Notes under the pieces: model-generated
Databases searched by the model: none
What the model was told of the DNA's origin: nothing
Seen by the model: the letters and a program-made list of their open reading frames with translations, nothing else
Assembly (NCBI GenBank): GCA_963760525.1
Contig: CAVXDT010000003.1
Coordinates: forward strand, 18,448-82,447
DNA length: 64,000 nt
Source: Nitrososphaeria archaeon
GTDB lineage: Archaea > Thermoproteota > Nitrososphaeria > JACIWG01
Direction of reading: 5' to 3'
In this document: piece by piece, positions 1 through 64,000 of the stretch
Position numbering within the stretch: the first letter of the stretch is position 1
How the letters are laid out: every line of letters begins with the position of its first letter
Position numbers and translations under genes: made by a program

Positions 1-1314
1 CTTAGAACTTTTAGCGCTATACTTGAAGGCAACCAAGTGGATGTTCTGGGAAAAGCACCTGAAGATATTGTGATAGAAAAGACGGATGAACTGAAATTCA
101 AAGATCTCGCGAAACGTCCTGACTGGATAAAAACGATCATAAGCTCTTTTTCTCCCTCAATATTTGGACATAATCTTCTGAAAGAAGCAATTTTGCTTCT
201 TATTGTTGGAGCTCCACAGACAGCTCTCCCTGATGGTACTACTATAAGGGGTGACATGAACATTCTCTTGATAGGTGATCCTGGTACAGCAAAGAGCGAG
301 CTCCTAAAATATTCTGCTAGGATTGCCCCGAGAGGCCTTTACACGTCTGGTAAAGGTTCAAGCGCTGCAGGTCTAACAGCAGCAGTGGTTCGAGAAAAGA
401 ACGGTATGTTGATGCTGGAAGCGGGTGCTGTTGTTCTAGCTGATCAAGGCATCTGTGCAATAGACGAGTTTGACAAGATGGGCAATACAGACAGACAAGC
501 CTTGCATGAGGCAATGGAACAACAGACTGTATCAGTGGCTAAAGGTGGTATTGTTGTAACATTAAACGCTAGAACTTCAATCTTGGCAGCTGCTAACCCA
601 CTTCTTGGGACTTATGATCCGTACAAAAATCTTTCTGACAATATAAATCTGCCGTCTCCACTTCTGACACGATTTGACTTGATCTTTATTATCAGAGATG
701 TTCCGGAGAGAGCTATTGATGAACAGATCGCATCCCATATCATGACATTGCATCGTTTGCGTTCTTTCGCTCAAAAGCCTCCTTTAGACATAGAATTCCT
801 AAAAAAATATCTACTCTATTGCAAGAACATTAACCCAACCCTAACAGAGGAAGCTGAGAAGATGATCATTAAATTTTACCTTGAAATGCGTTCTCAGACG
901 GAGGGCCAAGCTGTACCAGTTACTCCTAGACAGTTGGAAGCCCTGATAAGGCTTGCTACAGCACGTGCTAGGCTTCTTCTCAGAGATGAAGTTACCGCAG
1001 AAGACGCTGCAGAAGCTGCGACTTTGACGAAAGGCATGTTGTATACAGTAGCAGTTGATCAGAAGACTGGTAAGATCGACATGGGTGCCATAACAGGTGT
1101 TACTGCCACTGAAAGAAGCAAACTTGAGATTGTCTTTGACAAATACAAAGATCTAGCTGGACCGACCAATGAGCCTGTCGAACTCAACGGTATGATTAAA
1201 GCTATGGTTGACTCTGGAAAATTCAATGAAGTCGATGCTAGAATGTACTTCTCACAACTTGAACAGAAGGGTCTTTTTTACATGATTAAACCTGGATACT
1301 ACAGAAGGGTCTAA
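1..1314 (+). CDS. mcm: MCM replicative helicase, C-terminal AAA+ portion (5' end lies beyond the left edge)
   Basis: The frame is open from base 1. The translation carries Walker A GDPGTAKS, Walker B CAIDEFDKM and the arginine-finger region LLTRFDLIF, followed by a C-terminal winged-helix-like tail. Confidence 0.9.
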   Translation, partial: LRTFSAILEGNQVDVLGKAPEDIVIEKTDELKFKDLAKRPDWIKTIISSFSPSIFGHNLLKEAILLLIVGAPQTALPDGTTIRGDMNILLIGDPGTAKSELLKYSARIAPRGLYTSGKGSSAAGLTAAVVREKNGMLMLEAGAVVLADQGICAIDEFDKMGNTDRQALHEAMEQQTVSVAKGGIVVTLNARTSILAAANPLLGTYDPYKNLSDNINLPSPLLTRFDLIFIIRDVPERAIDEQIASHIMTLHRLRSFAQKPPLDIEFLKKYLLYCKNINPTLTEEAEKMIIKFYLEMRSQTEGQAVPVTPRQLEALIRLATARARLLLRDEVTAEDAAEAATLTKGMLYTVAVDQKTGKIDMGAITGVTATERSKLEIVFDKYKDLAGPTNEPVELNGMIKAMVDSGKFNEVDARMYFSQLEQKGLFYMIKPGYYRRV

Positions 1315-1316
1315 GC

Positions 1317-3482
1317 ATGAATGTTAATGAGCTGCAACTGCCTGATCAAGTCAAGGTGCATTTGAAAAGTCTGGGTTACAGTACTCTCTACCCTCCTCAG
1401 GAAGAGGCAGTCAACAGGGGTGTTCTAGAAGGAAAAAACGTTCTTTTAACGACTCCTACAGCTAGTGGAAAAACCTTCGTAGCGATGATATGTGCTGCAA
1501 AGGCGATTTTAGAAGGGAAAAGGGTAGTCTATTTGACGCCTCTTAGAGCTTTGGCAAGTGAGAAATATGAAGAATTTAAGGTGTTAGAGGGTCTTGTTAA
1601 ACCTGACGGAACAAACCCTTCGGTTTCAATATCAACTGGTGATTATGATAAGAGAAGCGATTATCTTAAGAATAAAGATCTTCTAATTCTGACTAATGAG
1701 AAATTTGATTCAATGCTGAGGATCGATCCGGACTGGATTGAAAGGATAGGTCTTGTAGTTTTTGATGAGATACATCTTCTGAATGATGGAGATAGGGGTC
1801 CAGTTGTCGAAATGTTAGTATCACGCTTTCTCTCTTCTTCATATAAGGCGCAAATCATAGCGTTGAGTGCAACTGTCTCAAATTACAAAGACGTAGCCTC
1901 ATGGCTTAAGGCTGAAGTCATTCACTCTACTTGGCGTCCTGTGAAACTACTTGAAGGGGCTTTCTCTTCAGGTCAGATAATATTCTATGACGGGAAAAAG
2001 ATCGAGACAATGCGAAGCCGATATGGTCCTGCGGTAGATAGTGCATATTCTATGCTTAAAGATGGCGGGCAGGTCCTTATCTTCGCGGAAAATAGGCGCA
2101 ACGCAATATCTTTAGCTGAGAAAGCAGCAAACGTATCATCGATTTTCTTGGCAAATGAAGATAGTATAAAGCTGAAGTCTGTTTATGATGAAATAGTAAC
2201 TTCTGATGAGATAACGGAAGTTGGAAGGAGGCTGGCGAACTGCGTTATCAAAGGCTCAGGATTTCATCATGCCGGACTTCCTCCACATCACAGACGTGTC
2301 GTGGAAAGAGCTTTTAGAGAAGGTTTGCTTAAGATTCTTTGCGCTACGCCAACTCTGGCTGCAGGCGTGAACCTGCCGGCAAGAACTGTCATTATCAACA
2401 GTTTATCAAGATATAACAGCGAATGGGGACAAAATGAAGATATTGGCGTTCTAGAGTACAAACAGTTTTGTGGTAGAGCTGGCAGGCCAAGATATGATAA
2501 AATAGGGTATGCAATAACAGTACTTCGCAATGATGATGTAGAGTCTTTTTTTGAGCGGTATGTAAAGGGTTCTCCGGAACCACTCAATTCCAAACTGATC
2601 GACAATGAGATCTTAAGAAATCATCTTCTAGCCATTGTAGTCAGCTTTCCAGGGATATCAGAGAAGGATTTATGTAGCTTTTTCTCACATTCATTCTTTG
2701 GTTATCAAAGGCGTCCACAGTTCGTTGCTTCAAAGATCAAAGTGAATCTTTCATACTTGAAGATCAATGATCTTGTAGAAGAGGAAGGAGGAAGATATAT
2801 CGCAACAGAATTTGGTAAGAGCATATCTTTCCTCTATATTGCCACTTCAACTGGGATACATTATAGATCTATGATTGACTACTATAAGAGGTTAGGGAAT
2901 ATTACATTTTCTGATGAAGACTTCGTCCTTTTAGCTATAGTTTTGTCAAATGATTTCGAACCGAAATTTCAAATAAGAAAAGTTGACTTAGAAACATACG
3001 GTGACACTTTGGGCAGTGAGATGCTATCTTTACTCGATTCTATCTCAGAAAAATCATTCACTTTCTCCCAATTTGACGAGGTTGGACGAAGTTTTCTAGC
3101 TCTTAAGAGCTGGATAAGTGAAAAGACGGAGAGTGAAATATATGATAAGTTTTCTATTGAACCTGGTGATCTCTACCGTCAAATAGAATCAGCGCAGTGG
3201 CTAACACATGCCTTCTCAAGAATATCAATTCTCTTAGGTGCCAGAAGTCTCTCTTCAGTAGCCTCTATTATGGAAGAACGTATAAAATATGGTGTCCCAG
3301 CAACACTATTGCAACTTACACAACTCGAGGGCATTGGCCGTGTTCGAGCCCGCCTACTCTACTCTAGAGGTTACAAGACATTAATTGAACTACGTAATGC
3401 GAAGGAATCTGATATTGCCCGAGTTCCAAAGCTTGGGCCGATTATAGCAAAAAGTATTAAGGAACAGGTTTCAAAGATGTAG
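1317..3482 (+). CDS. hel308: Ski2-like DNA helicase Hel308
   Basis: 721 aa with helicase motifs TPTASGKT (I), FDEIHLL (II) and SAT (III), plus FCGRAGRP (VI). A C-terminal HhH-like segment reads GIGRVRARLLYSRGY. The ATG lies 2 nt after the mcm stop. Confidence 0.88.
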   Translation: MNVNELQLPDQVKVHLKSLGYSTLYPPQEEAVNRGVLEGKNVLLTTPTASGKTFVAMICAAKAILEGKRVVYLTPLRALASEKYEEFKVLEGLVKPDGTNPSVSISTGDYDKRSDYLKNKDLLILTNEKFDSMLRIDPDWIERIGLVVFDEIHLLNDGDRGPVVEMLVSRFLSSSYKAQIIALSATVSNYKDVASWLKAEVIHSTWRPVKLLEGAFSSGQIIFYDGKKIETMRSRYGPAVDSAYSMLKDGGQVLIFAENRRNAISLAEKAANVSSIFLANEDSIKLKSVYDEIVTSDEITEVGRRLANCVIKGSGFHHAGLPPHHRRVVERAFREGLLKILCATPTLAAGVNLPARTVIINSLSRYNSEWGQNEDIGVLEYKQFCGRAGRPRYDKIGYAITVLRNDDVESFFERYVKGSPEPLNSKLIDNEILRNHLLAIVVSFPGISEKDLCSFFSHSFFGYQRRPQFVASKIKVNLSYLKINDLVEEEGGRYIATEFGKSISFLYIATSTGIHYRSMIDYYKRLGNITFSDEDFVLLAIVLSNDFEPKFQIRKVDLETYGDTLGSEMLSLLDSISEKSFTFSQFDEVGRSFLALKSWISEKTESEIYDKFSIEPGDLYRQIESAQWLTHAFSRISILLGARSLSSVASIMEERIKYGVPATLLQLTQLEGIGRVRARLLYSRGYKTLIELRNAKESDIARVPKLGPIIAKSIKEQVSKM

Positions 3483-3681
3483 CAGCATCCTCCATAACAT
3501 TTAAAATCGCATAGAATGTTAACAAAAAATTATATGCATTTAGATGCAACGCAGTCTCTTCTGAGAAGATCTTCAGAGAATGATTTAGGCTTAAATATAT
3601 GCTCAGAGCTGAAGATTTCTGCACATCCCAAAGGCTCAAAAGAAATAGTCAAGAAGACGTTGGGGAAGATCAGGAACGAAA

Positions 3682-5046
3682 TTGAATAACAATGGATTTT
3701 CTAGAGTGAACGGCTACAGTTTCTTCCACGGAGAAGAGGACGTTCAGAATATAGCGAAACGTGTAGCGAAATTACTTTACTACAGAAAAAGAAGCCAGAC
3801 GATATTTTATGATGGTTCATCTATGACAGATAACCTGAACAATAAAGAATCTTCTAGGAACGTTTTATGTTTTTTCCCCTTTTCTTCTACTTCATACTCC
3901 AATGTCATAGTTCATGGAAGAATATTTGACGAAGAGAAAAACTTCAAAGAACTGTCAAAGATATGCAAGAAGCCCATGGATGAGCCTTTAGAAAAGGAAA
4001 CCTTGATGGGCATCGATGGAGATTTTTCATTCGTTTCTTTTGAAGATGATCATCTTGTAGCAATTAGGTCTCCTGCATCTTCCAAACCTATGTTCCTGTC
4101 TGTGGGCGACGGGATTTTCGCCCTATCTAGTGATCCCTATCCGCTGAACGTGCTTGGTCTGAGATATGATCATATACCCGCAGGCTCAATCTTGCATACT
4201 GAATTCAGCAATAAAGTCAGAACTTCAGTCAGGAGATACTTCCAATTTTCGCCTTCCGATAGGAGGCCAGAAGATATAGAAAAGGCTGTTCAGAATGTGC
4301 ACTCATCACTACAATACTCTGTTGAGAAAAACCTTGAGGGTGAGAACAGAGTTGGCGTTGCCTTTTCTGGTGGTCTTGATTCGGCCATCTTAGCCAAACT
4401 CATTAAGGAGACTGGGGCCAAAACCAGCCTTCTCACAGTTTATGTGGAGCATTCACATGATTCCTCTTATGCCAAAGAAGTAGCTGACCTACTTAGCCTA
4501 GAGCATATTGCAATAGAAGTGGATGAATCAGTAAAAGGAAGACTTACCAAGTTTAAAGAACTTCTAGGTACAGAGAATCTAATGGACTTGTCAATTGCTC
4601 TAATATTGAATTTGGTGGCTGAAAAAGCATCGTCTTGTGGCATAGAGGATGTTGTGGTGGGACAAGGTGCTGATGAGCTTTTTGGGGGTTACCAAAGGTA
4701 TTTGAACATGCTCACAGGTTGTGGCAGAATGTCGGTTGAACAGGTTTTAAAAGAGGACTTCGATGCGTTTATGTCATATGGCGTGTCCCGCGATGAAACT
4801 TCTATTGCAATGTTCGCAAACCCTTTGATGCCATTCATCAACAAGAAGGTTGCTGAATCCGCTTTTTCTCTTCCAACAGAATACAAGATAGACTTGGATA
4901 GCGGTACTCGGAAGGTGGTCTTAAGACAGCTGGCAAAAAGATTAGGTCTGTCAGAAAAGGTATATTCACATTCTAAAAAAGCCATGCAATACAGCAGCGG
5001 GGTTCAAAGGCTTTTATCTAAAATCACTAAAAAAGGGATTACTTAA
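3682..5046 (+). CDS. Asparagine synthase-like PP-loop amidotransferase family protein with no N-terminal catalytic Cys
   Basis: Contains the PP-loop AFSGGLDSA and the AsnB-type motif GQGADELFGGYQRY. The N-terminal half resembles the Ntn glutaminase fold (GDFSFVSF...RSPASSKPMF), but the ORF opens with TTG/GTG and has no Cys at position 2. Confidence 0.6.
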   Translation: MNNNGFSRVNGYSFFHGEEDVQNIAKRVAKLLYYRKRSQTIFYDGSSMTDNLNNKESSRNVLCFFPFSSTSYSNVIVHGRIFDEEKNFKELSKICKKPMDEPLEKETLMGIDGDFSFVSFEDDHLVAIRSPASSKPMFLSVGDGIFALSSDPYPLNVLGLRYDHIPAGSILHTEFSNKVRTSVRRYFQFSPSDRRPEDIEKAVQNVHSSLQYSVEKNLEGENRVGVAFSGGLDSAILAKLIKETGAKTSLLTVYVEHSHDSSYAKEVADLLSLEHIAIEVDESVKGRLTKFKELLGTENLMDLSIALILNLVAEKASSCGIEDVVVGQGADELFGGYQRYLNMLTGCGRMSVEQVLKEDFDAFMSYGVSRDETSIAMFANPLMPFINKKVAESAFSLPTEYKIDLDSGTRKVVLRQLAKRLGLSEKVYSHSKKAMQYSSGVQRLLSKITKKGIT

Positions 5047-5216
5047 TCCCAACATTCTGTAAACAAGATTTACTAATCTAATACAGATCATATTATCTTA
5101 TATTTGCACCGACTTGCTTAACTGTAAATGTCAAATTATCTATTTGATCTTATTGTTGTTATTAATTTTTGAATTGTGGGAATTCTTATTAACGTTAAAG
5201 TGGTTATGGTCGGGAG

Positions 5217-5903
5217 ATGGAAGGAAAGAGTGTCTCTTCTGGGAAATTGAGTGTCCAGGTAATTTCCTCTTCTGCTATTTTTGGAGCTCTTTCTGCAATG
5301 TTGGCCTTTATGCCTGGTCTCAATTTTCCGATTTTACCCTATCTTAGATTTGAAATTGCAGAATTGCCAGTTATGATTGCTTTATTCATATACGGTCCAG
5401 TTCAAGCTATAGTTTCCTCATTCTCATATTGGATAATACTTAACTTCGTTGGTGAATTCACCCCCATTGGCCCCTTTATGAAATTCTTGTCAGTGATAAG
5501 TATGATTATTGGGGCTTGGATTGGAGTCGAAGGGATAAGAAAAGTCTATTCTAATGTATCTGCTAGACTCGGTCTAAGTTTTGTTCTATCTCTTGCAGCA
5601 TTGATCCGCATTCTGACCATGTCAGTATTCAACTATATCCTCCTCTCTTTCTTGATGCCAGAATTCTTTGGTTTTGCAGTTGGTAGCATTGGCTCTTCCA
5701 TCGGATTGCAGTTTAAGAGTGACATTGATGCAATGATAATTATTATTATCTTCACCGCAATTTTTAACCTGCTGCATACATTCTTATCTGCTTTACCTTC
5801 TTATGCTGTCGTAAGAACTATATTTACTGGAAGAAGTTTATTCAAAATAAAAGAGCCATGGATATTTTCAATAGACAGCTTACATAAGAATAAAAGGAAT
5901 TAA
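5217..5903 (+). CDS. Polytopic membrane protein, ECF-transporter S-component-like
   Basis: About six hydrophobic segments. The motif YLRFEIAELPVMIALFIYGPVQAI resembles the conserved loop/TM of ECF substrate-binding S components. No adjacent ECF ATPase or T genes. Confidence 0.45.
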   Translation: MEGKSVSSGKLSVQVISSSAIFGALSAMLAFMPGLNFPILPYLRFEIAELPVMIALFIYGPVQAIVSSFSYWIILNFVGEFTPIGPFMKFLSVISMIIGAWIGVEGIRKVYSNVSARLGLSFVLSLAALIRILTMSVFNYILLSFLMPEFFGFAVGSIGSSIGLQFKSDIDAMIIIIIFTAIFNLLHTFLSALPSYAVVRTIFTGRSLFKIKEPWIFSIDSLHKNKRN

Positions 5904-6013
5904 TTCAAACAAGAAAGCTCATGAAGTTTCACGGATTCGGTTTACTTCTCTACAACATTTCTATGCTTCCTGTTGCCTTTTTGAACAGAGAAGGTAACAG
6001 CGTGGGGGTAATC

Positions 6014-6619
6014 CTAATGCTCATTGACGCAGTAACGATTCACTGTGATTGCCCAAACTGTCATGAACACGATATTGTAAGTTTCTAAAAGAGCAATTGA
6101 AGGCCATTTGAAAGCAGTTGAACCTCCGAGTCCTATGGCGAAATACAGTATGTTTAGCAGGCCATATTTTCTAGAGCCTTCTAATAACATTGCGATTCCA
6201 AATATTAGAATTGACACAGCCATTAGAAGAAAGAACTCATATGACACAAAACCATGTGGTCCTGTTCCCTCAGGAAAGATCGCAATTAGCAACAGATGGC
6301 TTGAAGCAATAAAGAATACACCTGAACCGAAAGTAGCTAGCTTATTTCCGATAGATAGTGCTAAATATATGGCATAGGCCATGGCCAGAATCCCAGATAG
6401 TGCAAGACCTGAATTGAATACATAGCTATTTGCAACATTCAACGCACCTAGATCGCTCAGAGCTCCCTCCATGAAGTTGAACCAAGGATTAATCAAAATT
6501 GCTGCAATTATTGTTATCCAGCCAATCATCATAGAAATAATACCAAGATAAGGGAGATACCTCATTGTCCGTAATATATCCTGGTTTATGTTATTAAATC
6601 TTGCAATGATAAAGATCAT
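6014..6619 (-). CDS. Integral membrane protein (DUF998-like)
   Basis: 201 aa with six predicted TM helices, an ATG start and a GALSDLG motif. The family assignment is from memory only. Confidence 0.4.
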   Translation of the reverse strand: MIFIIARFNNINQDILRTMRYLPYLGIISMMIGWITIIAAILINPWFNFMEGALSDLGALNVANSYVFNSGLALSGILAMAYAIYLALSIGNKLATFGSGVFFIASSHLLLIAIFPEGTGPHGFVSYEFFLLMAVSILIFGIAMLLEGSRKYGLLNILYFAIGLGGSTAFKWPSIALLETYNIVFMTVWAITVNRYCVNEH

Positions 6620-6696
6620 TAAATGAATTTAATCTCGCCTTTCTAAACAGATTAGATTAGTGTAAGAGTAAAGTTCTTTGGAAAAGCTTAAGTTGA

Positions 6697-7695
6697 ATGC
6701 TTTATAAGTTTATGAAAATGAGCAAAAAAGGGTTACTGTACCTGTCGTTTAAAGATGTCGTAGATGTTGGTTTAAGCATAGAAGAAATGGTAAACTCCAT
6801 CGAAGAGGCCTTAAGGGAAAAGTACTTCAAGAGAGTTGAAATGCCTCCTAAACCTGGAATCCACACAAGGAAAGAAGCATTTATTCATGCCATGCCCGCT
6901 TACGTTCCAAAGAAAGAAGCAGCTGGAATGAAATGGATTTCTGGCTATTTAGATAACGTAGCTAAAGGTCTTCCATATATAACAGGTTTGATTGTATTGA
7001 ACGATCCTGAAACAGGCATTCATATTTGTGTTATGGACGCAACTTGGATAACTGCCAAGAGAACTGGCGTAGTAACTGCAATATCAGCGAAATACCTTGC
7101 CAGAAGAGACTCTAAGGTTATAGGCATCGTAGGCTGTGGTGTTCAAGGAAGAAGTAATCTGGAGGCTCTGAGCTTTGTATTGAATAATATCCGAGAAGTC
7201 AGGGCATTTGACGTTATAGATTCTAAGCTGGAAGATTACCTACGTTACGTCAAAAACAATTACAGGTATGACGTAATTGGAACCAGCAAATCGAAAGAGG
7301 CTATAGAGAATTCTGATGTAATAGTGACAGCTACTCCTATAATGAAAGGACAGACTCCTATTGCTAGATATGATTGGGTCAAGGACGGCTCTCTGATCTG
7401 CCCTATTGAATTCGGTAGCTATTGGGATACAGATACTTTCTTCAAAGTGGACAAGCTATGTACGGATGATATTGAACAGCTAATATACTATAAAGAAAAA
7501 GGGTACTTCCAAAAGATTGGGCCAATATACTCTGAATTGAGTGAACTAGTCGCAGGGGTCAAGAAAGGCAGAGAAAGCAATGATGAAAGGATAACTGCTG
7601 TTAACCTGGGTCTAGCTTTGGTAGACGTGGTGGTTGCTAAGGCAGTTTACGAGAAAGCATTGAAAAAGGGAATCGGAGTAACATTAGACTATTGA
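6697..7695 (+). CDS. Ornithine cyclodeaminase/mu-crystallin family NAD-dependent enzyme (archaeal alanine dehydrogenase-like), paralog 1
   Basis: Rossmann motif IGIVGCGVQG and family-typical segments MPAY...KWISGY and TAKRTG. Alternative ATG starts at 6712 and 6718. Confidence 0.75.
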   Translation: MLYKFMKMSKKGLLYLSFKDVVDVGLSIEEMVNSIEEALREKYFKRVEMPPKPGIHTRKEAFIHAMPAYVPKKEAAGMKWISGYLDNVAKGLPYITGLIVLNDPETGIHICVMDATWITAKRTGVVTAISAKYLARRDSKVIGIVGCGVQGRSNLEALSFVLNNIREVRAFDVIDSKLEDYLRYVKNNYRYDVIGTSKSKEAIENSDVIVTATPIMKGQTPIARYDWVKDGSLICPIEFGSYWDTDTFFKVDKLCTDDIEQLIYYKEKGYFQKIGPIYSELSELVAGVKKGRESNDERITAVNLGLALVDVVVAKAVYEKALKKGIGVTLDY

Positions 7696-7874
7696 TCTTC
7701 CTTCTAAGGCCTTATGTAGGTATTCAGAATCTGACTAATACCAATTCCTCCACTTAAGTTCAGATGTGCATTTTAACTGTGTTACTAGGTTGACTCATTG
7801 CTCGTTTTGAAAGTCATAAATTAGGATATTTTTCGGAAGACTTAAATGACATGATATAACAGTGTTATATAGGG

Positions 7875-8360
7875 GTGTTCAACATGTATGACAAAGAACT
7901 CAAGGAAGCAAAAGGATTTGACGATGTGTTCAAGCTTGTCAAAAGGGCTGCGGAAGAGAAACTAGGTCTTCATAGAGCTGGTCTTACTTTAATCTTAGCT
8001 GATCTGCCTGTACAAATTTTAGCTCAGCATCAGATGGGCTCAAATGCCATACTAATGAACAGAAATGTCTTAGATATTGTGAGTAAAGAAGCTGAAGACA
8101 AGGTTGACTTAAACTCGTACCTCTTCGTGGTTCTTCTACATGAGTATCTCCACAGTTTAGGCATGGTAAGCGAAGAAGGAGTAAGAAAGTCTGTGATGGA
8201 GGTTGTGGAATATGCTTTTGGAGGGGATCATCCTGCTAGAAAAATATCGATGAATCCAGTCGGTGGATTAGATTTGAGGATGAACTTTATTGAACCTACA
8301 AGGAGTGAGCCTCTGTTGATCAGGGACTTCGATAAGGACAGCATGCCATTTATTGGCTGA
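7875..8360 (+). CDS. Hypothetical protein with an HExxH motif (putative small zinc metallopeptidase)
   Basis: LLHEYLHSLG motif. The track start is GTG. The ATG at 7884 is preceded by TAGGGGTG at good Shine-Dalgarno spacing. Lies directly upstream of the radical SAM gene on the same strand. Confidence 0.4.
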   Translation: MFNMYDKELKEAKGFDDVFKLVKRAAEEKLGLHRAGLTLILADLPVQILAQHQMGSNAILMNRNVLDIVSKEAEDKVDLNSYLFVVLLHEYLHSLGMVSEEGVRKSVMEVVEYAFGGDHPARKISMNPVGGLDLRMNFIEPTRSEPLLIRDFDKDSMPFIG

Positions 8361-8528
8361 GCATAGGATTCATTTCAGCGTTGTTAAAGTGGAGAATCTG
8401 ATGTGAGCTGATCTATTTATAAAAAACACGTTTCATCATCAAACATTATACGGTGAACGCATCATCTTCTATTCTCTTTCAACAAGACTTATATAGATTC
8501 CACAAGCTCTCCATTTTTTCAGAGGGTA

Positions 8529-9869
8529 TTGTCTCAGAAGCTCATTCTAAGTCCAGACATAATACTAAGAGCTGAGCCTCAATACTACGGAACCTATGCG
8601 GTCTTTAGCTGCAAGAGGGTTACGACTGAATTCTTGACTTCTGAGGAGTACAAGGCTTTAGAAAGCATTTGCCAAGCGCCTGATGAATTAGCGAGCATTT
8701 CCAGCAAGTCAGGGATGACATATAGAGAATGTGAGAAGTTCATGAAGAAAATGATGCGGTTAGGATATGTTCAATTTGGATTAGATTACTTGAGGGACAA
8801 ACCAGTGGAGAAACTTGAGGTCAACCGTGAACTCTATACCGTCTTCCCCATTCCTTTCCTCTCTGCCCCTATATCAGTCGATATATTCATAACTAATCAA
8901 TGCAACCTGAAATGTGTTCATTGCTTTTCAAGCAGGGATGAGCAAAAGGTCAGCCAATTGTCGTTGAAAGAGCTTCAATCGATTTTTGATCAGTTAGAGA
9001 TGATGGGTGTATTTGAAGTTCGGATTACAGGAGGCGAACCCTTACAGCATCCTGATATACATGAGATACTTCGAACGCTTAAGGGTAGGAGGTTCCGTAA
9101 GGTTATTCTGACAAACGGAACAATGCTGAACGAGAAGACCGTTGGCATTTTCAAGGAATCGGAAATCATACCTACGGTTTCACTTGATGATTCACGAGCA
9201 AACGAACATGATCTCTTCAGAGGTTCTGAAGGCTCGTTTGAACGAACCATGAAGGCTCTTGAGCTGTTACGAGAATCTCGAATTCAATATGGAATAAACT
9301 GTTGTTTACACAAAAGAAGCATAAGAAGATGTGATGAAATTATTGAATTTGGCATAAGAAATGGAGCTTACCGGATAGCTTTCTTAGACCTTAAACCCGT
9401 AGGCAGAATGAAGAATAATATAGATTGGGTTCCCTCTCGCAAGGAATATGAAGAATCTTTGGTCAATTTGACCTTAATGAGATTCAAATACAGAGGAAAA
9501 ATAGATGTGTCCTTAGATGCGTTACTTGAATGCCATCCCCTACGAGAGTCAATTGCAGAAGCTAAACGAGGATACATTTCCTGCCATGCTGGAAAAACCA
9601 GATTGACTATTGATAGTAGCGGTTCAATATATCCATGCAACGTAGTCATATCTGATCCTAAATGGAATATGGGCAACACAAGACATGAAGAAATCCAATC
9701 TATTTGGTTTTCGCCAAAGTGGCTTTTCTTTAGAGGAGGAGTGAAGATAAATGATTTAAAGGATTGTCGTAAATGCAAAAAACTTCGCACTTGTAGTTAC
9801 TTCTATTGCAGACTTCTTCCCTATGTTGAAAATGATGACGAATTAAGCTCAAGCTCAAAGTGTAAATAA
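8529..9869 (+). CDS. Radical SAM / SPASM-domain peptide-modifying enzyme with an N-terminal RRE/PqqD-like domain
   Basis: CxxxCxxC cluster motif (CNLKCVHC). C-terminal auxiliary-cluster cysteines follow (CHAGKTRLTIDSSGSIYPC, CRKCKKLRTCSYFYC). An N-terminal extension of about 100 aa has a winged-helix-like sequence (SEEYKALESI...MTYRECEKFMKKMMRLGYV). TTG start preceded by AGAGGG. Confidence 0.75.
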   Translation: MSQKLILSPDIILRAEPQYYGTYAVFSCKRVTTEFLTSEEYKALESICQAPDELASISSKSGMTYRECEKFMKKMMRLGYVQFGLDYLRDKPVEKLEVNRELYTVFPIPFLSAPISVDIFITNQCNLKCVHCFSSRDEQKVSQLSLKELQSIFDQLEMMGVFEVRITGGEPLQHPDIHEILRTLKGRRFRKVILTNGTMLNEKTVGIFKESEIIPTVSLDDSRANEHDLFRGSEGSFERTMKALELLRESRIQYGINCCLHKRSIRRCDEIIEFGIRNGAYRIAFLDLKPVGRMKNNIDWVPSRKEYEESLVNLTLMRFKYRGKIDVSLDALLECHPLRESIAEAKRGYISCHAGKTRLTIDSSGSIYPCNVVISDPKWNMGNTRHEEIQSIWFSPKWLFFRGGVKINDLKDCRKCKKLRTCSYFYCRLLPYVENDDELSSSSKCK

Positions 9870-10025
9870 AGAAATCCAATCATTCTGACAAAGGTCTAAT
9901 TGTATTTGCACTGACATTGTAGTATTTTTTAATGTTGGTCTATTTAAGCCATAAGCTTACGGTGTTCATAAGTCTTCATTTTTTGTTCAGAATGTTCGAA
10001 TGCGACAGCCTAAAAATAGAGGGGT

Positions 10026-10079
10026 ATGATTATGGTCGCATGTAACACGGTCAAATGCCCCGGTCAAATCTTATGGTAA
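10026..10079 (+). CDS. Candidate 17-aa Cys-containing peptide (MIMVACNTVKCPGQILW), a possible precursor for the upstream radical SAM enzyme
   Basis: Small ORF 157 nt downstream of the rSAM stop on the same strand. Its start context AGAGGGGTATG is nearly identical to the rSAM start context AGAGGGTATTG. It has two Cys. No homology support. Confidence 0.15.
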   Translation: MIMVACNTVKCPGQILW

Positions 10080-10372
10080 GAATGTCTACTTTTACCTGTT
10101 TAAGCGCAATAATGCAGTTTGCATTTGAACAGTTAGATAAAAAGTGCAGAGTCATACAAAAATTCTTCCTTTATCTTTTGCTGCTCCACCTATATTTGAA
10201 TATTTGTTTTTCAGGTTCTTAATTTGATTTTACTGATTTAGATTTTTTATCTAATTTAGGTATGTAGCATATAAAACAAGCCAATCTTCAAAATCTGGTT
10301 GGTCAAGTATTTTTCTATAGTATACTTTTGAATAAACTATTTTCAAGTAAAATTTATGGCAAGATATTCTGA

Positions 10373-11497
10373 TTAATGATTCTTCAAGTCAACAAGCATT
10401 TGGTCAATGGCTTTCTCTGATAGCGGTAAAGAGATCTTCTCCATAACCTCTGCCATTGCTACAACGTTTTCTCCAGGAACGAAATTCTCTGTTGACGCAA
10501 TAATCATTGTTCTATCTCCAGGGATCATAAGTTTCAACTGCTGAAGTAGATACTCTTTGACGAACCTGGGGCGAGGTCCCATTACAGTAGAAATAGCTGA
10601 AGGAAAGTTAATCCAGATAATCTTCTTCTTCCAAAGAGAGCGAGCTTTGTCAATCTGTAAATCACCCATTGGAGGAAGCGTAAAAGCCTCCACAATATCG
10701 ACTGCGGACCTTGAAATAAGTTCTGCAAGAGCTTTTAATTTTCCATCCATATGCACATCTAAAAGCTTTTTCTTCGAGTGCAACACTTTAGCTGCTTCTG
10801 AATAAGTTGGCAAATAGTATTTCCCAAAGAGGGAAGGGCTCACCAAGACACTGTCTATGTTTCCTCCATATAACACAACTTCTGATGGTGAGTCAGCAGC
10901 TATCGGAAACAGCTCCTCTTCATATTTCTTCTCAAGCAGTTCATAAACTTCTTGGACAATCTCTTGATTCTTTGCCAAGTCTATGAAAAGCCTATGTCCC
11001 ACCCATTCAATTATGAGTCTCTGTAAAGGTTCATAGGGCATTGTTGAGACAACAATTCCATCGTCTCCTAGTCGTATTGTCTGGTCTTCTATAGGATAGT
11101 AGTATGGCTTATAATGAATATTTTCTATGATAAATCTTAGAATCTTGTAGTCTTCAGGCTTTTTGACTAAGAACTGCGTCCTAAGAGGTTGTACTCCCTT
11201 CCAATCCCTGCCAAATAATGCAATACCATATCCTACGCCAACTCGTAATACTTCTGTTAAGCTTCCGATTGGAGTGTGAAAGGTTCTAATAAGTGAATTA
11301 GGTTCATTCTTTGTTACAATCTCCACATTAGATATTGATTCGATGTAAGAGGGCCTGTGGCAAACAAGACCCATTCCCAAGTTTCTTGCTTCTCTCTCTT
11401 TTTCTCCTCTTGGAAGATGACGATCCACATGTGCAAAAGGTAGTCTGTCAGGGATATCACCATACAACATAGTCAGTATTCTTTCTCTTGGGCTCAT
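10373..11497 (-). CDS. Uroporphyrinogen decarboxylase (URO-D) family protein, MtaA/CmuA-like methyltransferase fold
   Basis: 374 aa with an ATG start. The N-terminus MSPRERILTMLYGDIPDRLPFA and the overall length are typical of URO-D-like proteins. The assignment is by resemblance only. Confidence 0.45.
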   Translation of the reverse strand: MSPRERILTMLYGDIPDRLPFAHVDRHLPRGEKEREARNLGMGLVCHRPSYIESISNVEIVTKNEPNSLIRTFHTPIGSLTEVLRVGVGYGIALFGRDWKGVQPLRTQFLVKKPEDYKILRFIIENIHYKPYYYPIEDQTIRLGDDGIVVSTMPYEPLQRLIIEWVGHRLFIDLAKNQEIVQEVYELLEKKYEEELFPIAADSPSEVVLYGGNIDSVLVSPSLFGKYYLPTYSEAAKVLHSKKKLLDVHMDGKLKALAELISRSAVDIVEAFTLPPMGDLQIDKARSLWKKKIIWINFPSAISTVMGPRPRFVKEYLLQQLKLMIPGDRTMIIASTENFVPGENVVAMAEVMEKISLPLSEKAIDQMLVDLKNH

Positions 11498-11750
11498 AAC
11501 TCAGCACCTTGTAAGATCTCTTTACGATAAAGCTTATCTCTTCTTTAAAAATCTATTGATTGGACCACATGGCAATTGTATCATATAAGAATGGGAGCAA
11601 ATACTATCAAATGATGTTCCACAGGGCGATGGCAAGGAACGAAAACGCACAAATTGTTCTCAGGGTACTCTATTGATTGGAACCAAAGGATTGAGCTATA
11701 GTGGAACATAACTTATATTTCATTTCATAATATATTGATTGTTTAGAAAC

Positions 11751-12335
11751 TCAGATGTATGTTTGGCATCGACGACAATACCATCTTTGATGCTGGTAGA
11801 TATATTCGAGTGTTGTATGACATCTTGGGCATGTTGGCGGAACATATGGTTGAAAAGTAGTTAAACATCTAGTACAAAGCCATAAATTCCTTTTCTGCTT
11901 ATACTCTAAAGGCCCCCCACATGTTTTACATAAATATACTGGATATGATTGACAATTGTAACAATACCATCTGTTATACTCTTTGACATATGAGAGTTGT
12001 CCGTTGCAACTTGGGCATGTTGTATACGGCCCTATGATGTACATTTTCTTTTTAATGCATTCTTTGCATATGTATTTTCCTGCTAATTCACGTACACATT
12101 TTGAGCATATTTCGTCTCTACCACATTCTGTGCATGCAAAACCTTCACCAGACTTAACCGGAGCTCCACAAGATGGGCAATTATGTGTGGGAGTGTCTCT
12201 GACGACGGTTCTCTTGGTAGGATCCATAAAACGAAATGTTGAACCACAATTCTCACAAACAAACTCATCAGTTGCTGAACTTTTTCTGCGACATGGGGCT
12301 CCACAACGTGGGCATCGCACTTCAACGTTGGACAT
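11751..12335 (-). CDS. Multi-zinc-ribbon protein (12 CxxC pairs, about six zinc ribbons)
   Basis: 194 aa with CxxC pairs throughout. The C-terminal half has three tandem modules of about 30 aa: CPSCNGQLSYVKEYNRWYCYNCQSY, CKTCGGPLEYKQKRNLWLCTRCLTTF and CPRCHTTLEYIYQHQRWYCRRCQTYI. Confidence 0.6.
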   Translation of the reverse strand: MSNVEVRCPRCGAPCRRKSSATDEFVCENCGSTFRFMDPTKRTVVRDTPTHNCPSCGAPVKSGEGFACTECGRDEICSKCVRELAGKYICKECIKKKMYIIGPYTTCPSCNGQLSYVKEYNRWYCYNCQSYPVYLCKTCGGPLEYKQKRNLWLCTRCLTTFQPYVPPTCPRCHTTLEYIYQHQRWYCRRCQTYI

Positions 12336-12809
12336 ATTCCAATCCTTATTCTTATTTATCCTAAGCTCTAGTTATTATGCTTTAATTTCAATCTAGCCCT
12401 ATATTGTTGAACAAATTGACAAGATAGGTACAAAGCATTGGGAGCACACATTGATTCCGTGCTTTTTAATAAAAATTTTGCTGACTGGATTATGAAAAAC
12501 GGGGAATCAATCCCCTTTAGTAAGAAATGCACGTTATTGATATTTGTTGGTCAGCGAGGGATGATTATGCCAAGAGAGAGGTTTCAGAACTAAGGGAGAG
12601 GGTTGTAAGGCTGGAGGTAAAAGTTGATGAATTAAGCAAACGAGTTGAAAGCTTCTCAAGCTAGCTTAAAGAACCCTTCAATTATTCGCAGCGTCCAGCT
12701 AAGATAAATATGTGAACTTTCGATAATAAATAAGCAAAGCAATATAATGCCTTTTCTCACGATAATAGTACGTGTAGTTGCCCAAAACAAAAAAAGAGAA
12801 GAAGGGGAG

Positions 12810-13268
12810 TTATGGAGGTGGTGGTGGCGGTGGTGGCACATATTGTGGCGGGGCGTATTGTGTGGATGCTACCTCTCCTTTTCCGAAGAATGCTTTGACA
12901 TTCGGCCTGAACAAGTACCAAATTATAAGTCCGTCAATTATGAGTCCAACGATTCCTGAAGGAAGTGACGCAAGCGAAGTCACTGCGCCAAGAGCAGAGA
13001 ATACGAGTTGTACAATCCATGCCCATCCACTGCCATTCCACAAACCATATCCTAATAAGAAAGCAATTATTGCCACTATTATCACTATTCCTCCGATAAC
13101 AGCAAATAGACCTGTGAAGACGCCATAGAAAGGCACCATTCCAGATATCATGCTTTCTAACATTGAGCTCGCAGCAACTAGTATTATTCCACCAATCAAC
13201 GCAAGAATGCCTCCTATTATCTCAAGGACAGCGAGTATTGTTATCCCAAGTGGTCTTTGCCTATACAT
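12810..13268 (-). CDS. Small membrane protein with a C-terminal polyproline tail
   Basis: Four hydrophobic Gly-rich helices, then ...QYAPPQYVPPPPPPPP at the C-terminus. ATG start. The opposite-strand ORFs are low-complexity shadows. Confidence 0.55.
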   Translation of the reverse strand: MYRQRPLGITILAVLEIIGGILALIGGIILVAASSMLESMISGMVPFYGVFTGLFAVIGGIVIIVAIIAFLLGYGLWNGSGWAWIVQLVFSALGAVTSLASLPSGIVGLIIDGLIIWYLFRPNVKAFFGKGEVASTQYAPPQYVPPPPPPPP

Positions 13269-13462
13269 TATCTCTAAAATTAATAGGTTTATGTATTTAA
13301 ACTTTCATTTGATTAGGGAAATTTTGAAAGATCTATATTTCTACAAATATATCTGTTAAGGCATCGAATTTAGGCGCTCACATATTGCAAAAAGCGGATT
13401 TTTGAGAATTAGAGTATTTGGGTTTGATTTGCAATCTCAATTAATGGCTTAATAAGCTTCAT

Positions 13463-14467
13463 CTATTTTAGCAGTTCTATCGTTGTGCCCATGTTCTTAG
13501 CTAGTGCCTTTTTGTAGATAGTATGTCCGACCATAACATCCAATATAGCTAGTCCTGTTGAGTCAAATATGGTTATCTCTGATTTATTGGCTCGTCCTTT
13601 CTTTTTTCCTATGATGATTTCTCCTAGCTCTGCGTAGACATCTTCCTTCTTCAGCATTCCAGTTGATATAGGGTGATTTATCTCTCCTGAATGTATGGTC
13701 TGTTCTAAATCATCAACAACGATTTTTCCATTCTTCAGTATCTCTGGGTCTAGTTCCCTTTTTCCTGGTGCGTCAGCTCCTATTGCATTTATGTGAACCC
13801 CTTCCTTCAGCCAATTCATGTATACAATAGGAGATCTTGAGGGTGTTGAAGTTACTAGCACATCAGCTCTTTCTACTACATCTTTTGATGTTTCCATCAC
13901 TGAAGCTTGAGGGGAGATACCTTTTTCGGTGATATATGCAGCTAACTTTTCAGATACCTTTGGGTCTATGTCAAAGATCTTTACTTCTTCAATGTGCATG
14001 ATTCGGGATATTGCCATAGCTTGAGTATATGCTTGGGTTCCAGCTCCTATCATACCCAAGATCCTCGAATCTTTCCTTGCCAAGTATCTTGTAGCTACAG
14101 CACTCGCAGCACCAGTTCTAAATGAGGTTATTTTTGTTCCATCCATTATGGCTAGGGGTCTACCTGTATGTGTGTCTACCATTTCTATGATTGCCATTAC
14201 ACTTGGCAGGCCAATCTTCTTGTTCTTGGAATGTGAGTTCACGATCTTAACTCCTGCAATGTCTAAATTCTCAAGATATGCGGGCATTGTTCGAAGGTCT
14301 CCCCAATAGGCATCGAAGTTCAAATATATTTTAGGGGGCATCTGAACCTTCTTCATCCCTTTTTCTTTGAAAGCTTTCTCAACGCCTTCAATTACTTCAT
14401 CAATATCCAGAAGCTCATCGATTTCTCTCCAAGTTAAGAGTAAAACATCATTCATATATACCAGCAA
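13463..14467 (-). CDS. Ornithine cyclodeaminase/mu-crystallin family enzyme, paralog 2
   Basis: Rossmann motif LGMIGAGTQA, with MPAY and SFRTGA segments. The track start is TTG. An ATG (MNDVLLL...) lies at 14455. Confidence 0.75.
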   Translation of the reverse strand: MLVYMNDVLLLTWREIDELLDIDEVIEGVEKAFKEKGMKKVQMPPKIYLNFDAYWGDLRTMPAYLENLDIAGVKIVNSHSKNKKIGLPSVMAIIEMVDTHTGRPLAIMDGTKITSFRTGAASAVATRYLARKDSRILGMIGAGTQAYTQAMAISRIMHIEEVKIFDIDPKVSEKLAAYITEKGISPQASVMETSKDVVERADVLVTSTPSRSPIVYMNWLKEGVHINAIGADAPGKRELDPEILKNGKIVVDDLEQTIHSGEINHPISTGMLKKEDVYAELGEIIIGKKKGRANKSEITIFDSTGLAILDVMVGHTIYKKALAKNMGTTIELLK

Positions 14468-14577
14468 TAATAGCGTTTTGCTTTACTAAAAGGTTTACTA
14501 TTCTTGAACCATGTCGTTTTCAAACTTGCACATTAGCTTACCATGTTAGATTTACGTGTACCAGTTCACGTTGAAGT

Positions 14578-15138
14578 TTGAGTTTCCTTTTAGGAATCTT
14601 AAAAAAAGGGCTTTCTTTTGATAAAATCGGGAAAGACTTGATTAAGCTCGTTGTGATGGATGCTGATGGCACTATCTGGAATCATCATAGTGTATCAGGA
14701 CTTGTAAGCCCATTCAGATTGATATCAAGAGATGTTGCTGAAGACAGATATGGAGAAAAAGTCACGTTGAAAGAAAGATTAAGGGAATTCTTAGAATTTG
14801 CCAAGCATGAAAGGATAATGGTGTCTTTGGCGAGTTGGAATGAGCCCGAGAATGTCTTTGAGCTTTTATCTGTCTTTAAAATATCTGATTATCTTGTTTA
14901 TCCGATGGCAGAACCACATCCAAACAAGAATTTAATGATCAAGAAAATATTAGCCAATCTAGAAATGAACGGAACAAGGGTTCACCCAGAAGAAGTTCTG
15001 TACATTGACGATAGAGATATTCACTTAATGAAAGTAAGAGAGAGTATTGGCAACGTGAGCTTCCTAAAGTTTGGCTATGATGTCGGAAGCTGGCAAGATG
15101 TCATAAATAAGTTAAGCCTTATGATTGACTGGGAATAA
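14578..15138 (+). CDS. HAD-superfamily phosphatase, MDP-1-like
   Basis: DxDxT motif in VVMDADGTIW, SLASWN (motif II-like) and a distal IDDRD acidic motif. The start codon is uncertain, with TTG candidates at 14578 and 14638. Confidence 0.55.
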   Translation: MSFLLGILKKGLSFDKIGKDLIKLVVMDADGTIWNHHSVSGLVSPFRLISRDVAEDRYGEKVTLKERLREFLEFAKHERIMVSLASWNEPENVFELLSVFKISDYLVYPMAEPHPNKNLMIKKILANLEMNGTRVHPEEVLYIDDRDIHLMKVRESIGNVSFLKFGYDVGSWQDVINKLSLMIDWE

Positions 15139-15279
15139 CCACTTTTTTCTTAGGTTCTAATAAAAGTCTCTGCTAATCCTAAGCCTATTCACTAATGCGA
15201 TTCAGTATTAAATATCATTTTGTTTATATTTCATTAAACTTAATAGCCTTAAAGAAGACTGTATTGGTCAAGAGATAAG

Positions 15280-16458
15280 TTGGCCCTTGGAAAGAAAGAT
15301 TTGAAGGATATTTTAGTTAATTATGATAATAAGAAAATCACGATTGGCGTCCTAGGTTCTCATTCAGCTGAAGAAGTAGGTGTTGCTGCGAAGGTCTTTG
15401 GCTTCCCTACAGTAGTTGTATGTCAGAAAGGCCGAGAAGAGTTATATGTAAAATACAATAAGCATATCTTCGACCACAGCATTATTCTGGACAAATTCTC
15501 TGACATAATCCAAGAAAGCGTCCAAAAACAGCTTAGGAACCTGAACACAATTTTCCTTCCGAATCGTTCTTTTGCAGTTTACACAGGCTATAAAGAAATT
15601 GAGGAGAAATTCTTTGTCCCGATTTATGGGAACAGGAATATGCTCAGGACCGAAGAAAGGAAACAGGCAAGGAATCAGTATTGGCTTCTTGATCAGTCTA
15701 AAGTGAGAACACCCAAGAGATTCGCGCATCCTGAGGACATAGACAGGCTTGTAATAGTCAAGATTCGGCAGAAAAACAAGCTGCTTGAGAGAGCTTTCTT
15801 TACAGCATCAACTCCGGAACAGTATAGGGCTAAAGCAGAGAAGTTAGCATCACAAGGGATAATAGACCTAGATGATTTGAAAGAATCCATAATAGAAGAA
15901 TATGTTATCGGTCCCAGATTTAACGCTAATTTTCAGGCTTGGGCTCTAAAAGATGTATTTGGGGAATTTGACTTTTTAGGCTTTGATGACAGAAGGCAGG
16001 TCAACCTCCAAGGAATCCTAAACCTTACAGCTAAAGAGCAATTGGAACTTGACATCGCAGTGAAGAACGAAGAGATAGGTCATTTCGGTGTTACCATGAG
16101 AGAATCCCAGAAACCTTTAGCCTACAGCTCAGCAGAAAGGTTTCTAAAAGTTTGTGAGAGGGAGTATCCTCCTGGACTTATTGGGCCTTTTGCTCTACAA
16201 GGATCAGTGGCGTATGACCCAGAAGACCGAGAAGGTCGAAAGCTGGACTTCTTTGTTTTTGACGTTAGCCCTCGGATACCGGGCTCTCCAAGTGTTGGCC
16301 CAACCTCGCCTGAGATGAGAAGACTGTTTTTGAAATATCGTGAGCTAGCGCAGAGTTTGGGCTTGAACATTCAATGTTTAGAATCTGTCTTAGATTTTCC
16401 TATGCTGGAGGTATGTTATGCTGCCCGCAAGAAGAGGCTAGAGGAGATAGTAACATGA
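15280..16458 (+). CDS. purP: 5-formaminoimidazole-4-carboxamide ribonucleotide (FAICAR) synthetase PurP, paralog 1
   Basis: ATP-grasp enzyme with the PurP N-terminus (ILVNYDNKKITIGVLGSHSA), plus FVPIYGNRNMLRTEER and GPFALQG motifs. TTG start. Confidence 0.8.
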   Translation: MALGKKDLKDILVNYDNKKITIGVLGSHSAEEVGVAAKVFGFPTVVVCQKGREELYVKYNKHIFDHSIILDKFSDIIQESVQKQLRNLNTIFLPNRSFAVYTGYKEIEEKFFVPIYGNRNMLRTEERKQARNQYWLLDQSKVRTPKRFAHPEDIDRLVIVKIRQKNKLLERAFFTASTPEQYRAKAEKLASQGIIDLDDLKESIIEEYVIGPRFNANFQAWALKDVFGEFDFLGFDDRRQVNLQGILNLTAKEQLELDIAVKNEEIGHFGVTMRESQKPLAYSSAERFLKVCEREYPPGLIGPFALQGSVAYDPEDREGRKLDFFVFDVSPRIPGSPSVGPTSPEMRRLFLKYRELAQSLGLNIQCLESVLDFPMLEVCYAARKKRLEEIVT

Positions 16459-16499
16459 TTAGCCGTAAGGAAATTCTTAATATTTTGTCCGAACTATGA
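16455..16499 (+). CDS. 14-codon micro-ORF (MISRKEILNILSEL) corresponding to the conserved PurP N-terminus, out of frame with the purP-2 body
   Basis: Its ATG overlaps the purP-1 stop (ATGA at 16455-16458). Its TGA overlaps the purP-2 ATG (ATGA at 16496-16499). The peptide resembles the M. jannaschii PurP N-terminus (MISKDEILEIFDKY, recalled from memory). Confidence 0.3.
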   Translation: MISRKEILNILSEL

Positions 16500-17554
16500 T
16501 TTGGAAAAATCTTTCTATTGCTACTATATGTTCCCATTCAGCTCTTCAGATCTTCCATGGTGCAAAGAAAGAAGGCTTTAAGACGGTTGGCATTTGTCTA
16601 GCTGATCGTAAGCCGTTCTATGAATCGTTTCCAGAAGCCTCACCTGATGAATTCATAATCATCGATGACTACAAAGACGTCTTAGGAGCGAAGGTTCAAG
16701 AAAAGCTGGTAAGATCAAATTCTATAGTAATAGCTCACGGCTCCTTTGTAGAATACTTGGGTGCTAAGAATCTTTTAGAAAGTTTCTATGTTCCTACATA
16801 TGGAAACAGACATGTCCTTGATTGGGAAGGTGACAGGGCGAAGCAATATGAATGGTTTAGAAAGGCAGGCCTAAAGGTTCCCAAAATCTTCAAAAATCCT
16901 TCTGAAATCGATAGGCTTGCTTTTGTCAAAGTTCATGGAGCAAGAGGTGGTCAAGGATATTTCAAAGTCAGTAGTCCCAAAGAATTTCATGAGAAGCTTG
17001 ATGAAAAAATTAAGAAGAAATTGCTTAAGCCTGAAGACAAGATTATGATACAAGAATTTATAGCTGGAGTTCGCTACTATCCCCATTACTTCTATACAGA
17101 AATTCATCCCAGAGGGTTGAAACTTAGGACTGGGGGAATAGAACTTTTAAGTATGGATCGAAGATTGGAACCTATTGATGAAATTTATAGAGGATTGCCT
17201 GACATCGTACCGGAATTCCTTGATTATACTGTCACAGGAAACCAGCCTGTGGTGATTAGAGAAAGCTTACTCCCAGAAATTCTTAGATTAGGTTCTAAGT
17301 TAGTAGAAGCTTCTGCTGACCTCTTTCCTCCCGGCTTACTAGGACCTTTCTGTCTGGAAACAATCTACAGTCCAGATCATGGTTTCGTGGTCTTCGAAGT
17401 TTCTGCTCGCATAGTTGCTGGGACAAATCTTTATCCAGAAGGCTCTTCTTATACACCATACTTGTTTAAGGAATCGATGTCCACAGGCAGAAGAATAGCC
17501 TTGAACATAAAGGAAGCCTTAACAGAGAAAAAGCTAGAAGAACTTATTTATTAA
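16496..17554 (+). CDS. purP: PurP paralog 2 (FAICAR synthetase family), main body
   Basis: SIATICSHSALQI, YVPTYGNRHVL, GPFCLE and VFEVSARIVAGTN motifs. See the finding on its detached N-terminus. Confidence 0.8.
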   Translation: MIWKNLSIATICSHSALQIFHGAKKEGFKTVGICLADRKPFYESFPEASPDEFIIIDDYKDVLGAKVQEKLVRSNSIVIAHGSFVEYLGAKNLLESFYVPTYGNRHVLDWEGDRAKQYEWFRKAGLKVPKIFKNPSEIDRLAFVKVHGARGGQGYFKVSSPKEFHEKLDEKIKKKLLKPEDKIMIQEFIAGVRYYPHYFYTEIHPRGLKLRTGGIELLSMDRRLEPIDEIYRGLPDIVPEFLDYTVTGNQPVVIRESLLPEILRLGSKLVEASADLFPPGLLGPFCLETIYSPDHGFVVFEVSARIVAGTNLYPEGSSYTPYLFKESMSTGRRIALNIKEALTEKKLEELIY

Positions 17555-17616
17555 TGCCATTTACGATATATTCAGAAAGCAAATTATAAAAGTAGGAGTC
17601 TTTATTCAATGGTGAT

Positions 17617-18900
17617 ATGAGCCCAGAGCATATAAGATGTTTTATTCCGGTCGGTGGCCAAGCAAAGAGATTAAGGCCTTTAACTTACGATGTATCAAAA
17701 CCGTGCGTAAGGTTCTTGAACAGGCCACTGATTGAGTTCGCCATGGCGACTTTGGCTGAACAGGGTGTAAGAAACTTCATCTTTGGGGAGCAGGGTTTTA
17801 CCAACTACACCAACCTTTTTGACCAATATGGAGAAGGTGTTGGTTTCTCTGCAAAGTATAATATTCAACCAAGAGTTCACATCAAACATCAGCCAAACGT
17901 AGATGACTTGGGTAGTGCAGATTCTTATAGAATTAACATGGAATATTATGATGTCAAAGACCCAGTGATTGTTGTGCAAGGAGATAGCCTCTTTGACATT
18001 AATCTGGGAGGGCTTATCAAAAGACATCAAGAAAAAGGCGCGGTGATGACAATGGCTCTGGCCAAAGTGGGCAATCCAGAAGGTTTTGGCATAGTGGAGA
18101 TGCAGAACGATTTTAAAATTAAGAATTTTATAGAAAAGCCTTCAGCAACGGGCGCAAAAAGCTATCTTGCTAACGCAGGTATCTACATGCTCTCTCCAGA
18201 AGTGCGAAAGATAGTCAATAGTGAAAAGGTCGGAAAGATAATTGAAGAGAAAAAAAGGCTGGATTTTGGATACGATCTCATACCCTATCTTATAGATAAT
18301 GGCTTTCCAGTCTATGGCTACGAATTGGATGTTTGGTATGATATTGGAAATCCAGAAAGTTATCTCAAGGCTATGATTGATGTACTCTATGGCAAATTAA
18401 ATATAAGAGTTTCAGAAGAGCGGATCTTGCCAAATACGAATGTCTGGGTTCAAGGTTATAGTGAAGAATCTGTGAAGAGACGCGCAGAAATAGTCAATCA
18501 GTATAAAGAAGGAAGGCTGTCAATAGGAGGATCCGCCCTTATAGGTCGTCATACAAGAATAGGTGAAAATTGTGCAATTTCCGATTCGAATATTGACAAT
18601 TACGTAATATTAGAAAAAAAGGTCAGAGTGGAAGGATCTGCAATAATGGATGCAGCAAAGATTGGAAGTTATGCCAATATCACGAAAAGCATAATTGGCA
18701 GAAAAGTCGTTATAGAGTCAACTCAAGAGAAACCAACGTTTATCGAATCTACTTCAGTAATAGGAAACTCTGCTCATATTAGAGAAGGCTGTAGACTGAT
18801 ACGGACTAAGGTTAATCCTAACCTGGTGATTCCGCCAAGTACGACATATGTGGACAAGTTCCTGCAAGACTACTATGATGTTGTTCAGTTTGCTTCCTAG
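17617..18900 (+). CDS. Sugar-1-phosphate nucleotidylyltransferase with a C-terminal left-handed beta-helix domain (GlmU/ST0452-like)
   Basis: N-terminal NTP-transferase signature PVGGQAKRLRPLT. The C-terminal third contains hexapeptide-like repeats (IGENCAISDSNI..., IGSYANITKSII...). Confidence 0.7.
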   Translation: MSPEHIRCFIPVGGQAKRLRPLTYDVSKPCVRFLNRPLIEFAMATLAEQGVRNFIFGEQGFTNYTNLFDQYGEGVGFSAKYNIQPRVHIKHQPNVDDLGSADSYRINMEYYDVKDPVIVVQGDSLFDINLGGLIKRHQEKGAVMTMALAKVGNPEGFGIVEMQNDFKIKNFIEKPSATGAKSYLANAGIYMLSPEVRKIVNSEKVGKIIEEKKRLDFGYDLIPYLIDNGFPVYGYELDVWYDIGNPESYLKAMIDVLYGKLNIRVSEERILPNTNVWVQGYSEESVKRRAEIVNQYKEGRLSIGGSALIGRHTRIGENCAISDSNIDNYVILEKKVRVEGSAIMDAAKIGSYANITKSIIGRKVVIESTQEKPTFIESTSVIGNSAHIREGCRLIRTKVNPNLVIPPSTTYVDKFLQDYYDVVQFAS

Positions 18901-18932
18901 AAAACAAATTTTAGACAAACCGTGACCAAATA

Positions 18933-19331
18933 CTAGACGACTTCGAAGGATGATCTATTACCTTGTTTGTCGAAAAGTGCTACTACTTCTACGCTGTCGT
19001 ATGGGTAGCCGACAATAATCATCAGTATGCCAAACATATTTAAAAGATCCTGTTGTGAAGGCTCTAATATTCCGCTTGGATGGGAATGAGCTGTTCCTAA
19101 TATTGACAGGTCTAGAGGGAGCATGTGCACAGGGAAATATGAGCGATTCTCGCTTGTTTGAAATAGAGGAGGAATAACAAGCTCTGTTATCGTTATTGCA
19201 TCTTCTTTGACCTTTCCCCGAAGAAGCAATATTGCCTCTCTAGGGTGTAAGCCTTTAGAATAGGCTAGTATACCTTCCACAACCTCCTTCTTGAAAAAAA
19301 CTCTCTTTGGCTTCTTCTTCATCTTCGACAA
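18933..19331 (-). CDS. JAMM/MPN+ metalloprotease (Mov34 family)
   Basis: JAMM motif AHSHPSGILEPSQQD with an upstream Glu (HPREAILLL). The track start is TTG. An ATG lies at 19322. Confidence 0.75.
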   Translation of the reverse strand: MSKMKKKPKRVFFKKEVVEGILAYSKGLHPREAILLLRGKVKEDAITITELVIPPLFQTSENRSYFPVHMLPLDLSILGTAHSHPSGILEPSQQDLLNMFGILMIIVGYPYDSVEVVALFDKQGNRSSFEVV

Positions 19332-19464
19332 ATCTAACGTAGTGGATTGGAGTCTTAAAGTCTTTCGCTAGACATAAGTCTCTTACTACATAGTCTAGTT
19401 CATGCTGTTCGCTGTGAAACCCATTCTACTGCGGAAAACATCAAGCTGATATTTCTGGGAGTGA

Positions 19465-20421
19465 TTACAATGCAAAACAGTTAGCTGCCCATCTCATCTT
19501 CTTTTCTATGTATATGTTTAGCTCTTCATGGCCCATTCCCGGATATATAGCCAAGTCTTTCTGCACCGTTCCTACATGATTGTAGGTTGCGAAAACAGTT
19601 GAAGGCGGGCATGTAGTGTCTACGAGCCCAACTGAAATGAGAGTGGTCGGATTTATTTCTGGAGCTAGGTTCATAGTGTCAAAGTATGAAAGTGTCTCCA
19701 TTACTCTGTATTCGTCGTCAGGATGAGTTTTCAGGTAGTTTAGGATTTCAAGATATGGCCCCGTTTCAGCGACGCTGACAGCTCTTCCAAAATTACAGAG
19801 AAACGGTACACTGGACATGACTATCGAGATCTTTTTGTGAAGTGCTGCCATAGCCAACGATATTCCTCCTCCTTGACTGTGTCCTACGACACCTATTCTT
19901 CCATCGACATCTTCTCTGGTGAGAACATAGTCTATTGCTCGATAGCAGTCCATGTATGCATATCTATAGTAGTAGGAGGATTCATTCAATATGCCTTTTG
20001 TCATATGCCCTGTTATGTTTCCATAGCTGTATTCTGCTCTGTCCGGTGATTCTCCAGACTGACCTCTCACATCGATTGAAAAGACCGAGAACCCTAACAT
20101 TATCCAACCTAGATAGTCGGAAACAGTTCCTTTACTGCTTCCATAGCCATGAAAGAAGACAAGCGCAGGGTCTTTGTCTTTACGCTCAGAGCTTTTCATA
20201 AACCTCCCAACTATAGGCGATTTGTCTAGGAATCCATCAAAAGTCACCCCAGAAACCCTGACCTTGTTCGAGAAATAGCTCATCGGTCTTATCTGAACGC
20301 TTAAAGGTTGCTCCTGAGCCTGTTTCACGTTTTCGCTCCAGAACTGAGTGAATCTACTGGTTCTGGTTAGCCTTGGCTTATAATTTCTTAATTCGTCAAG
20401 TGGCAGGTCTACAATAGGCAT
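19465..20421 (-). CDS. Acetyl xylan esterase / cephalosporin-C deacetylase family (AXE1) serine hydrolase
   Basis: Nucleophile elbow GHSQGG and a family-typical N-terminus MPIVDLPLDELRNYKP. I chose the internal ATG at 20421, because the longer ORF to 20556 would overlap the next gene and adds a non-homologous leader. Confidence 0.75.
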   Translation of the reverse strand: MPIVDLPLDELRNYKPRLTRTSRFTQFWSENVKQAQEQPLSVQIRPMSYFSNKVRVSGVTFDGFLDKSPIVGRFMKSSERKDKDPALVFFHGYGSSKGTVSDYLGWIMLGFSVFSIDVRGQSGESPDRAEYSYGNITGHMTKGILNESSYYYRYAYMDCYRAIDYVLTREDVDGRIGVVGHSQGGGISLAMAALHKKISIVMSSVPFLCNFGRAVSVAETGPYLEILNYLKTHPDDEYRVMETLSYFDTMNLAPEINPTTLISVGLVDTTCPPSTVFATYNHVGTVQKDLAIYPGMGHEELNIYIEKKMRWAANCFAL

Positions 20422-20528
20422 AATTTGAAGCTTCAACTGGTAACACAGATAAATGTTGCGTAGAAAGAACTTAACCCATCGCAGCAAGACAATTATTTTG
20501 TCAGAGCTATTTTTATCACTTGAAAACA

Positions 20529-21104
20529 CTATGTCTTGATTTTTCCAATCAACCACACCATTTTCTTACCAAAATTTCTTGCAGTCTGCATTCCTTCATC
20601 ATCTGTTCCCACTTCACCTTTTTCCTTTCCAAAAGCTATGTTCCAATAGGTGGATCCAGGTACGATCATACCTTGGTGAAGGAAGAAGAACAGGAGCTGA
20701 GCGAAGGTGAAATTTTGTCCCGCCCTTCTCGCGACCACGAGAGCCCCACCAACCTTATTCTCAAAAGGTCTGCCTGTGCGATTGGACAGATATCCTGCCC
20801 TATCAATTAAAGCCATAATTTGGGGGGTGGCCGATCCAAAGTAGACGGGAGACGATAGGATTATGCCATCAGCTGCAACCATCTTGTCGTAGACGGACTT
20901 GAAATCGTCCCTTTTTGTGCAACGTTTTGTGGTTTTGCAAGCGTTGCAAGCATCGCATGGTTGTATTTTCTTGTCAGCCAACCTTAGTAGCTCGGTTTCT
21001 GCTCCCTCTTCCACTGCAGCCCTCAGAGCTTCAGACACAAGATGCTCGGTGTTACCTCCTATTCTTGGGCTTCCAACTACACCTAATATGCGAATTGAAA
21101 TCAT
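20529..21104 (-). CDS. Iron-sulfur flavoprotein (Isf-like NADPH-dependent FMN reductase family)
   Basis: Flavodoxin-like N-terminus GSPRIGGNT and a compact Cys motif CDACNACKTTKRC (Cx2Cx2Cx5C) typical of Isf proteins. Confidence 0.7.
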   Translation of the reverse strand: MISIRILGVVGSPRIGGNTEHLVSEALRAAVEEGAETELLRLADKKIQPCDACNACKTTKRCTKRDDFKSVYDKMVAADGIILSSPVYFGSATPQIMALIDRAGYLSNRTGRPFENKVGGALVVARRAGQNFTFAQLLFFFLHQGMIVPGSTYWNIAFGKEKGEVGTDDEGMQTARNFGKKMVWLIGKIKT

Positions 21105-21202
21105 AATATCGATGAGCGCTCCTATGGTTAATTATTTATGCTTTTCAATTCGATGGTATTAGATAACCAAATTAGGATAAAAATCATATTATGTTTGGTT
21201 GA

Positions 21203-22510
21203 TCAACTTGATTTTAATGCTTTCTTTAATTCTCTAACATTCTCAATCCATCTTTCGTCTCCTTCAGTCCATGGCAGTGCAACAAGTGATAATCGAACAA
21301 CCTTTACTGGTTCACCATAGAATGCGCTACCTGGTACCGTGACTATTCCATATTCATCTATTAGTTTCGTGGAGAACTTGTCTCCATCTATAGGTGTTCT
21401 GACAAGAGAATACAGTGCTCCAAATATTTTGTTAGTTGGGAGCATAAGGTAGCCATCTAATTCCTCCATGAGGATTGTAAGCCTGTTAGCAAGTATCTTA
21501 CACGTCCAAATATGCGTAAGCGGTTTCTCAAGGAACCCTCGGAGAACTGCTGTTCCCAAGATTAATGATCCAGTTGGACTGCTTAGGTTGTCTCTTCCGA
21601 CAAAAGTGTTTATGCTCTCTACCCATTCTGGGCATGCTGTGGCCATTCCAAATCTTAGACCCGCTATCAAACATGTTTTGGAAAGGCTGGAGAGTACACA
21701 CATGTGTTCATAATATTTGCTTGAAATTTTCTTGAACTCTTCCTGTTTTGACTTGAGAAATTCATCATCGAAAACCGCCTTCTTCGAGTTCATTCTCAAT
21801 ATTGTGAACAAATAGGGTGCATCCCATACTACAGCTCCATTATGTTGTATCATTGATTCTACGATGTCCTTTAGATCACTCGGGCTGGTGTATCCTGTTG
21901 GGTTATTAGGCATGCTCAAATAAAACACAGAATTCTCTTCTATTTTCTTCTCAAGATCAAGCACGTCTATTGAGAGGTCATCTTTAACATCAACTCTAAT
22001 TTCTTTCGAGCCCATAGCTCTTACAGTTCCAGATGCAGCATCATAATCCCATCTTAGCATTAGAATAGATGTACCCTTCCTAAGTGACTTCAAAGATGCT
22101 ACTAGGGCCTGCTGGCCTCCTGCAGTAACGATAACCCTATCTAATTCATCATTCGATAATGGTATTCCATGTATATCCTTGAAGTACTTCAAAGCCAGTT
22201 TTCTTGTTGAAGGGATGCCTCCAGTCGGGCTATAACTTAATGCTGCAGGGGTCGGGTTAAAAGACTCCATTAGACCATTCTTCAAACTCTCGGCCATCGT
22301 GTGCAAGCTTTCGGGAAGATTCTTGTTAACTTCAATATCCAGTTTCGTGAATAGGTTAAATTTACCTGGAAGTCTTCCAGCATTTCCGCTTCCAAAGTCG
22401 TAGACTGGAAGTCTTCTGTCTTCTCTATCAGCTATCTTAGCCATGGTAGCCCTAATGGCAGGTGGTGCTGACACTGGCGATAGGTAGTCGCGTTTCAAAT
22501 ACTCCGCCAA
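21203..22510 (-). CDS. PLP-dependent aminotransferase, class I/II fold
   Basis: 435 aa with NPTGY and SLSKT (PLP-lysine region) motifs. TTG start. Confidence 0.7.
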   Translation of the reverse strand: MAEYLKRDYLSPVSAPPAIRATMAKIADREDRRLPVYDFGSGNAGRLPGKFNLFTKLDIEVNKNLPESLHTMAESLKNGLMESFNPTPAALSYSPTGGIPSTRKLALKYFKDIHGIPLSNDELDRVIVTAGGQQALVASLKSLRKGTSILMLRWDYDAASGTVRAMGSKEIRVDVKDDLSIDVLDLEKKIEENSVFYLSMPNNPTGYTSPSDLKDIVESMIQHNGAVVWDAPYLFTILRMNSKKAVFDDEFLKSKQEEFKKISSKYYEHMCVLSSLSKTCLIAGLRFGMATACPEWVESINTFVGRDNLSSPTGSLILGTAVLRGFLEKPLTHIWTCKILANRLTILMEELDGYLMLPTNKIFGALYSLVRTPIDGDKFSTKLIDEYGIVTVPGSAFYGEPVKVVRLSLVALPWTEGDERWIENVRELKKALKSS

Positions 22511-22683
22511 GAAAGGAAGAATTTCTAATATAAACTTTCTGTCAGGAATTCTCTACATTCGGAAGATAGTTTGATTTAGTAGATATGGTACCAACAACTA
22601 TAACCAAGATTGCTGAAGCTATCATGAAGTCCTGTCAATGTTTAAATAGAATTCAATGTGTAAAAATTATAGATTGATCAAAA

Positions 22684-23625
22684 ATGTACGATGTTATCAT
22701 AGTTGGCGCAGGTCCTGCAGGTTTAACCGCTGCGACAAACACGACTCTCAGAGGCTTGAAAAGTCTGATACTTGAGAAACAAGACACTCCTGGCGGATTG
22801 CCTACACTTCTCTATCCTGATAAGATCATAAGAGATCATCCTGGCTTTCCAGTAGGCATACTCGGCAAGGAACTTAGTAGAATGTTATATATGCAAGCGA
22901 AAAACGCAGGCACAGAAATTAAACTTGATGAAGAAGTGTTGAAAATAGAAAAGGTTGAGGACAAATTCATAGAAGTTAGGACCGTTCAAGATATCTACCA
23001 GGCAAAAAGAGTCATACTCTGCACAGGATTCTTCAACGCCCCGACAAAGCTGGAAGTATTAAAGGACTACAAAGGTCCTAACGTTCATCATAAAGTCGAA
23101 GTTCCCGAGATTTTCAAAAACAAAAGGCTAGTAATTGTGGGTGGAGGGGATTATGCGTTTGACACAGGGATTCAACTCAAAGACATCACCAAAAGCACCA
23201 CCATCATAGTAAAGAGTAGATATGCTAAGGCAAAAGAACACACGGTCAAACTTGCGAAAAGTTCGGGAATAGAAGTCCTCTATAATACGGAGATTGTGAA
23301 GTTCTTCGAAGACAGCTCTGGCAGACTCGGTAGCGTCCTAACAACTAATAACCGTACTGGTGAAAAGACGACTTTACAGTGCGAAGAGATTTTCGTGGCA
23401 ATAGGTTTTGAACCGATTAAACTATTTTTGGAAAACAACGGTTTCGAGTTAACAGAAGAGGGCGCAGTAAAGGTGAGCGAAAAATTTCAGACAAATGTTA
23501 AAGGGGTATTTGCAGCTGGAGATGTTACTGGGGAAGTTAGGCTCATAGCTACAGCCTGTGCCAAAGGCATAATCGCAGCAGTTTATGCCTTCGAAGAAAT
23601 TAAGAAGCCTTATTGGCTGAAGTAG
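22684..23625 (+). CDS. Thioredoxin-reductase-like FAD/NAD(P) oxidoreductase lacking the redox CxxC (FNR/YumC-like)
   Basis: FAD motif VIIVGAGPAGLTAA, a second Rossmann motif VIVGGGDYAFD, and C-terminal GVFAAGDV. No CxxC pair is present in the translation. Confidence 0.7.
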   Translation: MYDVIIVGAGPAGLTAATNTTLRGLKSLILEKQDTPGGLPTLLYPDKIIRDHPGFPVGILGKELSRMLYMQAKNAGTEIKLDEEVLKIEKVEDKFIEVRTVQDIYQAKRVILCTGFFNAPTKLEVLKDYKGPNVHHKVEVPEIFKNKRLVIVGGGDYAFDTGIQLKDITKSTTIIVKSRYAKAKEHTVKLAKSSGIEVLYNTEIVKFFEDSSGRLGSVLTTNNRTGEKTTLQCEEIFVAIGFEPIKLFLENNGFELTEEGAVKVSEKFQTNVKGVFAAGDVTGEVRLIATACAKGIIAAVYAFEEIKKPYWLK

Positions 23626-23759
23626 GAAAATATCCTATGACAGCCACCAAACTCACTAAATTCAATATCTGAAATCCTTTTGTTATCATAAATATTCAAT
23701 TCATACAAACGCGATCTTGAACTAAAAGTTAAGAGTAACTCGACTATATACGTGAAAGC

Positions 23760-25016
23760 ATGGGTTTAAAGAGGACCTTAAGCCTTTTTGACGCCACATC
23801 AATTGGAATCGGGGCGATAATAGGCGCTGGAATATTCGTCGTATTAGGTGTCGCTGTAGGCTATGCTGGGCCAGCGATTATTATTTCGATGGTGGTCGCT
23901 GGTATAGTTGCCTCTTTTACCGCGTTTAGCTTCGCTGAACTAGGCTCAGCAATCCCCAAAGAGGGTGGAGTTTACACGTTCGCATATGAGGTAGTTTCTC
24001 CTTTTGTAGGTTTTGTGGTCGGTTGTTTATGGCTGTTTGGCCAGATGGTAGCTGGGACGGCGATTAGCTTGGGATTTGCCAGCTACTTTGTCACAATATT
24101 TCCATGGTTTCCACTGAAGACTACTGCAATTTCGGTTGCGTTGATATTAACAGGCTTAAACCTTCTAGGAATAAAACAATCTGCGACCATCAATAATGTT
24201 TTGGTCTTAACGAAGATCGGAATCCTCTGCCTTTTCATTGGTGCTGGAGCTTATCAGATAAACGCGCAATATTACTCTCCGCTTGCTCCAAATGGTTTCC
24301 CTGGAATCCTTCAAGGAGCTGCTTTTATCTTTTTCGCGTATTTGGGTTTTGGGAGGATAGCAGCGCTTGGTGAGGAGGTAAAGAACCCAACAAGAACGTT
24401 GCCACTGTCGATTCTGCTCGCGTTGGGCACGTCCGTAATAATATACGTTCTTACAGGTTTTGTAGCAGTGGGTTTACAAGACTATCGAGTCCTCGCAGGG
24501 TCAGGTTCGCCCCTAACTGATGCTGCGAAGGCGATCGGAAACTTCGGGATAGTGATTGCCATTTCCTTAGGTGCTCTTATCGCTACAGCAAGCGTCCTGT
24601 TGACAAACCTCATCGGCTTGTCAAGAGTTTCGTTTGCGATGGCAAGAAACGGGCAGCTTCCGAAATCCGCAGCAAAAGTTCATTCGAAACTTGGAACACC
24701 GTACGTCTCAGTCCTTGTGATGGGAGCGGTGATGGCAGTCTTGACTTATGCTCTTGACCTTAAACAGACCGCAGCCATAGCAAGTTTCTCCATCTTATCA
24801 ACACATGTGATTCTGAATTACTCTGCGATAAAACTCAGAAAGAGGAAGCCGAGTTTGGAGACATTCAAGTCGCCTATGTATCCTCTGATTCCTTTGTTAG
24901 GTCTGATTAGCTGCATCGTTCTAATGTTCTCCTTGCCTGAGGAATCCTGGATTGTCACCGCAGCTATCATAGCTGCAAGCTCACTTTACTATCTGCATCT
25001 CCGTCAAAGGGATTAG
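23760..25016 (+). CDS. Amino acid permease, APC superfamily
   Basis: 418 aa with about 12 TM segments. The N-terminal signature GIGAIIGAGIFVVLG and the FSFAELGSAIPKEGG motif are present. Confidence 0.8.
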   Translation: MGLKRTLSLFDATSIGIGAIIGAGIFVVLGVAVGYAGPAIIISMVVAGIVASFTAFSFAELGSAIPKEGGVYTFAYEVVSPFVGFVVGCLWLFGQMVAGTAISLGFASYFVTIFPWFPLKTTAISVALILTGLNLLGIKQSATINNVLVLTKIGILCLFIGAGAYQINAQYYSPLAPNGFPGILQGAAFIFFAYLGFGRIAALGEEVKNPTRTLPLSILLALGTSVIIYVLTGFVAVGLQDYRVLAGSGSPLTDAAKAIGNFGIVIAISLGALIATASVLLTNLIGLSRVSFAMARNGQLPKSAAKVHSKLGTPYVSVLVMGAVMAVLTYALDLKQTAAIASFSILSTHVILNYSAIKLRKRKPSLETFKSPMYPLIPLLGLISCIVLMFSLPEESWIVTAAIIAASSLYYLHLRQRD

Positions 25017-25079
25017 CCAACATAGCAGATCTGATTAATTCATCAAAGCATTGACCATCTATATGAGGAAATTAACAAA

Positions 25080-25802
25080 TTAATCATAAAAAGGCTTAGA
25101 CTCACTTCGGTTCAAATTCCAAATATTGTGAGAACTGAATGAGAAATCTTCAGAAATCATATTTCTACGGGATAGCCCATCTATTGAGTCTCCGTTTGTT
25201 TGAGATGCTGTTGGATTTTCACGAGAATTATAGGGGCCTTTTTTAAGACCGTAAATAATTACAGAAAATAAGAATATCAGTAGGGATACTGTGATTAGCC
25301 CAACATTTAGTTCTAGACCCGATGTTACATGTTCTTTACCTATCCATTCGTTTATGGAATACTGTTGTACTATTGGGTTGAAGGATATGAATGGGAATTG
25401 GTGGGGACTAAGGTTGACGGCAAGTTGAATGGAGTAGCACTGGTCGCTGAATGGATAGAAGAGTGACATGGGTGGAAGCCCGTCAAGGTCAAGCAGTAGA
25501 TGTGTTGCGGTGAGGGCAGACATAATTAAGCATGAAACGTAAGCGAGAGGATGCGATGGAAATGATTTCCAAAATACTATGCCTAAGGCTAGAAGAAGTA
25601 GCGGTAAGATAATAGTGTGAGTGAACAGGCGATGGGTTGAAGCGTTGAACAGCAGGTCAGTGTCCATGATCACTGAAGACAGAGATATTATCAGAAAGTA
25701 AAGGTTTCTCCGCCAGCTTCCGAGGAATAGACTTCGTCTTCTTCCAAGAGCTATCCAAGCCAATGAAGTAGAGAGAAAATAATGGGTAAATGCGTCTGTC
25801 AT
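25080..25802 (-). CDS. Membrane-bound metal-dependent hydrolase-like protein (DUF457/YdjM-like)
   Basis: Begins MTDAFTHYFLS, has multiple TM helices with conserved His residues, and has a hydrophilic C-terminal tail. Confidence 0.4.
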   Translation of the reverse strand: MTDAFTHYFLSTSLAWIALGRRRSLFLGSWRRNLYFLIISLSSVIMDTDLLFNASTHRLFTHTIILPLLLLALGIVFWKSFPSHPLAYVSCLIMSALTATHLLLDLDGLPPMSLFYPFSDQCYSIQLAVNLSPHQFPFISFNPIVQQYSINEWIGKEHVTSGLELNVGLITVSLLIFLFSVIIYGLKKGPYNSRENPTASQTNGDSIDGLSRRNMISEDFSFSSHNIWNLNRSESKPFYD

Positions 25803-25934
25803 CTTGGAGTCGTCAGACTGTATTGTTCTATTCTTATATTTGAGTTTAACCGATTTGTTAACAGTTGTTGTACTTATACTTGTATCAAAAAAAGAAGGAG
25901 GAGGAAATCATAGCTAACATTCCTATGTTCTATG

Positions 25935-27374
25935 TTAAGTTCTGGCGTAATATGATGCTGATTTCATAGCTTCGTCTACTGTCAGGAATCCGTTGCCCGC
26001 ATCATGGCTGCCCCATTTGAAGGGGTATACTGCATAGTTGTCAAAAACGTTCGAAACGTACATAGTAGCTCCTTTCATCGAATTCCGTGTCGCAGCGTTC
26101 TTCAGTATCAATTCCATGCCTGCTTGATTAAGGGTTGGATGGGACTGTAGAACTAATGCTGCTATTCCTGAGACGTGTGGTGCTGCTTGGCTTGTTCCCC
26201 AGACGGCGTAATAGCCCCATTGGTCTGGTCCGTAATCTTTGAACGGGCCACGGATTGCTGCACCTGGTGCTGAAACATCCAGGTCGTTCACACTCTGTCC
26301 GATTGCTGGGTTTGGTCTGCTACTGAAGTCTGTCAAGTACATCTGCCACATATTCTGATAGGTAGACCCAGTCGTCGGGTCATAGACAAAGTTCATAGTA
26401 TTCAGCTTTTCTGGTACGTCGTTCCACCACCAGAAATAGTTATAGTGTCCTCCGCCATACTCTTGTGTCCATCCTGCGGCAGCAACTGAAATAACTTGAG
26501 GATACGCTCCTGGCCATCCCATACCGTATTCTCCCTCGTTACCTGCTGAGGCGACGATTATCACACCTTTGCTGATAGCATAGTCGATTGCATCCTCTAT
26601 GATTGTAGTGGGTACTGGTCCGCCCAAGCTCATGTTGATTACTATCTTGATGCCCTCGCTCTCCGCTAGGTCTCCAATGTATTTAATGCCTGCAGCTACC
26701 ATTTCGTCAGTTCCTCCTGCATAGAAGGCTATTGTACCGTTAGGATAGGAGACCATCCAGTCGTCCAAGACTAGAACTGGGATTATGGTTACTTTAGGTG
26801 CGACTCCAGGTATCCAATTGTCAACTTCAGATGAAGCTCTCACATAGTGGAAGCCAGTTATAATGCTTGTGACGTGGGTTCCATGTCCAGAACCCCATCC
26901 GTATCCAAAGTCATTAAAATGGCCATCATCATATGTGATAAAGCCTCGGTCAGATCTTACTGGGCCATATGAGAATTCGTCGGAGAAGTTGCCTCCGGGG
27001 CCAGTCCAGAATACGTCGTGGGTAAAACCTTTGCCCCATTCTTCTTTGATGTCTACTCTGTCTTCTGGGAAGAAGTCCAAATAATTGGAGAGCAAACCGG
27101 TATCTAAGACGGCAACGTAGATGCCTTGCCCATTGTTTGTAGCTGTCTCAGCGTTCACCGCATCAATGTTCCAAGGATCAGGGCCTTCAGGAATACCTCC
27201 ATCGTCATCAGCTAATCTTAGAGATTTAATAGGCTGAGCCTTATATTTCAGAGCTCCTGAAGTTTTTGCTTTGACACTATTTACTGTCTGTGCGCTTACC
27301 GCTGGTAGAAATGAGGTGGAAAGCAGCATAAAAAATGCCAGAATCACCATTACTGTAGAAGTCTTTCTATTCAT
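25935..27374 (-). CDS. Secreted subtilisin-like serine protease (peptidase S8)
   Basis: Catalytic triad motifs VAVLDTGL (Asp), GHGTHVTS (His) and GTSQAAPHVSG (Ser). The N-terminal signal/TM reads MNRKTSTVMVILAFFMLL...VSAQ. I used the ATG at 27374 rather than the TTG at 27389. Confidence 0.88.
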   Translation of the reverse strand: MNRKTSTVMVILAFFMLLSTSFLPAVSAQTVNSVKAKTSGALKYKAQPIKSLRLADDDGGIPEGPDPWNIDAVNAETATNNGQGIYVAVLDTGLLSNYLDFFPEDRVDIKEEWGKGFTHDVFWTGPGGNFSDEFSYGPVRSDRGFITYDDGHFNDFGYGWGSGHGTHVTSIITGFHYVRASSEVDNWIPGVAPKVTIIPVLVLDDWMVSYPNGTIAFYAGGTDEMVAAGIKYIGDLAESEGIKIVINMSLGGPVPTTIIEDAIDYAISKGVIIVASAGNEGEYGMGWPGAYPQVISVAAAGWTQEYGGGHYNYFWWWNDVPEKLNTMNFVYDPTTGSTYQNMWQMYLTDFSSRPNPAIGQSVNDLDVSAPGAAIRGPFKDYGPDQWGYYAVWGTSQAAPHVSGIAALVLQSHPTLNQAGMELILKNAATRNSMKGATMYVSNVFDNYAVYPFKWGSHDAGNGFLTVDEAMKSASYYART

Positions 27375-27518
27375 ATCTTCCTTCAACAAGAGATTGAACT
27401 CGATTTAGATAAATATTGCGGAAACATCTTCATATGTCCTAGCTTAACTAATGAACGTTGTACGATGGTGCATGTTTTGATAGATTACCGCCCTATGTTA
27501 ATCAAAAGTGAAATTCTT

Positions 27519-28325
27519 TCACTTTAAAGCTTTAGCTTTCACGCATTCCTCTATTATTCGATTTTTAGGTTCATTTGATAAAATAGAATCAAGGCTATTC
27601 GGTATTTCACTAATCTCCTGTATGATTGCGTCCGCTTTCTCGGTATGCTCTTTCACAGGTAGCCACCATTCTATGGCTTCGTTAGCAGTTTCTGGTCTTC
27701 GAATCCATATAGTCTTTAACCCAAATTTCTTTGGATAGTATATGTCGGAGATGTATTCGTCACCGATCATTATGGCCGGTATTCCATCAAAAAGATATTT
27801 TTTGAAGTAGCCAAAGCTGTCTTTATGGCAACCAACTTTATCCGGTGTAATTATGTCATCAAAGTACTTCTTCAAATCAAGTTTTTCTAATATAGGATTT
27901 TGATACCTATATTGGCCATTCGTTGCCAAATACATAGTATATTTCTTCTTCTTGAGCTGTTCGAGTGTTTCCTTAACGTAGGGATATAATAGTGTATTTG
28001 GAATATCTGCTGATCTTATCTTCTCGCTCAAGTCTACGTTCCATTGAATTCCTAGTCTTTTTGCAACAGTCCTCACAATGTCGTCAAAATCATATCTGTC
28101 AAGCCTTCCTGCTTTGACCCTCATATGTTCTTCGTCTCTTATTATTTGCTTAACTCTGTGTCTGTCTATTCCTTTTTCCTCTGAAATCTTTTCGTATACG
28201 GTAGACATAACCTTTGTCTCAAAAGGGTGTTTGACCAAAGTTCCATCCAAGTCTATGAAAACCATAGTATGACGATCTTTAGAAACAACATTATCGCAAG
28301 ATGAATTGGTCTTAGGATAGCTCAT
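27519..28325 (-). CDS. HAD-superfamily hydrolase
   Basis: Motif I VFIDLDGTL, then LATNG (motif II-like) and a distal MIGDE. The track start at 28340 is ATT, so I used the ATG at 28325. Confidence 0.7.
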   Translation of the reverse strand: MSYPKTNSSCDNVVSKDRHTMVFIDLDGTLVKHPFETKVMSTVYEKISEEKGIDRHRVKQIIRDEEHMRVKAGRLDRYDFDDIVRTVAKRLGIQWNVDLSEKIRSADIPNTLLYPYVKETLEQLKKKKYTMYLATNGQYRYQNPILEKLDLKKYFDDIITPDKVGCHKDSFGYFKKYLFDGIPAIMIGDEYISDIYYPKKFGLKTIWIRRPETANEAIEWWLPVKEHTEKADAIIQEISEIPNSLDSILSNEPKNRIIEECVKAKALK

Positions 28326-28663
28326 TGAAGAAGCCCTCAATTTAGACGTTAAAAGTGTTTCTTCAGGGCATGGACTCTTCTCTCTCTTTAAGAATATGGA
28401 TTTGGTCAGAACTTCAAGCTGATAGGATTAAGGAAAATAAGACTTTTGTGTAACGGAATATTCGATTTCATATTCAATCAACAGGAGTTACATTAGGACT
28501 TCCATAAAGGGAGATCAAAAAAAGGAAAGAAAATTCGCTGAGGTCCATCTTAGTCTGACACTTTTGAGAGATCCAAACTGTAGCCATTTCTATCAGAAGG
28601 TGTAATCATAGAAAAATATTAAAAGGTAGGCGAACTTAGCCCCAAGTAGGAGAAGAATCAAGA

Positions 28664-29068
28664 ATGAGTTATAGAAGAGGAGGTTATGGAGGTTACAGGA
28701 GATACGGTTCCAGATCGGACACTCCAAAACCTGTTAAAGTCGGAGAGGAATACGATGTCGAAATAAACGAAGTCGGATCAAAAGGTGACGGAATAGCAAA
28801 GGTAAAGAACTTTGTTGTCTTTGTCAACGGAGCTAAACAAGGTGAAAAATTAAAAATAAAGATAACCGATGTGCGAGATAGATTTGCAACTGCTGAAAAG
28901 GTAACTGGAGTAGAAGCTGAAGCTGAGGGAACAGGCGAGAAGAAAACTCTTCCTGAAGAAGCACCAAAAGACGTAGAAGGTACTGAAGGAGAGGAAGAAG
29001 ATACTGAAGAAGAGGAAGGAGACGTAGAAGACACAGAAGACACAGAAGACACAGAAGACACAGAATAG
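28664..29068 (+). CDS. TRAM-domain RNA-binding protein with an RGG/YGG-rich N-terminus and an acidic (E/D/T) C-terminal tail
   Basis: The core PVKVGEEYDVEINEVGSKGDGIAKVKNFVVFVNGAKQGEKLKIKITDV matches small archaeal TRAM proteins. The N-terminus is MSYRRGGYGGYRRYGSR. The tail ends EDTEDTEDTEDTE. Confidence 0.8.
   Translation: MSYRRGGYGGYRRYGSRSDTPKPVKVGEEYDVEINEVGSKGDGIAKVKNFVVFVNGAKQGEKLKIKITDVRDRFATAEKVTGVEAEAEGTGEKKTLPEEAPKDVEGTEGEEEDTEEEEGDVEDTEDTEDTEDTE
29027..29062 (+). repeat. Four perfect tandem 9-bp repeats (GAAGACACA x4) encoding (EDT)4
   Basis: Read directly: gaagacaca gaagacaca gaagacaca gaagacaca, immediately before the TRAM gene stop codon. Confidence 0.95.
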
Positions 29069-29072
29069 TAGT

Positions 29073-29567
29073 TTATTCTTTTTCAATTTTTTTTCTTTTC
29101 TTTCCTGGAATTCTTTTTTTCATTCGTTCATTGTTTTGAACGGGACTTTTGTATTGTTGAATTTCCATTGCGTTTTTCGCGTCTTGGATTAGTCTATTGA
29201 AATATTTTTTGTTAACCGTTTTGCCTATTCCAATTCCACTACACGCTAGATCTACGTCAAATAAGTATCCATCGTTCTCTTTTACTGCAAATGGGTAAAA
29301 CCTGCAAATAAGTGGTCGTCTATTGTATACTCTGCATCTGTTATTCAAGAGAAAGACACAAGCGCCTTTATTCTTCAACATTTCATATTCATACGGACTT
29401 AGAGCTCTCGTGCTCTTAACAAAAAAGTTGCCTTGTCCCCCTTCAAGGAGCCTTCCGATATCACTATCTGTTAGAAGTATCATGCGTTCTTTTCCTAAGT
29501 GGTTTCTACAGCAGTTTCCACATGAGATACATTTCCATTCAACTATCGGATACTTTATATGACTCAT
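29073..29567 (-). CDS. YkgJ-family (UPF0153) cysteine-cluster protein
   Basis: N-terminal CISCGNCCRN motif and downstream Cys residues (CVFLLNNRCRVY...RPLICRFYPF) typical of the Fe-S/zinc-chelating CxxCxxCC family. Confidence 0.65.
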   Translation of the reverse strand: MSHIKYPIVEWKCISCGNCCRNHLGKERMILLTDSDIGRLLEGGQGNFFVKSTRALSPYEYEMLKNKGACVFLLNNRCRVYNRRPLICRFYPFAVKENDGYLFDVDLACSGIGIGKTVNKKYFNRLIQDAKNAMEIQQYKSPVQNNERMKKRIPGKKRKKIEKE

Positions 29568-29754
29568 TATTGATTATGATCAAACTGCTTGCATTAAATA
29601 TTTCCAAATACGTTTCCTGACTACACCTACTAATACTAATCATTGGCATAGAAAAAGCGTTTTCTTGAAAAATAAATTCTACAGTTCTTTGTTGAACTTC
29701 GGTAGGTTCATGCGAGCCTCAATACTGAAGCCAATGCTTAGACTATGGTCGCAT

Positions 29755-30432
29755 TCAAGGTTTCCATGAAGAGGAACTTTCGTTCTGGTTTCCACTGTTG
29801 GAGTAGCCTCTGCTCTCCCAGTATCCTTCGTAGGTTTCGTTGTCAGATATTTCTATTTTAGTTATCCATTTTATCCACTTGTATCCCCATTTGCTTTCTG
29901 CAACAAGTTGAAAGGGATATCCTCTCTCAGGAGGGAGAACTAGATTATTCATCTTGTAAGCCATGATGATATCATTGTTTATTATATAGTCGAGAGGTAA
30001 AGATGTTGAATAGCCATCATATGCATAAAATATCACTGTTGTCGCATTTGGGTGTATTCCAGCTTCTTCTAGCAGATCCTTCACCAGAAAACCTTCCCAA
30101 AGAATCTTAACATTCCATCCTTCCACACAATAGAGAGTGACGACCTTCTGGTATGTCTTGTGGTTGTAAATAATATCATTGTACGTATAGGTGATGTTCC
30201 TATCAACCAATCCTGTTACCTGAAGGCGATATGTTTGATTGTCTATATACTGGGGTCCCTTAATTGAATTCTCTCTGAAGTCACCGATTGATGAAAGGTT
30301 TTGTCCTTGATATTCTCTCACTTCTACTGGGTTAAGCTTTCCATTATCATTCGTCAGAAAGGTAACAGATACCACAATTGATATTGCAACTATGGTCGCC
30401 AACAAAAGATTGATCAAAAGAATCTTTTTCAT
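29755..30432 (-). CDS. Membrane-anchored molybdopterin-binding oxidoreductase-like domain protein (sulfite oxidase/MsrP fold)
   Basis: An N-terminal TM helix, then LYCVEGWN and GYPFQLVAESKWGYKWIKW segments typical of the Oxidored_molyb domain. Confidence 0.6.
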   Translation of the reverse strand: MKKILLINLLLATIVAISIVVSVTFLTNDNGKLNPVEVREYQGQNLSSIGDFRENSIKGPQYIDNQTYRLQVTGLVDRNITYTYNDIIYNHKTYQKVVTLYCVEGWNVKILWEGFLVKDLLEEAGIHPNATTVIFYAYDGYSTSLPLDYIINNDIIMAYKMNNLVLPPERGYPFQLVAESKWGYKWIKWITKIEISDNETYEGYWESRGYSNSGNQNESSSSWKP

Positions 30433-30633
30433 AATATCATCTTTCCAGCATTCGTATAAATTATATTACAATGTCATACTTAAGTGTTCTCTGTTATTTA
30501 GCTTTGTTAGCCACATGATTCAGAATTAAATGAAGCCAAATCATTATGAATTACGAAGACAGATCATATTATTCAAACAATGCGCTCATAGCTACAAGAG
30601 AGCGAACTCATTTTTTTTGAATACATACGTATG

Positions 30634-32022
30634 CTATTGATTTTTTGGAATAATCATCGCTTCACCTGAATATTCTGGATACTCTAGTTTTGCTGGTGTC
30701 AAAGGCTTATAATCTTCTCCCAAGACTTCTTTGCGTTTTTTGAATTCATTCCAAGATTCTTTTATTATCTCTGGTTTATTTAATAAATCAACTGTAGTGC
30801 ATGCTAAGGTTTTTGCTGCTAAGATCATACCTTTGTAGCCGATGCTTGTGTTAGACATTTTTGCCGTGTCTAAACTATGGAAAGCTGCTCCTGATGGAAA
30901 TGTACCAATCCATAAGGTTCCATTTGTCGGAACTATCCAACTTACATCGCCGACATCTGTCGAACCTGTTTCTCCTATCCAATCTTCTCCAATTTCCCAT
31001 CCTTTAGTCGGAAGTATCTCCTCAGGGAACTTCTCGTACACTTTGGAAAGTTGAGTTCTGACGAATTCCCTTTCATCATCTGTCAGCTTGATGGAGCCAA
31101 GCATTTTGAGATTTTCGTCAACGATTAATGACAGGGTTTTATTAGGCAATATGAGATAACATCCAATATTTCTTTCGATTTTGCAGGTTGTACCTGTAGC
31201 TAAACTGGCTGCGATACTGCATAAGTCAACTCTTCTGGAAAGTTCCATAAGACGATTCATGTCAGGAGAACGTACAAAAACCCATACTTCAGAATAATCC
31301 GGTACTATGTTTGGGGCTTCTCCTCCACTTTTTATCACATAATGTATTCTCTCAGTCTGTCTCATGTGTTCTCTCATGAACTCTATTCCTAGATTGAGAA
31401 GCTGTGCGGCGTCTAGGGCACTTTTTCCCTCCCAAGGTATTGAACCAGCATGCGCTGCTTTGCCATAGAATCTGTACGTTTTGTTGTCTAAACCGTTGAA
31501 GCTATCATAAGCTGAGGTTGTTTTGTCGCCTGGATGCCATTGTAGGGCGACATCAAGGTCATCGAATAGGCCTTTTGCTGCCATGACAACCTTGCCATAT
31601 AGGGTTTCTTCAGCAGGACATCCGTATACTCTGATTTCTCCCTTGACGTTATGTTTTTGCATTGTGTTTTTTGTCGCTAATGCTGCTGCAACGAATGATG
31701 TTCCTAAAAGGTTATGGCCACAACCGTGTCCTGGACTGCCTTTTTGCGTGGTTGAAAGTCCAGGTAATGCATCGTATTCAGCTAGGTAGCCGATTGTAGG
31801 TCTGCCATTTTCCCAACTTGCTACGAAAGCAGTTGGAAGGCCTGCTACTCCAATTTGGACTTTGAACCCTTCCCGTTCTAGAACATCAGCTAGGAGTTTT
31901 GAAGATCGGTGCTCGTTTAAGGCTACTTCAGCATATTCCCAAATGGTTCTAGACACATTAATCAGCCAATCTTTCTTATTATCAATATATTCTGTGACTT
32001 CCTCTTTCAATTCAAGAGCCAT
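30634..32022 (-). CDS. M20-family amidohydrolase (AbgB / aminobenzoyl-glutamate utilization protein B-like)
   Basis: 462 aa with the metal-binding motif GHGCGHNLLG and an M20D-like layout with an inserted dimerisation domain. Confidence 0.7.
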   Translation of the reverse strand: MALELKEEVTEYIDNKKDWLINVSRTIWEYAEVALNEHRSSKLLADVLEREGFKVQIGVAGLPTAFVASWENGRPTIGYLAEYDALPGLSTTQKGSPGHGCGHNLLGTSFVAAALATKNTMQKHNVKGEIRVYGCPAEETLYGKVVMAAKGLFDDLDVALQWHPGDKTTSAYDSFNGLDNKTYRFYGKAAHAGSIPWEGKSALDAAQLLNLGIEFMREHMRQTERIHYVIKSGGEAPNIVPDYSEVWVFVRSPDMNRLMELSRRVDLCSIAASLATGTTCKIERNIGCYLILPNKTLSLIVDENLKMLGSIKLTDDEREFVRTQLSKVYEKFPEEILPTKGWEIGEDWIGETGSTDVGDVSWIVPTNGTLWIGTFPSGAAFHSLDTAKMSNTSIGYKGMILAAKTLACTTVDLLNKPEIIKESWNEFKKRKEVLGEDYKPLTPAKLEYPEYSGEAMIIPKNQ

Positions 32023-32166
32023 GGTATCAGATGTCTGCTAAAAGATTTGAATCTAATAAGTTTTTTCGGTAAAATGCTAGAGTCACATGGTGTGGGAGTT
32101 CTCGAGAATTCTTTTGGAACATTTTTGAATGCTCAATGTTTTTTAGGAGCAATAATATAAGTAGGA

Positions 32167-32631
32167 GTGAGAAGTTTGTCCAAAATCTCTTTACCTGACT
32201 CTACTGTGATAGAGTCGGAACTTCATGGGAAAACACTTTTAGTATACGTTTTCATGCTTAAGTCAAAAGGTTCTGCTGTGGGGGTCCGGGAGATTCAGAG
32301 GAAATTGGGTTTTTCAAGTCCGAGTGTAGCGCTCTATCATCTTGAGAAACTCGCAGATCTCAGGCTTATAGAGAAGAATGCAGTAGGAGAATATAATATA
32401 ACTAAAGAAGTTAAGGTTGGCGTACTTAAGTTCTTTACTAGGCTCGGAAGCGTTCTGCTTCCACGTTACCTCTTCTACTCCGTATGGTTTACTACAATGC
32501 TTACAGTCTACCTCGTGTTCTATGTGCATTCTTGGTCTCTTAGTGAAATCATGACAGTGCTCTTTGGTTCATTTGCTTCCACCATATTCTGGTTTGAAAC
32601 CACAAAGATTTGGAAGGAAAGGCCTTTCTAG
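32167..32631 (+). CDS. Winged-helix DNA-binding protein with a C-terminal membrane domain, paralog A
   Basis: The wHTH segment is VGVREIQRKLGFSSPSVALYHLEKLADLRLIEK, followed by hydrophobic helices. It resembles the 50206..50628 product. GTG start. Confidence 0.55.
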   Translation: MRSLSKISLPDSTVIESELHGKTLLVYVFMLKSKGSAVGVREIQRKLGFSSPSVALYHLEKLADLRLIEKNAVGEYNITKEVKVGVLKFFTRLGSVLLPRYLFYSVWFTTMLTVYLVFYVHSWSLSEIMTVLFGSFASTIFWFETTKIWKERPF

Positions 32632-32645
32632 TCCTGTTCTAAAAT

Positions 32646-32948
32646 GTGGATTTAAAAGCATCTAATATGCAATCTTCTAAGACGATAATGAACAAGTTGA
32701 TACTCTATGTCATGTTTGCTGTATGCCTTGGAATAACTGTAACAGCCACCCCCCTAATCATGTTAACAAAAGAGACTAATTCTGCAGAGATTTTGCCTGG
32801 ACCTCCGGCAAAGGCAGGAGGTGATGCTAGTGCTCAGCTGTCCCAAAATATGCAAGGATCTTCTGCGCCAACTATTGATATTCTTTTGATACTAATAACT
32901 GGGTTGCTTGTAGCTTTTGTGTTCAGAATTGTTTCTATTCGAACTTGA
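32646..32948 (+). CDS. Small hypothetical membrane protein
   Basis: Two hydrophobic helices flank a low-complexity loop. Lies 14 nt downstream of the wHTH-TM gene. The start is uncertain (GTG at 32646 or ATG at 32667). Confidence 0.3.
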   Translation: MDLKASNMQSSKTIMNKLILYVMFAVCLGITVTATPLIMLTKETNSAEILPGPPAKAGGDASAQLSQNMQGSSAPTIDILLILITGLLVAFVFRIVSIRT

Positions 32949-33029
32949 TGCAAAGCAGAAAAAATTGATTAAGTCTCAAGCATAAAATCAAATCACGCTT
33001 TTTATGTCGAATTTCTTGCTAGACTGTAG

Positions 33030-34220
33030 TTAGATTGTTCCTTCCCACATCCAACTTATTACTTTAAGTATGTTTTCTTTCTTTAGTTCTATTGGGCTAT
33101 TTGGTCTAGGATATTTTGAAAACGAAAGTTCAGCTAGAGAGTGCAAAGTCTCCTTTTGCACACCCAAGCTACTAAGTGAAGGAGGTATACCAATGTCGTC
33201 TGCCAAGTCTTTTATTGTCTTTGCAGCCTTAATTGCTGTATCTATAGTAGAAAGGTTCTCCACATTCTCTCCAGCTTCTAGCGCGATTAGTGCAAGCTTT
33301 TCAGCTACCACTGGTGCATAGAACTTGACAATGTAGGGTAGAGTCATGCCGTTAGATATTCCATGCGGTATCTTGTACATTGGAGCAAAAGTTTGGGATA
33401 TCGTGTGCCCAACAACCATTTTTGCATTACAAAGAGCGATACCTGCTAAATTTGCGGCGTAAGCCATATGATATCTAGCTTCTATGTCGTTTGGCTTGAA
33501 ATAGGCTCTTCTGAGGTATTTGAAAATTAGTTTTACAGCTAAAAATGATATGGCGTCTGTTAGAGGAGTGGCATCTGTTGAAATAATTGATTCGATTGCA
33601 TGAGAAAGCGCATCCATACCGGAACCTGCAGTCACAGTAGAAGGCATGCTTACTGTCAACATCGGATCGACAAGTGCGACGTCAGGTACGATATGAGGGC
33701 TTATGCATGATATTTTATCTTTTCCAACCGTGGCTACAGCGTACTGGGTTACTTCGCTGCCAGTGCCTGATGTAGTAGGAACACAGACTGTCGGAACTCC
33801 TCGTTTCTTCACAAGGTTTAGTCCTAAATATTCTCTTATGCTACCCGGATTCGTTAAGCTCATTGCCACCATCTTGGATGTATCCATGATGCTTCCGCCG
33901 CCTATCCCTATGACCAACCCAACGCTTCCGTTTCTTGCTAAGCTCGCTACTTTCTCGACTGTCTCCACTTCAGGCTCAGGTTCAATCTCATCAAAAATTG
34001 ATATATCATAACCTTCACTTTTCAATATTTGCAATGCCTTGTCTGGTGCACCTGCTGACTTGACAGATTTGTCTGTTACAATCATGATCTTGGATTCACA
34101 ACCTAATATTCTAGCTTCCTTGCCAATTCCTTCAAGTGAGTTTAAACCTAGGATTATTTTCCCTGGTATGTGAAATTCACTTTTTCTAGAAAGTAAGGGA
34201 AATAATATGTTTTGGTTCAA
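33030..34220 (-). CDS. Iron-containing (group III) alcohol dehydrogenase
   Basis: GIGGGSIMDTSK nucleotide-binding motif and His-rich metal site segments (MDALSHAIES, VGHTISQ). TTG start. Confidence 0.8.
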   Translation of the reverse strand: MNQNILFPLLSRKSEFHIPGKIILGLNSLEGIGKEARILGCESKIMIVTDKSVKSAGAPDKALQILKSEGYDISIFDEIEPEPEVETVEKVASLARNGSVGLVIGIGGGSIMDTSKMVAMSLTNPGSIREYLGLNLVKKRGVPTVCVPTTSGTGSEVTQYAVATVGKDKISCISPHIVPDVALVDPMLTVSMPSTVTAGSGMDALSHAIESIISTDATPLTDAISFLAVKLIFKYLRRAYFKPNDIEARYHMAYAANLAGIALCNAKMVVGHTISQTFAPMYKIPHGISNGMTLPYIVKFYAPVVAEKLALIALEAGENVENLSTIDTAIKAAKTIKDLADDIGIPPSLSSLGVQKETLHSLAELSFSKYPRPNSPIELKKENILKVISWMWEGTI

Positions 34221-34423
34221 GAATGTCTGTTTCTTTTCTTCACTAATTCCTCTATTTAAGAATTGATGTAAGTTACTAAAAAGCCCATTTCCTTTGAAGG
34301 TACTTTTTACGGAGCTAATATGCTATATCTTAATATTTCTCGAGGATATGCAGAATGTTTTTCTAAGACAATCTTATAGTCGCAGGAAGAAGTGTCCCAT
34401 GTAATTTCAGAACCTAGTAATCG

Positions 34424-35395
34424 TTAAGATTGCATGCTGCATGGCAATGAGCCAGGGCAAGTTTTTGACACTTCTACATTCAACATTCTTATGAACTCTT
34501 CAAACCTATCCTTAGGTATCATTGCTCCTGCTGCTTTAGCATGTCCCCCACCATGGCCATTGAATTGAGGTGCTATTTTGTTTAGAATCATATTCAAGTC
34601 TATATCAACGTTAGTTCTCAAGCTCATGTCGACATGATTATTCCCTATTTCTCCAGCTAACCCCACTACAGTATTTGTATACGCTCTAGCATAGATGGCG
34701 GCTTTGCTTAATGGGCCGTCCGGTCCAATAATATAGCCTATCTTATCATATTTTCTCACTTTTTCTTTAATCTTCTGTCTCATTTCTTCCTCTTTTTTAG
34801 AAGCCTGCAAAGCATCATCGACAAGAAAATCTATCTCTGACGGTAGAATATTCATAGCCAACTTTTTTAATATAATAGTCTTCCTTCTCAGGTCTCTCCC
34901 AATAAATTCTAAGGCTTGAATCAACAAGCCTGTTTGAAAGTAGAGCGAACGCTTATCCCAATAGTCTAATAGGGATCTTATTCCATTGGTATTGTCTGCA
35001 TAGTCCCCTATTGCCCCATAAATTGAGATCCTGCTCATCTCAACAGGCAAGACATCTTTGTAAAAATAGTATACTAACTCAGAAGTTGATTTACTAATGT
35101 CACTAACAAAAAGGACGTTCGACGGTATTCTATCTTTATAACCTTGAGGCAAAGGATGATGATCTATGTATGTAATCTTAGATGAAAAACTTCTTAGCAG
35201 ATTCATTAATGGTTCAAATGTAACGTTGTTTAAGGCTATATCGCATATGATAAGGTCTTCATTCTTTGATAGACGTTCGAGAGCATCTTTCAATTCGACA
35301 GGGTTGCTGAATAATACATTTGCCCCTTTGTTCGCATAAAGGGTTATCGCCCCAGAACATATTCCATCACAGTCACCATGTGTAACTATATACAT
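34424..35395 (-). CDS. DHH-family phosphoesterase (NrnA/RecJ-like)
   Basis: Motifs HGDCDGICSG (DHH motif I/II region), ICDIA and YIDHHP, with a C-terminal GGGHAKAAG (DHHA1). Confidence 0.75.
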   Translation of the reverse strand: MYIVTHGDCDGICSGAITLYANKGANVLFSNPVELKDALERLSKNEDLIICDIALNNVTFEPLMNLLRSFSSKITYIDHHPLPQGYKDRIPSNVLFVSDISKSTSELVYYFYKDVLPVEMSRISIYGAIGDYADNTNGIRSLLDYWDKRSLYFQTGLLIQALEFIGRDLRRKTIILKKLAMNILPSEIDFLVDDALQASKKEEEMRQKIKEKVRKYDKIGYIIGPDGPLSKAAIYARAYTNTVVGLAGEIGNNHVDMSLRTNVDIDLNMILNKIAPQFNGHGGGHAKAAGAMIPKDRFEEFIRMLNVEVSKTCPGSLPCSMQS

Positions 35396-35589
35396 AATTC
35401 AGCATTTTATCCTCGGATTATATATTGTTTAGCTAAAGAGGAGAAAATTGAATGAACTGAGAGGAAGGATCTATTTAACATCTGACAAGGGTAAACTAAA
35501 GAGCCTTTCTTCCTAGGATGTTTAAAATGTAATCTAATAGCATAGGAAGATCTATTCTAAAAAAACAGAAATCCGCTCTTCGCTAAAAT

Positions 35590-36714
35590 TTAAAGTTTGA
35601 AAAATCTATGATTGTCGGTTTTCACATTCTGGCCGAACTCTTTGGCCAGCTCATCAAGTAATTCTTTCTGTCTTGATGTAAGCTTCTTAGGGACTGACAC
35701 ATTAACATGTACCAAAAAATCTCCTCTGCCATAGCTATTTAGTCTAGGCATTCCTTTTCCTCCAAGTTTAATGACTTCACCTGGCTGTGTTCCAGCAGGG
35801 ATCTTTAGGCTGGTGTAACCTTCAAGAGTTGGTATGTTTACTTCAGTGCCTAATGCTGCCTGAGGATATCCTATTGTTAACTCATAAAAGAGATCGTTTC
35901 CTTCTCTATGAAAATACGAGTGTGGAGCTATTTGAATCTGAACATAAAGGTCGCCAGGCTGGCCTTCGTTTGATAAGGCATCTCCTTGTCCTTCTAGTCT
36001 GAGCTGGTAGCCTTCGTCTATGCCAGCTGGCACCTTAACTTCGATCTTTCTATTTCTTCGGGCAATTCCATTGCCTCTACATTCCCTACATGGTGACTCG
36101 ATTACTTTTCCTGCTCCTCTGCATATAGGACAAGTAGTTATCTGTACAAATCTTGCGAAGCCACTTGCCTGAACTTTCTGAACTTGTCCTGTCCCCCTAC
36201 ATCTAGTACACGTTTTAGGTGATGTGCCTGGGCTTGCACCTGTCCCATGGCAGACTTCACATTTTTCAATCCTCGGAATCTCAATCTCCTTCTCTACACC
36301 TCTTGCTGCTTCCTCTAACGTTACCTGAAGTTCATAGGCTAGATCTCTGCCTTTCTCATTCCTTCTTCTGAAATCGCTTCTTCCAGAAAAGAAATCGAAT
36401 ATATCACCAAATCCAAAATTTGAACCAATATCTCTGAAGATTGAGTCAAAGTCCGCACCTCTGAATATATCTTCTGAGCTATACTGTTGGCCAAATCCCG
36501 TTTGTCCTAGTGTATCGTACTGTCTCCTTTTAGCTTCGTCAGAGAGTACGGCATAAGCTTCGGAGATCTCCTTAAACTTCTCTTCAGCATCTGGCGACTT
36601 ATTTCTGTCGGGATGATATTGCATGGCCAGCTTCCTGTAGGCGTCTTTGATTTGTTCTTTTGCAGCGTCCTTTGGGACGCCAAGTGTCTCATAGTAGTCT
36701 TTCTTGCTGGACAT
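35590..36714 (-). CDS. dnaJ: Chaperone DnaJ (Hsp40)
   Basis: J-domain with HPD (YHPDRN), a G/F region and four CxxCxGxG zinc-finger repeats. Confidence 0.95.
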
Positions 36715-36753
36715 CTGTCATCCCCCTTTCTTATTGTTACTCTTGATTAGCTT

Positions 36754-38613
36754 CTATTTGACTTTGTAGTCAGCGTCCACTGTTTTATCTTCTTCCGATG
36801 GCTGGCTTTCTGCGCCAGCTTGTCCTTTCTGTTTAGCATAGTCTGCCGCAGCCTGCTGATAGATTACAGTTCCAACTTCTTGCAGTATTCTTGTAAGTCC
36901 TTCAGATTCAGCTTTTATCTTGGTTGCATCAGTGCTTGCGAGCGCGTCTTTCAAAGAAGAAACCGCTTTATCTATCTTGTCTTTCTGTTCTTGGTTAATT
37001 TTGTCACCTACATCTTTCTTGGTCTTCTCAGCTGTGTAAATGAGGCTGTCAGCACTGTTCCTCAGCTCTGCTTCCTCACGTTTCTTTCTATCCTGCTCGC
37101 TGAACTGTTCAGCTTCTTTAGTCAACTTTTCTTTCTCTTCCTTAGAAAGTTTTGTTGAAGCTGTTATAGTGATCTTAGCTTCTTTGCCTGTGCCAAGATC
37201 TTTGGCTGTAACGTTTAGGATGCCGTTTGCATCTATGTCAAAAGTCACCTCTATCTGGGGTACTCCCCTTGGAGCTGGCGGTATCCCTGTTAAGTTGAAC
37301 ATTCCTAGGGAAACATTATCTACTGCCATAGCACGTTCTCCTTGAAGTACATGGATAGTTACGGCTTGCTGGAAGTCTGATGCTGTAGAGAAGGTCTGGC
37401 TTCTTTTTGTAGGAATCGTTGTGTTCTTTTCCATAATTTTTGTGAATATTCCACCAAGCGTCTCCACACCAAGGGATATTGGTGTAACGTCGAGAAGCAG
37501 AATATCTTTCACTTCTCCTGAGAGCACGGCACCTTGTATGGCGGCACCTATAGCTACACATTCCATAGGGTCTATACCTCTCTCAGCTGGTTTTCCCATC
37601 AGCTGTTCAACGAACCTTTGGACAGTGGGCATTCTTGTGGTTCCGCCAATAAGTATGATCTTATCTATATTGCTAGGAGTTAGCTTTGCATCTTCAAGAG
37701 CCTTTATTAGAGTACGTTCTGTCTTCTGAACTATTGGCTTAGCAAGCTCCTCGAGTTTAGCTCTTGTAATCGTCATGTGAAGGTTCTTAGGCCCTGATGC
37801 GTCAACGTATATGAAAGGTAGGTCTATGTCTGTGGACATCAAAGCTGAGAGCTCTATCTTTGATTTCTCGCAAGCCTCTTTCAGTCTCGCTGAAGCCATC
37901 TTATCATTGTGGAGGTCAATTCCTGTCTGCCTTCTATATTCGTCCATGACATAGGTCATAAGTGCCTGATCTATGTCAGCTCCACCTGTCTGAGTGTCAC
38001 CACTTGTAGAAAGAACTTCGAAGACACCCTTACCAAAGTCCATCACCGTTACGTCATGTGTTCCCCCGCCAAAGCTGAAAATTAGAATTTTCATTTCCTT
38101 TTCCAGTTTATCTATACCATAGGCGAGACAGGCTGCTGTTGGTTCATTAATTATCCTCATGACTTCGAATCCAGCTATTTCTCCCGCATCTTTAGTTGCT
38201 TGTCTCTGGTTGTCGTTAAAGTGTGCGGGAACAGTTATCACGACTTTCCTAATCGAAGTTCCCAAGTATGTTTCAGCGTCTTTCTTTATCTTCTGCAAGA
38301 TGAAAGAAGAAATCTGCTGTGGCGTGTATTCTTTCCCATAGATATTTACCTTGTAGTCAGTGCCCATCTTCCTTTTTATCTCAAAGATGGTTCCTTCAGG
38401 GTTAGCGGTAGCCTGCCTTCTCGCTGGGTCTCCGACCAAAAGTTGTCCATCTTTGGTGAAAGCGACAACAGATGGAAACATCTTGCCCGCTGCAGAAGGA
38501 CCTTCTGCACTTGGGACTACAGTTGCTCTTCCACCTTCAAATATTGCAGCTGCTGAGTTCGTCGTACCCAAATCTATTCCTAAGACTTTTTCTCCAGGCT
38601 GTACTTTACTCAT
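36754..38613 (-). CDS. dnaK: Chaperone DnaK (Hsp70)
   Basis: [17 protein letters not shown]-like (SFGGGTHDV) and other Hsp70 signatures. 619 aa. Confidence 0.97.
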
Positions 38614-39154
38614 CTAAACCACCTTCTAAATTCTCTGATTTTACACATGGTTTAACCGTCACCTTAACAATGCTCGGCCTAATCATCTTTTCCCTCATGA
38701 TATATCCTTTTCTAATTTCCTCGACTATGGTGCCTTCTTCCACATCATCTCTCTCTATCTTGGAGACAACATTGTGCTTGGACGGATCGAAAGGCTTTCC
38801 AAGACATTCTATCGGCGTAACACCTTCATTAAGGAGAATCTTTCTAAGCTTTTTGAGAGTCATTTCAACACCTTGAACTAACACTTCAGACGATGCTGAA
38901 TCAGAGCCAGACTTGACAGCTAATTCCAATTCGTCAACAACCTCAAGCAATTCCAGAACTAGACGTTCATTTGAGTACTTTTTGATATCATCCATCTGTC
39001 TTTCAACTCTCTTCCTGAAATTATCAAAGTCCGCCTGCATGTATTTAAGACGGCTAAGGTATTCCTCCGAACGAATCTTTTCCTGATCTAGTTCTTGCAT
39101 TAACTGATCAGTATCAGGAGTCTCCTTCTCAGAAACTGTTTTTTCCTCACTCAT
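38606..39154 (-). CDS. grpE: Nucleotide exchange factor GrpE
   Basis: The coiled-coil N-terminus, the [14 protein letters not shown]-like motif ([18 protein letters not shown]) and the C-terminal beta domain are present. It overlaps the dnaK start by 8 nt. Confidence 0.9.
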
Positions 39155-39189
39155 TAATAATCCCTCCCTATAAAGCGATTAGGAATTAA

Positions 39190-39227
39190 GTTGAATACAT
39201 ATATATATTTCGCTCGTTGAATGTATG
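39190..39227 (-). promoter_or_regulatory. Candidate grpE-dnaK-dnaJ promoter: an AT-rich TATA-like element flanked by the direct repeat GTTGAATRYAT
   Basis: GTTGAATACAT (39190-39200) and GTTGAATGTAT (39217-39227) bracket ATATATATATTT, 40-70 nt upstream of the grpE ATG at 39154. The function is inferred from position only. Confidence 0.2.
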
Positions 39228-39518
39228 ACTTAGTCAAGTGCCATAGGTTATGCTTTAGAGTTTAAGACTTACAAGTGGACCATTTTTTTATTATTTGAAG
39301 CTATTATGGGAATACAGATATCCAATCTATTGATAGAAGTGATGGCCTATCACAAGTTCTGGCCAGTCTTATACAAGTAATAGGGTAGTCGTCATCATCA
39401 TTCCACAACAGTGTTATGAGAAATGGAGGAAGCTACGTTGTTGAAAAGAAAATGTCAATTTAAATAAAACCGAGATTAAGTTAATATAAATCTAATATGT
39501 GATAAGATTGTATCGTGG

Positions 39519-40265
39519 ATGGTTGAAATGATTCTTGGTATTGTTGGAAGTCCGCGCAAGGGGAAGTTGACTGACCAGTTGGTTAGCAAATGCTTAGAAG
39601 GTGCAAAACTTGCTGGTGCAAAATCTGAGAAGATATATCTGATCGATTACAATATTCCAATTTATACAGAACAAGCGAAATGTCCTGAAGAGCTGAACAG
39701 GTTATGTGAAAAAGTTGATGCTCTAGTCATAGGAGCCCCTGTGTACTGGGGTGGCATTAATGGTCTAACAAAGGACTTTATGGATACTGTAAGGATCTCT
39801 AATGCAAATGGGAAATATGGACTCGGTCTCTCTGTCGCTGGAGGAACTGGAAAAGGACTGTGTTCTGCAATACAAAACATTTATCGATTCTATTATCACA
39901 GGCGCATTAGAGGCATAATTCCAACACCTGTGTCAAGATTCAACTTAGAAAAATCAATGGCTTCTCTTCTCGAATCAGGACGTACACTTGCTGAAGTCTC
40001 CAAAAGGAAAAAACCTTTTGAGGGCGATAAGGATTGTATAGAATATTATGAACCACTCGACTTCCTAAATTACACATTTTTGGATGAAATACTTCTTTTA
40101 GCAAGCCAACTAATTGAAATCTCAAAAGATAAACCTGCATTTCCATTCGCCAAAGAAGAATACGGAGCTGCAATATCCCTCATCAAGAAAGGAAACAGAG
40201 ACAAAGCCATCGAACATGCTGCCAAAGCCTATAACATTCTGTACTTTGAGCCTTCAAAAGAATAG
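39519..40265 (+). CDS. Flavodoxin-like NADPH-dependent FMN reductase family protein with a C-terminal helical extension
   Basis: GIVGSPRKGKLT N-terminus and the LVIGAPVYWGGINGL flavin-binding segment. Confidence 0.6.
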   Translation: MVEMILGIVGSPRKGKLTDQLVSKCLEGAKLAGAKSEKIYLIDYNIPIYTEQAKCPEELNRLCEKVDALVIGAPVYWGGINGLTKDFMDTVRISNANGKYGLGLSVAGGTGKGLCSAIQNIYRFYYHRRIRGIIPTPVSRFNLEKSMASLLESGRTLAEVSKRKKPFEGDKDCIEYYEPLDFLNYTFLDEILLLASQLIEISKDKPAFPFAKEEYGAAISLIKKGNRDKAIEHAAKAYNILYFEPSKE

Positions 40266-40425
40266 AGTCAATTAGCAGATGAAACAGTCTATTAGAACGA
40301 TTGTTCTAGTCTTAAAATAATAACAGCAGAGATTGTATCCACAGGCTTCAGACTTCTTCAACCATAGGCTCGTTCTTGTGAAGAATTCTTAAATATGCGT
40401 AGCGGAAGGCATTTTCGATAGATTA

Positions 40426-41571
40426 ATGGCCATTGGTATCATATCATACTCTCACACTAATTATGGCGTTCTAAAAGATGACACTCCCGAACTAGTCAAA
40501 GGGGTTGTCGAAGGTGCTCTTAGTAAGGTGGATAAGGGTATCGACCCAAAGGAAATAGATCTAATAGTGACCAGTTGTGTAGATAACCAATTTTCAAACC
40601 AACATCAGACAGGCACACTGGCTTGGAGATATCTTAAGAACCCAGATGCGAAAGGTTTCAAGGTTGAAGCAGCATGTGCAAGTGGCAGCCTAGCCTTATT
40701 TGTTGCAAAAGAAATGGTTAGAGCTGGCTTTGTAAAGAACGCGATGATAGTAGGGTTCGAGAAGATGAGTAATATCCCAACTGATAAGGTGACATCAATA
40801 CTCATAAGGGGTGGTTCACCTGAAGAAAGAATGATAGGTATAACCCAGCCCGCAGCATATGGTTTTATGGCAAAATTATACATGGAAAAGTATGGGGCAA
40901 CAGAAGACGACTACGCCCTTGTAGCAGTTAAGAACCATGATAACGCTATGCGAAATCCGTGGGCTCAATTCCACAAGAAGATAACTATCGAAGACGTCAA
41001 GGGCTCCAGAATGATAGCATCACCAATAAGGCTACTTCATTGTAGTCCGATATCTGATGGAGCAGCAGCGATAATATTAAGTGGAGAACCTAAAAAGTAC
41101 ACAGACACGCCGGTTTACATAAAGTCAATGGCAGTTGCACATGACACTCTGGGAGTGTTCGAAAGAGCTGATCCGACCTTCATATCAGCATCTAAGAAGG
41201 CTGCTGATGAAGCTTACATGAAGGCTGGTCTCAAACCGAGCCAGATTCAGTTTGCTGAAGTCCATGACGCCTTTGCTCCAGCTGAAATACAATTATATGA
41301 CGCGCTTGGATTCTCTGACAAAGGAGAAGGTTATAAACTGATAAGGGATAATGTGACTTCTTTCAGTGGCTCTCGTCCGGTAAATGTTAGTGGGGGACTG
41401 AAAGCTAAAGGTCATCCTATAGGTGCAACAGGTGTTGGCATGATGATTGAAATGTTTCTACAGTTGCGGAATGAGGCTGGTGAAAGGCAGTTACCCAACC
41501 CCGAAATTGGTCTTGTCGAGAATCACGGTGGTACAGGCGCTGTAGCTGCTGTGACTATTTTCGGAAAGTGA
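40426..41571 (+). CDS. Archaeal-type thiolase (acetyl-CoA acetyltransferase / SCP-x-like)
   Basis: Active-site Cys context VEAACASGS, C-terminal NVSGGLKAKGHPIGATG and a VENHGG region. 381 aa. Confidence 0.85.
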   Translation: MAIGIISYSHTNYGVLKDDTPELVKGVVEGALSKVDKGIDPKEIDLIVTSCVDNQFSNQHQTGTLAWRYLKNPDAKGFKVEAACASGSLALFVAKEMVRAGFVKNAMIVGFEKMSNIPTDKVTSILIRGGSPEERMIGITQPAAYGFMAKLYMEKYGATEDDYALVAVKNHDNAMRNPWAQFHKKITIEDVKGSRMIASPIRLLHCSPISDGAAAIILSGEPKKYTDTPVYIKSMAVAHDTLGVFERADPTFISASKKAADEAYMKAGLKPSQIQFAEVHDAFAPAEIQLYDALGFSDKGEGYKLIRDNVTSFSGSRPVNVSGGLKAKGHPIGATGVGMMIEMFLQLRNEAGERQLPNPEIGLVENHGGTGAVAAVTIFGK

Positions 41572-41577
41572 GACAAG

Positions 41578-42534
41578 ATGGCCAGACTGATAACATACTC
41601 ACACATATATATTGTCCCTCCTCCTTTCAAGACGACCTACGCTGTTGGCATAGTTGAAGATGAAAACGGTTTAAGACATCCTGTCAGAATAGACAACGAG
41701 TTCTTTAGCATTCTGAGAAGTGGTATGGAAGGAGATTTGGTTAAGAAGCAGACCGACTTTGGAGAAATGGAATTTTTCACCCCCAAAGTTGATAAAAAGG
41801 AAATCGAAAAAGTTGCCCTTGTCACGGGGGCTACAAGAGGAATTGGGAAAGCAATAGCAATTGAACTTGCCAAGAAAGGATTCAACATTGTCATAAATGA
41901 CGTTGAACTTCCGGATGAAGGAAAACAGGCGTTAGAAGAGATAGAGAAACTTGGAAGAAAAGCTTTATTCATCAAGGCTGATATCTCAAAATACGAAGAA
42001 GTTGATGCAATGATAAAAGAGGTAGAAGAGAAGACAGGCAGAATATTCGCGTTAGTCAACAACGCAGGCATAAACATCGACAAGCTCCTCACAAACATGA
42101 CGCCTGCCATGTGGCAAAAGGTAGTCGACATAGACTTGACAGGAGTGTACAATTGCACGAGAGCCGTGATACCATATATGATAGAACAAGGAGGTGGAAG
42201 AATTGTAAACATGAGTTCCCAAGCAGCATTTGACGGGCCTATTGCCCAAGCTAATTATGCGGCAGCCAAGGGTGGAATAGTATCATTCACGAGGGTCATC
42301 TCAAGAGAATACGCACAGTACAACATATTGTGTAACGCTATTGCTCCAGGGTGTGTTAAGACTAGAATGACAGATGCTATCCCTCTTGGAGCACTGAAAG
42401 AGAGGATTGCTAACATTCCACTCGGCAGAAGAGCTAATCCGGAGGAAGTTGCAACTGTAGTCGCGTTCTTAGTGACAGAAGGGACATATGTAACTGGTCA
42501 AACAATAAAAGTCAATGCAGGCGAATATTTCTAG
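41578..42534 (+). CDS. Fusion protein: DUF35-type OB-fold domain (N-terminal about 75 aa, no zinc ribbon) plus short-chain dehydrogenase/reductase (FabG-like 3-oxoacyl reductase)
   Basis: The N-terminus ARLITYSHIYIVPPPFKTTYAVGIVEDENGLRHPVRI...GMEGDL resembles the DUF35 OB-fold. It is followed by the SDR cofactor motif VTGATRGIGKAIA, NNAG and the catalytic YAAAK. The start lies 6 nt after the thiolase stop. Confidence 0.7.
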   Translation: MARLITYSHIYIVPPPFKTTYAVGIVEDENGLRHPVRIDNEFFSILRSGMEGDLVKKQTDFGEMEFFTPKVDKKEIEKVALVTGATRGIGKAIAIELAKKGFNIVINDVELPDEGKQALEEIEKLGRKALFIKADISKYEEVDAMIKEVEEKTGRIFALVNNAGINIDKLLTNMTPAMWQKVVDIDLTGVYNCTRAVIPYMIEQGGGRIVNMSSQAAFDGPIAQANYAAAKGGIVSFTRVISREYAQYNILCNAIAPGCVKTRMTDAIPLGALKERIANIPLGRRANPEEVATVVAFLVTEGTYVTGQTIKVNAGEYF

Positions 42535-42555
42535 AAGCAAACGAAGGGAAAACAG

Positions 42556-44121
42556 ATGACATCAAAAATCGTTTCAGCAGAAGAAGCCATACTATGCATA
42601 AAAGATGGAGACGTAGTTGCAACAAGTGGTTTCACAGGGCAATGTTTTCCCCAAGAGCTTACAAAAACGCTTGCTGAACGATTCCACAAAACTGGAAGCC
42701 CTGTCAACTTAACGTTGATGTTCTCAGCCGGGCAAGGCGGTGGGAAAAGCGACATCGGTTTAGACACGTTAGCATACGAAGGACTAGTTAGGGAATTGAT
42801 ATTCACCCACTGTGGATTACTTCCGAAGATAAGTAGACTGGTCATGGATAATAAGGTTCTAGCATATAATATGCCACAAGGCGTCATATCCCAACTATAT
42901 AGAGAGATAGCTGCGAGGAGACCTGGACTGATCACACATGTCGGATTACACACTTATATTGATCCAAGAGTTGAAGGGGGTAAAGTCAACGAGCTAACAA
43001 GGAAAAGTCCTGTTAACCGTATAGAACTTATCAATATTGATGGGAATGAGTTGCTTTTCTACAAGTCCGTTCCCATCAACATCGCCCTTCTAAGGGGAAC
43101 AACGGCTGATGAGAAAGGAAACATTTCAATGGAGAAAGAAGGAAACATATTGGAGCCTCTCTCAATGGCGCAAGCAACCAAGAACAGTGGGGGAGTTGTT
43201 ATAGTGCAAGTAGAAAGGATAGCAAAAGCTAACACACTCCAAGCAAGAACAGTAGAAATACCTCATATATTAGTAGACAAAATTGTTCTTTCAAAGCCAG
43301 AGAACCATATGCAGACTTTTGTCGAGCAATATGATCCAGCTGTAAGTGGGGAAATTAGAATTCCAGTGAACCTCATTTCCGGAAAGCCTCTAGATGAACG
43401 AAAGATAATTGGACGTAGAGCGTTGATGGAACTTAAGCCAAATCAGATTGTTAACTTAGGAATAGGGACGCCAGAAGAGGTTGCATCGGTTGCTGCTGAA
43501 GAAGATGTCTTCGAGACATTCACGCTCACAGTCGAATCAGGCATAATTGGTGGTGTCCCATTAGGTGGGATGAGCTTCGGAGTAGGAGTTAACTTTGATG
43601 CTCTAGTTGACCAGCCTTACCAGTTTGACTTCTACGATGGTGGTGGATTAGACATCGCGTTTCTAGGTATGGCGCAACTGGACCAGAAGGGTAATGTTAA
43701 TGTGAGTAAGTTTGGTGGCAGATTTGTTGGCTGTGGAGGTTTCATAAACATTACACAAAATACTAAGAAGGTTGTTTTTGTTGGCACCTTTACATCTAAA
43801 GGGCTTAGAGTAAAGGTGGAGAAAGGTAAACTTAGAATCTTAGAGGATGGTAAGATAACAAAGGTTGTAAGGCAGGTTGATCAGATAACATTCAGTGGAG
43901 ACTATGCTAGAAAACAGGATAGGGAAGTTCTTTATGTGACAGAGAGGGCAGTGTTTAGACTATCTAACAATTCTATCATATTGGAAGAGATTGCGCCCGG
44001 TATTGATCTAGAAAAAGATATATTGAGTAAAATGGAGTTTAAGCCAGAGATTTCTGATAAAATAAAGTTTATGGACAAACGGATATTCATAGAAGATAAA
44101 ATGAAATTAAGAGTTCAATAG
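42556..44121 (+). CDS. Acyl-CoA:acetate/3-ketoacid CoA-transferase (fused alpha/beta, YdiF-like)
   Basis: 521 aa with the family I CoA-transferase layout. SGFTG at the N-terminus and a glutamate-containing LTVESGIIGG segment are present. Lies 21 nt after the preceding gene. Confidence 0.75.
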   Translation: MTSKIVSAEEAILCIKDGDVVATSGFTGQCFPQELTKTLAERFHKTGSPVNLTLMFSAGQGGGKSDIGLDTLAYEGLVRELIFTHCGLLPKISRLVMDNKVLAYNMPQGVISQLYREIAARRPGLITHVGLHTYIDPRVEGGKVNELTRKSPVNRIELINIDGNELLFYKSVPINIALLRGTTADEKGNISMEKEGNILEPLSMAQATKNSGGVVIVQVERIAKANTLQARTVEIPHILVDKIVLSKPENHMQTFVEQYDPAVSGEIRIPVNLISGKPLDERKIIGRRALMELKPNQIVNLGIGTPEEVASVAAEEDVFETFTLTVESGIIGGVPLGGMSFGVGVNFDALVDQPYQFDFYDGGGLDIAFLGMAQLDQKGNVNVSKFGGRFVGCGGFINITQNTKKVVFVGTFTSKGLRVKVEKGKLRILEDGKITKVVRQVDQITFSGDYARKQDREVLYVTERAVFRLSNNSIILEEIAPGIDLEKDILSKMEFKPEISDKIKFMDKRIFIEDKMKLRVQ

Positions 44122-44428
44122 CTTTAAAATCCAAAGTCTACAAGCTAATGTTAGAGTCCCCCTTAAGAAGCTAGTTTTATCTTAAGAACAGTCATTTCCA
44201 ATGTTTCTTTATTTAATGCTCCAACATTTAATATATTTTGGGATGACCTATAACCTTTTTTGGGGAACCACTATTACTCATTCTATCTAACACGATCTCT
44301 GAAATATAGCTCTAGGGCATAACTCCAAGGAAATACCTACTGTAGAAGAGTAGATTTATCTTATAGGAATCTTATAGGATAATTAAGTAAGCTTAGCACC
44401 TTCTTGGAAATGATAGTTAGAAATAATA

Positions 44429-45202
44429 TTACACATCCATACCATACTTGGGAATATCTGCTCTTGGATAGATTGCCATTTTAGGTATAATCACTTTCTT
44501 GTCTCTCGTAGCAACGAAAAGTATCGCATCAGCTATGTCTTCAGGTTCGATTGCGCTTTCCCATATTTCTTTTTTCTCTTTAGTCCATCCTGTACCCATT
44601 TCGAAACCTTTTCTATAGGTTTCTGTCTTTACATGTGATGGGACAATAGCACATACACTTATCCCTTTTTTCTCGACTTCCTTCAACAGTACTTTACTCA
44701 AGCCCATTAATCCGTGTTTCGCCGCCCTATAAGATATGCCGCCAGGTGTAGAGGCAATAGTGCCTGAAGTCGAGGACACATTTATGATCTTCCCTTCTTC
44801 CTGACTTTCCATTATTTCCATCGCTCCTTTGCAGCATAGAAAAGCACTTGTTAGGTTGAGTGCGAGGATATAGTCCCATTCTTCTAACGTAGTATCTTTT
44901 ATTGAGGGAGTAAAAGTCCCTCCACCAGCGTTATTGACAAGCACATCGATTCTTCCAAACTTCTTTCTGATTTCATTGAAAAGGTTCTTTATCTGTTCCC
45001 TATCTGTAAGGTCAGTTTGAATATACATACACTTTCCTCCGGCTTTCCTTATCTCTTCAACCGTCTCCTTCAACGCAGTTTCGTCACGAGCAACAATTAC
45101 TACATTTGCTCCGCTTTCGCTGAATTTCTTTGCTGTTGCCTTACCAATTCCCTTGTTACCACCAGTTATTACACAGACTTTATCTTTTAGACTGTATGTC
45201 AT
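44429..45202 (-). CDS. Short-chain dehydrogenase/reductase
   Basis: ITGGNKGIGKA cofactor motif, NNAG and catalytic YRAAK. I preferred the ATG at 45202 (MTYSLKDKVCVITGG) over the TTG at 45211. Confidence 0.85.
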   Translation of the reverse strand: MTYSLKDKVCVITGGNKGIGKATAKKFSESGANVVIVARDETALKETVEEIRKAGGKCMYIQTDLTDREQIKNLFNEIRKKFGRIDVLVNNAGGGTFTPSIKDTTLEEWDYILALNLTSAFLCCKGAMEIMESQEEGKIINVSSTSGTIASTPGGISYRAAKHGLMGLSKVLLKEVEKKGISVCAIVPSHVKTETYRKGFEMGTGWTKEKKEIWESAIEPEDIADAILFVATRDKKVIIPKMAIYPRADIPKYGMDV

Positions 45203-45389
45203 ATTATCCAATAATTTCTGTAATAAGTTATTTAAGTCTTAGAACAAAATTGGCTGTAAATAGATTAGCTGACTAACAACTTCCAAAACACAGATTTATT
45301 TTGGAAACATTAGAAAAGGAAGGAGTATTTAACTTTTGCAAGATTGGATACTTGAAGAATCATAGTCCTTTGCGTTGTCATTTAGGTAT

Positions 45390-45875
45390 TTACTTCGTGA
45401 CTAAACCGAGTATTTCTGAAAGCTTATGAAGGTCTTCATCGCTAATCCATTCAGTCTTGAGGTATTCGATGATTTGCTCGTCCGTCATTCCTATCCTTTT
45501 GGCCTCAGCTACAGTTGTCTGATAGGCTTCGATTTCCGTAGGCCTGTCCACATAAGCGTATCTATCATCAAATAGCTTTTTGCCTTCTCTGTATTGTTTA
45601 ATATGGTTCAATTCATGAATTATGTCGAGGTATATGTCACTTTCTTTTCCATGTTTCAGATAATAACTGCTGATTATTATGTGGCCATCCTCATCGTTTA
45701 CAGACATATATCCCCATCTCGACGAATAGAACTCTACCTTCAATTCATCAAGTATCTTCTCTGTTTCTTCACCGAAAAGCATTCTAACAGACTCTACCTT
45801 CTCAAATCCGACAAAATAACCTGTGAATTTGTGGAGCCTTATTCTGATGTCGCGATGAATCGTAACATTGTACAA
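45390..45875 (-). CDS. Hypothetical HExxH-motif protein (putative metallopeptidase)
   Basis: IIHELNHIKQ motif followed by EIEAY, a possible third ligand. The start is uncertain (TTG at 45875; an internal ATG gives MLFGEE...). Confidence 0.35.
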   Translation of the reverse strand: MYNVTIHRDIRIRLHKFTGYFVGFEKVESVRMLFGEETEKILDELKVEFYSSRWGYMSVNDEDGHIIISSYYLKHGKESDIYLDIIHELNHIKQYREGKKLFDDRYAYVDRPTEIEAYQTTVAEAKRIGMTDEQIIEYLKTEWISDEDLHKLSEILGLVTK

Positions 45876-46016
45876 TTGGAATCGTTCATGTGCTCAATAA
45901 TAGCTATAAAAAAAGGTTTTTGTTAAGGCATTTCTCTCAAAAGGTTCCCTCTACATATAATTCCTTTTTTTGATATCATTTTCCTTCTTGACATGCTAAA
46001 ATTGAAAGAGATAGGC

Positions 46017-47669
46017 TTAATTCTTGTAGATGTCTGTACCTTTTAATCTTAATTTTTGGAGATAGTAATCTAAACCTTCTACGAGAGTTGCAACACTTGC
46101 TTCGACGACATTCTTTGATGTAGAAGTTGTGCGCCATGATTCCATGCCATCGGTGAATTCTATGAAGACCCTTACTACTGATGCTGTATCTCTTGACACT
46201 TCAGGTAATATGACTTTGTAGTCGATGAGTTTGACATTTTTTAAATGCGGATAGTTTCTCATCAGAGCTTTTCTGAGAGCTGTGTCTATTGCGTTGACTG
46301 GGCCTACTCCTCCACCTCCTTCGACCAGGATGTTGTCTTCAACCTTTACTTTGATAAGACCATAGGCTCTGGAGGTGTCCATATCGCCTTGAGCCACAGC
46401 CATCCATTCAATAACTTCAAAAAGCCTATAATATAGATTAAGGTACTTGAGAAGTAGAAGATATACTGTAGCGTCTGCATTATCAAGCTCGAAGTCCCTC
46501 AGTCCCATTTCTTTTATCTCATTCAGAACTGCACCTACAACATCCAGTTTTTTGTCGAGAGATATTCCCAAGTTCTCTGCCATTTTAGCTACGATTGTAG
46601 AACGTCCACTAAGATCCGAAATAGTTATCAGTCTCTTGTTTCCAATAAGATCAGGATCTATGTGCTCGTAAGCCCTGCTTTCTTTAGTTATTGCATCAAC
46701 ATGGACTCCTGCCTTATGAGCAAAAACGAAATCTCCAACATAAGGCTGGTATGGATTCTTATTGTTCCCACATGCCTCGTAAACTAAGCTTGACAGTTTA
46801 ACCAGACTTTTTAATCTCTGGTTTCTTGGAAGTTTTGTCTTCAAAGTCTTTATTCCAAGTTTAAATTCTAAGTTGGGTAAGACTTGACAAAGATCTGCGT
46901 TGCCAGCTCTCTCACCTATGCCATTAACTGTAACCTGTACATGTGAAGCACCCGACAAAACACCCATTATAGTGTTTGCTACTGCATTGCCTGAATCATT
47001 GTGCATATGAACTCCGAGAGGCTTCTTGATTATTGTGGACACTTGTTTGACAGCTTCCATGACTTGATGTGGTAAAGTACCACCATTCGTGTCTGCCAGA
47101 ACTATCCTGGAAGCTCCATTACTTTCTGCTGTCTTTAATGTCTGAATAGCATATTCATGATCATCTGCATAACCGTCGAAGAAATGTTCAGCATCATATA
47201 TGACCTCCAAACCGTGTTCTCTAAGATAAGTGATACTATCTGCGATCATTTCAAGATTTTCTTCTAAGGAAGCGTTCAGCACTTTCTCACAGTGTAGCTT
47301 CCAGCTTTTTCCGAAGACAACTGCTAAGTCAGAACCAGAACTTAATATCGCGTTTAAACTTATATCGTCTTTAGCTGGAATTCCTTTCCTTCTTGTTGAA
47401 GAGAAGGCTGCGGTCTTGGCATTTTTCAGTTTATAATCATGTACTGCCTTGAAAAGCTCTATATCTTTGGGATTAGAACCAGGCCACCCCAATTCAACAA
47501 ATTCAACACCAAGATTATCAAGTTCAAGAACAATCTTAACCTTACTCTGTAAAGTGAAATTTACTCCTCTAGTTTGGGAACCTTCCCGCATAGTGGAGTC
47601 CAGCACTTCAATGTGAGAAGGTATAGAAAGCGATAGCTTCAATTCATATTTATCTTTTTCTCCAGACAT
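46017..47669 (-). CDS. (R)-citramalate synthase / 2-isopropylmalate synthase family enzyme (LeuA/CimA, with a C-terminal LeuA-dimer regulatory domain)
   Basis: DRE-TIM barrel motifs DSTMREGSQ, ELGWPGSNPKD and HMHNDSGNAVAN. I chose the ATG at 47669 (MSGEKDKYEL...) over the extended ORF to 47738. Confidence 0.8.
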   Translation of the reverse strand: MSGEKDKYELKLSLSIPSHIEVLDSTMREGSQTRGVNFTLQSKVKIVLELDNLGVEFVELGWPGSNPKDIELFKAVHDYKLKNAKTAAFSSTRRKGIPAKDDISLNAILSSGSDLAVVFGKSWKLHCEKVLNASLEENLEMIADSITYLREHGLEVIYDAEHFFDGYADDHEYAIQTLKTAESNGASRIVLADTNGGTLPHQVMEAVKQVSTIIKKPLGVHMHNDSGNAVANTIMGVLSGASHVQVTVNGIGERAGNADLCQVLPNLEFKLGIKTLKTKLPRNQRLKSLVKLSSLVYEACGNNKNPYQPYVGDFVFAHKAGVHVDAITKESRAYEHIDPDLIGNKRLITISDLSGRSTIVAKMAENLGISLDKKLDVVGAVLNEIKEMGLRDFELDNADATVYLLLLKYLNLYYRLFEVIEWMAVAQGDMDTSRAYGLIKVKVEDNILVEGGGGVGPVNAIDTALRKALMRNYPHLKNVKLIDYKVILPEVSRDTASVVRVFIEFTDGMESWRTTSTSKNVVEASVATLVEGLDYYLQKLRLKGTDIYKN

Positions 47670-48005
47670 GAGTTGGCAGGGTCTAAAAGAATATGCGTAT
47701 ATAACTCTTATCTTAGAGAAGTTATTCGAATACAGCATGCTAGTAGATGATTAGATTCGAAGGCCTAATGTCTTTTTCGCAGTTTCTTTGTATTCCTACT
47801 ATTATTTTTTTATCAATCTAGTCTCATTTATCTTATTCAAATAGAGTTAATCGTACTTTCTAATGACAATCTTAATGATATTATCTTTGATCATAAATAC
47901 ATCTATTGCTATTTCAGAACAAGATATGGGAACCTCTACTATAGCTAAAATGTTACTCTGTCTTCTAGAGAGATAAGTATTAACGTAAGCTTTTTAAGAA
48001 TTAAT

Positions 48006-48650
48006 TTGGCGTATGCTATGACAAAATATCCAATTGTTGAGCCTTATCATATAACCTTTGAAATAGATAATAAGCGATGCAAGACCTTAAAAATGTTTGC
48101 ACAATTAGGGATCCAACATTTTGAGCTAACTGACATCAGAGGTTACACTCCTGGACTAACAAAGCATTTAGTCAAATTATCTAGAGAACAATTTAAAAAA
48201 ATGCCCAGAAGTTCATATAAGGCGCAAAAAAATGGAAAATACGAAGGGGAGGCATCCATATGGCTTGACAGTGATGGATGCGATGTTTGTAATACAATAA
48301 TGTCATGTGGTGCTTTTCTAATTTCGGGAAGAAATGTCAAAGAATACACAATTATATATAGTTTTGTGGCACCCAATTTCAATGCTTTCAAGAACATTAT
48401 TTCTGCAATAGAAAGTACTGGTTTAAAGCCTAAGATATTAGAAGTAGAAAAATATATCCCAAAAGGCGAGATTTTAACAAAGAAACAAGAAAGCGTATTA
48501 TGGTTCGCATTTAACATGGGCTTCTTTGACTATCCTAGAAAGATCAACTCGATAGAGCTTTCAAAAAAGCTTGGAATTAGTGTATCAACATTGTCAGAAA
48601 TTACAAGGAGAGGGATGCATAGGTTATTGAAGCATAAATTTGAGACTTAG
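48006..48650 (+). CDS. HTH_10 (bacterio-opsin activator-type) DNA-binding protein
   Basis: C-terminal LTKKQESVLWFAFNMGFFDYPRKINSIELSKKLGISVSTLSEITRRGMHRLL matches the Bat-type HTH domain. TTG start, with an ATG at 48018. Confidence 0.65.
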   Translation: MAYAMTKYPIVEPYHITFEIDNKRCKTLKMFAQLGIQHFELTDIRGYTPGLTKHLVKLSREQFKKMPRSSYKAQKNGKYEGEASIWLDSDGCDVCNTIMSCGAFLISGRNVKEYTIIYSFVAPNFNAFKNIISAIESTGLKPKILEVEKYIPKGEILTKKQESVLWFAFNMGFFDYPRKINSIELSKKLGISVSTLSEITRRGMHRLLKHKFET

Positions 48651-48813
48651 AAGTTCTTTGATGTTCTAATTTTGTGATTAAAGTGGTGCAATTTTCAGAT
48701 ATTAGCCAGATTATTGAAATAGAATAAATAATGAAGGTTAAGTAAGGTTTTTAGACGCGGTCTATTATAAACATATGAACGATTTATATAAACACGGTTC
48801 CAAGGAATCAAAC

Positions 48814-50106
48814 ATGAATACTAAGATAAAGAATGTTCATGCGAGAGAAGTTTTTGATGTTAAGAACTTGCCTGCAATAGAAGTTGATGTGATATTAGAA
48901 GACGGAAGCGTAGGCAGAGCTATTGCACCTTCAGGGACTTCCAGAGGTTCTAATGAATCATATGATCTTAGAGACGGAGAACGTTTATACTTTAATGGAA
49001 TGGGTGTACAGAAAGCCATAAATAATGTTAACATAGAAATTGTCAAATTACTAAAAGGAAGAGATGCTACTGACCAAAAGCAAATAGATGAACTAATGAT
49101 TAAACTTGATGGTACAAAAGACAAGTCAAGGATAGGAGGGAACGCGATTATAGGAACTTCAATAGCTAATGCCAAAGCTGCAGCTGCATCATTAAGAATT
49201 CCACTCTTTGAACATCTTGGAGGTGGAAGAGAGTTTCCGATACCTTGGTCTCTCGTTATGATAGGTGGACCCATTTATGCTGGCGTAGATTTTAAGACTT
49301 CAGACTTCCAAGAGTTTGCATACTATGCATTGAGTGCAAAAAGCTTCAAGGAAGGCTATATCTCTACCTTGGAAGTGTACAAAGCCCTATGTAATATTCT
49401 ACTTAAGGAAAAAGGGTATGTTCAGCCTAGGCTGGGTGGAGGATGGCTTGCTCCAAGGTTTTCTTCAAATGATGAAGCTTTGTCAATTATAACTAGAGCA
49501 ATCGAAAAAGCAGGATATGCTCCTGGAAAGGACTTTGCGATATACATTGATGTTGCAGCAAGTCACTTCTACAAGTATGGCATGTACACACTAAAGGCAG
49601 ATGGGAAGACAGTTACATCAGAAGAGATGATAGATATATTGGAAGACATATGTAGAAGCTATCCTGTGATAAGTTTTGAGGACTGTTTAGACGAAGAAGA
49701 TTGGGAAGGATGGAAGAAACTTACCAAGAGACTGGGGCGAAAGGTGCAACTTGTAGGAGATGACTTCTTCACAACTAACCCGCAAAGGCTAAAGAAGGGT
49801 ATAGAAGTTGGAGCAGCAAATGCCTTAGTAATCAAACCAAACCAGATAGGAACCCTATCAGAAACTATCCAGACCATAAAGATCGCCAAAGCCGGAGATT
49901 ATGGAACAGTTCTTTCTGCCAGATCAGGAGAAATAGGGGATCCCTTCTTAAGTCACCTGCTAGTAGGACAAAACTTACGACAAGCAAAGATAATCGCACT
50001 AGACTACGATGAGCACATAAGACTGAACGAACTCTTCAGGATAGAAGAATATTTAGGAGAAGAAGCATTGTTCCCAGGACAGAAAATATTTTCCCGCTTT
50101 TTGTAA
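48814..50106 (+). CDS. eno: Enolase (phosphopyruvate hydratase)
   Basis: The N-terminus IKNVHAREVFDVKNLPAIEVDV, SGTSRGSNES, the LVGDDFFTTN metal-binding motif and IKPNQIGTLSET are present. I chose the ATG at 48814. Confidence 0.9.
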   Translation: MNTKIKNVHAREVFDVKNLPAIEVDVILEDGSVGRAIAPSGTSRGSNESYDLRDGERLYFNGMGVQKAINNVNIEIVKLLKGRDATDQKQIDELMIKLDGTKDKSRIGGNAIIGTSIANAKAAAASLRIPLFEHLGGGREFPIPWSLVMIGGPIYAGVDFKTSDFQEFAYYALSAKSFKEGYISTLEVYKALCNILLKEKGYVQPRLGGGWLAPRFSSNDEALSIITRAIEKAGYAPGKDFAIYIDVAASHFYKYGMYTLKADGKTVTSEEMIDILEDICRSYPVISFEDCLDEEDWEGWKKLTKRLGRKVQLVGDDFFTTNPQRLKKGIEVGAANALVIKPNQIGTLSETIQTIKIAKAGDYGTVLSARSGEIGDPFLSHLLVGQNLRQAKIIALDYDEHIRLNELFRIEEYLGEEALFPGQKIFSRFL

Positions 50107-50205
50107 AAAGACTCACATAAACCGCATGAGCGTAATTCACTCGTCCATAACTCTGATTGAACTGAAAAAGGCTTAAATCATGTTAATACCCACAAAATAA
50201 GGGCT

Positions 50206-50628
50206 TTGAGCACAACGGAAAAGGACGGATCAAACATTTTAAGGGGTACCACTCTTAGAGTTTATAACTTCATGTTTAAAATGGGGAAACCTGTAGGAAT
50301 CCACGAACTGCAAAGAGGTCTCGGACTAAGTTCACCCTCACTCGCCCTTTATCATATCAACAAACTTGTTCAAGCTGGTCTCATAAAAGAACAAGATAAT
50401 GGCTATTTAGTCGATAAGATAGTTTTTGCCAACATGATTAGAATAAAGAGGACACTTATCCCCTTTCAAACAACATATACCATATTCTTTACTATAACAT
50501 TAATGATTCTACTAACCTACCTAAGACCGCTTGAAGTGACATCAACTTATGTTTTTGCACTAGTCGTAAATTCCGTTGCAATTGCGACCTCGTTATACGA
50601 AGTTATCAGAGCTCTAAGGAAAATATAG
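50206..50628 (+). CDS. Winged-helix DNA-binding protein with a C-terminal membrane domain, paralog B
   Basis: VGIHELQRGLGLSSPSLALYHINKLVQAGLIKE followed by two hydrophobic helices. Same architecture as 32167..32631. TTG start. Confidence 0.55.
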   Translation: MSTTEKDGSNILRGTTLRVYNFMFKMGKPVGIHELQRGLGLSSPSLALYHINKLVQAGLIKEQDNGYLVDKIVFANMIRIKRTLIPFQTTYTIFFTITLMILLTYLRPLEVTSTYVFALVVNSVAIATSLYEVIRALRKI

Positions 50629-50635
50629 AAGGGAA

Positions 50636-51031
50636 CTAGTTTTGATTATGTATCAAAGCTCTCTTATCTGTCATGTTGACCTTGGAAACTTCCTTTTGCC
50701 TCGATAAATACTCTTCTCGTGGAGGACTAAATACGTCTAGGAAAATTCCAGGCTTGTCGCTAATGACCTTGACACCATGTTTTTCGTTGGATGGTATCCA
50801 ATATACCATGCCAGCTTTGACAATTGTCATCTTACCACCATTGCTAAACTCTGCTTTGCCTTCTAGACAGATGCCCATCTGCTCATGTGGGTGACTATGC
50901 TCAGGAACAACCCCATTAGGTTCAATTTCGACATGCACAAATGTTAATCTCTTACCGCTAAGTAAAACCTTGCCAACAACCTTCTCAAAAAGAGGAAATC
51001 CCCTGATATCTTCCTTTTGCACAATTTGCAT
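50636..51031 (-). CDS. Cupin-domain protein
   Basis: Cupin motif 1 is PNGVVPEHSHPHEQMG. Motif 2 is GMVYWIPSNEKHGV. Confidence 0.75.
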   Translation of the reverse strand: MQIVQKEDIRGFPLFEKVVGKVLLSGKRLTFVHVEIEPNGVVPEHSHPHEQMGICLEGKAEFSNGGKMTIVKAGMVYWIPSNEKHGVKVISDKPGIFLDVFSPPREEYLSRQKEVSKVNMTDKRALIHNQN

Positions 51032-51150
51032 CTAATCCACCTCTGTGTTCTTATAACATTCTATTCAAGCATATAATTAAATCTATAGTAAATACAACCT
51101 TCAAGACAAAGACTTTATATTCAAAGCTTTGCACATGGCTTCAGAGCTAC

Positions 51151-52377
51151 GTGAAGAAGAGGCATGTAATTGTCATCAGCGCCAGTTTACTTCTAGCCAT
51201 TATTGCAATTGGATTCTGTGTTCAACCTCAACTCTTTCCCCGACTGTTAGAGTCTTCCTATGAGAAGGAGGTTAGAAGTCTCTTCAATAAAGTTCAAACC
51301 GACGTCTCAAAGTTGCGAGGGTTTTCCCCTCCAAAGGATGTCAAACTAGAAATTGTCAGTATCGAATTCTTCAAGTCTGATACCAAGGAGAATCTGGAGA
51401 AAAGTGACCTTCTGAAGGCGCAAGAAGCTCTATACAAATCCCTCCTTATAGTGCCTAAGAATTTCTCTCTACTAGATAAGAAGGTCAGTGAGGCTGGAAG
51501 AACCTTAGCTGCATCTTCAGGAAAAACATTGTATGTTGTAAAAGAATACTTTGATCCCACAGATAGGAGACAGGCTCTGCGAACTCTAGCTCATGAATAT
51601 ACCCACATTCTCCAATTCGATCACCTTCCGCAGAAGAGTATTCGGACAGAAGATGAGCTTCGAGCATGGACCGCTTTCATAGAAGGTGAGGCGGACTTAG
51701 TTGCAGACCTGTATATTTCAAAAGAAATGAATGAAAATTTCTCACCTCGTATACCTCCATCCCCGACATCCAAACCCCATGATGCAAGCGATGGTTGGGT
51801 ATTAGATCAGATCTTCGCCTTCCCCTATCTTTATGGCGAGAACTTCGTTTACCAACTTTTCCAAAATGGAGGATGGGAAGAAGTGAATAGAGCCTATCAT
51901 CATGTCCCATCATCAACAGCAGACATACTCCATCCCATTCGCTATCTTAATGGTTCTGAACCTTCTGTGCCATCTAATCCTCTGCCAGTGCGTCAAGGCT
52001 GGTCTTTATACTATCCTGAGAGACTTGGAGAATATTTTATACGAACCACGTTACTCCAAGAACTCCCGCCATCCTCTGTCGTAAATGCTTCGGCTGATTG
52101 GGTTGGAGATAATTCCACGCTCTATCTCAATGATAATACATACCTATTATTCTGGAAGAGCATATGGAAAGATGAATACTCGGCTTCCAATATTGAGGAG
52201 ATTATTTTAGATTTAATCAAAGCGAAAGGTGGTATAGAACTAAATGACGTCTTCTGGGATATTGATGGAAGACTGATAGCTATGAAATGCGTCGGGCAAA
52301 CAGTGACTCTGATTGGCTCATCTGACATAAATATCTTGATGGAGGAGGTCGAATCGGAGTTCGGAAGCCACAGTTAG
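51151..52377 (+). CDS. Membrane-anchored or secreted hypothetical protein with an HExxH motif (putative zinc metalloprotease)
   Basis: An N-terminal TM/signal helix (VIVISASLLLAIIAIGF), LAHEYTHILQ and a downstream EGEAD. GTG start. Confidence 0.45.
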   Translation: MKKRHVIVISASLLLAIIAIGFCVQPQLFPRLLESSYEKEVRSLFNKVQTDVSKLRGFSPPKDVKLEIVSIEFFKSDTKENLEKSDLLKAQEALYKSLLIVPKNFSLLDKKVSEAGRTLAASSGKTLYVVKEYFDPTDRRQALRTLAHEYTHILQFDHLPQKSIRTEDELRAWTAFIEGEADLVADLYISKEMNENFSPRIPPSPTSKPHDASDGWVLDQIFAFPYLYGENFVYQLFQNGGWEEVNRAYHHVPSSTADILHPIRYLNGSEPSVPSNPLPVRQGWSLYYPERLGEYFIRTTLLQELPPSSVVNASADWVGDNSTLYLNDNTYLLFWKSIWKDEYSASNIEEIILDLIKAKGGIELNDVFWDIDGRLIAMKCVGQTVTLIGSSDINILMEEVESEFGSHS

Positions 52378-52773
52378 CATGACAGTCCTAAGAAGGCAAA
52401 TCGTGGCCTTTTCTTTTTTTCTTAAACTAGATTAAACCTGTGATTTGTGTAAATATTATTATGCCAAGAATTGCGGCAGTCAACCAAAAGGAGATCATAA
52501 TGCGCATCCATCTTCCCAAAAAGCATTTGACTTTATCCTTGAGGAAGTTTGTTCGGGTGAAGCTTTTTCGATATCTTGAAGTGTGACCACATATCCCTTT
52601 AAAACCAAAAATGCAACCCAACTGTGACCTATCATAATCGCTCCAAAGCATAATATCATGGGATTTAACGGATAGAACTAGAGCAGGCAATAAAATTTTT
52701 GAAATGATATAAAAAAATCCAAATCAAAACAAGTTTTTGTCAAACAGGAAAAATGAGACATCTGAATTTGTCG

Positions 52774-53007
52774 TTATTCTCCCATAGCAACCAGCGTAAG
52801 GGTTGAACGTACTTTATCTAAACGCCTAATTTTGAAACTCACTATATCTTTCAGTTTACTCATCGAGTCTGCTTGAACTTTAACTATGACATCATAAACA
52901 CCATACACAAAATAAGCTTCCCGCACTCCTTCGATCTCCTTGAGTTCTTTGAGAACCTCCTGTTCTGCCCCTGAATCTACATTTATGAACAAGTATGCCG
53001 TTCGCAT
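52774..53007 (-). CDS. Stand-alone Lrp/AsnC-type ligand-binding (RAM) domain protein
   Basis: A 77-aa alpha/beta sandwich-like sequence AYLFINVDSG...VREAYFVYGVYDVIVKVQADSMSKLKDIV typical of AsnC_trans_reg domains. ATG at 53007. Confidence 0.65.
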   Translation of the reverse strand: MRTAYLFINVDSGAEQEVLKELKEIEGVREAYFVYGVYDVIVKVQADSMSKLKDIVSFKIRRLDKVRSTLTLVAMGE

Positions 53008-53187
53008 TATTGTCAACTCGGAGCATAAACAAGGATATTAAACTTTTCTTCTAAGAAAAAATCCAGTTCGAATAATGTAATTGAATCCAATTGGGACCTT
53101 ATAAAGTCTAAATGAAGCTACATTGTTCCTACTGCATCGCACTCTTCACAAGTATTCCATGAAAATATTCCGGATATGCTTGTAAAG

Positions 53188-53991
53188 TCAAAGTATGTAT
53201 GAAGGTCTTCTTTCTCGCTGCCTTCTTAGGGTCTCGGTGGAATCGTCGGGTTGAAGCTGATCCATTGTTTCCTTTTCAAGCTGAATTTTGAAGGATTCAG
53301 CTTCACTCTTTAGGTCTTCTAAGTCGAGTTTCAAACCGATGAGTTCAGTGATCTTCTTAAGCATGAAATATATGGCAACTGGATACGATCCTTTAACATA
53401 CATTGGGACTGCACACCATAGACTTACAACATCGATTTTACTCTCTCTGCTTCTCCAGAGTATCTCACTGTATACGCTGGTCGGACCTTCATAGCTAGTA
53501 AGCTCAACTTCAGCTTTCTTGAGCTCTCCAAGGAGCTTCTTGTTGTTAGTTGATGCTGTTATTGGTGTTTTAATCTGATGTGAAATGTCTGCGAGATATC
53601 CTCCTATCGTATAGATTCTCCCAACATCTGTTTCCTCAGCCAACTTATGTACATTTTTAGCATATCTTGGCCAGTCAAGATGTGGCTCAGAACCAAGAAG
53701 CAGTACTAAATCTGTCCCACTTTCCTTGTTCTTCCAGTAAAGAAGATCATTTCTAGGAGAAACATATGATTGCATAAGGCCATGCTCTATCAAGACAGTC
53801 GGTCTCTGAATGAAGTAATCGTGAAATTTCTCATGTGGAATATCACCAAATTTCTTAGCGCTCAACTTTTCTGCTAAATATTTAACAGCTAATGTTGAGA
53901 CTTCTCCACCGTTCCCCCATCCACTTAAACCTACGATCATGTTGGCTTTGTGGAGCTTAATCTTCTTATTTATCCTAATCTCTGCATTCAT
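53188..53991 (-). CDS. PAC2-family proteasome assembly chaperone-like protein
   Basis: MIVGLSGWGNGGEVS near the N-terminus and the overall length are typical of archaeal PAC2 (ATP-grasp-like) proteins. Assigned by resemblance. Confidence 0.5.
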   Translation of the reverse strand: MNAEIRINKKIKLHKANMIVGLSGWGNGGEVSTLAVKYLAEKLSAKKFGDIPHEKFHDYFIQRPTVLIEHGLMQSYVSPRNDLLYWKNKESGTDLVLLLGSEPHLDWPRYAKNVHKLAEETDVGRIYTIGGYLADISHQIKTPITASTNNKKLLGELKKAEVELTSYEGPTSVYSEILWRSRESKIDVVSLWCAVPMYVKGSYPVAIYFMLKKITELIGLKLDLEDLKSEAESFKIQLEKETMDQLQPDDSTETLRRQRERRPSYIL

Positions 53992-54166
53992 AAAATCTTC
54001 TCCAAATTAAAATTAAAGGTGGAGTAAATAAATACTTATTCGTTTAAGATGAATCATTTACGTGATTATCTGTCAGAAGCCTTTACTTTAGGGAGAATCT
54101 AAAATATTTTTCGAGGAGAATCCCATTTTATTTGTTCTTCTGGACATAAGTCTTATAAAGAAAACG

Positions 54167-55126
54167 GTGCTAGTTTCTCACATGAGAAAACTGACTGTAG
54201 ATGATCAAAAGGAATTCTATTATACTATAAGCCCACAAAACAAACCAAGACTATATATAGACATAGGAGAAACTATTATCGTAGAAACTGAAGATGCGTC
54301 ATCAGGTCACATAAGAAAGCTTGGAGACAAGAGAGATTATGTCAAGATACCTTATTCAAATCCTCAGTCTGGACCGATCTTTGTCAACAGTGCTGAAAAG
54401 GGAGACACCCTTGTAGTGGAAGTGCTTAAAATAAGCCCAAAAATCGGCCAAGGTATCACAAGACTAGCACCATGGTGGTCGTATCTCGGTCACAGAGAAT
54501 CTAATATGGTACTGTCGAATTTCGTAGAATCACATGTTCCTGATGGCTTAAAAATTATTCCGATTAAGGGGAAAAAAGTATACTTTGGCAAACTAGCTCT
54601 CCCATACAATCCTATGATAGGAACAATAGGCACCGCCCCTGAACTTGAAGGAATATCGACAACTTTTCCTGGTCCCCACGGAGGCAATATGGACCTTGCA
54701 TGCATAACTCATGGTTGCAAGCTCTATCTTCCAGTAAAAGTTAAGGGTGCACTTCTTCACTTGGGAGATGCACATGCTATTCAGGGTGATGGAGAAATAT
54801 CAAGTGTAGCTGTTGAAATGCCGGCTGAAATCACAATAAAAATTGACCTAGTAAAGGAAAAGACAATTGAATGGCCAAGAGTTGAAGATGATGATTTAAT
54901 CATGAGTGTGGCTTGTACAGGAACTGGTCGTGGCTTAGAAGAAACAATAAGACTGGCATATGTGAATCTGACCGGTTGGATGCAAGAGTATGGAATAGAT
55001 AAATGGGAAGCTTGGGAACTCTGCAGTCTCTTAGGCAAAATCACACTTGGAAACATCTGGTGTGTAGCAGCTGGTTTTCCCAAGAAATATCTAAACAACG
55101 TCTTTCTGCCGAAAATCAAACAATAG
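54167..55126 (+). CDS. Acetamidase/formamidase family amidohydrolase
   Basis: GPIFVNSAEKGDTLVVEVL, FPGPHGGNMD and HLGDAHAIQGDGEIS motifs of the FmdA_AmdA family. GTG start, with an ATG at 54182. Confidence 0.8.
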   Translation: MLVSHMRKLTVDDQKEFYYTISPQNKPRLYIDIGETIIVETEDASSGHIRKLGDKRDYVKIPYSNPQSGPIFVNSAEKGDTLVVEVLKISPKIGQGITRLAPWWSYLGHRESNMVLSNFVESHVPDGLKIIPIKGKKVYFGKLALPYNPMIGTIGTAPELEGISTTFPGPHGGNMDLACITHGCKLYLPVKVKGALLHLGDAHAIQGDGEISSVAVEMPAEITIKIDLVKEKTIEWPRVEDDDLIMSVACTGTGRGLEETIRLAYVNLTGWMQEYGIDKWEAWELCSLLGKITLGNIWCVAAGFPKKYLNNVFLPKIKQ

Positions 55127-55450
55127 AACGCATATCAAGAAGATAACTCTACAAAAGATTCTGACTTTTTTTATGATCCTCTCAAGTCCCATCCTATCTC
55201 TCCCATTTTTTGAAGTTGGTAGGGCTCCTAAAGTTTACCTCTGAAGTAAGTACCTTCAACTCTTCTACTCTGGCTATAACTTTGCAGCTCTCCAATTCAA
55301 ATTCAATGTAAAGAAGTTTCAAAAAGAACTAAAGGAAAGATGTATCCTTTAGAGTTCTTAACTTGACGCAATATTGTTTTTGGTGCTTGACGCATGATTT
55401 ACTTGATAAGTTATAGAGCTCTGTTGATCTATATCGTTAGTAGCTACTTG

Positions 55451-55915
55451 TTAGTAGCCGCCGCCTCTGTATCCTCTTCCGCCATAGCCTCCACGGCCTC
55501 CTCCTCCTCTATAAGGACGGTATTGTTGTTCGTAAACCTTTTCGGATAGGTTATTGTCCGTTTTGACTTCGACCGCTAGTGGTTCCTTTGCAGCCTCTAC
55601 GGTTCCATCTCTACCAATATTGAGACGCATGTTACCTTTGAAAAGATTTACATAGCCATTTCCAATACTAATAGTCTCGCCAACATTTACTTTATCGATG
55701 TTGCTGTCCCAAAGTGTTAGAATAATGCATCCTGTTTCATCGCCAACAACAGTATCGCATACTCGGTGTGGTGACCCATCTCTTCCAGAAACTATATCTC
55801 TGACTTCACTCTTTGATACTACCTTTGCTGTAACATTTACTGCTTTTGAATTAAGGGTTAATTCCCCTACCTTTGCGTTTATAGGCTGTCTATTTCCTAA
55901 ATAACTTCCTGACAA
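55451..55915 (-). CDS. ssb: Single-OB-fold ssDNA-binding protein (Sulfolobus-type SSB) with a C-terminal RGG/YGG tail
   Basis: VGDETGCIILTLWD and NLFKGNMRLNIG match the crenarchaeal SSB OB-fold as I recall it. The tail is YRGGGGRGGYGGRGYRGGGY. TTG start. Confidence 0.75.
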   Translation of the reverse strand: MSGSYLGNRQPINAKVGELTLNSKAVNVTAKVVSKSEVRDIVSGRDGSPHRVCDTVVGDETGCIILTLWDSNIDKVNVGETISIGNGYVNLFKGNMRLNIGRDGTVEAAKEPLAVEVKTDNNLSEKVYEQQYRPYRGGGGRGGYGGRGYRGGGY

Positions 55916-56206
55916 GATTTCTCAACCTTTTCCTCTATAGCATGTAGTCTAAGACATAATCATTTAAGGCTTTTGGCAAGATGCTCATAACGGAACCTTA
56001 AAAGGGGATGTGGAATCTTTTATGTCGACTTCATTCCTCGCTAGGTCTTGTCTAAATGTATATCCCTTGATTGTATTATATTCAAATGTATACCAGAATC
56101 ATCGACTTGAGAGGCTAATCGTTAGGTTTTGAAGTAGCTTAGAATTCTCTAATTTTAGTGGAGGATTTAGGTCGAATTTATAACATCCTGTCTTCCTAAT
56201 TACGCA

Positions 56207-56830
56207 GTGGCCGTCAGTTTGATCAAAGCAATAGTCTTTGATTTAGGTGGAGTCTACTTTGAAGATGGCACGACCAGGGCTATGAAGAAGTTTGAAAAAA
56301 TACTCAATTTACAAGCAGAGGAACTCAACGAGGTTTTTGGAGAGCAAGGTTATGGTCGTGACTACAGGTTAGGAAAGATCAATGAAAGCGAATTTTGGGG
56401 TGCTGCCAGAGAATCCTTGAACTTGGACCCTAGCATGATTAAAAGATTAAAAGAGATATGGCATTCATCGTATACACAAAATAAAAGTATGAAGACCTTG
56501 GTGAGAAAGCTAAGGAAAGATCATAAAATGGCTGTTCTCTCGAACAATATTAGAGAGAGGGTCCAATATCTGAACAGGAAGTATAATTTGAACAAGGAGT
56601 TTGATTACTATGTATACTCATTTAAATATGGTCTTATGAAACCGGATAGTAGACTCTTGGGAATACTGCTCCGAAAACTGCAAGTTGAACAAGACGAAGT
56701 AGTCATTATCGATAATTCAGCCATCAACATTGAAACCTTCAGAACACTAGGTGCTAAAACAATTCTTTTCCGATCAGTAAGCCAGCTCAAAAGAGAATTA
56801 TCAAATCTGCTACAAGATGAAGGATGCTAA
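56207..56830 (+). CDS. HAD-superfamily hydrolase
   Basis: Motif I AIVFDLGGV, LSNN (motif II) and a distal IIDNS. GTG start. Confidence 0.65.
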   Translation: MAVSLIKAIVFDLGGVYFEDGTTRAMKKFEKILNLQAEELNEVFGEQGYGRDYRLGKINESEFWGAARESLNLDPSMIKRLKEIWHSSYTQNKSMKTLVRKLRKDHKMAVLSNNIRERVQYLNRKYNLNKEFDYYVYSFKYGLMKPDSRLLGILLRKLQVEQDEVVIIDNSAINIETFRTLGAKTILFRSVSQLKRELSNLLQDEGC

Positions 56831-57208
56831 TGGCGACTTTCCAGTCAGGCCTAAAGTAGGTACATATACGGTGATGAAACTGATTCTTGTCAGTGGATGG
56901 GTTTTAGCCGAGTATTTTCCAATAATATGCCAAATTGTATCTAGATTAGATAACTATTTTGAATATTTCTGTGGATACTTAGTTGAAATGACCTAATTGA
57001 CTCGCATTTCTATTCCGAATATCTTCAATCTTAGTCTTGGCTCGATTCTTTGAGAGAAATATTATTACATACGTGTTAGATATGTCCTATGCTTACATAG
57101 AGATATCCAAAATGTTTAAATAAAATGCATATCTGTCGGAAATCGAATAAAGCAAGGAAGCTTTCTTCTTCCCAAGGATCATCTCCGGGAAAAATCAGAA
57201 TCCTGAAA

Positions 57209-57218
57209 GAGGTGATCC
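57209..57218 (+). promoter_or_regulatory. Extended Shine-Dalgarno sequence (GAGGTGATCC) ahead of rtcB
   Basis: This 10-nt stretch is complementary to the conserved 16S rRNA 3' end (...GGAUCACCUC). The ATG at 57222 follows 3 nt later. Confidence 0.5.
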
Positions 57219-57221
57219 AAG

Positions 57222-58726
57222 ATGGCAAGATATGCACCTGTAAAAATATCAGAAGTGGAATATGAAATTCCTAAATCAGCTAAAGAGGGGATGCGTGTCC
57301 CGGTCCGAATATATGCAAATCATCAATTACTGCAAAAGATGACTGAAGATAGAACTATAGAGCAAGCAATAAATGTAGCTCATTTGCCTGGAATACAGAA
57401 GTTTTCTATTGTCCTCCCCGATGGCCACGAATAGAGCTTAAACTCTCGTGAGGGCTATGGTTTTCCAATTGGGGGGGTTGCAGCAACAAACTATGATAAC
57501 GGAGTCGTCTCTCCTGGGGGTGTCGGCTATGACATTAAGGAAGTCGAGAGCCTTAAAGCTTTCACTTTCGTGTAAACTGCGGAGTTCGCATTATCCGCAC
57601 CGATCTCTCGGTAAGCGATGTTCGTCCGAAGCTTAAAGAGCTAGTGCACAGGCTGTCAATAGAAGTTCCAAGTGGCTTAGGTAGTAAAGGTCAGGTTAGA
57701 CTAAGTTCCAGTGGCCTAGATGATGTACTGAATGAGGGTGTTGACTGGGCTGTAACAAATGGATATGGTTTTTCAGAGGATATAGAATTCTGTGAAGAGA
57801 ATGGGCATATGAAGTCAGCTGATGCTAGTGCGGTCAGTCCTATGGCAAGGCAGCGTGGAGCTCCACAAGTAGGCACTTTAGGCAGTGGGAACCATTTCTT
57901 GGAAATAGGTGTTGTTGACAGAATATTCAACGAGAATGCTGCGAAAGCTTTCGGTATCGTTGGCGCTGGTCAGATTATGTTGTGGGTTCATACTGGCAGC
58001 CGTGGTCTAGGACATCAGGTTTGTAGCGATTATCTTAGAGTAATGGAACAGGCTTCCCGCCATTACAATATTGTGTTGCCTGATCGTGAGCTTGCCAGCG
58101 TTCCCGTCCAAAGTAATGAGGGTGAAAGATATCTACGTGCCATGGCCGCTGCTGCGAATTTTGCTTGGGCTAACCGTCAGATGATTACTCATTGGATGCG
58201 TAGAGCATTTTCAAAAACCTTTAGCGTAGATGAAAGGGAATTGAAACTAGTATATGACGTTGCTCATAATATTGCTAAGGTTGAAGAACATGATATTGAC
58301 GGAAAAAAGATGAAGGTTGTTGTTCATCGCAAGGGTGCTACTAGGGCATTCCCTAAAGGTAAGAACGAGGTTCCTCTAAAGTACCGCGATCTTGGCCAAC
58401 CTGTTCTTATCCCCGGTTCCATGGGTACATCAAGTTGGGTCTTGTTAGGTAATGAACTGTCGATGCAGAAGAGTTTTGGTAGTACTGCTCATGGTGCAGG
58501 TCGTATGATGAGTCGCGCTGGTGCTCTCAGAGCAAAAAGTGGCTTTGAGGTTAAGAGAGACCTAGAGCATCGCGGCATATTATTGGAAGCTGCTGACATC
58601 AAAGTCGTAAGCGAGGAAGCTCCTGAAGCGTACAAGGACGTTGACATGGTTGCTGAAGTGTCTGATAATGTTGGTATTGCAACTAAAGTCGCTAGGATTG
58701 TTCCCATAGGTGTGGTCAAAGGTTAA
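57222..58726 (+). CDS. rtcB: RNA-splicing ligase RtcB, encoded in three exons (57222..57431, 57453..57537, 57576..58726). The spliced product is 481 aa.
   Basis: The three consecutive ORFs carry RtcB sequence in colinear order. Exon 1 ends ...SIVLPDGHE. Exon 2 encodes [28 protein letters not shown]. Exon 3 continues NCGVRIIRT...GSGNHFLE...[11 protein letters not shown]...[10 protein letters not shown]...HRKGATRA...GSTAHGAGR... Removing 21 nt and 38 nt restores one continuous frame. Confidence 0.85.
57432..57452 (+). other. BHB (bulge-helix-bulge) intron 1 in rtcB, 21 nt
   Basis: Outer helix AUGGC (57421-25) pairs with GCUAU (57454-58). The central 4-bp helix is CACG (57426-29) with CGUG (57447-50). 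The 3-nt bulges are AAU (57430-32) and AGG (57451-53). The inner helix is AGAG/CUCU with loop CUUAAA. Cutting after the 2nd bulge nucleotide on each strand removes exactly 57432-57452, whose first codon is the in-frame TAG. Confidence 0.75.
57538..57575 (+). other. BHB-type intron 2 in rtcB, 38 nt (relaxed form with a weak outer helix)
   Basis: The central 4-bp helix is ACAU (57532-35) with GUGU (57570-73). The 3-nt bulges are UAA (57536-38) and AAA (57574-76). The inner helix is 6+6 bp, GGAAGU(C)GAGAGC with GCUUUCACUUUC, with loop CUUAAA. Cutting after the 2nd bulge nucleotide removes 57538-57575 and yields GAC AUU AAC UGC, which is D-I-N-C. Confidence 0.7.
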
Positions 58727-58738
58727 TAGCACGTGAAC

Positions 58739-58753
58739 TGTCAAAAATTGACA
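58739..58753 (+). terminator. Perfect hairpin TGTCAA-AAA-TTGACA 13 nt after the rtcB stop, followed by T-runs
   Basis: The palindrome was read directly. An oligo-T stretch (TTATTTTTTC) follows at about 58776-58786. Archaeal termination typically uses oligo-T, so the role of the hairpin is uncertain. Confidence 0.25.
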
Positions 58754-58954
58754 AATAGGAGGATTTTGGCCTTAACTTATTTTTTCTAGCCTATTTATTC
58801 TATAGAATAAATATGTAAACTCAATCATTCCTTGCATTGAGTTAGAAATAAATATTGTCATAGTCTATTATCCGATTCCTAAGCAGAATCAACGAAAATT
58901 CGAATCTCTGCTTTTCTTTTAAATCCTTTCTAACACTTAACTATCTTTCTAGAG

Positions 58955-59878
58955 TCATCCTTTGACAATATCATCAAGACTCCTATCTTCAATAATGTAT
59001 CCAACTTGAAACAGGCGGTTCAAGAATTCGTATTTCCATCCCACCCAGCCATTCTTTAATCCGCTTTGTATACCATGAACTTTGATACCAGAATAGAGAT
59101 TGAAGGGAAGGCTAGGCATCACTTTGGCAAGTCTGCAAATAGCATTAAACAATGGTTTGCGTTCTATTCCTTCTGCAAGTGGTTTACGTTTCTTTCTAAT
59201 AGTACGAGCAAATTTAGCTGTATCTTTTATACTACGCCAAGTTATTGGGTGATTATTCATGTGAATAATTCCGCTCTCAAGAATATGTGCCTCGAAGCTA
59301 CGCTCGAGCACATATTTTAGAATATACGTATCTTCATATATGTGCAAGAAAGGTGGAATACTGATGTCCTTGATTGCCTCGCGACGGAGAAGCGTATCAT
59401 GTGTTCCTCCACGCTTCAGGAAATTTTCTATTGCATATTCACGATATTTAATTTCCTGAGCTTTTGAGAGACAATTTCTATCAGATAGCTCTGGCCAATC
59501 TATCCCCCAAATCAACCCTGCTTTTGGTTCGGAAGTATACGCCACAGCCTCATTCCACCAACCAAATTGTAGCCAAGCATCGTCGTCAAGAAATAACAGC
59601 CAATCATCATTGAAGTTTTCAAGAAATACATCTATTGCAGTTTGCCGTGCAGTAGCTCTCGTTGATCCATAATAACCATAAAGATTTGACTTGTTAATCA
59701 TAAGCTTCTTAGAGTGTTTTAATGCAAAACATCTAACAATATCTTTTGTCTTGTCTTGACCATCGTCAATCAAAATCATCTCATTATATGGAACTTGCAA
59801 TGACCGCTTGAGAGTTTCATGGAAGTCATCATTGAGTTCTAAATAGCTGTTTTTCGTAGGCATTGCAAGTATTACCAA
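58955..59878 (-). CDS. Glycosyltransferase family 2-like protein
   Basis: N-terminal beta-strand VILAMPTKN, ILIDDGQDKT (DDG..D nucleotide-binding motif) and a LFLDDDAW DxD motif. TTG start. Confidence 0.6.
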   Translation of the reverse strand: MVILAMPTKNSYLELNDDFHETLKRSLQVPYNEMILIDDGQDKTKDIVRCFALKHSKKLMINKSNLYGYYGSTRATARQTAIDVFLENFNDDWLLFLDDDAWLQFGWWNEAVAYTSEPKAGLIWGIDWPELSDRNCLSKAQEIKYREYAIENFLKRGGTHDTLLRREAIKDISIPPFLHIYEDTYILKYVLERSFEAHILESGIIHMNNHPITWRSIKDTAKFARTIRKKRKPLAEGIERKPLFNAICRLAKVMPSLPFNLYSGIKVHGIQSGLKNGWVGWKYEFLNRLFQVGYIIEDRSLDDIVKG

Positions 59879-59997
59879 GATGCTACACCGGTAATCTACC
59901 TCTTAGTTAAACATGATTTAAAAATATTACGATTTCTATAGTTTATGAAACCGTTTCTTAAATTAGTTGACTTATACTTCACTTTTTCGCAGAGATA

Positions 59998-60828
59998 TCA
60001 GCTATTCTCCAATCGTCTTATCGCTTCTGTGACTTCAGACAAGCGTTTTATTTCTATGTCAGGCTTCGCTTGCTCCCTTGAAATACCGTCCATTCTTCTA
60101 GAAAGTGCAATAAGAGATGTAGGATCCGATTCAGCCATACTGTCTCTTCCTTCCACGCTTGAAAGGTATATTGTTTTCAAGTCTGCATATTTAGCTCCCC
60201 AAACGTCAGTTCTCAAATTATCGCCCACATGAACAATCTCTTTAGGTTTGATTCCAAGATGCTTCGCAGCTAAATGAAAGATTCTAGGATCGGGTTTTCT
60301 GATACCAACTTCCTCAGAATAAATCATGTCATCGAAGTAATCTGAAACACGCTCTTTCATTAGGAATTCACGTAAAGCTACTCCTGGAGTTATTCCTGTA
60401 TTGGATATTAATCCGACTTTGATGTTGTTCTTCTTTAATATGCCAAGAAGATTATATCCATCGGGGTTAATGTAAGCTGGGACTTCGAACATGGGAAAGA
60501 CGAATGCTGAGTCCAACTCCTTAACCCATTTCTCTTCTAAGGTTGAAGACCCTTTAGAAACAAACTTATGGATAAAGCGAAGCTGATCAATATGGGATAC
60601 ATCATTGTTTGTCTCCCAAACTCTAACAAGGTAGGATGTTAACTCCTTGAAGGCTAACTCGACCTGCTCAATAGAAACTCTAATTCCAAGGTTAGTGAGA
60701 GATTGGGCTAAATGTTTACAACGAAGATCATTTCTGAGCGAGCTACAACCTTCTCTTTCAAATATTAGGGTTTCCCAAAGATCAAAAGTCACAGCTTTGA
60801 TCTTCAAACCAGTTCGCACCGCATCCAA
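59998..60828 (-). CDS. HAD-superfamily hydrolase
   Basis: Motif I AVTFDLWETL, LISNTG (motif II) and a distal HVGDNLRTD. TTG start. Confidence 0.7.
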   Translation of the reverse strand: MDAVRTGLKIKAVTFDLWETLIFEREGCSSLRNDLRCKHLAQSLTNLGIRVSIEQVELAFKELTSYLVRVWETNNDVSHIDQLRFIHKFVSKGSSTLEEKWVKELDSAFVFPMFEVPAYINPDGYNLLGILKKNNIKVGLISNTGITPGVALREFLMKERVSDYFDDMIYSEEVGIRKPDPRIFHLAAKHLGIKPKEIVHVGDNLRTDVWGAKYADLKTIYLSSVEGRDSMAESDPTSLIALSRRMDGISREQAKPDIEIKRLSEVTEAIRRLENS

Positions 60829-60859
60829 AGATTGATTATCCGGTTTAAGTTTTTTACTT

Positions 60860-61888
60860 CTATGAATTGTTTTTAAGTCCTTTGTTGACCTCTATTCTTC
60901 CATCTTTTATCACAAATTTGATATTGTCTCTATCTTGAATGGTTTTTATGTCTTCAAGGGGGTTGCCCTTGACTGCTATCAGGTCCGCTGCCTTTCCCCC
61001 TTCAAGTGTTCCAGTTTTATGTAAAAGGTTGCATGCCTCAGCTGCGTTTTTTGTGGCTGCGATTATAGCTTCCAAAGGAGTAAAATTGCATTTCTCAACA
61101 AGTAGTTGAAGTTCCATTGCGTTTAATCCATACTTGAGCATTGGTGTGCCTGTGAAGTCGGTTCCAGCTGCTATCTTCACACCATACTTCTTAGCTATTG
61201 CTAAGTTTTTAACGTGAATATCAACCACTTTTTGTGCTTTTTCAAGTCCCCATTCGGGTGTACCTGCTTCTCTTCCTTCTTTGACTATTTGGTGGACTAT
61301 TGACAGAGTAGGTGTAAGTATTGTGTCATTTGTCTTCATCATTTTAGCTCCTTCCTCGTCTAAAAATATCCCATGTTCAATAGTTCTTACTCCTCCTATC
61401 AGGGCGTTTTTTATTCCTTGAGTGCCTTGAGCATGAGAAGCAACATATGTTCTTACCTTTCTAGCCTCATTTACTATCGCGGTGATTTCTTCTATTGTGA
61501 ACTGTTCATCTTCAGGTTTATCCCTTTCAGACATGACTCCTCCGGTAGTAAAAATCTTAATGAAGTCCGCTCCTTCTCTAAGCGTCGATCTAGCACCTCT
61601 AATGCATTCATCGACACCGTCACATATCAAGTCTCCGAAACCAAATTTGAATTTGCTTCTTTCTTTCACTATTTGCAGTGGAAAATAGTGCTCATCTCCA
61701 TGCCCAAAAGTTTGTGAAAGTGCTCTGTGTGCTGTGAGAATTCTGGGACCTCCCACGTATCCCTGCTGCATAGCTGTTCTTAACGGTACTCCATTTAAGC
61801 TAGACATATCCCTTACTGTTGTGAAGCCTGATTCTAATAGTTGTTCGATGTCTTTAGCTGCTTTAAGAAGTAGTAACTGAATTATGGA
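60860..61888 (-). pseudogene. Truncated metal-dependent amidohydrolase (imidazolonepropionase/Xaa-Pro-dipeptidase-like superfamily). The N-terminal beta-sandwich and HxH metal motif are missing.
   Basis: The frame is open back to 61888 and reads SIIQLLLLKAAKDIEQLLESGFTTVRD-MSSLNG..., with no start codon before the ATG at 61807. GFTTVRD normally follows the HxH motif by about 40-60 residues. Only about 40 nt separate the end of the frame from the divergent lon-like gene. Confidence 0.55.
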
Positions 61889-61930
61889 TTACGACACAAA
61901 AGCTTTAAAATAGTAATTTTGTCTAATGAG

Positions 61931-64000
61931 ATGATGACTATGTCGAATGAACTGCCTTTTGATAAGCTTAGAAGGATAGATGAATTTGACGCAATAGCTT
62001 GCGACACAACAGAGCAGGTTCATCCTCTTGAAGAGATTATTGGTCAAGAACGAGCTGTTAGGTCGCTTAAGTTTGGTATTGAGATCGAAGAGCCAGGGTT
62101 TAACGTATATGTGTCAGGCTATCCCGGGACTGGCAGAAAAACTGCTGTCAAAGACTTCTTGGATAAGATTGCAAAGACTAAGCTAGTACCTTCAGATTGG
62201 TGCTATGTCAACAACTTCAGCAATCCATATGAACCTAAAGCTCTTAAGATGCCTGCAGGTTATGGGAAGGTCTTCAAAAAGGACATATCAAAGCTGATCG
62301 TCGACGTCAGACGAGTTCTTCCTAGGATTTTTGAAAGCGACGATTATACTGCAAAAAGGGATGCAACTGTTAAGAAGATTGAGGAAGAAAGGGACAAACT
62401 TCTTGCTCAACTTAACAGAAGAGCTCAGGCAGAAGGATTTGCCATTAGAGGTTCAGAAATTGGTCTTTTGCTCATTCCGCTGGTGAACGGGAAGCCCATG
62501 AATGAAGAAGATCTCGCAGCTTTGAATGAGAAAGATAGGTCAGAAATTGAGGAAAAGAGAAATGCTCTGACTGTTGAACTAAGAAGTACGATTAGACAGA
62601 TTAAGGATTTGGAAATAAAGGCCAGTGAAGAAATAGTCAAGATGAATCGTGAAGTAACACTTTTCGCTGTGGGTAATTTAGTATCTGATCTTAAAGAGAA
62701 ATATAAGGAATTTAATGATATCATACAATACCTCGACGAAGTTCAAAATGATATATTGGAGAATTTTGACCAGTTCATAAAAGAGCCAGAATCAGCTCAA
62801 GGTCCGTTTTCAGTTGCTTGGATGAAGAACCTATTGTTCAAAAAGTACGAAGTAAACGTTATAGTTGACAACTCTAACCTTAGGGGTGCTCCTGTCATAT
62901 TAGAGCTTAACCCAACGTACCAAAATCTATTTGGAAGAATAGAGAAGGAAGCTCAGTTTGGTGTTTTACAGACAGATTTCACTATGATACATTCTGGTTC
63001 ACTGCACAAGTCTAATGGTGGATATCTAGTTATCCCTGTAGAGGATCTCCTCCGCAATCCCCTGTCTTGGGATTCGATTAAGACAGCATTGACGAATAGA
63101 GACATCACTATTGAGGAACCAGGTGAACGCTTAGGTCTGTTGAGCACAAAAGGTTTGAGGCCAGAGCCTATTCCTCTAAATGTTAAGGCGATTTTGATAG
63201 GATCTCCTGTTCTTTATCAACTGCTTTACACTTTGGACATGAGCTTCAAGGAGTTGTTTAAAGTCAAAGCTGACTTTGACATTTCAATGAGTCGGACGAA
63301 AGATAACGTGCAAAGGTATGCTTCCTTTATCTGCACTATATGTAAAAAGGAGAAACTCAAACATCTCGACAAGTTCGCTGTTGCCAAAATTGTAGAATTC
63401 AGCTCAAGGCTGGCTGAAGATCAACAGAAACTTACTACAAGGTTTGCTGACATTGCTGATATCATACGTGAAGCTGACTTCTATGCCCGCCAAGTTAGTT
63501 CAAACTACATAAGCGTCGACAACATAGAGAAAGCTATCGAAGAGAAGGGTTATCGTTCAAGCCTAATCCAAGATAAGATTCGTGAAATGATTCAACGCAA
63601 TATCCTTTTGATCGACACAAAAGGCGAAGTTACAGGTCAAGCTAACGGTCTCTCAGTAATTACTTTGGGCGATATATCTTTCGGTATACCCTCACGTGTT
63701 ACGGCAACAGTTGGTATAGGAAGAGAAGGTATCATAGACATTGAAAGAGAAGCGGAGATGGGAGGGCCTATTCACACAAAGGGAGTCATGATCCTCAGCG
63801 GATATCTGGCCGAAAGATATGCTCAAGACAAACCTCTTACGCTCTCAACTCGTCTTGTCTTTGAACAGAACTATGAAGGAGTAGAAGGAGATAGTGCTTC
63901 AAGTACAGAACTTTACGCTATTCTTTCTGCCCTATCTGGCTTTCCGATTAAGCAGAGCATAGCTTTAACAGGGTCAGTGAACCAGAAGGGACAGGTTCAA
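61931..64000 (+). CDS. Lon-like protease of the COG1067/LonC type (AAA-like domain with a variant P-loop). The 3' end lies beyond the right edge.
   Basis: The frame is open from the ATG at 61931 to base 64000 (690 codons). The track does not list it because no stop falls in the window. The N-terminus reads IIGQERAVRSLKFGIEIEEPGFNVYVSGYPGTGRKTAV. The Lon protease domain contains the catalytic-Ser motif EGVEGDSASSTELYAILSAL. Confidence 0.8.
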   Translation, partial: MMTMSNELPFDKLRRIDEFDAIACDTTEQVHPLEEIIGQERAVRSLKFGIEIEEPGFNVYVSGYPGTGRKTAVKDFLDKIAKTKLVPSDWCYVNNFSNPYEPKALKMPAGYGKVFKKDISKLIVDVRRVLPRIFESDDYTAKRDATVKKIEEERDKLLAQLNRRAQAEGFAIRGSEIGLLLIPLVNGKPMNEEDLAALNEKDRSEIEEKRNALTVELRSTIRQIKDLEIKASEEIVKMNREVTLFAVGNLVSDLKEKYKEFNDIIQYLDEVQNDILENFDQFIKEPESAQGPFSVAWMKNLLFKKYEVNVIVDNSNLRGAPVILELNPTYQNLFGRIEKEAQFGVLQTDFTMIHSGSLHKSNGGYLVIPVEDLLRNPLSWDSIKTALTNRDITIEEPGERLGLLSTKGLRPEPIPLNVKAILIGSPVLYQLLYTLDMSFKELFKVKADFDISMSRTKDNVQRYASFICTICKKEKLKHLDKFAVAKIVEFSSRLAEDQQKLTTRFADIADIIREADFYARQVSSNYISVDNIEKAIEEKGYRSSLIQDKIREMIQRNILLIDTKGEVTGQANGLSVITLGDISFGIPSRVTATVGIGREGIIDIEREAEMGGPIHTKGVMILSGYLAERYAQDKPLTLSTRLVFEQNYEGVEGDSASSTELYAILSALSGFPIKQSIALTGSVNQKGQVQ

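Follow-up and report, generated by a model that had tools for sequence, protein, structure and literature searches.

The rtcB gene of the window, i.e., the whole 64-kb stretch of DNA analysed, is split by two insertions of 21 and 38 nt which, with a probability of roughly 85% as judged from the sequence, are archaeal bulge-helix-bulge (BHB) pre-mRNA introns, cut by the splicing endonuclease EndA and sealed by an RtcB-type ligase. What is observed here are the insertions themselves, the geometry of their motifs, the restored reading frame, the recurrence of the insertions among relatives, covariation in the second one, and purifying selection on the spliced frame.

The interrupted gene and its restored product

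The window belongs to an uncultured soil or sediment archaeon from a Nitrososphaeria (thaumarchaeal) lineage. The features of the locus are presented in Table 1. Given the Shine-Dalgarno-like GAGGTGATCC sits 3 nt 5' of the ATG, position 57222 is taken as the real translation start. Such sequences pair with the 3' end of archaeal 16S rRNA, and this one presents one change in the sister lineage (L017), being otherwise kept.

Table 1. Features of the rtcB locus, its two introns and their BHB motifs (window positions).
Feature	Position	Strand	Description
rtcB	57222-58726	+	split by two insertions, 21 and 38 nt
Shine-Dalgarno-like GAGGTGATCC	57209..57218	+	ATG 3 nt downstream; read from sequence
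rtcB exon 1	57222..57431	+	codons 1-70, C-terminal end ...LPDGHE, last codon GAA
rtcB exon 2	57453..57537	+	GYGFPIGG...GVGYDI and base 1 of Asn99
rtcB exon 3	57576..58726	+	Asn99 bases 2-3 to Gly481, TAA stop
Intron 1	57432..57452	+	TAGAGCTTAAACTCTCGTGAG, 21 nt, phase 0, opens with in-frame TAG (57432-57434)
BHB motif 1	57421..57458	+	strict hBHBh'
Motif 1 outer h	AUGGC 57421-25 / GCUAU 57454-58	+	5 bp, exon-exon
Motif 1 central H	CACG 57426-29 / CGUG 57447-50	+	4 bp
Motif 1 bulges	AAU 57430-32, AGG 57451-53	+	3 nt each
Motif 1 h'	AGAG 57433-36 / CUCU 57443-46	+	4 bp, loop CUUAAA
Intron 2	57538..57575	+	38 nt, phase 1, Asn99 codon split A|AC, frame shifted
BHB motif 2	57531..57577	+	relaxed HBh'
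Motif 2 outer h	G57531-C57577	+	single bp
Motif 2 central H	ACAU 57532-35 / GUGU 57570-73	+	4 bp, one G-U pair
Motif 2 bulges	UAA 57536-38, AAA 57574-76	+	3 nt each
Motif 2 h'	GGAAGU 57539-44 / ACUUUC 57564-69	+	6 bp
Motif 2 second helix	GAGAGC 57546-51 / GCUUUC 57558-63	+	6 bp, past unpaired C; loop CUUAAA

Removing both insertions in silico yields 1446 nt, i.e., 481 codons and a stop. The spliced product aligns with RtcB of P. horikoshii (1UC2) with an E-value of 5.7e-193 over residues 8-481, gap-free at both junctions, and presents a full-length match of 563 bits (cut-off 27) to the Pfam RtcB family PF01139, with the metal and GMP ligands conserved. Residues D97, C100, H205, H237, H329 and H404 align with P. 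horikoshii D95, C98, H203, H234, H329 and H404. The four histidines are all in exon 3, and the catalytic ligands known so far are all retained in the product. The Mn2+ ligand roles given to Asp97 and Cys100, between which intron 2 is positioned, are taken from P. horikoshii D95 and C98 (PMC10630183). These results bear out an earlier sequence-only reading of the locus, which had placed the two insertions at these sites, noted the in-frame TAG of the first and the frameshift of the second, and proposed that their removal restores a 481-codon RtcB frame.

Without splicing, the first ORF has 70 aa, as had been anticipated, and exactly this 70-aa exon-1 ORF recurs among the gene calls of NCBI, JGI, ENA and Logan assemblies (the P0121 cluster). 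The final three bases of intron 2 are TAA, in frame for unspliced read-through. The description of RtcB as spread over three ORFs holds for three reading-frame segments, but not for three start-to-stop ORFs: exon 2 continues the frame of exon 1 and lacks a start codon. A 62-aa ORF at 57448-57636 was discarded as a part of rtcB, as it lies in another frame and is unrelated.

BHB geometry, covariation and distribution

In both introns, a 4-bp central helix between exon and intron 3' end has a 3-nt bulge at either end, one on each strand, in the orientation described for pre-tRNAs (PMC4090602). Cleavage behind the second bulge nucleotide on both strands takes out 57432-57452 and 57538-57575 exactly, and the cut sites predicted from the fold coincide with the protein-defined boundaries at both introns. 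The helices, bulges and cut sites of the sequence-only reading proved exact. The sizes of the introns are ordinary beside those of archaeal tRNA introns, which span 11-129 nt, most medians being 12-25 nt (PMC4090602).

Intron 1, with an h of 5 bp and an h' of 4 bp, takes the strict hBHBh' form, whose definition is at least two Watson-Crick pairs in each outer helix (PMC7714728). Intron 2 fails the strict form, with 6 + 6 bp in h' and 1 bp in h, and falls into the recognised relaxed HBh' class. Given its outer helix is a single base pair, it would depend on an endonuclease of relaxed specificity. A motif of the quality found is expected by chance at 4.4e-6 per pre-specified position pair for intron 1 and at 6.3e-5 for intron 2 (both strands of the 64-kb window), and the joint chance of both motifs is of the order of 1e-9, allowing for 2-3 equivalent boundary placements.

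Free-RNA thermodynamics favour the full BHB structure for neither intron. The BHB structure of intron 1 has -10.4 kcal/mol vs a minimum of -13.9 kcal/mol; the minimum-energy fold retains the outer and inner helices, and the central helix has a pair probability of ~0.3. For intron 2, the values are -11.2 vs -21.1 kcal/mol, with a central helix probability of ~0.05. An uncompetitive BHB pairing had been named beforehand as a ground for giving up the introns, and these probabilities are indeed low. They are not decisive, however, since nearest-neighbour energies penalise BHB bulges, the motif is recognised as a protein-bound structure, and intron 2 carries compensatory changes.

These changes are seen when intron 2 is compared among lineages. 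Between the window and a third lineage (L024), 13 of its 38 nt differ and all 17 pairs are retained. Over the three distinct intron 2 sequences, 51 of 51 pair cells are paired, with three double-sided and four one-sided pair changes. The central-helix double change replaces C-G by U-A, and on its exon side is a synonymous GAC to GAT. When the partner strand was slid by 1-3 columns as a control, 33-53% of the cells were paired; when substitutions were placed at random, all pairs survived in 4-105 of 200,000 trials (2e-5 to 5e-4). The compensatory changes argue that the BHB of intron 2 forms in vivo. Of intron 1, only near-identical copies exist (0-1 substitution in L017-L022), one of which (L019) has an A.C mismatch that weakens h'; on this comparison, it is too young for a covariation signal. 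We did not rely on the introns being more conserved than synonymous sites: the 1 change observed in 59 nt stands against ~13 expected from the gene-wide dS of 0.23, but only ~4.5 from the dS of 0.077 of exons 1-2.

In the sister lineage, six contigs (L017-L022), each from a different sample, have both introns at these sites, with the surrounding gene order conserved, and four contigs of the third lineage (L024-L027) are without intron 1 and have a 38-nt intron at site 2. The intron-bearing contigs were drawn from ENA, JGI and Logan assemblies, and ERZ27247683, ERZ27247977, SRR11721626, SRR9651192 and SRR9617926 are among the samples with this lineage. The intronless relatives (L001, L002, L003 and P0001/L023) present clean insertion sites; L001, L002 and L003, at 80-85% amino-acid identity, have a clean 21-nt gap at site 1 and an uninterrupted GAYATCAAYTGYGG at site 2. 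Given the neighbouring genes in L001 and L002 differ from those of the window, the orthology of these two is assigned by sequence similarity alone. The sequence-only reading had proposed such a comparison of orthologs, and intron presence does vary among relatives, which have both introns, intron 2 only, or none. This distribution indicates that intron 2 is the older insertion, common to three lineages and probably lost precisely in one, and that intron 1 is recent. For the clade ((window, L017), (P0001, L024)), two gains of intron 2 would be the alternative to a single gain followed by a precise loss. The sequence of intron 1 matches the 3' half of the window lineage's intron 2 at 15 of 19 positions, and has no match to the diverged L024 version.

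Public data were also searched for further cases. A metagenome scan with the pattern TATGAYATHA N{12,42} AYTGYGGNGTNMG, i.e., any 12-42-nt insertion at site 2, covered at least 120 stretches; the single rtcB among the matches listed (L083) is a chance match inside an uninterrupted gene. Checking the DNA of P0130, P0132, P0124, P0255 and P0252 led to their rejection as intron cases, given they present a deletion or long-read/indel frameshifts. The truncated RtcB calls P0123, P0125, P0126, P0127 and P0131 were judged by protein sequence alone: P0126 and P0131 look like frameshifts, and the terminal stretch of P0127 is what we take to be a common chimeric artefact. P0008 (636 aa) and P0010 (654 aa), considered as intein-bearing RtcB, proved to carry internal tandem duplications rather than inteins, on contigs of 3 kb. 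A search of 5.8 billion predicted proteins gave no near-identical fragment of either spliced or intronless form, and the query with the junction-spanning peptide, as expected from spliced cDNA or intronless alleles, yielded best matches of at most 74% identity.

Scanning both strands of the window for BHB motifs, with a test for ORF restoration, gave nothing but noise beyond the rtcB sites; 1283-1317 and similar results are spurious joins between adjacent genes. No tRNA genes and no Rfam families were found in the 64 kb. The intron sequences were also rejected as a dispersed repeat or MITE, since neither recurs in the window when up to 3 mismatches are allowed.

Proposed splicing and competing explanations

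From these observations we infer cleavage, ligation and a feedback loop. Given both introns have the exact shape of a tRNA-splicing endonuclease substrate, making RtcB, the RNA ligase that joins tRNA exons, probably requires the splicing pathway to which RtcB itself belongs. In the proposed mechanism, the local fold would pair the four exon nucleotides 5' of the 5' splice site with four intron nucleotides 5' of the 3' splice site, presenting the two 3-nt bulges on opposite strands. An (alpha-beta)2 EndA would then cut past the second nucleotide of each bulge, and an RtcB-type 3'-phosphate/5'-OH ligase would join the exons and probably circularise the 21- and 38-nt introns. Active enzyme would be encoded by the spliced mRNA only, because intron 1 sets a TAG right behind the DGHE codons and intron 2 shifts the frame between the Mn2+ ligands.

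The 20 window ORFs that were scanned include no EndA. An enzyme suited to both introns is to be expected, given the EndA of Thaumarchaeota is of the (alpha-beta)2 type, which acts on relaxed motifs (PMC5829648, PMC4090602); the guess of a relaxed-specificity endonuclease made by the sequence-only reading thus fits the literature.

If this gene encodes the sole RtcB-type ligase in the cell, the synthesis of new RtcB would need inherited RtcB, a positive feedback loop that holds only if no second rtcB or other ligase serves the rtcB mRNA. That it is the only such ligase, forming an autocatalytic and potentially bistable circuit, and that intron 1 was in addition copied from part of intron 2, is a combination we put forward tentatively, as possible rather than probable. 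Such copying to a second site of the same mRNA, if true, would testify to the mobility of BHB introns in protein-coding genes, e.g., by reverse splicing followed by retro-integration.

The introns may also be spliced as proposed while the exons are ligated by another enzyme, either a second, uninterrupted rtcB or a different RNA ligase, in which case there would be no feedback loop. We consider this unlikely, though deserving of weight: the genome was inspected over 64 kb only, on a source contig of 229 kb, and on general grounds an obligate self-dependent loop is fragile, which makes a back-up ligase plausible; the risk of such self-dependence to the cell hints that a second ligase may exist. 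Nevertheless, tblastn found no second RtcB-like sequence in the 64-kb window, and the interrupted rtcB is under strong purifying selection, which suggests it is not redundant. To our knowledge, most archaeal genomes have a single rtcB, which also counts against a back-up ligase.

Translational recoding, in which ribosomes would skip the insertions in the manner of phage T4 gene 60 or mitochondrial byp elements, is very improbable. Its best case is insertion 1, where take-off at GAA (57429-31) and landing at GAG (57450-52) would use synonymous Glu codons and give an identical product, and where a UAG and a hairpin lie downstream of the take-off site. At insertion 2, in contrast, the take-off codon AUU compares with GUA before AAC, which leaves no matched landing codon. 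The matched take-off and landing codons that flank the skipped segment of a bypass element hence have a near-match at insertion 1 and none at insertion 2. Conserved and compensated pairing covers the exon-intron central helix and the bulges on both strands, which is the signature of an endonuclease substrate, and the 5-bp exon-exon outer helix of intron 1 would serve no role in bypassing. Translational bypassing is not known in archaea.

The in-frame stop and the frameshift within an essential gene could also mark a decaying or silenced pseudogene whose resemblance to BHB introns arose by chance. This is even less probable than bypassing and had been raised as a possible refutation by the sequence-only reading, yet it is contradicted by a dN/dS of 0.087 against L017 (0.115 for exons 1 and 2, and 0.083 for exon 3), where decay would bring the ratio near 1 and disruptions would accumulate. 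No further stop or indel is present in the 1446 nt in three lineages. Against L024, exons 1 and 2 present a dN of 0.078 with synonymous sites saturated, so the gene has persisted since the split, and the joint BHB geometry has the chance of ~1e-9 given above. Least probable of all is an artefact of assembly or sequencing (a chimeric join or an indel error, for instance), likewise raised earlier: many other truncated public RtcB calls are frameshifts, deletions or duplications, but both insertions recur at the same sites in the window and in the six contigs from six samples, and a diverged 38-nt version is found in four more contigs.

Significance and comparison with known systems

As BHB introns removed by splicing, the insertions would add a second host gene with coding-region BHB introns, two of them in one gene, from another lineage of phylum rank (mesophilic Nitrososphaeria). 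The presence/absence polymorphism in close relatives dates the intron gains and the loss, and rtcB as host lends itself naturally to studying autocatalytic gene expression and the tolerance of selfish or neutral introns in essential genes. Gene callers annotate interrupted rtcB loci as 70-aa and 349-aa fragments; hence, surveys of MAG quality and of metabolism may count essential genes as absent or disrupted, and such loci would call for a gene finder that recognises BHB motifs.

The BHB intron in the pre-mRNA of cbf5, which encodes a pseudouridine synthase, was reportedly described by Watanabe in 2002 and Yoshinari in 2006. In Crenarchaeota, this intron lies in the coding region (PMC2738675, PMC7714728), and an endonuclease-substrate study of 2020 gives cbf5 as the sole additional BHB intron reported to date (PMC7714728). 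That BHB introns are rare in protein-coding genes, as the sequence-only reading had noted, agrees with cbf5 being the sole confirmed coding-region case in the searchable literature. Like cbf5 (Yokobori 2009, PMC2738675), rtcB has short coding-region introns bounded by BHB motifs, a TACK host with hetero-oligomeric EndA (expected in the case of rtcB), a function in RNA processing, and a patchy intron distribution with gain and precise loss among close relatives. Unlike cbf5, which is reported to be intron-free in Thaumarchaeota, rtcB is interrupted in Nitrososphaeria, has two introns rather than one, and encodes the enzyme expected to complete the splicing reaction. The splicing of cbf5 was shown by experiment, whereas that of rtcB is predicted from sequence.

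The BHB intron in the 5' UTR of Haloferax volcanii HVO_1309 (Schwarz 2020, PMC7714728) likewise makes an mRNA, rather than a tRNA or rRNA, a substrate of the splicing endonuclease, and its removal affects expression. As part of the untranslated leader in a euryarchaeon, it leaves the reading frame intact, whereas the rtcB introns interrupt the frame.

Non-canonical and multiple tRNA introns (hBHBh', HBh', hBH) of Thermoproteota and Thaumarchaeota, reportedly described by Marck and Grosjean in 2003 and Sugahara in 2008, share with the rtcB introns the motif definitions, sizes and cut rule. In both settings, relaxed motifs need an (alpha-beta)2 or epsilon2 EndA and several introns may interrupt one gene, and gain by transposition has been proposed. 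Unlike in tRNA genes, the host is here an mRNA, with no tRNA body to aid recognition and with a reading frame and stop codons to be reckoned with.

The splicing of eukaryotic HAC1 and XBP1 (by IRE1 with Trl1 or RTCB) is also a spliceosome-independent removal of a short mRNA intron, with a protein endonuclease that cuts at stem-loops; in metazoa, the exons are sealed by a ligase of the RtcB family, and splicing alters the frame and turns on an active protein. The endonuclease and the RNA motif are different, however, and the spliced message there encodes a transcription factor rather than a ligase.

RtcB is also known as a host of inteins, one of which is presumably found in P. horikoshii PH1602. 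The RtcB inteins that PMC10710043 mentions and the introns described here share a host gene in which intervening elements are tolerated and have to be removed for active enzyme. Unlike these inteins, which have ~150-500 aa and are removed at the protein level, the rtcB introns are non-coding elements of 21 and 38 nt, whose removal is proposed to occur at the RNA level.

The interrupted rtcB gene and its restored product

The RtcB RNA ligase is encoded in three pieces on the + strand, at 57222-58726. Removing the 21 nt at 57432-57452 and the 38 nt at 57538-57575 leaves 1446 nt, i.e., 481 codons and a single terminal stop, which confirms the two insertions that a sequence-only reading had placed at these coordinates. 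That reading had also spoken of three ORFs; three frame segments do exist, but separate starts for each were not borne out. The spliced product aligns with the P. horikoshii RtcB (PDB 1UC2, also 481 aa) over residues 8-481, with an E-value of 5.7e-193 and both junctions gap-free, and matches Pfam PF01139 with 563 bits. In the Pyrococcus enzyme, the Mn2+ and GMP ligands are D95, C98, H203, H234, H329 and H404 (PMC10630183), and their counterparts D97, C100, H205, H237, H329 and H404 are present. The codon interrupted by intron 2 is that of Asn99, which places the intron between two metal ligands; a product without exons 1 and 2 is predicted to be inactive.

Coordinates of the rtcB segments and of the elements of both intron folds (window positions)
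Feature	Position	Strand	Remarks
Shine-Dalgarno-like GAGGTGATCC	57209-57218	+	upstream of ATG 57222
Exon 1	from ATG 57222	+	70 codons, ends LPDGHE, then TAG at 57432-57434
Exon 2	57453 to 57537	+	GYGFPIGG...GVGYDI, frame of exon 1
Exon 3	57576 to stop 58724-58726	+	starts NCGVRIIRT, frame differs from exons 1 and 2
Intron 1, outer helix h	57421-25 / 57454-58	+	AUGGC / GCUAU
Intron 1, central helix H	57426-29 / 57447-50	+	CACG / CGUG
Intron 1, bulges	57430-32, 57451-53	+	AAU, AGG
Intron 1, inner helix h'		+	AGAG / CUCU, loop CUUAAA
Intron 2, central helix H	57532-35 / 57570-73	+	ACAU / GUGU
Intron 2, bulges	57536-38, 57574-76	+	UAA, AAA
Intron 2, inner stem		+	6 bp + 6 bp, cap CUUAAA as in intron 1
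Intron 2, exon-side outer helix	57531, 57577	+	single pair G-C

Bulge-helix-bulge folds and covariation

The anatomy of both introns is that of a splicing-endonuclease substrate, the bulge-helix-bulge (BHB). In pre-tRNAs, the central helix is formed by the four exon nucleotides before the last two, which pair with the four intron nucleotides preceding the last two (PMC4090602). As the literature search returned no explicit statement of the cut position, we infer from the canonical 37/38 intron site that cleavage follows the second nucleotide of each 3-nt bulge. A purpose-written scanner returned exactly the two introns of the sequence-only reading, intron 1 as a strict hBHBh' motif and intron 2 as a relaxed HBh' motif. 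Counted over the two strands of the window, motifs as good as intron 1 have a frequency of 4.4e-6 per position pair, and motifs as good as intron 2 one of 6.3e-5. Given that the protein alignment fixes each intron boundary to 2-3 equivalent placements, these rates put a joint coincidence at the order of 1e-9.

Free-energy folding is less favourable to the BHB pairing: helices h and h' of intron 1 are in the minimum-energy fold, but its central helix is weak, with a probability of only ~0.3. For intron 2, the minimum-energy fold in a 141-nt context includes ACAU/GUGU stacked on the hairpin, and the central helix has a probability of ~0.05 in a 71-nt context. Low values are expected for a motif that carries two 3-nt bulges and is recognized as a protein-bound structure; hence, the weak folding is a caveat and no refutation.

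The strongest single argument for selection on the BHB structure, its exon-intron helix included, is covariation. The intron 2 of a third lineage (contig L024) differs from that of the window at 13 of 38 positions, and 17/17 pairs can nonetheless form in each of the three distinct sequences. In three pairs, both partners differ: a C-G pair of the central helix is replaced by U-A, and two A-U pairs by U-G and G-C, respectively. Four others differ in one partner, through wobble. In the exon, the central-helix substitution is synonymous (GAC to GAT). When the 3' partners are slid by 1-3 columns, pairing falls to 33-53%, and when as many substitutions are placed at random, all pairs survive in only 4-105 of 200,000 trials, a range that reflects the transition bias setting. 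Translational bypass instead of RNA splicing is formally possible for insertion 1, which offers a take-off GAA, then UAG and a hairpin, and a landing GAG. However, it fails for insertion 2, and explains neither the bulges nor the compensated exon-intron helix.

Distribution, selection and history of the introns

Uninterrupted rtcB genes are found in two Nitrososphaeria genome representatives (L001 and L002, 80-81% amino-acid identity), in a Nitrosocosmicus MAG (L003), and in a Logan contig (P0001/L023, 85%). In the DNA alignment with these relatives, site 1 is a clean gap of 21 nt, and GAYATCAAYTGYGG is continuous at site 2. A truncated 349-aa call, 95% identical (P0011), led to six sister-lineage contigs from six samples (L017-L022), which share the gene order HAD hydrolase, 70-aa ORF, RtcB fragment and glycosyltransferase. 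All six have both introns at identical positions, with one loop-closing change (A to G) in intron 2 relative to the window. In one of them (L019, ~position 1217), the CUCU of intron 1 reads CUCC, so that the A-U pair beside the 5' bulge becomes an A.C mismatch, either a tolerated polymorphism or a sequencing error. The third lineage was found by querying with the 70-aa exon-1 peptide, which retrieved P0122 (110 aa, 86% identical), whose tail, GVGYDIKVVEGYQAFAAV followed by a stop, is read-through into the site-2 intron. Its four contigs from ENA and JGI (L024-L027) do not have intron 1; their site-2 intron is 38 nt long and reads AGGTGGTCGAGGGCTATCAGGCCTTTGCTGCCGTATAA.

Between the window and L017, dS is 0.234, dN 0.020 and dN/dS 0.087 for the whole gene, against 0.077, 0.009 and 0.115 for exons 1 and 2, and 0.281, 0.023 and 0.083 for exon 3. 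The much lower dS of exons 1 and 2 could stem from additional constraint on RNA structure close to the introns, or mark a recombination boundary. Against L024, dN in exons 1 and 2 is 0.078, and dN/dS is not computable because dS is saturated (51/69 sites changed). No further stops or indels occur in rtcB in any of the lineages. Together with the dN/dS values, this excludes the decaying pseudogene that the sequence-only reading had considered; selection acts on the frame that splicing restores. The assembly artefact that it had also considered is excluded by insertions in eleven independent contigs.

Public assemblies often contain broken rtcB calls with trivial causes, many of them frameshifts, deletions or duplications. 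Truncated genes in other Nitrososphaeria or archaeal contigs, namely L148 (~700-730), L149 (2001-3445), L150 (~1090), L151 (~2300-2335) and L152 (~2205-2215), have no BHB-like insertions, their breaks being a ~22-nt deletion, multiple long-read frameshifts and single-base indels. Two longer RtcB calls on ~3-kb contigs (P0008 and P0010, 636 and 654 aa), considered as inteins, have an internal tandem duplication of ~160 residues starting NCGVRLLR, which looks like an assembly artefact. Since these are ordinary errors, the clean, recurrent insertions described here differ in kind.

A neighbour-joining tree on the first 305 residues yielded ((window, L017), (P0001, L024)), with other Nitrososphaeria sequences outside. 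A single gain of intron 2 at the base of this small clade, followed by its precise loss in the P0001 lineage, is the probable history; the alternative is two gains at one phase-1 site. Intron 1, confined to the window and L017, is young. Its sequence and the 3' half of the window-lineage intron 2 (57553-57571) form a gap-free alignment (TAGAGCTTAAACTCTCGTG against TAAAGCTTTCACTTTCGTG), with 15/19 positions identical and 4/5000 shuffles scoring as well; intron 1 does not align with the diverged L024 intron 2. Both introns also have the hairpin loop CUUAAA. This hints that intron 1 may have been copied from intron 2, a lead only, given that each intron must in any case form a hairpin that ends in a helix strand. 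With the synonymous choices flanking intron 1 in the window and L017 (GGC and TAT), every position of the outer helix is paired. Of the three closest intron-1-free relatives, L001 and L024 have GGT/TAC, with one A.C mismatch, and the GGT/TAT of L002 still pairs fully, with G-U replacing G-C.

Proposed splicing and comparison with known BHB introns

The observation is confirmed, and the comparative evidence supports its interpretation as splicing. EndA products carry 2',3'-cyclic phosphate and 5'-OH ends, which in archaea are joined by RtcB. Unspliced mRNA encodes a 70-aa peptide; if intron 1 alone were removed, translation would stop on UAA, the last three nucleotides of intron 2, which are kept in L024 too. 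[quoted passage not shown] A feedback loop, in which RtcB is needed for its own mRNA, follows only if no other ligase serves. No second rtcB is present in the 64-kb window, and EndA was not found among the 20 window ORFs scanned.

Two further observations concern the window. Tandem repeats of 21-nt and perfect 9-nt units (AGAAGACAC, 4.4 copies) lie at 28968-29065, where ORFs 28664-29068 (+) and 28693-29061 (-) overlap and the + strand is purine-rich. The amidohydrolase ORF at 60860-61807 (-) covers, from residue 8, only positions 67-344 of the PF01979 profile; its true start may be upstream, or the N-terminal part may be missing.

Full-text literature searches turned up no earlier description of BHB introns in rtcB or in any protein-coding gene of Thaumarchaeota. 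A 2009 study of cbf5 listed the Cenarchaeum and Nitrosopumilus genes as intron-free, and noted that predicted introns in other genes had never been confirmed (PMC2738675). According to a 2020 Haloferax study, which contributes a 5'-UTR case of its own, cbf5 was the only additional BHB intron reported to date (PMC7714728). Three traits are unusual here: a single gene carries two introns, the host organism is a mesophilic member of the Nitrososphaeria, and the product of the gene is itself the ligase of this splicing pathway.

Follow-up and report, generated by a model that had tools for sequence, protein, structure and literature searches.

The rtcB gene of an uncultured soil/peat Nitrososphaeria archaeon is interrupted twice, both times in active-site motifs, which raises the question of what the two short inserts are, whether they derive from one another and whether they are mobile. 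The gene lies on the window analysed here, a stretch of 64,000 nucleotides. According to PMC7714728, BHB introns in mRNA have been reported in two cases only, the cbf5 pre-mRNA intron of Crenarchaeota, whose distribution includes gains and losses (Watanabe 2002; Yokobori 2009, PMC2738675), and an intron in the 5'-UTR of Haloferax HVO_1309. In the literature searched, endonuclease-spliced introns in archaeal protein genes rest on cbf5 and this one 5'-UTR. An earlier note on the same DNA, made from the letters alone, had described both inserts of rtcB as introns with the same CUUAAA-capped hairpin and had suggested that they are related or mobile.

The split rtcB frame and the anatomy of its inserts

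The genome assembly comprises 1.22 Mb on 15 contigs with 41.6% G+C and is 68% complete. The closest relatives of the organism in public data are MAGs recovered from soils in Denmark and from SPRUCE peat. One copy of rtcB was found (57222-58726, + strand), with genes for a HAD hydrolase and a glycosyltransferase as neighbours. The gene is read in three pieces: exon 1 (57222..57431, +), encoding M1 to E70, exon 2 (57453..57537, +), 85 nt long and encoding 28 residues plus the first base of an Asn codon, and exon 3 (57576..58726, +), which contains the last two bases of this Asn codon and continues from C100 to the stop codon. The unspliced frame ends after exon 1 at a TAG, which is the first codon of intron 1. 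When 21 nt (57432-57452) and 38 nt (57538-57575) are deleted, a single RtcB frame of 481 aa results, which aligns to the RtcB of P. horikoshii (1UC2) over residues 7-481 without a gap across either junction (E = 5.7e-193). The splice junctions are identical to the sequence of intron-less relatives, and removal of intron 1 restores HE/GY. As the earlier note had stated, both introns are located in the most conserved motifs of RtcB. Intron 1 follows E70 in the motif PDGHE/GYGFPIGG, while intron 2 splits the Asn codon of GYDI-N-CG after its first base and is placed between the codons matching D95 and C98 of Pyrococcus.

The arrangement is not confined to one assembly. The 70-aa ORF of exon 1 is called in identical form on 22 or more metagenome contigs, which come from independent assemblies of JGI, ENA and Logan, and the same three-piece rtcB is found on all of them. 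In eight strain contigs the spliced rtcB CDS is intact with 481 aa. Compared to the window, approximately 61 synonymous and 22 non-synonymous codon changes are present in these contigs, which points to purifying selection on the rtcB exons.

Intron 1 (57432..57452, + strand; 21 nt, TAGAGCTTAAACTCTCGTGAG) can be folded into a canonical hBHBh' motif. The hairpin core consists of AGAG (57433-36), the loop CTTAAA (57437-42) and CTCT (57443-46). A central helix of 4 bp is formed by CACG (57426-29) and CGUG (57447-50), and an outer helix of 5 bp by AUGGC (57421-25) and GCUAU (57454-58); the bulges are AAU (57430-32) and AGG (57451-53). A cut two nt into each bulge would remove exactly 57432-57452 and leave the joined product CAC GAA/GGC. 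This BHB register is a manual assignment from the sequence, and the minimum-energy fold gives the outer helix and the inner hairpin, with the central helix of 4 bp incomplete. Across the 14 assemblies of the clade, the sequence of intron 1 varies too little for covariation.

Intron 2 (57538..57575, + strand; 38 nt) corresponds to a relaxed BHB (HBh'). Its hairpin core, GAGAGC (57546-51), CTTAAA (57552-57) and GCTTTC (57558-63), is placed atop a second stem, GGAAGT/ACTTTC, and the inner helix is therefore two-tiered with 6+6 bp (GGAAGU/ACUUUC plus GAGAGC/GCUUUC). The fold of the hairpin has a z of -3.0. The central helix of 4 bp pairs ACAU (57532-35) with GUGU (57570-73), the bulges are UAA (57536-38) and AAA (57574-76), and the outer helix is made up of one G-C pair only (57531/57577). 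Here, too, the register was read from the sequence, and folds give the hairpin, not the complete central helix. In an alignment including the metagenome contig L074, 96.5% of the cells are paired, compared to 32-53% in slid controls. Three compensatory pairs are changed on both sides, one of them in the central helix, where the change in the exon is synonymous.

No ORF is present inside either intron, and a search of Rfam gave no match for them. The two inserts, their lengths, their coordinates and their hairpin cores are all as the earlier note had described them, with folds of the BHB type, and the evidence from sequence argues that both are genuine archaeal BHB introns in the rtcB pre-mRNA.

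Distribution and exchange of the introns

A match to rtcB was obtained in 36 other Nitrososphaeria genomes, at full length in 34 of them, and in no case is the gene broken. Both introns are missing from all genomes of the same family that were checked (G001-G004, G006 and G007). In G002, G003, G004 and G006, rtcB is uninterrupted at both intron sites. G001 and G007 harbor an intein between N and C of GYDIN/C, only 2 nt from the site of intron 2, which agrees with the intein-like siting that had been suggested.

Intron 1 was seen only in the window's own clade, where it is present in 14 out of 14 assemblies. Intron 2 was found in the same clade and additionally in L046 and L074. L074, the protein of which is 85% identical, carries intron 2 and not intron 1, while L047, L048 and L049 have neither of the two. 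Since intron 2 is common to a lineage of this distance and compensatory changes have preserved its helices, the distribution marks it as the older (or more widespread) intron, and intron 1, confined to the window's own clade, as the younger gain. The copy of intron 2 in L046 is divergent and located in the first 35 nt of the contig, and its exon bases would alter conserved residues; it was given little weight because of this position and the changed residues.

A stretch of the 3' exon travels with intron 2. This co-conversion tract of 100 nt (57581..57680, + strand; spliced positions 301-400) begins 5 nt past the intron 2 site. L074, which has intron 2, and its sister lineage L047, which does not, show 90% identity over 815 nt of the spliced CDS and only 52% in spliced positions 301-400. 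At informative sites, L074 follows the allele of the window in 28 out of 35 cases within the tract versus 32 out of 178 elsewhere (Fisher P = 2.4e-12). All alleles bearing intron 2 share one common tract haplotype, in which they are 73-76% alike, equal to their gene-wide divergence. All intron-less alleles have another haplotype (73-81% alike), and the similarity between the two haplotypes is 52-61%. Since the haplotype of the tract is tied to the presence of intron 2, these data support an exchange by DNA recombination, in which presence or absence of intron 2 was transferred between lineages with co-conversion of approximately 100 nt of the 3' exon. The event might be either a gain in L074 or a loss in L047. 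Trees of protein and DNA gave a polytomy, which neither supports nor contradicts L074 as the sister of the window's clade.

When the window is compared to its sister lineage L086/L088, which is about 93% identical over 5 kb, a segment of low divergence spanning both introns is seen (57140..57610, + strand). Divergence is about 2% in this segment versus about 7% in its flanks. From exon 1 through intron 2, 8/354 differences were counted, compared to 82/1151 in exon 3 (binomial P = 4e-5).

With regard to homing-type elements, intron 2 has a co-inherited flanking tract, and no associated homing endonuclease ORF was detected in or beside the introns. The mobility proposed in the earlier note is backed by the absence of the introns from genomes of the same family and by the recombined tract of 100 nt at intron 2.

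Likeness among the introns

The proposal that one intron arose from the other, or both from a common family, had been based on the 6-nt loop and on a GAG(A)G 5' arm shared by the two hairpins. A different alignment turned out to be the best one. It does not place loop on loop but matches intron 1 without a gap to the 3' half of intron 2 (TAGAGCTTAAACTCTCGTG versus TAAAGCTTTCACTTTCGTG, 15/19). The score of 22 was reached by none of 319 BHB-shaped genomic decoys (Gumbel P = 3.7e-4; shuffle P = 6e-4), and with other strain variants, P was 1.6e-3 to 4.4e-3. More conservative null models gave weaker values. P was 0.004-0.02 with the 3' part of intron 1 that is constrained by the exon kept fixed (CGUG is forced by exon pairing), 0.03-0.09 with purine-rich or purine-only arms, and 0.013-0.24 for the hairpin alone. 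The range is thus approximately 0.0004-0.004 with decoys versus 0.004-0.24 with conservative nulls. Intron 1 and intron 2 as found in L074 have no similarity (score 8). One good alignment superimposes the two loops, another places intron 1 along the 3' half of intron 2, and the two are mutually exclusive, so that low-complexity AG/CU composition is a possible cause of the likeness.

A third intron enters the comparison. The tRNA-Glu(CUC) gene (C12 31117-31226, complement) contains a canonical 37/38 intron of 32 nt, A GUC UU AGAGC-UUUAAG-GCUCU G GAC AGGG AA. To the majority variant of intron 2 it matches in 17/20 positions with a score of 26, which none of 280 decoys reached (Gumbel P = 7.5e-4). 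Against intron 1 the score is 21 (P ~1e-3), whereas with the other strain variants of intron 2 P is 0.06-0.46, and several introns were compared. The 37/38 intron is missing in six genomes of the family (G001-G004, G006, G007) and in the synteny contigs L125 and L127; in a sister strain it is present with 3/32 bases changed. The tRNA-Glu genes in loci L124-L128 were found by their T-arm motif, ARAGORN giving no tRNA there, and strain variants of the intron were reached via a neighbouring protein. The lineage-specific introns, i.e. rtcB intron 1, rtcB intron 2 and tRNA-Glu 37/38, are the same three that resemble one another. Dissimilar to them, with scores of 10-12, is the genome's EF-2 intron, which was confirmed on C14 (26 nt; UUCG/CGAA as central helix). 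The match of the tRNA-Glu intron to the rtcB introns is regarded as suggestive only.

Further copies embedded in a BHB were not found beyond these three in similarity screens of relaxed BHB hits and in pattern scans of the 1.22-Mb assembly (68% complete); the remaining hits fall in coding or promoter DNA. When all relaxed BHB hits were screened for similarity to the three introns, real counts equalled control counts. When the whole genome was scanned for BHBs under a strict or an energy-like score, hits were as numerous as in the reversed control (e.g. 16503 versus 16485), which means that structure alone cannot inventory introns. Screens joining ORFs, whether or not codon usage was scored, suffered from an excess of false positives and missed short exons. 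The genes cbf5 and endA, for which a search for hairpins of the family had been recommended, are uninterrupted in the assembly and contain no intron. Of the family anticipated elsewhere in the genome, a similar and lineage-specific hairpin was found in tRNA-Glu(CUC), and the P of its match lies between 7.5e-4 and 0.46, according to the strain variant.

Several candidates were rejected. The sequence GAGTTTAAACTC at C3:182514, which agrees with intron 1 in 14/15 positions, codes for part of a SecE-like protein on the opposite strand, and a match of 27/31 to the tRNA-Glu intron at C10:23189 belongs to the C-terminal coding part of an aminopeptidase C-like gene. AGAGCCTTAAAGCTTT in the genomes of family f7 is a conserved promoter-like site. 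Chance alone produces matches as good as those among the introns in coding and promoter DNA. Among short RtcB ORFs that might have indicated introns, P0007 and P0011 of other lineages are explained by a 1-nt frameshift and a deletion of about 22 nt, and P0218 is cut by a contig end.

Kinship of intron 1 and intron 2 is plausible and not demonstrated, its strength varies with the null model, and we place its chances at about even. The lineage-specific gains and the P values obtained with decoys speak for the claim of the earlier note, and the conservative nulls, with P up to 0.24, against it. Both introns might also be real but unrelated and acquired independently, the likeness of loop and arm being due to chance in short, AT-rich hairpins with purine arms, and the exact loop match in some strains being due to one G having drifted to A in the intron 2 loop. 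This explanation is a serious one, with a chance somewhat short of even. It fits the polymorphism of the loop: the outgroup states of intron 2, CTGAAG and TATCAG, end in G, so that the A in the window's intron 2 loop looks derived. It also fits P values of 0.03-0.24 under conservative nulls, a comparison that was picked after the fact, the occurrence of chance matches of 14/15 and 27/31 genome-wide within coding DNA, and a class-wide search in which the 16-mer was located, in another family, at promoter-like sites. Less easily accommodated are the P values of 4e-4 to 4e-3 for all three strain pairs under decoy and shuffle nulls, the coincidence that mutual similarity and lineage specificity single out the same three introns, and the dissimilarity of the older EF-2 intron.

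The loop CTTAAA is identical in both introns of the window, as had been noticed, but this exact identity is restricted to 4 of 14 near-identical, independent clade assemblies. In these assemblies the loop of intron 1 reads CTTAAA in 13 cases and CCTAAA in one, while that of intron 2 reads CTTAAA in four (the window among them), CTTAAG in nine and CTTGAA in one. Outside the clade, the intron 2 loop is TATCAG in L074 and CTGAAG in L046, the latter deserving little trust at its contig end. Of the arms, 0/4 positions match in register with the loop, and the GAG(A)G likeness requires an offset of 1 nt. For two random hairpins of this genome with 4 bp and a 6-nt loop, the probability of having the same loop is 3.4e-4, and that of a loop with at most one mismatch from CTTAAA is 7.5e-3. 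Genome-wide, 29 CTTAAA hairpins have a stem of 4 bp or more, versus 17.6 expected. Since the loops drift among strains while the stems covary, the loops are unconstrained. The CUUAAA loop is, on this comparison of strains, neither a conserved nor a functional mark, its exact identity is a strain-level state, and the CUUAAA signature is incidental and unfit as a family marker.

A selected functional module, i.e. a CUUAAA hairpin with a protein-binding or regulatory role that was kept or arose convergently in both introns, is improbable. The identical loop in both introns of the window, the related YUUAAR loops in the tRNA-Glu intron and the mild enrichment of CTTAAA hairpins are in line with it. 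Opposed to it are the free variation of the loops in near-identical strains and their outright replacement in L074 while stems covary, and the lack of a match in Rfam. Furthermore, the recognition of a BHB by EndA is not known to involve the loop of the intron.

Putative splicing, and comparison with known systems

The assembly encodes an EndA domain (C14:166788-167042, 76 bits) and an archease (C10:61241-61654, 118 bits). EndA presumably cleaves two nt into each 3-nt bulge of the rtcB pre-mRNA, and RtcB, with the help of archease, would ligate the exons. Since RtcB would join its own exons, new ligase would depend on pre-existing ligase; an unspliced rtcB message is expected to give only the 70-aa fragment. 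On the most economical reading, new BHB introns may have arisen by re-use of existing intron sequence, as in the transposition of tRNA introns proposed for Thermoproteales (Fujishima et al. 2010, via PMC4090602).

The reading preferred here combines BHB introns in rtcB, an older intron 2 and a younger intron 1, mobility linked to recombination, and re-use of intron sequence; as a whole, it could equally well turn out right or wrong. A more far-reaching version is doubtful. It would see a small family of BHB mini-introns currently mobile in the genus, seeded from intron sequence, with transfer in one or the other direction between tRNA-Glu CUC and rtcB site 2 and then to site 1. Targets would be chosen by pairing of the 4-nt 3' end of the intron with the exon, copies would be spread or erased between lineages by homing-like conversion at the hot spot also used by inteins, and each copy would tie ligase synthesis to inherited ligase. 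That the inserts are no introns at all and rtcB is a pseudogene, an assembly artefact or a case of recoding (stop read-through plus frameshift) is hardly credible: only one rtcB copy was found in a genome 68% complete, which would suit it, but the inserts recur in no fewer than 22 independent assemblies, purifying selection acts on the exons and the spliced frame is intact in every strain compared, the BHB geometry is exact and accompanied by compensatory changes, and reading through the inserts would add residues inside the metal-binding motif.

Among the closest known systems, cbf5 likewise has a tRNA-type BHB intron in the coding sequence of an RNA-processing enzyme, with EndA presumably making the cuts and the tRNA ligase closing the gap. 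In contrast to cbf5, the host gene here encodes the ligase itself and belongs to a different phylum (Nitrososphaeria), and it has two introns of 21 and 38 nt, which are 85 nt apart and both located in active-site motifs. The tRNA intron families of Thermoproteales, as far as they are described in PMC4090602, resemble the present introns in lineage-specific gains and in mutually similar BHB introns at different sites or in different genes, where the need for a BHB may set the targets. Unlike those described there, the candidates of this study span tRNA and mRNA, are three only and have a short, borderline similarity (15/19 to 17/20). A further difference from that account is the recombination exchange between lineages, which was observed here for intron 2 only.

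Inteins and homing introns share with the rtcB introns the position in the most conserved codons, and intron 2 is 2 nt away from the intein at the catalytic Cys in G001 and G007. The association of intron 2 with a flanking exon tract resembles the co-conversion of homing introns. Splicing of the rtcB introns, however, would rely on EndA and RtcB of the host and would not be autocatalytic. The rtcB locus offers a dated series in one gene, comprising an older intron with covarying helices, a younger, clade-restricted intron, and sister alleles with and without an intron that are split by a sharply bounded tract. With such a series and such alleles, gain and loss of BHB introns become directly testable by population genomics.

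In HAC1/XBP1, an mRNA is cut at paired stem-loops by the non-spliceosomal endonuclease IRE1 in a regulated stress response, and a tRNA ligase, which in metazoa is RtcB, joins the pieces again. The rtcB message would have in common with this system a non-spliceosomal cut of an mRNA and its rejoining by a tRNA ligase, with EndA presumably in the place of IRE1. If rtcB is spliced in this way, RtcB would be needed for the maturation of its own mRNA, and the ligase gene would be a case of obligatory self-dependence.

Low-divergence segment and intein site in rtcB

Between the window and its sister lineage (L086 and L088), identity amounts to approximately 98% in the segment 57140-57610, which covers exon 1 through intron 2 of rtcB, and to approximately 92-93% in the flanks. 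Across 57302-57476, the sequences do not differ at a single position. The low divergence of 57140-57610 may mean that the segment bearing the introns was exchanged recently. In two genomes of the same family, G001 and G007 (loci L006:2647-4146, minus strand, and L007), rtcB harbors an intein of about 400-500 amino acids, located between N and C of the motif GYDIN|CG. Relative to the position of intron 2 in the window, this insertion point is shifted 2 nt downstream.

Intron 2 sequences in other contigs and genomes

The metagenome contig carrying a divergent copy of intron 2 (L046) begins 7 nt upstream of this intron. Seven positions in L046:1-35 differ from the close relatives, and the sequence beyond position 35 is identical to theirs. 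The divergence of this stretch is due either to an assembler break at a strain variant or to errors at the contig end. An exact match to the upper hairpin of intron 2, the 16-mer AGAGCCTTAAAGCTTT, is found in genomes of family f7 (L114, L117 and L118, position about 1501), where it occupies a homologous intergenic site and precedes a divergent gene start by approximately 20 nt. On the opposite strand, the 16-mer (AAAGCTTTAAGG) resembles a BRE/TATA promoter element.

Introns and inserts in other genes

The tRNA-Glu(CUC) genes of G002 (L102), G003 (L106) and the synteny-matched contigs L125 and L127 are devoid of the 37/38 intron and instead contain an insert of 16-21 nt in the region of the D-loop. 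For an intron, this location would be non-canonical. In the genome of the window (G000), an intron-containing tRNA gene (C10, complement 61049-61161) is arranged head to head with the archease gene (C10:61241-61654, plus strand; both within 61049-61654), and both are part of the splicing pathway. Outside the window, the EF-2 gene of G000 is split immediately 5' of the AHVDHGKT P-loop by a canonical BHB intron of 26 nt (C14, about 151,640-151,670, plus strand; AGGCTTAGGATAAACTAGCCCGAATT) with the central helix TTCG/CGAA and the loop GATAAA. This intron does not resemble the rtcB introns of the window. A SecE/Sec61-gamma-like gene, also outside the window (C3, about 182,540-182,620, minus strand), exhibits an apparent frame change between MSSDTNGPERFTTVDEEY and RLRLTKKTTFEEFKLYLK. 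Possible causes are an error of 1 nt in the assembly, a frameshift and a further small insert.
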